Positions 1-54,258 of a DNA stretch of 54,258 nucleotides are shown in pieces. A program made the position numbers and the translations under genes. The notes beneath the pieces were generated by a model. That model ran no database searches. It was not told the DNA's origin and was given only the letters and a program-made list of their open reading frames with translations. Each line of letters starts with the position of its first letter. Position 1 is the stretch's first letter. The stretch covers positions 18,914-73,171 of the forward strand of contig MQRK01203540.1 of NCBI GenBank assembly GCA_001938485.1, read 5' to 3'. The DNA is from Girardia tigrina. Its lineage: Eukaryota.

Positions 1-84
1 AAGATTTAATTTTATAATTTATAAATTTTATATTTTAATTTAGTCCATATAAAATTAAAATTAATTAATTTGAATTTATTAGAG

Positions 85-263
85 CATTTTTGAGATGCAG
101 AGATGCTAAAATCTCAAAAGGTCAGGCAGAAGAAGCCTACATAAAAAATTTCAGAACGATCGGATGAGTGGAAGTGGTGTAAAAAAGCGTGTGAAAAGTG
201 AAACATCACAAACAAACAGAAAGACAGACAGAACCCAAAGCAAGTTAAGTAAAACGTGGTAAT
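85..263. mobile_element. Possible end of a Helentron-associated/DINE-1-like non-autonomous element
   Basis: AAATTTCAGAACGATCGGATGAG core, an (ACAA/ACAG)n stretch and terminal GCAAGTTAAGTAAAACGTGGTAA resemble HINE-type ends; pattern recognition only. Confidence 0.35.
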
Positions 264-441
264 TTAATAAAATTCGTGTAATTCGTATTTAAATATTCAC
301 AATTATTTTAATTCAACCTTTCAAATACAAAATTTTCTAATGTCTAAGTTTTATTATAAATCTATTTACGAAAATTCTAGTTTTTTGCCGGGCTTTAGTT
401 CTGAAAAACTGATGATTTTGGTAAATTAACTAATTCTAACT

Positions 442-2213
442 ATGAATCAATTTAATGAACCAGTTACGATGAATTTGAAAAAAAATCAACTCAAAGGGCC
501 GTTTCTATTCGTAAAAGAAAAGATCTGTCTGTAACTGACAAATTGGAACTTCTGGAACAGTATGATTCTTGTGGTTCTGTTAGCCAAAGAGAAGCAGCAG
601 TCAAGTTAGGAATCTCTCAGCCTCTTCTTTGCAAGCTATTGAAGTCTCGGGATGAATTAAAAGAAATGAATTATGGTCACCAAAATGTCAGTCGAAAACG
701 GAAGAGAGAAGGTAAAGCATTGATCTTGAAGAAGCACTGTTAATTTGGTTTACACGAACAAGAGATAAAAATGCACCAATTACTCGTGATATTCTGTGTG
801 ACAAAGTCCATTCTTTGGCCGAGTCACTTGGTGTTACTGATTTCAACCCAACAGATAGTTGGTTGACAAGATGGAAGGTGCGTAACAATATTGTCTATAA
901 GAAATTTCATTGTGAAAAATAAGATGATGATAAGGCCCGTGCGGATTGCTGGTTGTCCGAAGTGTTGACAGAATATTCTCCTGCAGATATTTTTAATACT
1001 GATGAGAGTGGTTTATATTATCGTGCTATGACAGACAGCACCTTGAAATTTCACAAAGATAACGTTGCTGGAGGTAAAAAGTCTAAAGATCGTCTTACTG
1101 TCATTTTCACATGTATCATGGATGGATCAGAGAAAAGATGCCCTCTAGTAATCGGAAAAAGCGCAAATCCTCGTTGCCTTAGAAGAGTGAAGAATTTACC
1201 TGTTGGCTACAAAATAATTAAAAATGCTTGGATGACCAGTGTCATCTATACAGAAATGTTGCAAGAGTGGGATGTAGAAAATCGCCGAAAAAAGCGAAAA
1301 TTTTTGCTTTTACTGGATAACTGTACAGCACATCCAGAAGGCGTTCATCTCACTAATATTCAACTTCAATTCTTACCCTCCAATACAACATAGATAATGC
1401 AGCCTTTATAACAGGGTATTATTCATTGTACTAAAGCTCACTATCGGCGTTGCTTAAGACACAGAATTATTTCACTAATCGATGACGGTGAAAAAACAGC
1501 TCAAGAAGTAGTCAAAAGCATCAACTTACTTGATGCATGTCACATGCTGGCAACTGCATGGAGCACTGTGTCAACTGCTACTATTCAGAATTGTTTCAAA
1601 AAAGGAGGTTTTACAAATCCCACAATGAAATTTATTTATCCTGTCTATGAAGAGGACATTGAGCTATCTACTGGCATGAATGAGCAGGAATTCTTAAATT
1701 GGGTCAACGTCGACAGCATACTTCATGTTGTAGGAGAGGTCACTGATACTGATATTGTCAAATAAATTCAAAACCATAAACAAAGGGTATTTTATGAAGA
1801 GGACAGTGATTTTGATAATGGCACAGAAGACATGCCATTACGTCTACCTTCATGAAAAGAAGTGAATAACGCATTACAAAATTTGAAAACAACGATCGAA
1901 GTTCGTAGTGGCTCCGTGAAGGACTATTCAATATTTTATAAATTAGAAGAGTCAATTGGGCGACTATTACAAACTTCACTTACTCAAACAACACTGGAGG
2001 TATTTTTTACTGTTCCTCAACTTTAATACAGTACTGTAATGTGTACATGTGGACTATACTACACTGTAATACAACTCTATAAATGGAATTCATCAGTGTC
2101 CCTTAGTTGTTCAATGTTCAAAACAATATTTTACCGTTTTTCCACTTAATATTATCAGCCGGTTTATGTAATCAAATGGAGGCGACCCAATGTGATCACA
2201 TAAAGTGGCACTG
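442..2213 (+). mobile_element. pogo/Tigger DNA transposon with decayed transposase; right end present, left TIR not seen
   Basis: HTH (SQREAAVKLGISQPLLCK), CENP-B-type HTH, DDE motifs IFNTDESGLYY, KDRLTV, LLLLDNCTAH, FLPSNTT; frame with internal stops ends at TAA 2024-2026; right end GTGATCACATAAAGTGGCACTG followed by TA. Confidence 0.92.
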
Positions 2214-3048
2214 TATATATATATATATATATCCATGACATTTAGAAACCTATTTTTGAAGGCCTTTTACACCATCAATTTTCTTCAGACTTTGCACACT
2301 TACTCATTTTCAATGGCAATAAATAATAATTTGAAAATTTGATCAAAAAAAACTTTTTCAGGTCCCAAAATGGGAAAAACGAAAAATTCAGAGTTCATAA
2401 ACAATATTAATTGAAAAAAATATCTACTTATAAATTTTAAGTAGTTTATCGAAATTTTTACTGTGTTTTTTTTAAATTATTTATTTAATTAAAACTTTGT
2501 TGGCAAAGTTTTATATTAGTTTCAAAATAAATGTTAAACAAAGAAGTATCACAAAAATTTTTAATTTGTTTTACTTCTTCAAAAGAAATTTAGAAACATT
2601 TATTTTATAAGTCTCAGTCAGTGAAGACAAAAGGAAACTCTAAAAGTTAGCCAAAAACAGTTATTCTGGTAATTGTTAATTAATTAAAATAATATATCGA
2701 GGGCCGCTCTCCGTTCGCTAAAGATCATCGGAAATGCCTCGGACCTCTCGGAGCTTCCCTCCTTCCCATCACTGTTGGTTTCGACAAGATCGATCGATTT
2801 TCCGATTCACCCGAAACTCGGACCCGATGAATGCTTGCCGATATTCGGCATCGAAAGCAGTTTCAACTCAGCGCCGAAGAGCTCATCCTCGCCCAGGCGC
2901 AATCGAAACAATACCATTTCACCAGCAATCATTTTAATAATTTGCGTTATCAACAGAAATAAATAATTCGATCGATATTAAGATTTTTATTTTCTAATAC
3001 TATACAATTGAATATCGTTCCAATTATTTAAACAATCAAACTTCAAAC

Positions 3049-3051
<3 letters not shown>

Positions 3052-3092
<41 letters not shown>
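3052..3092. repeat. (TA)n microsatellite
   Basis: About 20 TA units read directly. Confidence 0.95.
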
Positions 3093-3094
<2 letters not shown>

Positions 3095-3233
3095 CTGACC
3101 ATATAAATATATATAGGTTATTTTTTTCTCTTTTTCTTTAACTTAAATAAAATTTTTTCTTTAATATAAAATATTATTTAAAGACAAGGAACAAAATATT
3201 ATTATTTGAAAACGAAATCGAACAGAAGTCATT

Positions 3234-4037
3234 CTAAAACTGAAACCATCTATGTCTCAAGATTTCTGGAAGTGATATTCGACCTTCGGGCATTTGATAT
3301 GTACATTTATCAATCAAGTCTTGGGCGTCATGGGAACATTTATCATAGGAGGACTTCCGATACGTTCTCGTAAAGTTCTCGTCTTCGAAGATGCAAATAA
3401 GTTCAATACAGTTAAACAAAGTACTTCCGAATGCGAATGACTGACTTTTTTGAATATCATACAGTTGATTGTCGAGAATTTCCGGACCACAGAAACCCAT
3501 TGTTCCTATCTTTTGATTCGTCTTGGGGTTATTTGTATTCGGGAAATATAATGCATCTTCAAAGTCAATGAATTTGATTTGAAAAGTGTTTTGATTGACC
3601 ATAATGTTTGGTGGTTTGATGTCGACATAATACATTCCATCTAGCGACAATTCCTCTAACGCTTCGGCTATATTGTAAAATATCTTCTTTAAAGTACTCT
3701 CTTCCCTTTGTGTATCCGTGTACACCAAAAGGTCAATCCAGTCTCCTGTCAAATGTTCTAAAACGATATAAAATTCGCTCTCATTTTCAAACCAATCGAG
3801 AACATCCGGTCGAATATTCGTATTTGTAACTCGTAAAATATTGGCGAGTTCTTTAGGAACTTGTGAGTTTGTTTTACGATCTTTTAAAACATAACGATCG
3901 ACATCTTTCTTCACAACTTTGATGATGACGGTTTGATGACGAAGGTTCGTCTGGCTGACATTTGTCGCGACATAGACTCCGCCTTTTTTCGACTCTTTTA
4001 TCGTTTTCAAATGTAAATAATTCTCGTTAAATTTCAT
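3234..4037 (-). CDS. Intronless divergent PIM-like Ser/Thr protein kinase (267 aa)
   Basis: VIIK lysine, VPKE alpha-C glutamate, PIM-like VLDWFE..FYIVLE..DL, catalytic loop YVDIKPPN, DFE in place of DFG, GT..GPE, C-terminal LRHRWF; intact ATG-to-stop ORF. Confidence 0.85.
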   Translation of the reverse strand: MKFNENYLHLKTIKESKKGGVYVATNVSQTNLRHQTVIIKVVKKDVDRYVLKDRKTNSQVPKELANILRVTNTNIRPDVLDWFENESEFYIVLEHLTGDWIDLLVYTDTQREESTLKKIFYNIAEALEELSLDGMYYVDIKPPNIMVNQNTFQIKFIDFEDALYFPNTNNPKTNQKIGTMGFCGPEILDNQLYDIQKSQSFAFGSTLFNCIELICIFEDENFTRTYRKSSYDKCSHDAQDLIDKCTYQMPEGRISLPEILRHRWFQF

Positions 4038-4748
4038 TTAATACAAATAATAATCATTATTATGGAAACAAATTTTTCTAACAAAATTGAAAAATATTTT
4101 CTATTAATTAAATATAATTTTGTTCATTTTAATTGAAATTATTAATTAAATTATATTAAATATTCAAAGAATCAGTCAGGATAATTTTTATAAAAAATTA
4201 TATTTTATTTTATAATCAAGATCCGTAAATTCTGTTGATTTTGTCTCCTTGCTCCTTCGTAAAACTTCCTCGGTATAAATAATCCTCTAAAGGAACCTTC
4301 AATTTCCTCAATTTATTGCTCAATATTTTTTATATAGCTCATCGAAGACATTTTTGAATTATTGATATTTCCGTATTTATTACATTTATCCTTATTTTCT
4401 ATAGATTTTAATTCATTATTTATAGGCTTAGAAACTTTTTTCTGTTGTTTACCCTTTGAGTAAGAAATTTTCATGATGTCTGCATATATATTTAGGTATT
4501 TTGAGATTGTTGGGTTCTTGATCAAGATTAGAATTCATTAACACCAAAATTTTATTTCCAACAACCAATGATTTTTTAAACAAATTTATGAGGAATAATG
4601 TTTCATTTTTTAGCATAACCAGATATCATATATGAAATATAAATAATGATATATAATTTTAGTTAATTTAAGTTTTATAATTCAAGTATAATAAATTATA
4701 ACTTTAAATGTTTTTTTACGAAAATTAAATCCAAATCTGTGTTTTTTA

Positions 4749-4823
4749 TTTATGAAGAAGACAGTGATTTTGATAATGACACAGAAGACATGCCATTACG
4801 TCTACCTTCATCAAAAGAAGTGA
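4749..4823 (+). repeat. 75-bp copy of the Tigger transposase C-terminal region (matches 1791-1865)
   Basis: Direct alignment with three substitutions. Confidence 0.9.
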
Positions 4824-5556
4824 CTTTTTTTTGTAACTTCTATTATAAATTATATATTATAAATTATAATTATAAATTAATTTTCTTAAACTATTGTTTA
4901 CATTTATTCATTTTTAACGAAATTAAATTATTTTAAAAAATAATTTTTACTTATAGAAAACTTCTTTAATAGTTCTTTCTTCTTAAAAAATTCATTTTAA
5001 TTAGAAAGACATTATTTTAGCTTATCTTAACTATAAATATGATTTTCAATTTTATATTTTAAAAATTTAAAGTTTACCAAAAAAACCACTAACAGTGATA
5101 AATAATGAAAGGACGCAGAGGACGTTCTTGTAATACGTAACATGAAATTTAAAGTTTTATACCCCTTTCTCCCCTTGTAATACTTTAAGTTAAAAAAGGT
5201 AAAACCTGTTCTTTCTATCTTTAATAATTTTTTGACCTTTTATATTGGGTCAATTACTAATTAATTAATTTTATTTTTTAATTTTAATTTATTATTTTCC
5301 TTTAAATGTTTACCCTTTTCTTATTCTTTTATTTATTTTTCAAATTTAAACAATTATTAAAATATAATTAAATACATTATTATACATTTTAGAATATTCC
5401 ATCAACACAGGTACAAAAAATAGGATTCTGACAATTTAATACATAAGGTACATAATACGTACATAAAATATACTTGTAAATACATATAAATATACATAAT
5501 ATGTGCATAAAATGTGCATGTAATACATTTAAATGTACATACAAATCATAAAACAT

Positions 5557-6304
5557 CTAAAATGGCAAAGGCTCTTTAGCTACAGCAGCCAGCAACTTCA
5601 TGCACATATTCGAGTAATAGTTTCTACGGTCCGTAGGTGTAACAGTAGCGATAGATTCCCAAATTACATCCACCGAAGAAAAGTATTTGATGGATGTGTC
5701 AAAAAGTTTCGGACCGAAAGCTTGACTTTAGAAATGACCTCTTCTATAGGACTCATCATTGGAGAATAGGGAGATGAAATATCAGGGTATGGTCAGTTCC
5801 CTCTAAAACATTTGACAACTCCCGCTTATAATGAAACCATAACCAACCAATTCGAATTCAACCCTTTTTCCTGGAGTTTTTAAAGCAAATTTTTCAAGAA
5901 GTTACTAAAAATTAAAGAATTCACCGCCGGCTTTTGGATGATTTAATGGTATATTATACCTTCTACATTCATCGCAGCAACCAACGAAACTTTTCTTCCT
6001 CTGTTTGTTGGAACCGTCAAATCACCGATGTGTTGACCCTTGACCTTGCCTTTCTTCGCCGCATGTGATAATTGAACCCGAATTCATCGATAAATATTAT
6101 CGATCTCTGATCCTGGCGAACGTTTCTCGAGAAACTTAAGGCGTATTCCACTCTTTCGACTAGAATTCGGGGTGAATTCCAATCCTCAAGCTGAAATGTT
6201 GTGCATTTGAGTGTTATTTTAAGCTTATTCAGGGCATTATGAATTGATGCTATCCCCGAGGTTACATTATTTAAGGACTGAATGTAATATTTTCTAATGT
6301 TCAT
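5557..6304 (-). mobile_element. Tc1/IS630-like (DDE_3) transposase remnant
   Basis: IIFIDEFGFN, RGRKVSLVAAM and PYSPMMSPIEEVISKVK motifs with stops and frameshifts. Confidence 0.85.
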
Positions 6305-6474
6305 AATGATATATAAAATGTAAAGGTTTTATGGTCAGGTTTTGACTTGAAGTGAAAAGGGTTTAATTTGAAATGAAAAACCTTTATTAAACTGTCCTTA
6401 AATATTTCTAAAAAATTAATTCAATATTAATTAATATTATTGATTAAAAATAATCAATTAAATTTGAAATAGAA

Positions 6475-7587
6475 ATGAAAGACCCCAAAATATTACTAGA
6501 TCAGTTATTTGCCCCACTCCCGTTAATTAAAGAACCACCGGAATCATCGTATAGAAAACTATGGCGACATTCCGATCAAAGTGGTACAAATAAATTATAT
6601 TTGACCGTTGTTGAAAATCCCGCATTACAAATAATCAAAAACGATAAGCGCGTCCGACGGTTCAGTAATAGCAAAGCGATTCTCTCAAACGAATGTGTAC
6701 CGCCGAATGCCGTTAAAATCACCCATCACAAAAAGTTACCTTTGAGTTACTTTCGTTCCGAACCGTTTACTCCATTTATCCCCGATCTCTTGCTTTATGG
6801 GATCAATAAAATCGAATCGGATTGTCACAGAACACACGACTGGTCGATGTATTACAATTGTCATAAAAAGGCTGATAAAGCTCAATCGGATGAGTTGTTG
6901 GAGTTCAATGTGACGAATCCAACGCACTCAGAAGAATTGAAAGATTTAATCAGGAAATGTTCGTCCGATACTCTGGCGTGGAGTATATTGAGATTTCTGA
7001 CGATTTTCGAACACAAAATCCTTCACATCGACACCATTAATTTGATGAAAATCTTAAACGAACCGCTTTACGACAAATTTCTCCGGCCGAATCCCGGAAT
7101 CAAGGAAATCGTAAGGGCTTGTGTGTTGAAAAGTTCGAGAACGGTCGTCGATACTCTGGCGTTCATCATGATCCATATTCTACACATCTGGGAGTACAGT
7201 AACATGCCTCATAAAACGAAAATCAAACTGTCGCGACTATTTGGACCGCGTTTGTTGAGTTTCGAAGATCCTATCTATTTACTGAACACAGACGATATTT
7301 CCAGTCCTCAGTCGGCGATGTTGGAGGCCATTTTAGAGATTTGTGATCACGATTTCTGGCTGACGATGAATTTCAATCAAAGGAAAGAGGTGTTCGACAA
7401 GGAGACGGATTTCGAGAGAAAGCGAAGTTTGAAGGCGATTAAACGTCGTGATAGACCATTGGAATTCGCGTTCATGTGTAATCCGTATTCGCTGTTTCCG
7501 AATGTTAATGAAAGTTGGCAAACCGAAGACGATGAACAATACAAAAATACTCATTTTTACAAAAGATTATTGAAAATGCTTCCTTGA
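6475..7587 (+). CDS. Intronless RacGAP1/CYK-4-type RhoGAP-domain protein, arginine finger absent (370 aa)
   Basis: PFIPDLLLYGINKIE ~ PMIPxxxxxCVNEIE; DTLAFIMIH ~ RDTLAFLMIH; KLSRLFGP ~ NLAKVFGP; Q..LE.IL....FW end; GLYR position reads SMYY. Confidence 0.75.
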   Translation: MKDPKILLDQLFAPLPLIKEPPESSYRKLWRHSDQSGTNKLYLTVVENPALQIIKNDKRVRRFSNSKAILSNECVPPNAVKITHHKKLPLSYFRSEPFTPFIPDLLLYGINKIESDCHRTHDWSMYYNCHKKADKAQSDELLEFNVTNPTHSEELKDLIRKCSSDTLAWSILRFLTIFEHKILHIDTINLMKILNEPLYDKFLRPNPGIKEIVRACVLKSSRTVVDTLAFIMIHILHIWEYSNMPHKTKIKLSRLFGPRLLSFEDPIYLLNTDDISSPQSAMLEAILEICDHDFWLTMNFNQRKEVFDKETDFERKRSLKAIKRRDRPLEFAFMCNPYSLFPNVNESWQTEDDEQYKNTHFYKRLLKMLP

Positions 7588-8113
7588 ATTATTTAATAGG
7601 AAAGGATTTATAGATCGAAATTGTAAATTTGTTGATGGATAACAAAAGCATGATTTGCGTAGGAATACAAATTTTGAAAGACTTTAAGATTTTATTAATT
7701 TAAATTATAACAATTTAATAACTTAAATGAGTCGAGGCGAAGAAATACTTAATTGTTATTTAATTAAGCTTTTTTATTTCTAATTTCCCATTTGATGAAA
7801 ATCCTAAACGAAGGCCTTTACAATAAATTTGACCGTTAATCTTGTTTCCACAAATTTAATAAGTAGTGTGACTCTGATAGATAGGAACAAACAAATAGGT
7901 CAAATTGAAAATAAATACTTTCTTTCCTATTTATTTAGAGATAGTCTCATTAATTAAAAGAATTTATATTAATTCTACCTCACAAAATTCTAGCCAATCA
8001 CAGAAAGGAATAGTCTAAATAATTTCATTTAATAAAAGAATTTCCGATGATTAAAATAATTTAATATAGAAGCATACATACTGCATGCACACACAGACCT
8101 ACTGCATGAAGAT

Positions 8114-8618
8114 GGGTAGAGGGTCCACCCAAACTAAAGAGTGCTACCTGCCCCCCGATAGGCCTCCTACGGGGACGGAGTGCTTCAGTCTCCGAAATTT
8201 CTTGGGCTTCCCTGTTGCAAACGACCAATCATGAATTGTGGTATCATGATTGAGCATCCCTTTGGCTGTATTGGTGGACTTGGTACAGCCGCGAAAGGGA
8301 CATTTGAACTTTCCCCTCGCATTTGGATCTGCGATCCTAAAAGACAAATGTGTATCTTCGGAATAAGTCGTTTGCTCCACCACCGTTGAAATAGTCGGGG
8401 TGACTGTTGCTGGCTGAAAATTGGTCGTTTGGATACGTGTGGGTTCTTCGTCTCTGTCTGGATTTTCGCTTCTTCTGTTGGATTGCACTAATGATTCTGT
8501 AGGATGTTCATTGATATTCTCCCTCGCTTCTATTCGATGATCTTTACGCAGATGCCTAGTGAACCATCCTTTTGTTTTGTAACCTTTGCTGCATTTGGTA
8601 CATTTAAACGGTTTTTCA
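8114..8618 (-). mobile_element. Fragment encoding two C2H2 zinc fingers, like the N-terminus of R2/NeSL-type non-LTR elements, between 13-bp direct repeats
   Basis: Open minus frame with CTKCSKGYKTKGWFTRHLRKDH and CPFRGCTKSTNTAKGMLNHDTTIH; ACTGCATGAAGAT at 8101-8113 and 8619-8631. Confidence 0.6.
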
Positions 8619-9317
8619 ACTGCATGAAGATATAACTTTACACACTAAAAAATTAGCGAATCATGTAAGACTTCGTGTTGCAATATTTAAAAGTAATTTC
8701 ATTTAATAAAAGAATAATTAAGTTTCATTTAATTTTTCAAAAAAAATGTCAAAACATCACAAATTTATTAAAAATCCTTAAATTTACAAAAATATTCAAA
8801 AATCTCATAACAAAACTATAAAAAATGAATTTATTTATTAAAGAATAATTAGCTTTACAAAAAAAGCTCCAAAAAATTTCTTAAAATGAATCGAATCGAT
8901 AAATGTCAGCTAAAAGTCTTCAAAAATGCTTCTCGGTAATATACAATAATAATAAGAAGAAATTAAATTTGATTTTCTATTTTCTCTAACTCCAGATAAA
9001 CAAACAATCGGAACGAAGATCGTACTGCAAATGAATCAAATTACAAACAGAAGACGAAGATTGGTCCGCATATTTACCCCTCAATCCTTACAGCAATGAG
9101 ATCTATGGGAAAACAAAAAAAACAGTCCTCATAAGGACTATAAAATTTGATTGGATGCGCAGCGCGAAACCAAGAGTATGGAGGGACTCAAAATAGAATT
9201 GATCGCTATTTATTTGGCTGATTGTCCTCCTAGGTTAACAATTTATCATTAGTAGATTAACTGTTATAGATTGAGTTATTTGAAAGTGAGGAAAGCTATG
9301 TTAAATCTATCAAAAGA

Positions 9318-9610
9318 TATCGGATGAGCGTAGAAAGATTATTGAGGGCGAGAGAAAAATAACAACCAGAGAATTGACCACGCATCTTGATATGAGTAAA
9401 GGAACTATTAGTCATTTGATCTAAGTAATGGGTATCAGAAAATTCTGCTACTGTTTCGCCCCAAGATTTTTAACAAATAAAATACAAGTTCATCAACTGA
9501 AATGTTGCAGAGAGAACCTTCAGATTGTAGGCGATGTTGGTAGTGTTTCTTGGATAGTATCATCATCATGGTTGAGACACCGTTATCACTGTACGTTTTA
9601 GAGTCTTAAC
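9318..9610 (+). mobile_element. mariner-type transposase fragment
   Basis: RKITTRELTTHLDMSKGTI HTH, RKF...FAPRFLT (WVPxxL equivalent), LDSII..ETPLSLY near the first catalytic Asp. Confidence 0.7.
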
Positions 9611-9836
9611 AGATATCTACAGACCTTAAATGCCCTAGAATTCAAATTTATAATTACAATTTTAATTCTTTTTTTCTTTAATTCAACAAATCCAGAACAA
9701 TTATCGAAATGAATTTTATAAAGGGATTTTTTTACGTAAAGTATAAAAAGGACAAATTCCAATAAAATTCTTTTGTTTAATTGTCTTTTCCTTATTAATT
9801 GAGATTAATTTATTTTTACATCAATAATCGAAAATT

Positions 9837-10028
9837 ATGGACGATCCCAGCATTTTGAAGAAATTAATCAAAGAAGGGTCTGGCGGAGCAAAACAGGGGA
9901 AGGGAATGACAGCCTTCGTGGGTTATACTGGCAGGCTGTGGGGCAGTGACCTCGATGGAGAGAAGAATGTGATAAAGATCTGGGATATTGGAGTTGGGAC
10001 AATGAAAAGGAAAGAAATGTGGCCTTAA
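9837..10028 (+). pseudogene. FKBP4/5-type PPIase FK1 domain fragment with internal deletion
   Basis: ILKKLIKEGSG..VGYTGRL..DGEK joined directly to VIKIWDIGVGTMKRKE; the FDSSxxRxxxFxFxLGxG segment is missing. Confidence 0.75.
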
Positions 10029-10444
10029 CGAGAAAGTGAAACGATCCTCTCCAGTGCATAATTTGAAATAAATAAAATCATCAGATTAATTAATAATTAT
10101 TAATTAAAATTATAAAATAGTTGAAATTGCTTTACGTCAGTAATGTTATATGTAGCAGCTAATGGTGAAACATTCTCAGTCAGAATAGAGGAATGACTAA
10201 AGATACATATCATTACTCCAGATTCTACTGATAATACCAAAAGTAGTCTTAAAAATTATCAAAGTTGGCTATAGTTTTGAAAATGGAACAAATATACAAC
10301 GAAATTATACAGCTTTATCACGGTAAACAGTCGAAATTGGTTACCCAACATTTTACTTTTCTGGGCCAAGGCTTTTATGAACCGTCCCCAATTTTCATTG
10401 GTCATTACCTAAAAAGAGAAAAAGATTTTGTTGACAAATTTTTT

Positions 10445-11140
10445 TTATGAAAAACCAAATTAATCTATTTTAAAATATATTTATTGACAATATATTTCGA
10501 CTGATCAACTGTCATCTTTAGGTCACTGATTAATAATTTTATTTACCTGTATATGAATGCAAGAATAATGATTATGTAATTGATTGCATGAAATGACGCT
10601 AATAAAAAAATCTCAATAAGCTGGTTGAAACTGCCGATTGAACATTGATTTTAGGCCAACGTGACCTAATTAACAATGCTTCACACGACACTCTCTACCA
10701 ATAACTTTCGAAATGCTGACATAGAATCTTGAAATTATCAATATTAACATCACATTTACATTTTTTCCTGTATTCTGTAATATTACTCTTACTCTCTTTT
10801 CGACCATGTTCTTGAAATCGTTTTGCAGAGATGACGGGCAGTCTCTCCAATGTATGTGGTATGTCACCCTTTTACATTTATATTCGTAAACAATATCAGA
10901 ACAAAATGTTAAAGGTGTAATAGATTTATTACTGAACATATTTTGAATTTTATGCGATCGTGATATAATTTTTAAATTTAATTCATTGTTAGTTGCTTTC
11001 AACATTGCATTTTTAAAGTCATACATGTGAACTAAATTATTAATTAGGGACCTGAATAGGGTGATCAGATTTGCGGTTGATCACTCAAAATATATTATCA
11101 ATAAATATGTTTTTAAATGGACGAATTTTGTTTTTCATAA
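10445..11140 (-). mobile_element. Penelope-like element remnant (GIY-YIG + 3' pLTR) with an inverted copy of its 3' tail
   Basis: FSNKS..IVYEYKC..TYIGETARHL; 3' end homologous to 17512-17745; about 11025-11140 is an inverted copy of about 10445-10555. Confidence 0.85.
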
Positions 11141-12160
11141 TAATAATAATAAATATATAATTTTTGTAATAAATCGACACAATTTGAACAATAATGATGA
11201 AGCCCATTAAAAAAGATTGAAGCATGAAATGCAACCTCTAATGAGGGAATAACAATTATCATTATTAGTTCCCAGAATCAGATTTACGTTCCGAGAAATT
11301 TGAGGAAGCAAATCGATATTCCCTGCGACGCATTTAAGATGGACAAGAAATTGTCGATACATGTTTCGAAGGCAATAGGCAATCAAAATCTTGCTTCCTG
11401 GATGGCAAGCAATCAAATAATGTCTGCGTAAATATCCTGTCAGGAAGTATGATGATTCCACCCTTATTTTGCCAGCAACACCTTTCATAATGGATAAATT
11501 GATAAAAGAATGCATCGTTTAGTGGCAAAATTAATAACGAAAATAATGCATTAAAAGAATAGAAAGTCAGTGTTAATAAAACACAATGATCTAGCAAATG
11601 TCGTGATGGATAATTTCTGTTTCATCACAACTCACAATGGGGTAGGCTGACTTCGCGACGACACAGTCCCAGACGCCTGGATTCGCTTCCAATGTCGAAA
11701 CGATTAGGAATAATGAAATACACTTCAAGATTTTTTCAATTGATTTCAATCTTTTAATGTTTTCTGTTTCTTTTGTTCTTTTATAAATGCGGGAAAATTA
11801 ACCCAAACATTTCACTTCGACTAATTGTTTTTGCTTCTTAAAAGAGTTTCTAGTAAATTACCAATTCAGTTGTCCTATTAATTTTAATATCGTTTTCATT
11901 TGTTTTCTATCCCTTGAAATAATAATATCTTGACAAAACAATTCCCATTGATTATGGTTCGAGTACCAATTGGAGTTTCAATGTTGTTCAAGAGGTCGCC
12001 TACAATCTACTGTATTATTCTAATTTCATTAAATCCCGATAATTAAGGTAGAACAATATTATTAATAATAACATCATGGTAATCCTTTATATACAAAGGA
12101 TTAAAAGAAGACCACCCTCTTCGAGATAAAAATCTCATCATCAGGTCAATCCCAACCAGG

Positions 12161-12825
12161 TATTAAACTAACGCATGATACGGGACTATAAAATAATTAA
12201 AAACATTTTACCAAAGGATTAAAATGAATTTTTTTTAAAATTTTTTTTCAAAAATTAACCAAAAATACACTAAAACACTATTAATTCCATTCTCGCTTAC
12301 CAACCATTGGTAATTTTTAATTGTCGTTTGTGAATGCTTACTCTATCGTTCCATACTTTATAAAAACATTCTAAAACAATCTGAAATCTTATCGATGCAG
12401 TTCAACTGAAATGTATGATCAATTCTCAATCTGCAGGAAAAGTGTGTTCTCTCAACGGCACCAGTTCTGAAATTACTGACATTCAGTATAATTATACGTT
12501 TGATCTGTGAAAGACAATTACATACCGACAAAAAACATTTTGTTTTGAATTTCTTCGTTCTTTCCAAATCATTCACAAAATTATTGATTTTATAGTCAAA
12601 ATATAAACATTGTTAAGTTAAATCTATATATATGTTTTATAAAAGGGATAAAAAGAAGACGAATGAATGTGAGAATTTGGTTGGTTTGCGAGAATGAAAT
12701 TGATCGTGTTTCGTATTTTTTGCTTAATTTTTCAGAAAAATGAAATAACTTCATTTTAATCCAATGATTTAATGGTAAAATGTTTCTAAATTATTGCATA
12801 GTCCCGTATAAATGTATTAGTTTAA
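12161..12825. mobile_element. MITE with imperfect ~60-bp TIRs; right TIR split by the piggyBac insertion
   Basis: TATTAAACTAACGCATGATACGGGACTAT.. from 12161 versus ..ATAGTCCCGTATAAATGTATTAGTTTAA ending 12825, terminal TA at 14087-14088. Confidence 0.7.
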
Positions 12826-14082
12826 CCCGTTGACTACCGGAGAGCCCGTAAATGGGTTTATGGCTTATAACTTTTGAACGAAGAGGAATTTTTTAATGCG
12901 GTATTTTTCTAAATATTACTGTTAACTTTTCTAAATCCTTTGATGCTGTGGAAAGGCCGTTTATCATTCAAGCAATACATACCATCAAAAAGAAGTAGAT
13001 TTGGAATAAAGTTATTTGAATTAGTCAACTGTTACTTGAAAGCAATATTAGATTTCATTGTCTACAACGGTTCCAAAACTGACATGTCGGCGTTAGCAGA
13101 TCCATCGTCATGTCTTTGCTACAACCTTATCTGAGCAAGGGACATGTTTTGTATTGTGATAACTGGTACTCTAGTCCAACTCCATTCAATTTATTGCATT
13201 AGAATAAAACTGGAGCATGTGGAACAGTGAGAAAAAATCGTAAAGAATTGTCAAAATTCACTGGAAAATCACGAAAAGGAGATGTTCAATGGTTTTCGTC
13301 TTCAGCTCTTCTAGTAATGAAATGGAATCGACAGTAAATAGTACAAATTTCTTGAACAGTGGAAAAACTGATAGATCAAACGGAAAAGAAATTATGAAGT
13401 CCGATGTAGTCATGGAATATTCGCAAAAAATTGGAGCTGTTGATGAAACTGACATGCAGATATATTTATACTTTGAAGTGGTATAAAAAATTATTCTTTC
13501 ATAAGATGGATTTGGCAATATTCATTTCGTATATAGCAAACAGAATGAAGCAGAATGCTAAAGACTTACAGCTTGCTCAGTTCAAATTGTTTTTGGTTAG
13601 AGAAATACTTCAGAGATATTGTCCTTCAGAGAGAAATAGATTTGGTAGACCTTCTAATGTTCCTACACCTTTGATATTAGTTGCTCGTCACTTTCCCGAC
13701 AATGTTCCACAAGATCCAAAGAGTAGAGAACGAAGTAGAAGAAATTGTATTGTTTGTAGTGCGAAAAAAAATCGACAACGAAGTTATTTCATGTGCCTTG
13801 ACTGTAATGTACCATTATGCATGCCAAATTGTTTCCGAATTAACCACTTTAAGCTTAATTTTATGTAAATGAGTGATAAAAACCAATTCTAATCAGTAAA
13901 ATATAATAATACTGCAAAAATTGAAAACTCTTGTTTGTAGCTCAAAAATCTCATTTTTGTAATTCTTTTGCAATAAATATTTCTGTCTTTTTTTAAATTT
14001 TTTTCATGCTGAATTACCTTCGTTACGTCTAAAACTTCAATAAAATTAACATATCTCCAAAAAAAATTCGGTAGTCAACGGG
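12826..14082 (+). mobile_element. piggyBac (PGBD4-like) internally deleted element
   Basis: TTAA TSDs 12822-12825 and 14083-14086; perfect 14-bp TIR CCCGTTGACTACCG; WKGRLSFKQYIPSKRSRFGIK, YCDNWYSSP, GAVD; Cys-rich tail CIVC..CLDC..LC...CF...H. Confidence 0.96.
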
Positions 14083-15683
14083 TTAATAAATGGTGTGGAT
14101 TGACTGATTATTGGATTGTTATCTCAAAACTCTTTTTATCACTTGAAAATAGTTTATTTTCTTTTTTTCTTTTTCTTATTGATTATTTTCGGTTTTTTTG
14201 CCAAATATTGTGTTTGTGAGGGATAATTTGAAATGTTGTAAGTTTGTTGTTTGTATGCTGTTTTGATTTATATCTCTCCTACTCAGATGGGATTGATATG
14301 TTTATTGATTGATTATTTGAATCTAATGATATTAATTTTAAGTACATTTTATAAAATTATTTAAAATTTTATAATTGTGAATTTTAATAATATTTTTAGT
14401 AAACGATTTTAACTTATTAAATTTAATATATTTTAAAAATTATTGTTTATTTAAAAAATTACGTAATGCCTTTTTATCCAATAAAATTTAAGAAATAAAA
14501 AATTAATATTAAAAACTTTCCAATTTTAGATTTGAATACAAAAACAAAAACTATATCAATCAAAGAAAGATGCTTACTGAAAATTGTTGTGAAGAATCTG
14601 TTTGTGTTGTCAATAAATGTTTATATTCAAATTGTGATGTTGTTAAATGCTTTAAATTCAAATATGTCAAAATTAAAAAATTAAAGTTGACCAATCATTT
14701 TAATTTTTTTTAAAAATTGATAAATTGCGTAAGTCAATGTTACTTAAATGTCCTATATGACAAGACAAATGACTTTTATTCGGAAATAACCTCACAACTG
14801 ACGATGTCATAATGGCGAAAGATGTTTTGTTGTTGTTAAATTAAAAAATAATAAAATGGTGTATTTCATTATAATTTTTTATTTTATTCGTAATTGTTGT
14901 GGTCTTGACGTCTACTTTCAATCCATTTGAAACCGAAACTCATTTTATAAAATTTCTTGCCGATTGTGCAGTATTTAGAGCTGACATTTTGACTTTATAT
15001 TCATTTGTATTGTGTATATTAAATATTCATTATACTCATTTCGAAATTTCACAAAGATTAAACTTTTATAAAACTACATTAAAAGAATTGAAAATATAAC
15101 TTGAAAATGTTCTTTATGAAAACACAGCAAATTTCCAGTTTAATTTTCTAACGCTGTTAATGAAGGTACGCTTCAAGTATTTCGAAAACGGATACCAGTG
15201 GTCCGAGACGTATTGTAGTCGGAATTTCAAATCATCTTTACCTTTCGTTAATGTCTTGTTGAGAAAAATAGATAAGATGGGCTCGCTGACTTAACTACTC
15301 TTATGTCCGATTGGTCCCTGTCACACTAGAATGAAGTTTTTTAATAGAAACTCAATAAGAAGTTCCAGAAATTGGACCAGTCGTTTCGAATTGGTGGTTG
15401 CAAACTTCTCCAATCCTTTGCTTGTCAGAATTCAGCATTGTTAATTCTTGGACGTTTTGATGCATTTGTCTATTGCTTCCAGCATGAGTTTCTTTGTTTT
15501 GAAGGTGACCTTGGAATTGAATACTGCCTGCCATACCTGTCCTTTGGAAGAGTAACGCAAATGTAAACTCAATTTCTGACTATTTTCATGAATATTTTAT
15601 AGAGTTCATATTTTATCAACTGCAAGTCAACAATAATAATAAAGTCTACGACAACAAAGTCATCAACAAAATGGATAGTAATT

Positions 15684-15915
15684 ATTAATTAGGTCACGTT
15701 GCCCTAAAATCAATGTTCAATCGGCAGTCTCAACCAGTTTATTGAAAAATTTTGATTAGCGTGATTTCATGCAACCGATTACACAATCATCATTTTTGTA
15801 TTTATATACAGGTGAATTGATTATTAATCAGTTGACATAAAGATGACGGTAGATCCGTCGAAATATATTGTCTATAAATATATTTTTAATGGATTAGTTT
15901 TGTTATTCATAGAAA
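15684..15915 (+). mobile_element. Penelope-like 3' end (pLTR) fragment
   Basis: LIRSRCPKINVQSAVSTSLLK*; inverted near-copy of 17512-17740. Confidence 0.85.
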
Positions 15916-16005
15916 ATATTAAACAATTTTTATAATTTTATCCAATAAAACAAAATAATTACTAAATTGGTTTTCACACATACTTTTGAATTTCCAAGTT
16001 ATTAA

Positions 16006-16048
16006 GTTGCTGAAGATGATCGAATATTCTTGTCGTAACATGTTCAAC
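16006..16048 (+). ncRNA. Degenerate minimal type I hammerhead ribozyme (second family)
   Basis: GTTG-CTGAAGA-stem II-GTAA-CATGTT-CAAC; stem I GTTG/CAAC; palindromic ACATGT; GAAA box reads GTAA. Confidence 0.55.
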
Positions 16049-17511
16049 GATAATTTTTAAAATATGCTTTAACAAATATCTCTGAAACAAAATTTAATTA
16101 ATATTCACTAGACAAAATATATACATACATTTTTAAAGGCAAATCATAACTTCAAATAAAATACTATTTTGAGGTATGTTTTGAGTATTTTGAATGGCAT
16201 TACAGAGAAAACTGCAGTTTTAGTCTCTATTGATTATGCTTAATAATTCCTTTATTCAGGTTCTAAAGGATGGTTGATGAGTCCCTCTTTCCCCATTCTT
16301 CAACTGGAATTTAACATAGTTAATAAACTTCGTTACTATTGACTTTATCTTTGGAATAACAAAATGAGTGGATTTCATGTCCTTCATACAAAAAATTAAG
16401 TAAATCTCATTCCTGCTTCTACTATATTATAATGAAGCTGTTCAACATTTTCCTACACCAATATTCTCTATACTGTAAACTTTCCTTACAAAGAAGAATT
16501 ACTTGGTTCACAGCACAAGTTTGGTCTCACTAAAAGACATTTAAAAGAAGAATCGAGAAGGAACGATGATAGAAGAACATCAAGGTAGCCAGGACGGTTC
16601 ATAAACTATCTATTTAAATGTATTTTTTATTTAAAGAGATCATAATTATTTTAATATCAAAATAATTCATATATTTGATCGTTTCCTTGATACATTCAAA
16701 GCTCCAAAATGAGATCTTCAAACACCAGGTTCACATTATAAAATGTAGTTATTAAATTAATCCATGATTCTTTTAACAAGAAAGATTCCTCAAAATAACC
16801 ATTTATATTTGATATTTAATACAAAATTCTCAAATATTAATTCATGTCGATGTCTTTCCGAAAAAGTCACCTCAAATGATAAACGCATTTTAGCCGGACA
16901 CTCGGTCTGTTTTTCAGACTAAACTAAAATATTTCCTTTTTTTCACTGCCGATTTCAATTAGAGATAATCATAAGAATAATTGAACTTTTTTCTCTCTTC
17001 TTGTTCTCCCCGCGCTGCTTCTTTTCCTTTGATTAGTTGAGACTATTGTCGAACTAAATAAGATTTTCTAACAACAATTTTCCATTTTATTAACTGTTAA
17101 AAACAGAGAATTTACCACTGTAAAGAGAGTAATACTAATGAGGATTTTGTCCCCGGGTTCCCTATGGGACCCCATCCGTTTTGTCATACGACATACGTTG
17201 CTTTATCTAAAAATCTATAAATAATTTCACTTGTAGCACGTCACATAAAATATGAAAAATATGTGGACTCTCTCAGGTTGCCGTCGGTCGTATCTTGCTG
17301 TGGCTTGATCTTTAAAATGTCTCGGAATTAAGCCTTCCAAAATCTTTAGGTACTTATACACGTTAATAAATAAAGCATTAAGAAGTAGAATCTTCTTTTG
17401 GAAATAGTGTCCCTTTTCAGTTGAAAAATCAGAAATCGACATTTTTAAAACCTTTTATTTAAGAACAACAAAATAATATATTGATAAAACGAAGTCCGGA
17501 TGAAAATCTTC

Positions 17512-18724
17512 TTTTAATAACCAAAGTCATCCATTTAAAAATATATTTTAAGACAATATATTTCGACAGATCTACCGTCATCTTCAGGTCACTAATTAAT
17601 AATTAATTCACCTGTATATAAATACAATAATGATGATTATGTAATCGATTGCATGAAATCATGCTAATCAAAAATTCTCAATAAGCTGGTTGAGACTGCC
17701 GATTGAACATTGATTTTAGGGCAACGTGACCTAATTAACAATGCTNNNNNNNNNNNNNNNNNNNNNNNNNNNNNNNNNNNNNNNNNNNNNNNNNNNNNNN
17801 NNNNNNNNNNNNNNNNNNNNNNNNNNNNNNNNNNNNNNNNNNNNNNNNNNNNNNNNNNNNNNNNNNNNNNNNNNNNNNNNNNNNNNNNNNNNNNNNNNNN
17901 NNNNNNNNNNNNNNNNNNNNNNNNNNNNNNNNNNNNNNNNNNNNNNNNNNNNNNNNNNNNNNNNNNNNNNNNNNNNNNNNNNNNNNNNNNNNNNNNNNNN
18001 NNNNNNNNNNNNNNNNNNNNNNNNNNNNNNNNNNNNNNNNNNNNNNNNNNNNNNNNNNNNNNNNNNNNNNNNNNNNNNNNNNNNNNNNNNNNNNNNNNNN
18101 NNNNNNNNNNNNNNNNNNNNNNNNNNNNNNNNNNNNNNNNNNNNNNNNNNNNNNNNNNNNNNNNNNATTTTTCTAGAAAAGATTTAGAATAACCATTCTT
18201 ATTTAACAACGAACTTAGTTTATTAACACTTTCTACAGATTTAACAAAAGTGGAAGACAACGACCAAGAGCGATAAATTAGACCTTTAATCATGTTTCTT
18301 TTATACTTAAGTTCACAAAAACTATCTGGTGAAGTATATAAACCTGTATCAGTTTGCTTCCTATAAATTCCAGTCTCGTAACTAAGAGATTTTCTTTCAA
18401 CAATAAGATCCAGAAAAGGTAAGACTCCATTCTTTTCATTTTCAACTGTAAAAGTAACATTTGAATGTAACGAATTCATAAAATTTAAAAATGGAAGTAC
18501 ATCAGCCTGATTTTTAAAAACTANNNNNNNNNNNNNNNNNNNNNNNTTATATACTAAAGGTTGATTTCCATCAAACAGTTTAATTTTATTTTCAATCTTT
18601 GAAAGAAAAACAGAAGCTAACGTTGGTGCTAACGGTGAACCCATAGCAACCCCATCAGTTTGCTTATACGACTCATTATTAAAAAGAAGATATATTTTTA
18701 AATGGATGACTTTGGTTATTAAAA
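17512..18724 (-). mobile_element. 5'-truncated Penelope-like element (RT, gap, GIY-YIG end, hammerhead-bearing tail) with 34-bp inverted terminal tail
   Basis: YKQTDGVAMGSPLAP, FTVENEKNGVLPFLD, IYRKQT, LNKNGY; perfect inverted repeat 17512-17545 / 18691-18724. Confidence 0.93.
17552..17592 (-). ncRNA. Minimal type I hammerhead ribozyme with intact core in Penelope pLTR
   Basis: GAC-CTGAAGA-T-GACGG-TAGAT-CTGTC-GAAA-TATATT-GTC. Confidence 0.8.
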
Positions 18725-19004
18725 TAACATATGTTTTTAAACAAGTTTTTTAATAAATTTCCTCGGAGCTTTTTTCATTGTTTTCTCGTTTTCTTATACA
18801 TAAAAATAATGAATTATAAATATAGATCCATTAATTATTATTTTGTTTCATTTGGAAATTTTACAATTTTTATTTCAAATTTTATTAAAAATATTTTACG
18901 GCTAATTTATTAAGTTTGTATTTTAACTTACAAAAGTCTTTATATCAAAATTATCATCTTTTAATTTAAATTATTTTATAATAAATTTTATTGATATCAC
19001 TATT

Positions 19005-19415
19005 CGAATCGCCTCTAGGACAATTCTCCACAAAACTTTGGTCGTTAGTCATCGTTCTTGATTGAAATTTTTTTATTTCTATTTCTAAATGAAACGTTTT
19101 TCTATTTCGAGAAACGTTTAATTACAATTCCTTACTAAAATATTTTCGAAAAGATTTTAATTCATTTTAAACATAATATTTATGATTAAATAAATCTTTC
19201 ATATTAAAATATTTAGATCTTTTTTAAAATAGATTCGAAATATTTTGATTAAAATATGTTAATTTAATTTTAAAGCTGTTATTTACATTTTAAAATTGTC
19301 CGAATAATCAGACCGTTCAAAACATTCAAAATATCGATCTTCGATCTGTGTGGGAGTAACACAATCCTGAAACACGACATACAATAAACGACATTCGAAA
19401 ATATTCCTCACAAAT
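19005..19415 (-). repeat. Dispersed diverged repeat; second copy at about 42776-43170
   Basis: Collinear similarity over about 400 bp, e.g. CGAATCxCCTCxAGGACAATT and TTCGAAAATATTCCTCACAAATA. Confidence 0.8.
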
Positions 19416-19959
19416 AGAAAGACAGTGATAATGAAAGAAACGAAGAGTTTTTAGGAATGTTATAACGAATGAACATAGAGTGAATGCTTAACAGAGGATG
19501 AGTTAAATATTGTGAATGTGACTCGGTCGATCTTCTAACTGTTTCGGGATTTGGATATAAGAAGAGGAATACTAACTGTGAATCCTCTGAAAGGTTCAAG
19601 AAGTATTATATTTTAATAAATATTTGTAAATTATAGTGATTTGAATTGAAAATATTTTCTCTCTGTACTTTACTAATAAATTGTATTCCTATTCTTCTGT
19701 TAAATAAAATCCTTCCTAAATGAGAATAAGTTTGTATAATGTTCAGTATTCCTCACATTAAACAGAATCTGTCGGCATATATAACACGCCAATATTTTAT
19801 GTATTTAATTATTTTTTATTAATTTTCTTTTACTTTTTACATTCATCTAAACCATGTTGTTATCGTATTATGAATTTGGTTCCAGAGGTCGGACACCATA
19901 CATGCTTTTATAAGAAAAGAAAAACTTTTATTGATATTCATCTTAATATATGCTCAAAT

Positions 19960-20612
19960 TGTTTTCCCTGCAATAAATTATCTTTGTAAAATCGTCTGTC
20001 TTTCTTCTGAACGTTTGAGTGGTGATATTTTGGACCTCTGACTATATAACATGCTTCGAATCATTAAGAGTGCTTAGAAAATTTCGTTATGCAAAATATT
20101 TGAAATGTCCCAAAGGAAATTCGGCGATCGGGAACTCTTCGTCAAATAGTTAAACACGCCTCTTGCAAAGTGTGATTGAGCTCCATCTTGATGTAAGACC
20201 TTTTTCGTCGACTTATGAGAACATCCTCAATGTAATCAAAGAAAAGTCTCAATAGGTTTCACATGGGCATTATCATTATTACGAATCTTAGGACCAATGA
20301 TTTCCTCTTCCAATATTTTAGCCAATTCTATGGTCCTATGATCGTTCTGATACTGTTCTTTTGCATTACAGTTCGTAATTACAGTTCTGGGCAAAATCAA
20401 CGGATGTACTTTGTACGTATGAAATTTGCGACTCAGAAGAGTACGATGCACTGAGGATTTGTTAAATGTTATCTCATGGCTTATTTTTACTTGTGTTACC
20501 GGTCATTAAGCAATACCACATATTTGTTTCATCAGCTGTACTCTTTTTCAGTCACATCTGTTACTGTGGTCAGCAAAAACCAGTATGGTTCACAACTTCT
20601 TGGACATCCTAT
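19960..20612 (-). mobile_element. Tc1/mariner (DD37D/maT-like) transposase remnant
   Basis: HQDGAQSHFARGVFNYL ~ QQDGAPxHxxxxVRxYL, then FLW; TIR-like sequence near 20595-20612. Confidence 0.6.
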
Positions 20613-23600
20613 GTTTTAAAATATAAATTAATAGTAAATTTAAATATGGGAATGAGCTCGTCCCTCTACACTGGGTGGTATTAAGTGCTCCGTGGTTCAA
20701 TCTAAAACACTAAAAGGAAAATTTTCCGAGTTTCTCGTCATAATGCCCAAAATATTCAAATCGATTCTTTAGGTTGATTTTATTAAAAATGTGGATAAAA
20801 TATAGAAGAAACGATAGTTAGATTGGATCACATTAAATTACTGATTGCGGTGCTTTAGCTGATTTTGCGCCATTACATGGAAACATATTTCATGTCCACA
20901 GCCTCTTCTTCACCTTCCTTTTTTGCAGTGTGAGGTTGAAGAAGCATTTAAAGATTGTTGCAATTTAAAATTACATCATTTTTAGTTGTTGTAGCAGCGC
21001 AGTGGAAGCGCCTTTTAATATAAGTTTCCCCGTACGGATTGTCAAAAGGGGGAGAATAAGTTCATTTCTGTTATTTAGGTGTTTAAAAATTACTTTAATT
21101 TGATTGTAATTTTTATTATTATTACTATTATTATCATTATTATTATTATATATATATANNNNNNNNNNNNNNNNNNNNNNNNNNNNNNNNNNNNNNNNNN
21201 NNNNNNNNNNNNNNNNNNNNNNNNNNNNNNNNNNNNNNNNNNNNNNNNNNNNNNNNNNNNTTGGTACAACAGAGATAATCGAAAGCCGCAATCGATAAAT
21301 GTTTCATATTGGATCTGTTGGAATCACAAATTTGTGTCATTGAAAGAATTATCGAGGGATAATGATCGATCATTGATCGATAATGATCAAATATTTATCC
21401 GATGCAGAGTGAACATTCGATAACCAATCGATATTGATTATTGTTGTTGTATCAAATGAGAAAATTGATCGCGAATATTTTTTGATTCAATTAATAAATT
21501 ATAATTGTGAAAATATTTTTTGATGAAATATTTCAAATTAAAATTGTATTAAAACTAATTATAAAATAGAAATAGGGTTCTTGTTGGTGTCGTTGAGACT
21601 GACGGCGAGTGATCCATTTGGCTGTGACTCGCTCGCTCTTGAGCGGGTTCTTGTGGTAAATTACAAATATGGTTCTTCCAATCGCGGAATGAATTTAGAG
21701 TCTCCGAACGAGCGATAGTTACCCATTGACCTAACTGAGCGACTCGGGAGAACACAGGACGAGATTAATCAACGCCCCATACCAACCGGCTTTGATTAAC
21801 GATGACGCGTATTGTTTGTCGTTCACGTTCAAATTATCTAAACTCGATTTACAATCAAGAAAATAAATTGGAAACTCTTGTTCGAGAACTTAAATATTGT
21901 CCATTTGGGATTTTCAATTGTTGAAATGACTCGATATTGATTTTTTATGCGAATTTGATTAATTTTGATTACATTAAAAAATACTTCGCTTCTCAATGAA
22001 AACTGTTTTTATTTGGAATAACAATGACAAATCTTCAATTAAATAACTGTACCGAGTTACCGCAAAATTTTATCATAATATTCAAACAAACGTAAAATTA
22101 AAAAAAGGTTAATTTTAAAATGATATATATATTTATGTTATGTAATTATATATGTATATTTTTTGTTATTTTTTATAAAAAATTATTTAAAACGAAATCG
22201 AACATCAGTATTGATCTTCCATTCTTCTTTTACAAGTAGTACCAAAGATATAGTGATAAAATAGTAACATTTTTTCTATTAATATATCATATCATAGTTT
22301 GTGACTTACATTATTACATACTTTTAATTTTTAGTGTTGATATTTAATGTTATAATGGACTTTATGGAATTACCGATACCTCAATATCTAGTTTGACACT
22401 TCGATATTACTAGAAATTGTAAACCAAAATGTATTCTAAGCCAACTTTTCCAACTTTCGACTTTAGGATTATGAGTCATGTTATATCTATAACGATTTTT
22501 CTATTACAAATTGGATGCGAAATGAGATATCAAATGATATTCTCTCATTATAATGTGGTGATAGTGACGAACACGGAGAAAGATTTCACCTGGACATTGC
22601 CGTGATGGAGAGAAGGTTTGAGGACAACTGATTACCGCTGGAATCTAATCATGGATAAACCAGGCAATGCCTACAAGAGAAAATCTTTTGCAAAACATTT
22701 TTAACTTTACAGTAACAATAAAATATTTTCTGGAGCAAGAATGTTTTCTTTTGTGTTTCTATGGTGTTCGCTATTTAATTATACATGGATATAATCTGGA
22801 AAATAAAATTTACTCTGCAATGTTACGTGATAGAGCAAATACAAATCAGCAACGCAAAATCCATTAAAACGAACTATTTTCGAACAGAAAGAAGAAATAG
22901 AATTAAAATTTGTTTTCCAGTGTCATCACAGACCACCAGACCTTCCGAAAATGACCTAACCCACTTTCACTTTCTTTCAATCATAACTAAATGAACATAA
23001 ATCTAAATAAATCTTCTTAAGAGTTTCCCAAAACGAATTAATTGAAAGTACTCGCAATGGTAAACAATATTAACAAATAATAATAACTCAGAATCCCCTT
23101 AAAAAAACGACCCCCACGAACGAAACGTAATGATGAACACATTTAATATAAAAATATCGTTGCATATTTTCAGCCGCCCATATTGCATATAATACAGGAA
23201 GCATGAATTATAAAAGCTATTTAAAACGAAAAATTACCCATTGCACAGTACTTGAAAATACAACTCCTTATTAATTAGCAGGTGTTGCTAAAGCACTCAA
23301 CGAGACTTTCATCACTTACAGGTGCAAGGCAGGAAGCTGCAGTAGCGATTATCCCTAAACAATTGTTCAATGTTTAATTGAAAACTCTCAACAAAACAGG
23401 AAACCATTCCTCCAACGTGAACACAGAACCGTGGTTCTGACGTACAGGAAAACAGTTTCATTAACAAGCTGGAATTGTTAAAAGTCATCTTTCTTTTTAT
23501 ATCAATTAAAAACAAAGATATTTGACAAAAAAAACACTTAATACTAATAATTTATTGTTTTAATTTCTCTTTTTTTTAAATGAGAACGGCTATAAAATTA

Positions 23601-23654
23601 AAATTTTACAAATCCTGTTAATCTAGGGGGAAATATACTTTCATTTAGTGGGAA

Positions 23655-23727
23655 AAGAGAGAGAGAGGAAAAAGAACGAGTGAGAAAGAAAGAGAAAGAG
23701 AGAGGGAGAGAAAGAACAAGAAAAAAG
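23655..23727. repeat. GA-rich polypurine tract upstream of fezf
   Basis: (GA)n/GAAA mixture read directly. Confidence 0.8.
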
Positions 23728-24284
23728 AATTTTCGTTTAATATATTTGATATTATGGATTAAATTTACGCAATTAAATTACAATTAAAATTCATGTTAAA
23801 GTAACCACGGATATTGCCCATCATTTGAACTGATAATTAGTTACATTAGTTCCCAGATCTGTGGCTTGACTTTGTACTCATACATCGACTGCCTTCAAAT
23901 AAACTGGGGGGAAAAATTGAAATTTAAAAGAGTTGGTTAACGTTTTCTTTTTAATCCTCCTTCCCATCAATGAGGTTTTCGAATTCTTTTTGAACGACGA
24001 CAACAACAACAAAAACACCTCACAAGCGAACCTCATCTGACCCCCACCCAGCATCGACAAATTAACACTGCTCCAGCATCGACAAATTTCAAAAAGATAT
24101 CTCAGTTTTTTTTTATTGTAAAAAAAGTTAATTTTTTTTCTATTTTCAAAAAGCAAAATATAAAAAAAACAGAAAAAAATGCTTTCGAGTCGGCAAAGAA
24201 GCTATCGATTTTACGGAGATTAATATATGTTTGCTGAAATATTTCCGTTCTCCTTCGATGAGCACAGTTACTCAAGTAGGATGA

Positions 24285-24320
24285 GGAGGAGGGGAGGGGC
24301 GGGCGGGCGGAGGGGGAGGA
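24285..24320 (+). promoter_or_regulatory. G-rich GC-box cluster / G-quadruplex motif about 0.87 kb upstream of the fezf ATG
   Basis: GGGGAGGGGCGGGCGGGCGGAGGGGG with overlapping GGGCGG sites. Confidence 0.6.
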
Positions 24321-24989
24321 TGAGAACGCGGAAATTTGTAAATATACACTCGACTATTTACCGTTTCAAAGTGGTAACGTAAAATTCTTCTTCAAACGGA
24401 CATAATCTCACTCGAATCGAATTACCGTTCCCTGATTATTTGCGGCAAAAAAGAATTCACCCCCCTCACTAGAAATTATTTTTTTTTCACTTTTTAGCCA
24501 ACTAATTAATCATATTTTTTTCTCTATTTTATTCGTGTGTTTTTATTTATTTTTTTATGGTTTTTACTATTTTTTATGACATTTTTTTGGTTTTTTTTTC
24601 GTTTTTCTTTTTTGTCCCCCCCCAGGAAATTTTTTTTTCATCAATAATTTATAAAAAATATCAATAATGTTTCTCGGCGAAATTGTCGTATCAATCCGTC
24701 AATCGGGATTGATTTCCGAGGAAATCAATTTCTAACACCCCAAGCCAGCTTGCTTGCACATGGAGGATGGGAGGAAAAAACGAAAATTTTATTTCTTGAA
24801 CGATATTTTCCCCTGAAAAAACAAAATTAAATAAATCGATATGGAATAATTAATCAACTTTAATCGATAATAAAATGTAATTTTAACACCATCTGCCGAT
24901 ATCTCATACTGTTTCTCTTTCCTCCTTCTGTTTTCCTATATGCCAGTGGAAATTGTCCATTTTCTTACGCAGACTTCTGCTGCGAACAA

Positions 24990-25080
24990 ATCATTGGTCG
25001 AGCGCCTTTTTGCAGCACTGTGCTGGCCAATCACAATCGAGAGAAAATTGAAAATCCTTCACTAGCAATCTATATATACA
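24990..25080 (+). promoter_or_regulatory. Putative fezf proximal promoter
   Basis: ATTGG 24993-24997 and CCAAT 25027-25031, then TATA-like TATATATA at 25071, about 100 bp before the ATG. Confidence 0.55.
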
Positions 25081-25175
25081 TAATTATTACTATATTTACA
25101 AAAATTTAATGTATTTTTATTGATAGAGAATATTTTTGATTTTTTTTCTGATAAAAACTTAAAAATATAACAACT

Positions 25176-25514
25176 ATGAAACAGTCGACTTTTTTAATTG
25201 ACGATTTGATCCAAGACAAGTACCACAGCGTCATGACCCCCCTGTTACCCCCGTTGCAAAGTGCATTCGGGAATCATATAAAATCCAACAATTGGCCGAA
25301 TCAAGAGTATTTGTTGGATAAAAATTCCGGAAAATTATCCTCGCCGATTTCCAGCGGATTCAATAGTAAAACGAGTTTTACTTCCGTATCGGAAACTGCG
25401 GAAAAATTAGTGAAAGTGTTCTCATGTCCCGATTGCGGGAAAACGTTCAATGCTCACTACAACCTCACCCGACATATGCCCGTCCATACGGGCGCCAGAC
25501 CCTTCATTTGTAAA
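25176..25514 (+). CDS. fezf: Fez-family zinc finger transcription factor, coding exon 1 (113 codons)
   Basis: eh1-like FLIDDLI at aa 6-12; ZF1 [27 protein letters not shown] is the Fezf/earmuff signature; phase-0 donor AAA|GTAAAT at 25515. Confidence 0.96.
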
Positions 25515-26313
25515 GTAAATAATTATTAATTAATTGAATTAAAATATTTTTTTATAATTTTAATCTTTTTTTCTGTTGACGATTTTTAGTAGTCGTGTTC
25601 GGTTGACGATATTTAATAAATAATAAAATATTTTTTTGATTAAATTTTGGGCCAAAAATATGAGCGCCCTCCGTAAATGCGATTTTTAGGTTCGGTAGAT
25701 GAAATTAGATGACTAGAGGGGTTTGAGTCTTCTTATTACATAGCACCAAAAATAGGCAGCCGCGACCCACTAGTCGTCCGCGAACACTTTTCCCCTTTAA
25801 AATTTAAGAGGAAAAAAACGTTGGTTTTTTATTTTCGTTAGGAATTTTTTCAGGCATTGATTTTCATCTCCTTCAATCATCTCCATCATCGAACATCCTC
25901 CAAACACTGGATGGAATAATAACAAGCTAAACAATGAAGGCCTTTCAAACAATCAATTCCGTTTTCAAAGGGGTACTTTTCCACATGTACCAGTCAATTA
26001 ACACCCCAAAGGCTTTTGTTTTATATAAATAAAATACAATTCCAAGCTGGATTCTCTTGAGATTTGTTCTTATGAATTTTTCAATTATTGTCTGATTAAA
26101 TGCAATTCTATACTAATGTAACCCCAACAAAAGATGACTCCAGTTTTTCGACGCACGATTATCATTTTACTCTTTTACACAAAGAAAATGGAAATATTTC
26201 CTGTTTAAAATAAAAGTTTTCTTTTTTTTCCCAAATCAATCCTCAATTGCTATTATATTTTTAAAAATTATTTTTAATTAATATTTTATTTTTCATTGAA
26301 TTCTTAATTGAAG

Positions 26314-27150
26314 GTCTGTGGAAAGGGGTTTCGCCAAGCCAGCACCCTTTGTCGACACAAAATCATCCATACATCGGAGCGACCGCATATTTGCAAAACG
26401 TGCGGAAAGTCATTTAATCGCAGCTCGACTCTCAATACTCACATGAGAATCCATCAGGGGTACAAGCCATACAAGTGTGAAATATGCGGCAAAGGGTTCC
26501 ATCAAAAAGGAAACTATAAAAACCATAAATTGACGCATAATATAGAAAAACAATTCAAATGTCCGATTTGTACAAAAGCGTTTCATCAGATTTACAATTT
26601 AACGTTTCATATGCATACTCATACGGACAAGAAGCCGTACGTCTGTCAGCACTGTTCGAAAGGGTTCTGTCGAAATTTCGATTTGAAGAAGCATATTCGT
26701 AAACTTCACGCTAATGAAAAGATGATCAGTTCGTTGAATTTGACCGGGTCGGTTTGCCTGAAAACCATCGACTCCCATCATAACGATTATATATCTCCCG
26801 GGTCCGAGCTTTCGCCCAAATATTCTCCCAATTTATCCGTATTTCGAGATTTTCATTTACCGTTCTCATTTAACAATCGGTATTTCTATCATCATTCCTC
26901 GCCGACCTATTCGTCAGTGGGGGTCTACTTGTCCCAGTTGTCACCCTTTAACAATAAATGCTTACCAAACCCTTTGACCATGATTCAGAAACTTATTACG
27001 TCAAGTAAACAGAACCATTCCATTCATGATCCGATGAATATTCAGAATTTCCATAAAATTTTACCACATATTCAATCATTTTATCAATTACCCTTCTTGA
27101 ATCAGTTTAAAGAAGACAACCTCATGATGAACAAACTGGAGCATCTCTAG
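26314..27150 (+). CDS. fezf: Fez-family zinc finger transcription factor, coding exon 2 (spliced protein 391 aa)
   Basis: Acceptor AAG|GTC; [60 protein letters not shown] complete six fingers. Confidence 0.96.
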
Positions 27151-29576
27151 ATGATTATATATAGAATATGTACTTCTTCACTTGTATTATATGAGCCCTC
27201 TGTGTATATTGTATATGAATGAAATACATTTATTATCACTTATTTATCACTTTTACTTTCATTTGATAATCATTTTTTAGGGTAAAATTAGCAAGATACA
27301 ATCTTATACACTTTTGGAGACTAAATCGAATATTTAATAAGGATAATGATAATAATAAACTTCACAAAATCTGTCAATTTAACATACTTTATATCAATAA
27401 GGTTATAAAATTTATTGGAAGAATATGGGTGGGTATAAAGGGTAGCGGATGGGATCGAATCTCCATCACCTTTCATCTGAAAAGGAAACACCTCAGAACG
27501 TATTAAAAATGAACTCAAATATAAGGACAATATTCCAAAAAAAAGAATTTTAGTGGGATTAATTTTCATGTCAAAGATGGAGAAACAGAAGATCTTGAGT
27601 CCAAGCAAAGACAAGTTATTCGACAAATGTCTAATAGATATATTACACAAATTCGAGAAGTCTTGGTTTATTCACATCGAGTACATACCAAGACTGAGAA
27701 GGAATTATAAAATTTTCAAATATTTTTTGTTTATTCAAAACCTTGAAAAGAAAGAATCAAAAGTTGTAAGATTTAGGTTTTTTTGGATCTTTACCAAAAC
27801 AACATTTACACTGCTATTGGGAATGTTTGGAATGTTTGATTTTTTTCTTTGAATGTTGAGTGTCGATTTGGAATTGTCTCTCTCCTACCCGGACGGATAA
27901 TTAACCCTTTCGGGAGTGGCTTTTTTAAAAAACTTTTTAATTTGTTTTTCATATAAAATATACATTAAAAATCTTTAATTGTGTGGTGTTCTTTAAAGCA
28001 AGGGTTTATAAATAATCATATTCTATACATATACATATGCATAATCATACATAATTATATTTTGGTAAGGATAATAAGAAAGAAATAATGTATAAAGTCT
28101 ACTTGAAATGAACAATAGGTATGGGAAGCTTGAATGAGGAAAAATGAAACTTTGAGGATAAAGAGACGGAAGAATGAAACGAAGAAAATAGCTAATAACT
28201 AACAGTAGACCAATAGAACAAATTGATGAGTAATATGTGACCTTATTGATGAGTAATGTCAAATATTTGCTATTTTAGATGAATAAATCAAGATAAGATA
28301 AGAAAGAAGCTCGCGAAGGTGCAGGACACTTATATGAGTCGCCGGTCCCGAAATGGCTAATATTTTGATTCTTTTTATCTGAAACTTATTTAATTTAAAT
28401 TTAGACTTTTAAAAAATTTTAAATGGTTGTAAAATTTGAATGATTTAATTAATTTTATTTAAAATTTTTGAATAAATAAATCAAATTAATATTGTTTAAA
28501 TAATTAATTTTAATGAATGAAATTCGTAGTAAATAATTTAAAAGGATCTTTAAGTGTCAAATTTGTTTAGATGATGTGAAAAAAATATTTATATTTTTGA
28601 ACGATGTCTTTCACAGAAAGCTCTATTAGTGTCCCATGGATGATCCAAATTGCATTTCTAATAAAAGTTGAGTTATCTTAAATTCCCAATGACTTTTCGG
28701 TTCTGAACTTCAAATGGTCAAGGACGCGTCATACCACAATTGTTATACAACCACCGGGAAGGATTTTTTTTCTTTTTCTCAGTAATTTACAAATCTTAAT
28801 ATTTGATTACTTCAGAGTCAACTGTATGATCCCATAGTCAAACGAACATTACTCATTAAATCAAGTATGTCCAAGTACTAAAAATACACTGGCGTACCAA
28901 GAAAAATATTTTTAAGTGTTATGTGTTTGAAAAAATATACACAGAGGAAGTTCTATTCAGAATAAACGAAAAAGTACAAATATGAACTGATTGTCTTTAA
29001 AGTTTATATTAAATGAAGAAAATATTTGAAATAAAACAATGCTCACAAGGTCCATCTTTCAAATCACAGAGACTGAAAACCTTCCAAACCTAATTTTTCG
29101 TCCTACGGACAATTTTATGATATCGAGGAAGATGAAATGTTTACAGAAATTAAAGGTTTAAACGTTATCTTCAAGTGATCATATTTGAAAAGAAAGGAGC
29201 TAAACCGTTGTCGTTTTGTTGTCGGTCGATTTCTGCTACTCGATTGATTGATATCAAATCGTGGTGTCCGCACCGTTCCGATTGGCCGACGACAGAGGCC
29301 GCACCTCTGCACTCGACGGCTGTGATAGATGGATGAATCACTTGATTAAATCCCAACAATCGGCACCCAAATCGAACGTCGATTTGGTAAGATCGGTGGA
29401 TCGTCGAGCGTCACCCACTCCGATTGACAGAGGCAGTGCCCACCTCTTTAAAGACCGAGCCCACGGTGACATGCCACACAACGTCTAGGCGTTTTTTTCG
29501 AGGTAAGACGGTAGCGTCAAGGAATGNNNNNNNNNNNNNNNNNNNNNNNNNNNNNNNNNNNNNNNNNNNNNNNNNN

Positions 29577-29936
29577 AGAGAGAAACACTCGAAAAAATTG
29601 ACTTCGATGATGTTATCGATCAGTTTTCAGCAGTGAAGGCCAGGAAAATAAATCTTTTGTAAAACGTATAACTTCTAATGCAAAGTACCGTAATTATAAC
29701 TTCTTAAGATGACATGCTTAATTATTTGGAGGTAATTTTCTAAATAATAATGTTGCCTCGGCATTACTTCTACTATAGCAATTTAATTGTAATAGTTTAA
29801 CAGTTATATTATTTTGACTGATAATGATTTTGTTTCGTTCGCGATTAAGGTATATATTTGCACGATCGATAGAGTCGGGGGGGGCGCAAATTTTGGTGTC
29901 TTGCCCCGGGCGCCAAATATCCTCGCTACGCCACTG
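29577..29936 (+). mobile_element. 3' end of a hAT transposon next to an assembly gap
   Basis: RETLEKIDFDDVIDQFSAVKARKINLL* matches the hAT C-terminal dimerisation motif; right TIR GCTACGCCACTG ends 29936. Confidence 0.85.
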
Positions 29937-31025
29937 GCGTCACCCACTCCGATTGACAGAGGCAGTGCCCACCTCTTTAAAGACCGAGCCCACGGTGACA
30001 TGCCACACAACGTCTAGGCGTTTTTTTCGAGGTAAGACGGTAGCGTCAAGGAATGTTTCAATTTTTCTTTTAAGAGAAGTTTTTCTAAATAAAAATTAAT
30101 TAAAAAACTATCGTCATTCGACAATGAACAAAAGTCAATTGAAATTTCCAATGCAAAAACATTAATGAGACTTAAAAAACGTGTTCCGAAAGCCCGCGAA
30201 AATCGCTTTTAGTTTGTTTTTTGGTGGTAAAAGTTACGAATAAATTTATTAAATATTAATGATGCGTTTTTAAAACATATTCTTGTATTTCAAATTTTTG
30301 GTTTCCAATAATGTCCATTAAACAAACATTAATTATATATACTTATAGACAATTTAAATGAGGATGATCCATCTTAAGCAGCCTCTGGGAAACGTCGGAC
30401 CCCTTCATCAATGGTTTTCGCTATGTCTCTGTTAGAACTTGTCTTAAAACCATTGAAGTCATATTCATGCTTAAAATTTAAAAATGTGAAAGTTCTTTTT
30501 CATATTTTAAATTTCATACACAGTGGCGTAGGAAAAGTGTTTTGGGGGATATGGCTTTAATTTTCTGAATGAATACTCACTTATTTCAATGGCGGCAGGA
30601 CAATGGTTCAATTTTTAAATTATCTTTGGGAGATTAAACACATTAAGGAAAATAGGAGAAAGTTGCGGGAACTCGCGGGGTGGCGACTACTTCCGTGGTA
30701 TAAAAACCACTTGCAAAACGTTTTAATTTTCAAAGTCATAGTGAAGTGCACTTAAAAAAGCTAAATACTCAAATTAAATATTCAAACATATAAAATACTT
30801 CATATGTATAAAAAAGAATATTTTCACTTCGATTTTCATTTATTTATTGTTTTACTTAATGTTTTATTTAATGTTTTTAACGTTTTAATGATTTTATATT
30901 AACTTATTTATATATTTATTTATTTTTATTTAAACTTATTGATTTGGCAAATCTTGCGTCGACATGTCTCATCTTACTGTTAGATTTGTTGGACCATCCT
31001 GACATAAGATCCATATTTTATTATA

Positions 31026-32748
31026 CAGTCAACTCCGCATATCTCAAAATCGCTTATATCAAATTATCGCCTATTTCAATTTTTTTTCAATACTGGTTTA
31101 TTGAAATTAAGTTTCAATAAATAAAGTTTCAATTTTAATACTGTTTATCTCAAAGTCTTTCATCTCAAAATATTGTTTATCTCAAATCGTTTATTTATGC
31201 CCAAACACAAATAAATCGTTTATCTCAAATTTTAATTTTTTTATATGCTGGTTTTGTAAACAAATAAATGTTATAAAATGTTTTTTAAAAATGTTAATTA
31301 AATATATTAAATATCGTTAATTAAATATTTTTTTGTTTAAATAATATTTAATTACTGGTAAATATTTTACATTTTTAATATATCTGAGGGAATACAGAAG
31401 AAGAGTCATTACATCTAATATGACTACCAAACATAAGCTGCACTGCAAGATGATTGCTGAGAAAGTGAAAATTTTGGAATATCTATTAAATAATTCTCAT
31501 GTAAGACAAAAGGTTATTGCTTCTCATTTTGGCATAAATGCTGATAATCTTTATGATTGGTTAAAGAAGAAAGACGAAATTTTATCAAAATCCCAAATCC
31601 AATCTTTACAATGTAAGATAAAGTTCGTCCAATAAGCTTTCCAAACTCTGACAAGGCCTTACTTATGTGGTTAAGAGAAATCTATACCTCTTGGATTGAA
31701 CGTTTCAAACAAAGTCATGGAAGCTAATACTCAGAGGTGATGAAACATGGCGAAGCCACCTCTGTGGATGTGACAGCTTTGGAGCGACTGTCAGTCTTTG
31801 TTGGAGCTAATATGAATGGACGTGACAAGTTTCATTTACTCATCATATGAAAATTTAAAATCCCACGTGCTTCTTAAGGTTTAAAGAAACTTTCTGTTCT
31901 TCATAAGTACAATTTAAAACCGTGGATGACCAACTGAATTTTTCTTAGAATATGTGCAACAAGTAGACAAGCATTTTGGCAGCAAGGTCGCAAAATAGAA
32001 TGGCTGATTAATAATTGCTCCGCTCATCCTCACGAGGAAATGAAGTTATTGAAAAATATCACAGTGTTCTTTTTACTCCCAAAAACGACATCCATGACTC
32101 AACCGATGGATGCAGGCATAATTCAGAATGTAAAGATTCATTGTCGCCGACATCGTCAACAGCATTCAAAACAAGAGGGAAAATGTAACTGAATCAAGTG
32201 ACAGAGTCAGGTTCTGATCGTATAATGATGAAATTGTCGATCAGAGTAAAAGCAATTAATCATCTGAAACTTTTTTGTATTTCAACAGGCCGAATCCAAC
32301 AAAATTCTTGATCATATTAGTGCCATTAAAGACTGGATCTTTAGTCAAAAGTCCAAAGAAGGGTATCAATAGAAGTATCAATAGAGTATTAATACTAATT
32401 TTAGAATGTCATTGTTCTATGGTATCTTGCTTTTCTGTTAATTTGCCATATTTGTAACATTTACCGTAACATTTACCTAGGATTACCGAGAAAAAATAGT
32501 TATGGACAATTTTTCCACGCTTGGTAATCATAGGGTTTATAGTTAAACTTCAGTATTTAGATTTTTAAGTTGAATATTAATATAACTGAAATTTGAAATA
32601 TAAATTAAAGACAAAAAAGGATACTGATAAATATTTGTAACAATAAACTTTAAAATGTGTGAATTTGTTCGAAATCGTTTGTCTCAAATTTCGCATATCT
32701 CAATTTTTTTCATGGTCTCCAAGAATTTGAGATATGCGTAGTTGACTG
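31026..32748 (+). mobile_element. pogo/Tigger element with both ends and a decayed transposase
   Basis: TA TSDs; 23-bp TIR CAGTCAACTCCGCATATCTCAAA (one mismatch); TATCTCAAA subterminal repeats; NCSAHP and LLPKTTSMTQPMDAGIIQN motifs. Confidence 0.93.
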
Positions 32749-32763
32749 TATTACACGTTATAC

Positions 32764-32847
32764 AGGGATCATCTATGCTGTCAGTAGGCATACTTCTATG
32801 TAGTATCCCTGAGAAACTAGAGATCTCGGTCTCTAGGCTAAAGTACC
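32764..32847 (+). ncRNA. HDV-like ribozyme (partly degenerate) at the 5' end of the insert
   Basis: P1 AGGGAT/ATCCCT, P2 GGCAT/GTACC, P3 ACT/AGT, L3 TCTATGT, P4 CTAGAGAT-CTCG-GTCTCTAG, J4/2 GCTAAA. Confidence 0.7.
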
Positions 32848-33171
32848 CAAGAGCTAGCCGATTATTGCTGAACAGCCGGCAATGTATCGTATTCAGGAAT
32901 GGGCCAGCAATCCATTCACTAGGCTACGCTTTATAATCTTGGTGTGAAGGCTGTGGGGAGTAGTGACCCCGCTGTCGGTGGTAGGATTGCATCTTCATGA
33001 TCTGGGATGAATGAATCCCGGTGAAGGGTGTTGTAATGACGTCGTTGCATTTTCGAACAGGCGGAACTAAGGCATGGATCCCAACATTGGGGGAGTGCCC
33101 GTTGAGAACCACCAGCGTCCCAGGCCTCCTAAAAAGCCTCAGGCTTAATACCGTTAAATGAGTAGAGGTGC
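32764..33171 (+). mobile_element. Non-coding RTE-5'UTR-like retroposon, 408 bp, with 11-bp TSD
   Basis: ACACGTTATAC at 32753-32763 and 33172-33182; GC-rich body with GGGGAGTAGTGACCCCGCTGTCGGTGG reminiscent of RTE 5' UTRs. Confidence 0.75.
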
Positions 33172-33340
33172 ACACGTTATACTAATAATTGTTGAAACAT
33201 AAATATTTAAACAAACCTATTTTTCGAGAAACAATTTGTTTTATAAATGTTAAACTGTTATGAAAAATACTTATAACATTAATATTTGATTTTATTTTCA
33301 TTTAATAAATTAGATTTATACCTTTAAATTTTTATTACTA

Positions 33341-33569
33341 TTAGGTTGAGGAATAAGTTCTCGCCATTTTTTGAATTTGGTTGGCTGAATTCTTCGANNN
33401 NNNNNNNNNNGATTTCTACCAAAGAGGCATTGAAAAACTCGTTGAACATTTGGAAGAAGTCGTGAACAATGGCGGAGATTATATTTGTGATTAATTTGTA
33501 GTAACTTTTTTGTTAAAAAATAAAATTTTAATTTTTCAAAAAACGGCGGGAACTTATTCCTCAACCCAA
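33341..33569 (+). mobile_element. mariner element ends flanking an N gap
   Basis: TA-flanked TIRs TT(A/G)GGTTGAGGAATAAGTTC; C-terminal FYQRGIEKLVEHLEEVVNNGGDY. Confidence 0.85.
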
Positions 33570-33806
33570 TACTTTTAATAAATATTATAAAATTTTCGAT
33601 TTCCTTATTCATTTACAAAGATCCAGAATTTCTGTGCCCTCTGAAAGGTATACGGATTCTATAATTTAGTAAAAGGTTATTAATTTTATCATTCGGTAAT
33701 TATATTAATATTTCTTTCAAAAGTGAAGGGGAATTTTTCTCTAATCATCCTCCTTGCTTACTCCCCGGCATAGAGATTATGTAAATTATGATTAATAAAG
33801 CATTAA

Positions 33807-34032
33807 CCCCTTACTGCATGACTTTTTCTTAATTCAATAAAAAGATATAATATTAGAAAATAGAAATAAAGAGATACGTATTTTTTTATTTTTTAAACAA
33901 ATGATTTTTTCATGTACATTTGTAGAATATCCAAATAAACAGTTTGGTCCATATTGGCACGCTCTGCAGTTAGGGTAATAAAATTATGAAAAAATATTTT
34001 GGATCATATATGCTCCATTATGCGGTAAGGGG
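33807..34032. mobile_element. piggyBac-type MITE
   Basis: TTAA-CCCCTTACTGCAT ... ATGCGGTAAGGGG-TTGA. Confidence 0.75.
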
Positions 34033-34149
34033 TTGATAAAAGTAAGTTGAGGTTAACGAGACTTTAAATTACATCATATAATGAAACTAATTCTATGAAA
34101 GATACTATTCATTATATCTGATTATTTTAGACCAAGGTTGTAACAAGTG

Positions 34150-34780
34150 TACTCCACAACCAAGGTAGCACATATGGTTGATCTGAGTCATGCGAGTACG
34201 ACACAAGTTACAATTGACAGCTCTTTGAAGTTTGAGTAGTTTGTTGCGCAAGGCTCCATTTCCATATCTGAGATTATTAACTTATTTTCTAGTGAAAGCC
34301 TCCTGTGAGAAAACTGTGGTATTTCTGTTCAGACAGCTTCTCTCCTTCATCTTTCGATATAGAAAAATGCTATAGTTTCTTCTGCCGATAATGCTCCACA
34401 ACTGCCATATGTGAGTATCAGGAATTTAACTTACTTTCATATCACTCAGAATCCGTGTTGTTAGTTTCACCCAAGAATATTGCTAACAGAAAAATAATTG
34501 CTGAAAAATTAATATCCCGGTACCTCTCAGTAATCATCAGCTATTTTGTTCTAATCTCCGTTGAACAGTAGATACGCGGTATAGTAAGAAATTCTCCCAG
34601 AGTTATAAGTTGGGACTCCTTTTCATCACTTCTTTTTAACTTCTGTTTATTTGAATGTGTTTCCACAATACCTTCGAGTGTTTCTGAACTCCTATCATTG
34701 TTCCTACTCGCTCCATGAAGGTGGTCAAAGACAATTTTAATTTCATAAGATAATTTCGTGGTTATTGTAAACAAGAAGAA
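34150..34780 (-). mobile_element. RTE-like non-LTR retrotransposon RT C-terminal remnant
   Basis: CSTEIRT followed by a frameshifted IPxxTYG-like motif; heavily decayed. Confidence 0.5.
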
Positions 34781-35022
34781 AAGACAGAAGCAATATGTAG
34801 AAATTAAGATTCAGTGGAATATTGTCAGAGTAATGTATCATTCATGACAAGACATCTTGAAGCCCTTGTTACTGCAAAAGATGAAGCTTCTAATGCATAA
34901 TACCGTTCAATTCTTTGAAATGAAAAAAATACATATAACCATGCTAAATGAATGACGAGAATGTTATATCCTTGGATGCAATCATAACAAGAAATTGTGT
35001 TTTTATTTTTCTACATCTCATA

Positions 35023-36041
35023 TTTGGTTGTCAAGTGTTAAATCTGTAGGCATGATTACAACAAATCCAAATATTTATAATTCGACAATGATTTAAGATT
35101 TTTTCGCTCTGTTTTTTGTTTGCTTGCTACATATCTTGGCTATTCAACATATCAATAAAAATTAATTAAAATTATTGATAATTTATTTTAATAATCATTA
35201 CTTCAAAAAAATGGAAAAGGCAAAATTTCGAACTATTATGAAGTACGAGATCCTACGTGGAACCTCACTGTCAGAAACCGTTCGAAAACTCAATGGTGTA
35301 TTCAGATACAATGCTAATACGCAACAGACAGTCTCAAATTGGTTCATAAAATTTCTGAAAGGTAATTTTAACCTCAATAATGAGTCTTAGGGTCGCCCAG
35401 GAACGCAGGTAGACAATGATGAATTGAAGATAACAGTGAAGTCGGATGCATCACAAAGTGTTCATGATTTATCGCTAACGTTTACTGTAAGAATGCAAAC
35501 AACATTGATTCACTTGTGGAAAATTGGTTAAGTGAAAAAGTTGGATAAGTGGATTCCACATGAAATGAATGAAAAGCAGAAACAAAAGCGTTTTGATGCT
35601 TTCTTGTTATAAATATGATGAATTTTTAATCGAAAAGTCACTTGTGAGGAAAAGTAAATCCAATGTGATAATCATAAATGTTCAACAAGCTGGGTCGAAA
35701 CGAATAAAGCACCAAAACACAGTAAGCATCACAGTATTACACAACAAACTGCAGGAACTTAAGTTGGAACTTCTGAAATGACTACCATTTCTTCCTCAAT
35801 TTAAACAATTTTTTAATAGGAAAAACATTTCAACTCCGAAGGTTCCTTAAAAATATCCTTTCTGGATTTTATAGATTCTCGTCCATTAAATTTCTAAATA
35901 ACCTCAACAAGCGGCCGCTCAAATGACAAAAGTGTGTCCATAATATAGGCGCATACTTTGAAACGGACATAAATATTTGTATTGGTAAATTATCAAGAAA
36001 CTTTGACCTTAGTTCTACAAATTTCAAACTTGACGATCTAA
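35023..36041 (+). mobile_element. Decayed mariner element
   Basis: MEKAKFRTIMKYE..WF.KF.KGNFNL..GRP..KKLDKWIPHEM; degenerate TA-flanked TIRs sharing GTCAAGT. Confidence 0.88.
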
Positions 36042-37129
36042 TATGTTTTAAAAGTAGTTGAAAATAATATCTTTAATTTTTTTAATAATTGAAGGATCAT
36101 TTAGAATTAATTTACTGAAGATACACAAAAAACATTAAAGAGAGAGTCAGACGGGTACTAATTTACATTTGAATGAAAAACTCAAAGGAACAAAAAGTCT
36201 CAATAAAATTATAAAAGAAAAATATTACAGCAAATAATAATGAAAAATAAAATTAAGCTCATAAATGATTGATCAATTGTTAATAGAAAGAGAATAATCG
36301 GCAAAGCATAATGGGTTTCTGAAATAATTGAGAATGACAGATGATATTGAAGAGGAAGAACGACAAGGAGCGACCACGCTTGGCAGATAGTGACCCACTA
36401 GTGGTAACTGTCGAGGAGTACTTATTTTTAAAATATATTTCCGTTTCTAGCGATCGCATGACGCAGCTACTTGATTGAGAAGTGTCCTGTCTGAAATGTT
36501 AAACATTTTCAGCCAGTAAATGGACATATTGAGCTTGAAAAATCTATCCCAATATTACCGGAAACGAAAGCGTAGTGCACGAAATTGTATTGTTTTTAAT
36601 GACAATTTTTCAGATTTGAAATTTCACGTTGGACAATAATTACAAAAAAATTCATTTGACAAAAGAGAGTTCACTAATTTAACTTATTTTTTCAGGAATA
36701 ATTATATGGATATTTAGTGGCTGCTTCAAAAAACGGGACCAGTCACGCATGGCCGACTTCAATGATGCAGGACATTTCCTATGTTTTATTAATATATGAA
36801 GACGTCAATTGTCGCAATGTCAGTTATATGCAATTTGGTCAAAGTTGATGAATGTCAGATTATTCATCAATAGCAAATTGTTGAAACGTGGGTCTTAAAC
36901 ACCGCTCCTTGTTGAAGGAAAGGAAACATAAATCGAATAGACCCTGACGGTTAACAAATGCAGAAAATTAGAAAAGGCAGTTTTAGAGCTTCTTTAGTCC
37001 TAGGGTAGGGATTGTTCCGCCCGATCATCAGGTCGCCCCGAGAATCGGACGGAGATAGCAGGGTTCACAGGGAAATTCTGTGGATGAATTGCTGGGCCCA
37101 TTTATTGAAAAGTGAATGAAAAATAACAC

Positions 37130-37633
37130 CGGACATGTTTTCGTTTATCGAATTCGATTTGTCGTTAAATCTTTCGAATCTTTCTCAGAATATTTTAATC
37201 ATTTCAGTATAGATTTTCGAATTGATTGATTCACATTTCGCTTTGTAAAAATTAATCTAATTGGAATAATGTTCTCTAAAAGCATTTTGCTTTCTATTTA
37301 AATAATTGTAAGTTTCATCCAACACCGACATTCACTGATCATAAAGAAACACTGTGCCGTTTACTTGATTATTTCTATTCAAATTTTGATCTAAAATCGA
37401 TTTGAGTTTGATAATATCGCTTTCTTTAAATTTATTTTGAGTAGAAATCTCTTCAGATTGACGCTCGAGATCTTTTGTCTTTTTATCTAACTCGATTATT
37501 TTCGCTTTTTTTCATTTCGATATTTCCAATCAATATTTTGACTTCATAACCTAAATCGTGGATTAGTTTGTCTAATTGGAACATTAATATTTGCGATAAA
37601 TATATTATCGATGGATATTTCGAGTTCGTTCAT
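37130..37633 (-). pseudogene. Disabled coiled-coil gene, tentatively SIX6OS1/C14orf39-like
   Basis: Reconstructed MNELEISIDNI..MFQLDKLI..QSEEI..NGT..REHYSN*INFYK with two frameshifts and three in-frame stops; compared with recalled human SIX6OS1 N-terminus. Confidence 0.5.
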
Positions 37634-38605
37634 AAAATATCAAAAAATTCGAACTCCCACAAATTTTTTTATCATCAATAATTCAATAAAACAATTTTTT
37701 CATAAACTAATCACGTACACAGAATCTTTTTTTTAAAAACATTATTTGACGTTACAAATTTCATCAAAAAATTTGAATCATTATTTTTTAACATCAAAAA
37801 TTCCGTGACACAAATCAATCATAAAAAATTTACATTCAAAAAATTCATAATCATAAATTGCCCAAATTTTCCCAATCAATTTCAATTTCGACGAATTAAT
37901 TAACATAATTCGATTTTTTCTCCAAAATCATGTACGCAATTTCGATTTAATAGAAAACAATTTCAACGATAATATAAATAATGATAATAATTTAATTTAA
38001 AAAAAACAAAAAAATATAATTCAAATGTTCGAATCCCGAACAAGGATGAATGAGGAGTCAAAGTCCCAATACGCAAATTATGCGGTAGGCAAAGGAATTA
38101 AGAAATAGTTAGAAATTGTAAAGCACTGACCGATATATTTTTTGAACGATTTGTCTTTTATCACACAGTACATTGACGATTTTGTCTTTGACATAAGATC
38201 GTATTGTAGTTTAATTATACACAAAAGTCGTGAAGTATTTTAATCATTTTATGGGGTTGAAAAAATTGTAATTGTTATGACATTTCAAGTTTCAATTCCC
38301 TTTTGTTATCAAGGCCAATTAATGAGTCTCTCTCCATTTGAAAATTATTATGCTTCAGACTCTTTAAGGGTTTTGAGACACTGACACGTACTATGAGAGA
38401 CCACAACGGGTAGCGATGAAATAAAAGTCATGGATATGCTTACCATAGACCTACCATCACTGAAGTACAAAACGTCATGGATTAAACTCAGATATACACC
38501 ACGCCTTTTACGTGTATTGAATTGCTAACGCATTATGCTATGATACTGGTCTGAAAAGACTAAACGTCATCATCACTAGACGATTTAGCCATTGAAACAG
38601 GACTA

Positions 38606-38986
38606 CCGGGATTTTCCGAAAATAAGTGCACGTGCGCTTTTTTTAAGTTTTTGTTTCCAAAAATAGTCGTATGCTCCTATTTTTGGGGACAAAAAACTGA
38701 TTTTAAAAAAGCAATGAAAGATGAATGGGACAATTGGGTAAGAGAAGAAACATCAGAATTTACACTCAAAGGTTACTGAAAAGGCCTTCTTTTCTTTTTC
38801 TTTATTTAGATATTCTTTTTCCTTATTTAATATATAATTTAATTCATTTTTATATAAAGTGCAATTTCGAGGTAAAAATGGCAGTTTCCAAAAATAAGCA
38901 CATGCGCCTATTTTTTGGACAAAGTGGAACACCTAAAAACATTAAAACTAAATACAAGTGCATGCGCTTATTTACGGAAAATCCGG
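38606..38986. mobile_element. pogo/Tc2-like MITE
   Basis: Inverted ends CCGG(G)ATTTTCCGxAAATAAGxGCA; internal AAAATAAGCxCA repeats. Confidence 0.7.
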
Positions 38987-40299
38987 TTACAGTTTCTTAG
39001 ATGTGGACGTAATTATTTCCTTCCAAAATATCAAACTATCTATAATTTAAAAGAATTCTTATTTCATTTTATATTTTTTATAAGGGTACAGAAATTTAGT
39101 GTAAAAATATTTAGTAAAAAAGTTTGGTATAAAAAATGAGGTTTAAAAAACCAAGTAATTGAAATAAAATTAATCCTTCAAATTGCTCAAGTAAATAAAT
39201 TGATAGGTGATCTCACAATATTTATTTATTGAAGTGTCGGCTAATGGACCGCGTGGCAGCAGCCAGCATTTCTTAATTGAGCGGGAAATTGTCACTGGCG
39301 AATGTGATCGGTCGGTTCCAGTATCCACCGGCCGATACGCGTGCGTGCGCCGGCGCCGCAAATCGACTCACAGTGGCTCTCCAAAGTATGTTGGTCCTGT
39401 CGGCGGCATCGCGTCAGTCTGTAGTCCACTCAATGCATCCATGTGGGTTGTCCGGATGCCGATTCGCTGAACAATGCTGTGGTAGCTCTGGCCCGCTCGA
39501 TTTCATTCAATTACAATTAAAAAAATTATAAAGGGAAGCAAGAAATCGGATATTTTTGAAAAATTTATTTTCCCCGTCATTTTTACCACATTTGAATTTA
39601 TACCACGTTTAATTAATTTATTTACTTTAATTAAACAAAAGTCAGTATGAGAAAGATTTTTTAGTTTGATATCGATTATCGGATCACTACATTTATAAAA
39701 TATATTATTATCAAATTTTTGAATGACAATTTACTTTGGGGCTGTTAAATTTGAATTGATTTTTTATTTTGAACTGAATTCTTGCTTTGAATTTAAGCAT
39801 CAAAAGATGTGCCAGGAGCAGGGTAGGGAGAGGGGAGCAAGTATTACGCTCCAATAAGCGACTCTAGCTCGGAATTTCCCTTTGTTATCCGAGGATAACG
39901 ATAAGTATTCCTAATAGGAATGTTGTTTTTTTTACTACGGAATGTCTGTGAACCATTTTTATATAATCTTTTTATAAGTTTTAAAGGTGTTCATAACTCG
40001 ACTGTGCTTTGGTTTCTGTACGGGTTCAATTTTTTATTTCATTAATTAATATTAATTTTATTTACTACTTTATTCCTACAATGAACACTTGAAATAAAAT
40101 AATTATCCTAATAGAATGATAAAAATGTGATTGATTTCATAACCTAAAAATCTTACATTTAAAACTTAATAAAAAGTTAATTATGAATTGCACGGGCAAT
40201 TGTTGAGAGGCTGTCATTATTAACTATTTAATGTTTTGAAAATTAATTCGCGCAAATAGAAACTTAATCAATGCAGTCTGAAATTTTGGTCGTAAAAGC

Positions 40300-41630
40300 T
40301 CAACAGTGTATTATAAATACCACGTACAAAACCCACGCCGTGCGAGCGATTTCAGTACTGGACAGCTGTGTGCACTGACAAATTGTCATGAAGAAACCTT
40401 AGAGGTGTGTGCTTCTGCTTCCTTATATATTTTTCTGGGGTAGCCTTGAATTGACTGTAATAGACAGCGTTGATGGGGATGCCTTTATTTACGAAATGCA
40501 TGAGAATAAACCATTATGATCCCTGAAAATAAAAAGCACTATAGCTCTTCCATGAGTTGCTCCCATATGTATCTTCAAAGATTGCTTCTATCCATATAGT
40601 TATATATTGAGTGGGATTTCATCCTCCATAATTAAATTTGCAAGGAAAGTTTAACCTTGTTGGTCCCAGAGGTGTACATTGTTCTGAATGTACTCCATGC
40701 GGTTTCCCACAATTTCACCAGTCAAGAAACGATTCTGGTACCTATGAATTTCTATTTGGCGTGAGATGTACCAGGGGTGTGCATACAATTTCGTTCTGGG
40801 GGGAGGCCACGACCTTTCTGCCCCCTTATGCACGCTACTGCTAGGAGTTTATAGATCTTTTAGGAAATTAACTTTTTCGTTAACAGTCAATCGCGCATCT
40901 TCAATCATTTTGCAGGCATTACGAATATCAAGTGGTGAATATAAAGTTTCTACTTCTCTGGTAGAGTCACTAGATTGAAGTGCTAGCAATTGTTTCAATG
41001 AGTTCAACTGGTTCATCCTCAATTGATTGCTTTGACGTTTTCGAAAAAAGCATCGATTTTACGATACTCCCATGTACGCTTCTTCATTTGAAAATTCCAC
41101 TAAACCAAAGAATTTTAATTATTACTAAATTAAAACACCACTTTCATTTACTTATTTGATTATTAAACAATGTCAAAATTAATAATTAAATCCAAAATAA
41201 AATGCTATAATAATAAGAATTTAATGACAAAAGATAACATTTTAGTAATGTACACATAGACTAAAAAATATTTATGGAAGTCCTTTGGGGGGGCACCACC
41301 ATGACCCCCTTATGCACGCTACTGGGATGTACCAACATTGATATTGAAGTTCGTTGACAGCATTTCATGGTAATTCGACGCTCTTCTTGGCCCACCTACC
41401 ATTTTTTATCAACTGTGTCGAAACTTTCTTGCGGCTGACCTTCGTTTTTCTTATCGAAAACGGAGGTGCGACCACCTTTAAACTCTCTGAGTCAATATTT
41501 AACAGCTGTCAGAAATTAAGAGTCATGTAGGTAAGTTGACTGCAAAAGATCGTGGATTTCACTGCTCGTCTTCTTTTGCAAAACAAAGAGCTTGATAACG
41601 CTGCGATATTCGACGTCTGAAATCATAGTG
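40300..41630 (-). mobile_element. Decayed mariner-type element interrupted by a hAT insert
   Basis: MISDVEYRSVIK..EFKGGRTSVFD..EGQP, RFLTGE, EDEIPLNI; same family type as 9318-9610. Confidence 0.75.
40772..41324. mobile_element. Non-autonomous hAT element with 8-bp TSD
   Basis: TSD AGATGTAC/GGATGTAC; ends CAGGGGTGTGCATA / TATGCACGCTACTG; extra internal right end at 40840. Confidence 0.8.
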
Positions 41631-44480
41631 CTGACGAAAATTCAAAATGTCACAAAAATAATTTTAATGCGTTTGATAAAATAAAAAAATTACTGAAATT
41701 AAAACATTAATTTATTCAGTCACACAACAAACTAAAATTTGTTATTACAATTTTTTTACCTTAGGTCGGGTACCTATTTTATGTAATAAGTAACAATTAT
41801 CTCCAAATTTTTAAGTTATAATTGAACAGTCATTTCAGTTTAACTCTGTCGCCGTCTTTTTATTCAGCCCAAAATCAAAAGTCAAATGACTTGAAACGAT
41901 TTTAAATGGGCATTCTTCAATGAACAGAAGTAAAGCAGCTCTAACGACAGCGATGGCGACACTACAGTCATATCCTCCGCGTCCCTCGTCCGACTGAACT
42001 GTTCGCACTGTTCCTTCGAATTCGCCATTAGTGGAAGTAAAAGAAACGTAAATGTAAATAAATGCATTTATGATATTTGAAATCAGCAAAACTAAAACTC
42101 AGTTTGATTATAAAAAATGTTTTTATCTTTATTCATTTGCACTAAAACCACGTTTTAAGTGGCTTAGTCTGTGTCGACTAGTGAAGTTGCTAATGAATTA
42201 ATGGATTCATTAGAATTTCCATAGGAATCTGTACTCGATTCCACAAACGAAACATTTATCGTAAATTAACACTCCTGCTCTACCAACTCGCATAGAGATT
42301 GCTCAAAACAAAGTCAAATGCGTGGAAAATCTAAGTTTTACTTTGTGGTCGAGTGAGAAAAGTTGATTGTTTATCAAAGGGAAAAATTTTTACAAATTTT
42401 TTTTCATCATAAAACTCCAAATAAATTTTGTTTTTTTTCTAAATAAAATAAATTTCAATTTAAGGTCTCTGTTCTTTATGAGAGAAGCACATACAATCAC
42501 ATAGGAAATTATACAATTACCTTAGACATATTAGGAACTCAGTTTGCCAAAACTATTTAAGGGTACTTTTAAGAAGTGATCTATCAAAGGATGACACAGA
42601 ATGTGTAGGGATTTTATTGACAAAATTATTTCCCAGTTTCTTAAGAAAGGAATATACATGTATTATCTATCTACAAAATTATATGGTTGTTCAGCTGAAA
42701 TGCTAAGTAAACAAAAATTATATTATGATTCGATTTCCAATACTTTCCAATACAACTGATTTTTCCAATACAACTCGAATCACCTCCAGGACAATTTTCC
42801 ACCAAACCTTCGTATTTGGACATCGTTCTTAATTGATAAATTAAAATTCCTTTTGTAAACCTCTAATTATTCGAACAAATTTTAATTACAATTTTAAATT
42901 ATTTTCAAAAATATTTTAATTCATTTAAAATACATTATTTATGATTAAATAAATCTTTACTGTATATTCTACTAATAAAATATTATAACATATTTATTGA
43001 TTAAAATATATTAATTTAATTTCAAAGTTGTTATTTACATTTTAAAATTGATCGAATAATCCAATGGTTCAAAATATTTAAGATATCCATCTTCCACGTG
43101 AGGGGGCAGAAAAACAACATACCAAATACAACATACAATAAACACCATTCGAAAATATTCCTCACAAATATATATTAGACTAAAATAACAGCATTTCAAT
43201 TTTAAATTTTTATTTGAAAACATGATTCACCGTTTTTGTGGGTTCCACGACAAAACGCCGCGGACTAAACGCCGCGTAAAAAAACGCCGCAAACAAAAAC
43301 ACCGCAGGTAAAACGCCGAGGACAAAGATGCCGCCGTTTCGACGCTGGGACATTTTGATGCCAGAAATTAGGAATTTTAGGAATAAAATGAAATAATTTG
43401 TTATTAATTACGAATTTTAGGAATTAAATGAAATAATTTATTATTAATTAGGAATTTTAGGAATAAAATGAAATTATTTGTTGTATTTTATAATTATTAC
43501 TATCATTATTATATTTTTATTTTGTATTATTATAATTAGATTTACTGTTATTATTTTGATTATTTATTTATTTATTTATTTATTTTGAATTACTATTACC
43601 ATTAATAGTATCAATTTATTAATACTATTATTATTATTATATTTTTATTACTATTGTATTTTATTCAAATTAATATGAAACAATTATTATTATTAAAATT
43701 ATTATTATTTTTATTTAGCTCCTTTTCAACGAGTTTTTCCTCCCTCGCAGGGGCCCGGTCATTAAGGGGGCACGCCTGTGTCGTTTGGAAAAAGCCGTTA
43801 AAGGCTTGGTAGATAATTAATTTATTATTTTTATTTTTAGTATTATTATTATTACTAAGTATTATTATGATTATTTATTATTATAATTTATGATTATTTA
43901 TTATTATTATAATATGAAAATTATTATTATTATTTTATTAATATTCTTATTCTTTTATTAATATTCTTATTATTTTTATAATTATTATATTATACTATTT
44001 TTATTATTATAACATTATTTCATTATTATAATATTAGTATTACTTAAATTTTATTATCATATTATTATTTAAATTAATATTATTATTAAAATTATAAAAA
44101 TTATATAAAATTATAAAATAGCTTATAAATTAACATAAAAAAATCTCACCGTCAAATTTTAATTGTGATTAATAAATGACTTGGGCAATTATGCCAAGTC
44201 ATTTTATTAATCTTGAGCACTTAAGCTCAAATCAAAAATAATCAATGGGCAAATAAAGCCAAATTAATCAAATATAAAATTAATGAGGGAAATTAAGTCC
44301 AATTGTTAATAAATAAATTTTGTTTATTAATTAAAATTTTTTTATTTTTATATTAATAATAATAATTAATTCGGGTATAAATACCCCAAATTTTTAAAAT
44401 TAAATTTCACACAAAAAGCATATATAAAACACATAAAAATACGTTTTTGAAAAATACAAAAAATATTATTATTAATAGAG

Positions 44481-47208
44481 TGTAACACGCGAAAAGTTTA
44501 TTTTCAACAACTATGTTTAATTGATAATATTTAAACAAAATATTTATCAAAAAAGCATATATTAAATATTTGAAATAATCAAAATATCTAATATCCAACA
44601 CTCCCACCAGATTCGTCCACAGAAGAATCTGAATCCATAATGTAATCATTTAGATAAGACCGTCTTCGTCTTTCTCTTCTAGACCTACTGTTCAATGATT
44701 GTTCCTATTGTGTTTGATTGTCTGGTAGTGATGCAGTTTCCTCCATATTCATATAGTATGACTTGGAATTTTCAACCAAGTCAGGCTGTTTAGGTCGAAT
44801 GTCTGCGATATGTCTTGGACCACAAAATCCGTTGCAATTTACTAGATATATCCTTTGATCTATTCTTTTCACAACAACACTCTTGGCCCATTGCTGTGTA
44901 CATGGTGTACTGTTTTCCGGTTTTATCCACACTAATTGATTCTCAACATAATCTGGATTTCCACAAACGGTTCCTTTTCACTTCTTCCAATTATATCTAA
45001 CCCTATGGGCAAATAGCTATACAGCGCCGAGCTTGGTGTTTCCTTTCCTTCAGATGGCGTGTTATTATACCATCATAAGGCTTCCAAAATGTTGATATTT
45101 GATATGGACGCAATTTTTTTGATTGTTCTATGATTCCTTTTTATCATTCCGTTGCAGTTAGGTCGATTGATAGCACGATACATGACTCGAACGTTCCACT
45201 TTTCCATTAGCTTGTTGAATTCTGCCGAATGAAATGTGGTATAATTATCGATAATTAGTTCCTTGGGAGACCCGCGTTCACAGAACAAACTTGAAAATTC
45301 TGAGACAATTGACTTGACGTCTTCAGCCTTAATTAATTTCCATATAGCAAAGTGAGAAGGACCACAATCGATTACACTTCAAAATTTTTGTTGATTGTAC
45401 TTTGTAACATCCGCAGCAAGTCTTTTCCAGTTTTCGTTGACGCTCAGCCTACCGGTTTTCCATTTTACGGGTGACGGATCGATGGATTGACATTTTTGAC
45501 ATCTTGAAATCAGATCCTTGATATACGCGTTTGACACACCTATTCCTTGCTTCGCACATAGATATCGCATTCTGTTTGCGCCTAAATGACACTTATCATG
45601 AAGTTGCTGCAGCTTGAGTAGATCGTCCGTAACCGATAAAAAACAATTGCTTCTTTTTAATTGTTTTGGGATTCTTGTCAACTCGTCCGCCTTGTTATCT
45701 TCGCTATTAACAAACTCTATCTTCAACTCGATCTCATACTCCTGACACAGTTCCTTGATCATCGACAGTCTTCGTTTATTAAAAGCTCAGATTAAGCCTT
45801 GGTATTTAATTTTTCCGATCTGAGATTGTTGTGGTTACCCACGAAACTACTGAGATGATTCGGAGTCTCACTTTTCCAATTCCATTTAATCACCCAATTT
45901 TCCTTAAACTCAATTTCAAAATTATGCTTTTTTATACTAAGAAGAGGCGCATCCGATGCAGTACAACTCAAGCTACTTTCTATCCCTTTAATTTTTTCTT
46001 TGCCGAACTCAATAACACCCTTATTAATTCTCACGCCGCCAAATTTACCTATGACATCCATGCCTATTAAAATCCCTAGACCATACAGCAAATGTTCCAT
46101 GACCGAATATTCCACCCTAATGATCCCACCATTTATTGCCGCACTTCACCGGAACCCACTATAACACCCTTTCCATTTGCCAAAACCATACTTTCTCCGT
46201 CAGAAAACAACATACAATTACTAACTAACCTTTTTAAAACAACCGTTTTCGAACAACCCGAATCAATCAACGCTATGGCTGACCTGTCATTTACGGTGAT
46301 GATCATCGTCGGCAACGCCTGCAACTGTGAAGGGAGAGAGCCCGGCGCATACAAACTCCCCTGTTCGTTTCCCGACCGACAATATTTTGCGATATGACCC
46401 GGTTTCTGGCATTTGTAGCATATTGTTTGTCTGTTTGATTGCCACTGAGAACCCTTATGATGATTACTTTCCTTCGATTTGGTGAATCTCTCACGATAAA
46501 AATAGGGTCCTTTCTGAAGATTTGCTCTGGGTTTATCGAGTTCGTCCTGACCTCCGCAACTCCCTGTTTCTTTGTTGTTGTGGCCGTGTTGTATTGCTGC
46601 CATTGAAACCTGTAATAAACCCTTTTTAATCCCCAAATACCTGCGGCTATACTCGATCATTTCAGTCAGGGGTTGGTCGCCGGCCCATTCAAAATCCATC
46701 TGCAACTCGAAAGGCAGTCCAGCCTTCGTTAGATCGTCGACCTTTGTTGCTAACATTTTCACCTGAGACGCATATTTATCGATAGTCTTGCACTCGTGAT
46801 ACTGTAAGTTTATCAATTGACTGTACGCAGAACGTCTAGTCAGGCCGAACGAGTTGTTTAGTATCTTGAAGAACCGATCGCAGCCGCTTTGTGTCTTCTC
46901 GTCCGATTCCATGTATATGTTCAGTGCAACCCCCGATAGTAAAAAGGGGAGATACGGGGCTGGATCAGTAATCTCCTGGGTTTTCATGACCATTTCAAAT
47001 TTCTTCTGCCAAATCTCGATGCTGATGCTTCCATCGAATTTTTCCAAACACTCCAAAACGATTTTCCTATCATTCATTATGCCCGGATAGCTTGTAACAC
47101 GCGAAAAGTTTATTTTCAACAACTATGTTTAAATATATTTAAACAAAATATTTATCAAAAAAGCATATATTAAATATTGGAAATAATCAAAATATCTAAT
47201 ATCCAACA
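44481..47208 (-). mobile_element. Gypsy/Ty3 LTR retrotransposon lacking RT (gag-PR, RNase H end, IN)
   Basis: TG..CA LTRs 44481-44600 and 47093-47208; 5-bp TSD TAGAG; PPT at 44601-44608; knuckle CYKCQKPGHIAKYC; protease LIDSGC; RNase H end NKADELTR; IN HHCC, ADVT, IIDN. Confidence 0.96.
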
Positions 47209-47851
47209 TAGAGGAAGTTTTTAGATATAATATTTTTGGAATCCTCCATAGTTAATTATTTGTTGTATTATTTGGAAGAATTTTGTAATTCAATTGAATA
47301 AAATTTTTAAACCGAATTCCTTTGACTTATCACTATTAATAATATTTAGAAACTAATCATTGACGAGATTCATTTGAATTGAAACCTCAAGAGAGGGAAT
47401 ATCAAATTAATAAATTAATTACAAAGTTGGAAGAACCACCTGAAAAGGAGTCAGACATTCATATTTGAAAGCTTGTTTAAAGTTATTAACAAAAAATTAT
47501 TTCGAATACCCAACAAAATTATTCCATTTTTTNAATTATTTTTACGAAATAATGTTAATTAAAAAATATTAATAANTATGAAATTTTTTGAAAACACTAA
47601 AGACTGTAAGAAATTTTTATTACAATAACATAATCATATTACACAGATTGTAAATAAAAACAGTGTGCTATACCTCTTAAATAATCCACCATATTTCTCT
47701 CTTCATAGCCTTGCACAATTTTCAATAATCTACTGACGGCATCCTTATATTTTTTCCTTCCCTGTCTCGCTTCCATACCTGAAATTGCTTGTTCAAGCTT
47801 TATTTCATTTAAATTCGGCTCTTTCTTCAAATTCTCAATTAAGATTATTAT

Positions 47852-48640
47852 ACGATTAGCGTATATCCAATATTAGAATTTTCATTAGATAATTTATCGG
47901 GTTTTAATTCGCCTTTACCTTCATGTTCTTTATTCATTAATTTATCTATTGTCTCATTAGTTAGTTTTTCTAAAAATGATTTCGAATAGCCATTTTTATG
48001 CAATAGTTCTGTTAGTTTATCTATGCTTGCATCTGCTAATCGTTCCTTATTCAGAAGGTTACAAATAATTTAAATCGTCTATTTTAAAATCAATCGATAG
48101 TAAAAATTTGAATTTAAAAATCATTTCTAAATCTTACAAAATTCAAAGTATGTTCAGCAATAAATCTCGTACTCATTTGAGTTTATGTTCCAATCTGGTT
48201 TATCAATTTTCGTGTAATGGGTGCAACGCTACATACATTGGAGAGACGTCTCATCATCTCTGTAAACGGATTCAGGAGCATGGACGATTGGGTAATGGGA
48301 GTAATATTGCTGGACATATGAAGGGTTGTAAATCGGAGGTGAAAACAACTAATTTTAAGATATTGTGCAGTAATTTTAAAAATTATTGGGAAAGAGTTAC
48401 TTGTGAAGCATTATTGATTAAATTATTTACTCCGTCCATTAATGTCCAAACAAGTCTCTCTTCCAATTTATTGAAAATATTTAATTAGTTATTACGCAAG
48501 ATGTTTGCATAATCATCAATTTGCTATATATAAGACAGCGAAATTGTTGTTAATTCAGCCTGAAGATGGTGGAAAATCCACCGAAATATATTGCGACATT
48601 AAAATTTGAGTTTAATGGCGTTCTGGATTATAAAATTTTG
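47852..48640 (+). mobile_element. Penelope-like 3' fragment with inverted 5' segment
   Basis: Plus strand LVYQFSC..TYIGET..RIQEH GIY-YIG; minus strand 47852-48036 LLHKNGYSKSFLEK linker. Confidence 0.9.
48557..48595 (+). ncRNA. Minimal type I hammerhead ribozyme with intact core
   Basis: GC-CTGAAGA-T-GGTGGA-AAA-TCCACC-GAAA-TATATT-GC. Confidence 0.8.
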
Positions 48641-49433
48641 CCATTATTTTTTAAATTTCTTATTAATAACAAATTATTTCATTTAATTCCTAAAATTCTT
48701 TATTAATAATAAATTATTTCATTTTATTCCTAAAATTCCTAGTTAATAATAAATTATTTCATTTTATTCCAAAAATTCCTAATTAATATTAACTTATTTC
48801 ATTTAATTCCTAATTAATAACAAATTATTTCATTTAATTCCTAAAATTCCTAATTCATTTCAAATTATTTTGTCCGCGGCATTTTATCCGCGGTGTTTTT
48901 GTTCGCGGCGTTTTTGTACGCGACGTTTTATCCGCGGCGTTTTGTCGTGATACCCAATTCTGAAAGAACAATTACTGAAGCACTGTTAATAAAGTTTAGT
49001 AAACCTAGTTTAAAAAGTGATTCATCCAATCATATTTGAGTATTTTGACGTAACACATCGTCATGTTATGGCCATTTTATTATCTAAACAATAATTTTTT
49101 AAAAACGGTATCACAACAAAACGCTGCGGACAAAAACGCCGCAGAAATTCTGTAACTGTTTTTGTGGCATCTTCAATTCTGTATTTAAGTAAAAAATTAT
49201 TGTTTAGATAATAAAATGACCATAACATGTCGATGTGTTACGTCAAAATACTCAAATATGTTTGGATGAATCACTTTTTAAACTAGGTTTACTAAACTTT
49301 ATTAACAGTACTTCAGTAATTGTTCTTTCAGAATTGTGATCACAGTTACTAATTAAAACCCAAAAATCATTATCATATACCCTCATATGAGTTCTACGAC
49401 ATTTCACTATGTGATTCACAATTGAGCTTTAGC

Positions 49434-49990
49434 TAGAAGTGGGCCCGTTTTAAAATTTTATAAACTTTTAAACGGTCTTCGTTTAGTTTAATAATTAGAC
49501 GTGGGCACGTTTTAAAATTTTCTAAACGTTTAAACGGTCTTCGTTTAGTAAATTAAACGTTTAAAATTTTAATTATAAGCTTCATCAAAAACCAATACCT
49601 TTTCTTCAATACAATACATCTCGTTTTTAAAACTTTTTTACTCGAAAAAAATTAGAAAATCAACAAATATAATTTAAATAATTTTACGTCTAACAAAAAA
49701 AATTACTGGGAATTTTGATGCAATTCTCAAATATGATATTAATGCCACTTTTCATATTTTGTATTTATAGTCCCACGAAAAAGCTCAATAGATTGGGACA
49801 ATGTGTTCTTTACAAATGAATAGGCATTATGTAGCGTGATAAAAGTTTCAAAAAAGTATAACCCATATCGTGAGTTTTGAAATACGAACTTAAGAACTAT
49901 ACGCTCGTTTATAAATCGCTAAACGTTTAAACGTCTTAAAAATCGAAAGCGTTTAAACGGTCGTTTAAACGCAAAACGTGCCCACCTCTA
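49434..49990. mobile_element. hAT-type MITE with tandemly duplicated left end
   Basis: TIR TAGA(A/G)GTGGGC(C/A)CGTTTT; TSD GCTTTAGC/GATTTAGC; AAACGTTTAAACG subterminal repeats; second left end at 49496. Confidence 0.85.
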
Positions 49991-50297
49991 GATTTAGCTA
50001 CTTGATTGGGTAAGATCTGCAATTCTAATACGGAGATGACCATTTGTCTCTCCAGTGTACAAGGATTCACACTTGTGACATTTATATTGGTAAACTAAAT
50101 TAACTTTCATACCCAATTGTGTTTTAGATTTATTTGAAAAATAGTTAGAAATTTTATTAGTTAGAAACAATATTTTAATTATAACAATTACTGGGACCCG
50201 TTTTTCTGAAATTCGTTAAAAATCTTTGGCAGCTTCGGGGTACGGAATTTTGAAATAAAATTTCTTTGAATTAATCTCTTCATCAGTTGCATTCATA

Positions 50298-52618
50298 TTA
50301 AGTTGGGGAAAAATAAATCCATTATTTTGGCGTGAAATTCAAAACTTTATTTAACATGTTTCAGATTGTCCTCTTGGAGTCGAATATGCACCGTTTTGTT
50401 GTATAACTAGTTGCCAGTTTGAAGGTAGCTTCATAATGCCTCTCTCGTAGAAGTCTTGGTCCTTATTGGCGAAAAACTGTAGTAATCGATTTTCACAATG
50501 TTCTATTGATCCCAATTTCTTATCACTCAGGAAATTTTGCAATGCGAGAAAAAGGTGGTAATCGCTTGGTGTCAGGTCCGGACAAGATGGGGGATGCATT
50601 AAAACTTCCCATCCAAGCACCCTGAGTTTCTGGCGAGTCTATACAGACGTATGTGGTCTGGCGTTGTCGTGATGGAACACAACACCTCTTCTGTTGGCCA
50701 ATTCTGGTCGTTTCTCATCACTTGCTATCTTCAAACGGTCCAGTTGTTGACAGTACAGATCTGAATTTAGTGTTTGGCCATACGGAAGCTACTCATAATA
50801 AATGATTCCTTTCCAGTCACACCAAATACACAGTAGAACCTTCCTGACCATTAGTCCTGGTTTGGCGACCGTTTGAGGTGCTTCACCGTGCTTTGACCAC
50901 GATCGTTTTCATACAATATTGTCGTATGTGACCCATTTCTCATCCCCAGTAACCATCCGTTTAAGAAATGGGTCGATTTCATTTCTTTTGGTCATGGCTT
51001 CGCAGATGGAAATTCGATCCATCATGTTTTTTGGTGTTAATTGATGTGGAACCCAAACATCAAGTTTCTTTTTGAATCCTGCTTTGCCAAAATGGTTTAA
51101 AACAGTTTTGTGGTCAATCTTCAGCTCCTGTGCGATGCTACGACTACTAACATGCCGGCCAACTTCGATCATTGCCCAGATTTTATCGACATTTTCAACG
51201 ATAGGCCTGCCTGTGCGAGGTGCATCTTTAACATCAAAAATGCCTCCACGGAATCGACGAAACCAAAATTGCGTGTAATTAGCTGTTACAATATTGGGAC
51301 TCCCCATGGATGAACTACAGTACAGAAAATATTCCAAATTACTTTATTGGATTCTTGCTCACAAGACATTATAACGAACACCAAAATTTATTTCTATAAC
51401 AATTAGAATTTTTTAAACAAATATTTTTTTGAGGAACTTTTGTATTTTCTTTTTTACACAACCAATATAAATAGAAATATGTATAAATAAAAATATTATT
51501 TGTATATTTTTTACAAATTAAAAATTTATATTTTCTTTAATAAAAATTATAGTAAATTAAAATTTTGTCACAAAAATTTTATTGCGTCTCTTATTAGTTT
51601 TTCAATTTTATAGTACATTTAAATTTAACTATTTTTCAATTACATTTTATAAAAAAAATAAAATCGCATTTTTTATTTAAGTCAATTTAAGGGTTTTCAA
51701 TTACTTTTAATTCCAATTTTTTAATTTCCAATAAAAAAATTATAATTACATTTTCCAAAAAATTATAACCACATTTTAAATTTACTTTGATTTAAAAGTT
51801 GCAAAAATTAGTTTAGTTTGCTTTTATTTCGAAAATAAAAATATCAAACTTAAATTACTTTTATTTTATTTCAAATAAATATTTTCATCAAATTTGAAAT
51901 TACTTTTTTTTATAATTCTCAATTACATTTTCCAAAATAAAATTAAAATCGTATTTTTCAATTAAGTAGATTTATTTGTTTTAAGATTATTATTTTTTTA
52001 ATTCCAATTACCATTTCCAAAACGAAATTATAATTACATTTTTAATCTACTTTGATTTAAAAGTTGCTAGAATAGTTTAGTTTACTTTTATTTCGCAAAT
52101 AAAATATCAAACTTTTTATTTTATTTCAATTAAATATTTTCATCAAATTTAAAATTAACTTTTTTTAGTTTATAATAAATCTTTACATAAATCTTTTAAT
52201 AACCCTACCGTAAAATTTATTTTATTTCTTACTTAAATTAATTTTTTACATTAAATTTCTGAAAATCTATTTTAACATATTTATAACAATATTTTATGGA
52301 ATGTAATTGTTTATCTAATAATTTCATAACATTCAAAAATTTTATTTTATGAACGTTCCCAACATACTTTATTCAACGAGTATCACAAATAGATAAACAC
52401 CATTCACAATAGCGGCCGTCTGGCTTGCATTTTCACCTTTATCGAATAAAAACTGTAAAATGTACCGAATATTTTCTTTGTTGACTTCCATTTTTAACAC
52501 CCTGTAACTCAGAACTGAATAAAAAAAGCAAATTTTTTTGTGAAATGTGACCTTGACAAAGAGCATAAATTAGAAATTGTTTGATCGATAAATAATGAAT
52601 TACTTTTCCCAAACCTAA
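50298..52618 (-). mobile_element. Near-complete mariner element (mellifera-subfamily-like), interrupted at 51296-52396
   Basis: TA-flanked TIRs; MEVNKENIRYILQF, WVPHQL, TGDEKW, HHDNARPH, HPPSCPDLTPSDY; subfamily assignment from memory. Confidence 0.95.
51349..52364. mobile_element. AT-rich insertion with 9-bp TSD and internal ~280-bp tandem duplication
   Basis: TACTTTATT at 51340-51348 and 52365-52373; about 51638-51903 repeats at about 51921-52160. Confidence 0.7.
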
Positions 52619-53500
52619 TATTATTATTGATTTTAAATGAATTGACTCTACAGTATTATTAATGATGTTATTTAAATATCTTTTATAATAACCGTTATTA
52701 CTAAGCCTATTATGGGGACTCCCCATAGATGAACTACAGTACAGAAAATATTCCAAATTACTTTATTCAACGAGTATCACAAGTAGATAACAAATAAAAC
52801 ACAAAATTACGTTAATCTCACAATGTATTTATATCGTATAATGAACAAAAAGCACAAATAGAACGGCGCGAGGATGAAAAAAACGTAAATGGGATGCGAG
52901 TTTACAGACGAGGAAATCAGCAGTAAAAGAAAGCGAAGAAAAACACTGCCAACCCCAAGAGAAATATTCCAAAAGCCTCCTCATAAAAGCCTTGCTTGCC
53001 CTCGTAATTATACATCCAAGGATAAAATAGTTCGTTCAAGCAAACATCGTAATTACAAACAACCTGTCCGACATCATCCGTGCTTTTGTTTCCGGTAATG
53101 TTTGTCGACACTAACTGGAATTCGACATACGATATAAGAGTGATATAACGTGTCTGGCTACTGGTGGAGGGAAATGTCGTAAAATCGGAAATATTTGAGA
53201 CCTCGTACCTAAAAGAATGTTGTTATTTTTTTCATGCACTATACCGAAAAATCATTTGCAAATTACGAACCTTTTGGTTACTCGAGCAATATTATGTATA
53301 TACTGATTTCTAGCCTTGCCCTGTCTTGTATAGAATATCGTCACAGTCAATCCTGTCACGATATTCAGGCAATATCCCTGCATTTGATTAGCTGGTACGT
53401 TGGCATTACTTGATATGTTACCATTAGTTATATTAGGTGTTGTACTGAAAACAAATCGTCATTGTTTTAAATGTGAATGGTCGCAGAATATATTGTTTAA

Positions 53501-53886
53501 CCCGTTGACGGACACAACAGTTACGCACATTCATATTTGGTCATACAGAGAATGTATACGTAAATAATCAAGAACAGTGACTGCTACAATCTCATCACGA
53601 AGTGATTCGGAAATCTATTAACTCTAACCAGAGTACGATTTATTTAGTAATATCAATTTGTCCATTAACATGTTAACACGATGGACACAGCGATTTATGC
53701 ACACGTGGTAAACTCGGCCAATAAATTTTCTTTTGCTAAATTTGTTAAAACTTATATTTTGTTATATTTTTGAGTAATTAATTGACATGTACAATTTTTT
53801 GTGAAAATTAAAGCCGGACCTCGATGGAAGTTCTCGCCGTTTTGACAAAAAACAGGATGCAGTGCGGTATTGTGTCCATCAACGTG
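53501..53886. mobile_element. piggyBac-type MITE
   Basis: TTAA-CCCGTTGACGGACACAA ... TTGTGTCCATCAACGTG-TTAA. Confidence 0.8.
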
Positions 53887-54149
53887 TTAATATACAGTAC
53901 AAGAAAAAATGAGTCAAGATTTAATGACAATTTATTAAATAATGTTGAAAACAAAGTAAATCATTTTATGAAATTGGAATTCGGTAAAACGCGTAAAACA
54001 TAACGACATCATCACTTGTGAGTACATTTCGAATTACGCAAGTTGGTGTAGCCCAATGATGTGTCGAATACAGTATCTACTCCCTCAACTGCCAACTCTA
54101 CCAACCGCCATTTTCTCTCAACCGCCACGATTTTATAAAATCTCATGTA

Positions 54150-54258
54150 CAGGGTGCGGCAGCTATTTGAGAACAAAATGACATAAAGTTCAAAAAATGA
54201 ATATACAACAGAAAAATAACATTTATTACAATTTAAAATTTTACATATATTAACACGT
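54150..54258. mobile_element. Probable terminus of a Tc1/mariner element running out of the window
   Basis: TA-CAGGGTGCGGC terminus typical of Tc1/maT elements. Confidence 0.45.

Follow-up and report, generated by a model that had tools for sequence, protein, structure and literature searches.

A putative primer-binding site complementary to nucleotides 1-12 of host tRNAs in a divergent group of LTR retrotransposons from Girardia tigrina

As a general rule, priming at a canonical primer-binding site (PBS) is by the 3' end of a tRNA (PMC4558846). An LTR element in the window, the whole 54,258-nt stretch of Girardia tigrina contig MQRK01203540.1 analysed here, raises the question of which RNA could prime an element whose 5' LTR is followed by the complement of the other end of a tRNA. 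An earlier note on this DNA had read the site as a match to nt 1-12 of tRNA-Lys(UUU) and suggested a very short 5' tRNA fragment, cut in the D arm, as the primer. We consider it probable, at about 0.8, that the PBS is the complement of tRNA nt 1-12 and that reverse transcription starts from a 12-nt 5'-terminal tRNA fragment with its 3'-OH on U12. The sequence evidence for this model consists of the position of the site, its exact bounds, and its switch from family to family among tRNA-Lys(UUU), -Lys(CUU), -Phe, -Tyr and -Ile(AAU).

The window copy has the hallmarks of an LTR retrotransposon, namely paired LTRs, a target-site duplication and a polypurine tract (Table 1), and gag, protease, reverse transcriptase (RT) and RNase H as well as integrase are present at the family level. 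The two LTRs have TG...CA ends, and their alignment shows one substitution and four gapped bases. Read on the minus strand, the 5' LTR ends in ...GTGTTACA (47093) and is followed with zero spacer by AGCTATCCGGGC, the trinucleotide ATA and the gag ATG (47077). The absence of TGG and the three-nucleotide distance to gag are thus as first described. The plus-strand form of the 12-mer, GCCCGGATAGCT (47081-47092), occurs only once in the window. Compared with sister copies L188 and L190, the window copy has lost about 1.1 kb comprising the RT and the beginning of RNase H. It is a dead member of a high-copy family, for which a first look at the genome returned 2463 candidates, 40 of them scored. The leader shows no unusual folding (z = -0.61), and an Rfam search around the element gave no match.

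Table 1. Features of the LTR element, in window coordinates
Feature	Position	Strand	Basis
Target-site duplication CTCTA, 5' side	47209..47213	-	matched by CTCTA on the opposite flank
5' LTR, 116 bp, TGTTGG...GTTACA	47093..47208	-	second LTR and CTCTA duplication fix the limits; loose contig ends at 47092 and 47208
Putative primer-binding site AGCTATCCGGGC, complementary to nt 1-12 of tRNA-Lys(UUU), adjoining the LTR	47081..47092	-	sequence and host tRNA genes
314-aa ORF with premature stop, covering gag (with CCHC knuckle) and the beginning of protease	46133..47077	-	ORF translation
Junction of ~1.1-kb internal deletion (RT and first part of RNase H)	45853..45860	-	comparison with L188 and L190
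Terminal part of RNase H, then integrase (HHCC, core, C-terminal part), with stops and frameshifts	44700..45762	-	lower limit approximate
Polypurine tract GGTGGGAG, adjoining the 3' LTR	44601..44608	-	sequence; same position purine-rich in other families
3' LTR, 120 bp	44481..44600	-	LTR comparison
Target-site duplication CTCTA, 3' side	44476..44480	-	matched by CTCTA on the opposite flank

The match to the host tRNA is exact. All four pattern matches in the genome to a tRNA-Lys start are tRNA-Lys(ttt) genes according to ARAGORN, and they begin with GCCCGGATAGCT. The site carries a C opposite G6 of tRNA-Lys, where the 3' acceptor strand has U, indicating that it mirrors the 5' strand of the tRNA and is no by-product of acceptor-stem symmetry. 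No better match to a tRNA 3' end exists among 47 host tRNA sequences, an incomplete set. At the 5'-LTR junctions of the window family, the exact 12-mer is retained in 18 of 29 cases and a variant with one or two changed bases in the other 11 (listing from 30 loci, window copy included, L006 left out). Because the sister copies are approximately 95% identical, conservation at these junctions alone shows only descent. In most families, the site lies 0-15 nt from the gag ATG. The longest piece of the primer sequence found in the LTR is 5 nt of the 12, and in the whole element 6 nt, which excludes Tf1-type self-priming, as the earlier note had argued.

The Lys-type site extends well beyond the window family. 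A pattern built to leave that family out gave 82 genome matches and none for a reversed control, indicating that the occurrence of the Lys 12-mer is not due to chance. Thirty loci fetched from these matches contain at least three further families with other LTR ends, other bases after the 12-mer and related gag starts, and the same Lys 12-mer stands behind at least four different LTR ends. A looser pattern yielded 4251 matches (787 for its control), and most of the first 100 listed are 12-mers of Lys or Phe type or close variants of these. Within the Lys site, base 6 is variable (19 G, 15 C and 3 A; n = 37). With G at this position, the site is the exact complement of tRNA-Lys(CUU), a form that five families show among the 30 fetched loci. 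In the family of the window copy, G is without clear excess (three loci, compared with four C and two A), and the three copies that carry it are rearranged or truncated, align poorly and leave the tree uninformative. The LTR ends in CA in all 46 copies of the two largest Lys clusters. A primer that includes C13 was rejected on these grounds, L279 with a G there being the lone case among paired LTRs. We note that 5' LTRs ending in CT or CG next to the site occur at L336, L354, L359, L361, L368-L370 and L279; these may reflect plain decay, and the loci were mostly picked for a non-A base. One Lys family extends the site with GCCCGAC (L033, L038, L045, L047, L049, L050, L062, L421, L424, L432 and L433). 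Three descriptions fit this extension simultaneously: it complements nt 67-72 of tRNA-Lys, forms a 10-nt palindrome and gives a near-canonical Lys PBS. It could pair with nt 67-72 of the tRNA or have a role as a palindrome.

More distant relatives match other tRNAs. We took 100 of 150 genome matches to the RT domain PF23088, with RTs mostly 33-45% identical to that of the window family, and compared them with the host tRNA set, whose 47 sequences comprise 21 distinct 5' and 21 distinct 3' 12-mers and are incomplete. Exact complements of nt 1-12 occur 1.0-2.5 kb upstream of the RT anchor 19 times on the sense strand and never on the antisense strand. Exact complements of the CCA end of these 47 sequences are absent from the sense strand at any position in the 100 loci, and CCA-end matches with one mismatch are similarly frequent on both strands (20 sense, 15 antisense). 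Related families with unrelated LTRs carry exact complements of nt 1-12 of tRNA-Phe (AGCTATCGCGGC), tRNA-Tyr (AGCTATCATCGG), tRNA-Ile(AAU) (AGCTACTCGGCC) and tRNA-Lys(CUU); for the Ile type, L330 is the only locus fetched, and one further locus was listed by the looser pattern. With AGCTA held fixed, the probability that a random 7-mer matches one of 13 host starts is roughly 8e-4 per switch.

The bounds of the site are equally sharp. In 18 loci for which an LTR pair and a polypurine tract were found independently of the motif, an exact nt 1-12 match is present in nine (offset -1 to +2), a mutated site in five and an incomplete LTR alignment in four; none begins with TGG. The tRNA matches in paired-LTR loci end at nt 12, once at nt 13. 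Across 26 representatives with different LTR ends, position 13 of the site is mixed (11 A, 7 C, 6 T, 2 G), which places the end of the match at tRNA nt 1, and LTR positions -3 and -2 are A in 21/26 and C in 22/26. This count leaves out tRNA-gene loci and L334, L364, L372 and L358, which are off the LTR end or show no gag evidence. Within this one genome, the covariation strongly supports the site as a clade-wide feature. The idea of priming by a fragment thereby becomes stronger than first proposed, since other families match nt 1-12 of other tRNAs; the specificity for Lys does not hold.

A quick IQ-TREE maximum-likelihood tree of RT-RNase H (51 rows) places the Lys sites in a clade with support of 99 and the Tyr sites in one with support of 100, and Phe sites appear in several deep branches. 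One family complements only nt 3-12 of tRNA-Phe, and its clade is sister to the Tyr clade. One copy, L251, differs at three bases. L244 was considered as an Ile site and rejected; it has a Phe site with a one-base deletion and lies inside a Phe clade. All of the primer tRNAs have A9. In tRNAs, G9 is usually methylated, and the methyl group blocks pairing. The tRNAs for Thr, Ala, Cys and Ile(UAU) also have the AGCU end, and use of them was not seen in the 100 loci.

Two of the host tRNAs call for comment. The tRNA-Phe sequence was assembled from a 5' part and a 3' part that are split by an insertion, and the genome search found no uninterrupted tRNA-Phe gene. In this tRNA-Phe(GAA) gene (L365:89-119 and L437:1485-1543; G000:C181207), tRNA nt 16-31 are duplicated as a 16-bp repeat on either side of the insert of approximately 1.8 kb, and the same flanks are found on other Phe halves (further loci of this kind are L350, L351, L416 and L438-L441). 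The insert is a candidate for an element with tRNA-Phe genes as its target. Those Tyr genes that were fetched complete start with CCGGTGA, giving a G-U pair with the site; the exact start CCGATGA is present in 13 of 95 matches, and both such loci fetched are truncated. These genes were missed by ARAGORN without intron mode, and many were labelled Asn with it; we took them as intron-bearing tRNA-Tyr(GTA). Most of the 95 matches (L301-L327) are copies of tRNA-Tyr that have the 5' flank in common. Many of them lie on short contigs, several are interrupted within or close to the intron, and a mobile element possibly carries or targets them.

The position of the site constrains where the primer would end. 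The 3'-OH of a primer sits at the LTR-proximal end of the PBS. Here, U12 is the partner of the LTR-proximal base, and the terminal A of the LTR would stand opposite C13, so the primer should end at or before U12. A shorter primer of 10 nt, next to a fixed AG spacer, is a possible alternative; it requires a coincidence. In the 12-nt model, the acceptor and D stems of the tRNA would open and nt 1-12 would pair with the site, for which the predicted duplexes have energies of -19 to -23.5 kcal/mol (-17 kcal/mol for the 10-nt family). The tRNA would then be cut between U12 and C13, where the pairing ends, and the favored cutter is the element's own RNase H, acting as in Tf1. RT would extend U12 into the terminal A of the LTR, placing the cDNA end at CA without a spacer, and plus-strand strong-stop synthesis would run off the 5' end of the primer at nt 1. 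Such a run-off would explain why the match stops exactly there. RNase H is favored as the cutter because the geometry is that of Tf1 with a tRNA in place of the transcript, and the RNase H motif residues are present in proteins of the family. A host nuclease stays a close rival because the AGCU|C end is common to all of the primers. Provided that the model holds, we put cleavage by the element's RNase H at nearly even odds and a host nuclease with trimming somewhat lower, and regard any other cutter as unlikely.

The alternatives differ in whether they retain the 12-mer as primer. The same primer might be made by the host, through an endonuclease that cuts the D arm to release the 12-mer or a longer 5' fragment that is trimmed back to the duplex. 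Short 5' tRNA fragments produced by D-loop cuts are known, the AGCU|C end common to the primers would suit an enzyme with a fixed site, and the half-tRNA primers of copia elements are themselves cut tRNAs according to a survey of plant LTR elements (PMC6317226). Against this, the cut would fall inside the D stem exactly where the pairing with the element ends, which is the geometry of Tf1, and the GCCCGAC extension of one Lys family looks as if an intact acceptor stem were bound, though it is also a palindrome. A host-made primer is accordingly a real possibility that we nonetheless judge somewhat unlikely. Ty1 and Ty3 are known to bind tRNA in a bipartite manner, and the 12-mer could in principle serve only to dock an intact tRNA, like the auxiliary boxes of these elements, with the CCA end priming at another site. 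One Lys family does have GGCGCCCGA overlapping the site, equal to nine bases of the canonical Lys PBS. The GCCCGA extension is confined to that one family, however, and the primer 3' end must lie at the LTR boundary, where the base pairs with U12 rather than A76. The lack of exact sense CCA-end complements in the 100 loci, with a one-mismatch rate equal on both strands, also speaks against docking, which is very unlikely.

Two further readings dispense with the tRNA as primer altogether. Some other small RNA, or a self-primer, whether of the Tf1 type or encoded by the element, might resemble tRNA starts by chance, and self-priming does exist in the Tf1/Sushi, Tcn1 and TAR lineages as surveyed (PMC6317226). 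The match to the primer sequence does not exceed 5 nt in the LTR or 6 nt in the element, only one exact antisense match occurs in the 100 loci, Rfam has nothing around the element, and there are five 12-mers that each match a different tRNA from nt 1. The covariation with tRNAs largely refutes this explanation, which we consider the least credible of those weighed. Alternatively, the site could be a captured tRNA remnant or a regulatory target, for example for control of gag translation guided by 5' tRNA fragments, without a part in priming. In most families it precedes the gag ATG by 0-15 nt, which would be in keeping with such a role. It nevertheless occupies the position of a PBS, no alternative PBS is present, and it has been re-matched in register to new tRNAs several times, leaving this reading scarcely more plausible than chance resemblance. 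We retain the 12-nt 5' tRNA fragment as the preferred primer.

How does this primer compare with those already described? Half-tRNA priming occurs in Drosophila copia and yeast Ty5. The plant survey recognizes three primer types, the whole tRNA, a half tRNA cut in the anticodon stem and the self-primer, with half tRNA-Met used by Osser, Bryco and Gymco-II and half tRNA-Ile by Bianca, all within Ty1/copia as that survey presents them (PMC6317226). As in these elements, the primer here would be a 5' fragment of a host tRNA and not its CCA end. Unlike theirs, its 3' end, as judged from the site, would be U12 in the D stem and not in the anticodon stem; the fragment is paired in full from nt 1, five tRNAs are matched, and the gene order is PR-RT-RH-IN, whereas copia, Ty5, Osser and Bianca have integrase before RT. 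The Tf1 RNase H is described as cutting between bases 11 and 12 of the 5'-terminal RNA paired to the PBS (PMC7175516). The resemblance to Tf1/Sushi is close, since here too an 11-12-nt 5'-terminal RNA would be fully paired to an LTR-adjoining PBS and cut at the end of the duplex. Tf1 uses the first 11 bases of its own transcript, whereas the LTR of the present element lacks the complement and a tRNA would act in trans. Canonical 3'-end priming by tRNA-Lys, as in HIV-1 and many Gypsy elements, shares the tRNA species and a PBS directly downstream of the 5' LTR, but the present site lacks TGG and matches the opposite end of the tRNA. The flatworm elements Saci2, lennie and ta-TRIM are likewise animal LTR elements with family-specific PBS changes, though the PBSs reported for lennie and ta-TRIM match the 3' end of tRNA-Leu (PMC4558846; PMC12471100). 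By its sequence, the element fails the defining test of whole-tRNA, half-tRNA and self-primer types alike.

The classification of the element is less straightforward than its structure suggests. The earlier note had called it Gypsy. The PR-RT-RH-IN order, identified by Pfam in P0001, P0026 and P0041, agrees with this, and the same order is common to Ty3/Gypsy, BEL/Pao and retroviruses. The best 60 of 204 PDB matches to the RT are weak (E = 5e-9 to 3e-7) and comprise HIV, foamy-type Pol and one "enzymatic polyprotein", with no Ty3-named entry among them, so that the label is unconfirmed. RVT_1 scores of the clade's RTs are near the cut-off, the clade has its own domain, PF23088, which the element's RT carries, and language-model features of the RT are nearest to the hepadnavirus P protein (polymerase). 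We note that the RT of this clade is unusually divergent (L188:3603-4409 and relatives).

A profile search retrieved 743 representatives at E <= 1e-30. Four of 20 clusters looked up carry names, and the named members come from Trichuris suis, Sycon ciliatum and Nymphon striatum; by sequence, the PF23088 clade thus reaches nematode, sponge and sea spider, with the DNA evidence for the site coming from one genome. These members interleave with the G. tigrina families on the tree, with weak deep support. The N-terminal extension of P0039 ends in LQAIAAM, the expected reading of an LTR end, a Phe-type site and the gag ATG. This protein is at most 43% identical to the G. tigrina loci compared and is the single protein-level hint outside the genome; the extension of Sycon P0183 (MVGLVLEIM) is at odds with the motif. 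The window family is also present in contigs from runs labelled with three other organisms, with no site change among the differences listed, and the hosts of these runs may be the same or a close species. One raw DNA run from 2026 gives hardly any coverage of the stretch. A metagenome scan for the LTR end, 12-mer and ATG gave at least 120 matches, none of those listed having tblastn similarity to the element's proteins, and these were rejected as relatives and attributed to chance. Scans of viral contigs and prokaryote genome contigs for related loci found no relative.

The earlier note did not recognize this priming mode as described, and our literature searches, whose scope excluded Repbase and subscription journals, likewise found no description of priming by a 12-nt 5' tRNA tip. 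Two surveys of invertebrate LTR elements made no mention of PBS or tRNA. We think it rather improbable that a prior description exists somewhere. If the model is true, this would be a fourth primer type beside the whole tRNA, the half tRNA and the self-primer listed in the plant survey (PMC6317226), and the first tRNA-fragment primer outside Ty1/copia in the literature searched; arguably, it is a new variant within tRNA-fragment priming. It would link two odd modes, sharing the tRNA origin of half-tRNA priming and the geometry of self-priming. PBS finders query the 3' ends of tRNAs, as in the use of the last 12 bases (PMC13524379), so such elements would be scored as having no PBS. The model predicts defined 12-nt 5' tRNA fragments, below the usual small-RNA size cut-offs, and a PBS beyond the targeting by 3' tRNA fragments through which silencing has been described (PMC7472051). 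More tentatively, the whole PF23088 clade, from sponge to nematode and arthropod, may use this fourth mode, in which RT/RNase H would unzip a host tRNA from its 5' end and cut after U12 for the 12-mer to prime. This would be Tf1-style priming in trans, ancient and undescribed, beyond the reach of silencing by 3' tRNA fragments, and it would supply very short 5' tRNA fragments.

The surroundings of the element contain several other features. Long inverted arms with 40-bp subrepeats lie on either side of it, at 43239-43482 and 48644-48956, and this bracketing suggests insertion into a DNA-transposon-like element. A 147-bp inverted repeat (48955-49336) lies next to an inverted arm. Fragments of DDE and Tc1/mariner type are found at 1028-1393, 13443-13868 and 50909-51307. 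Elsewhere, the window holds a 370-aa ORF with no Pfam match (6475-7587), a C2H2 zinc-finger exon (26443-27150) and an intronless Ser/Thr kinase ORF (3234-4037).
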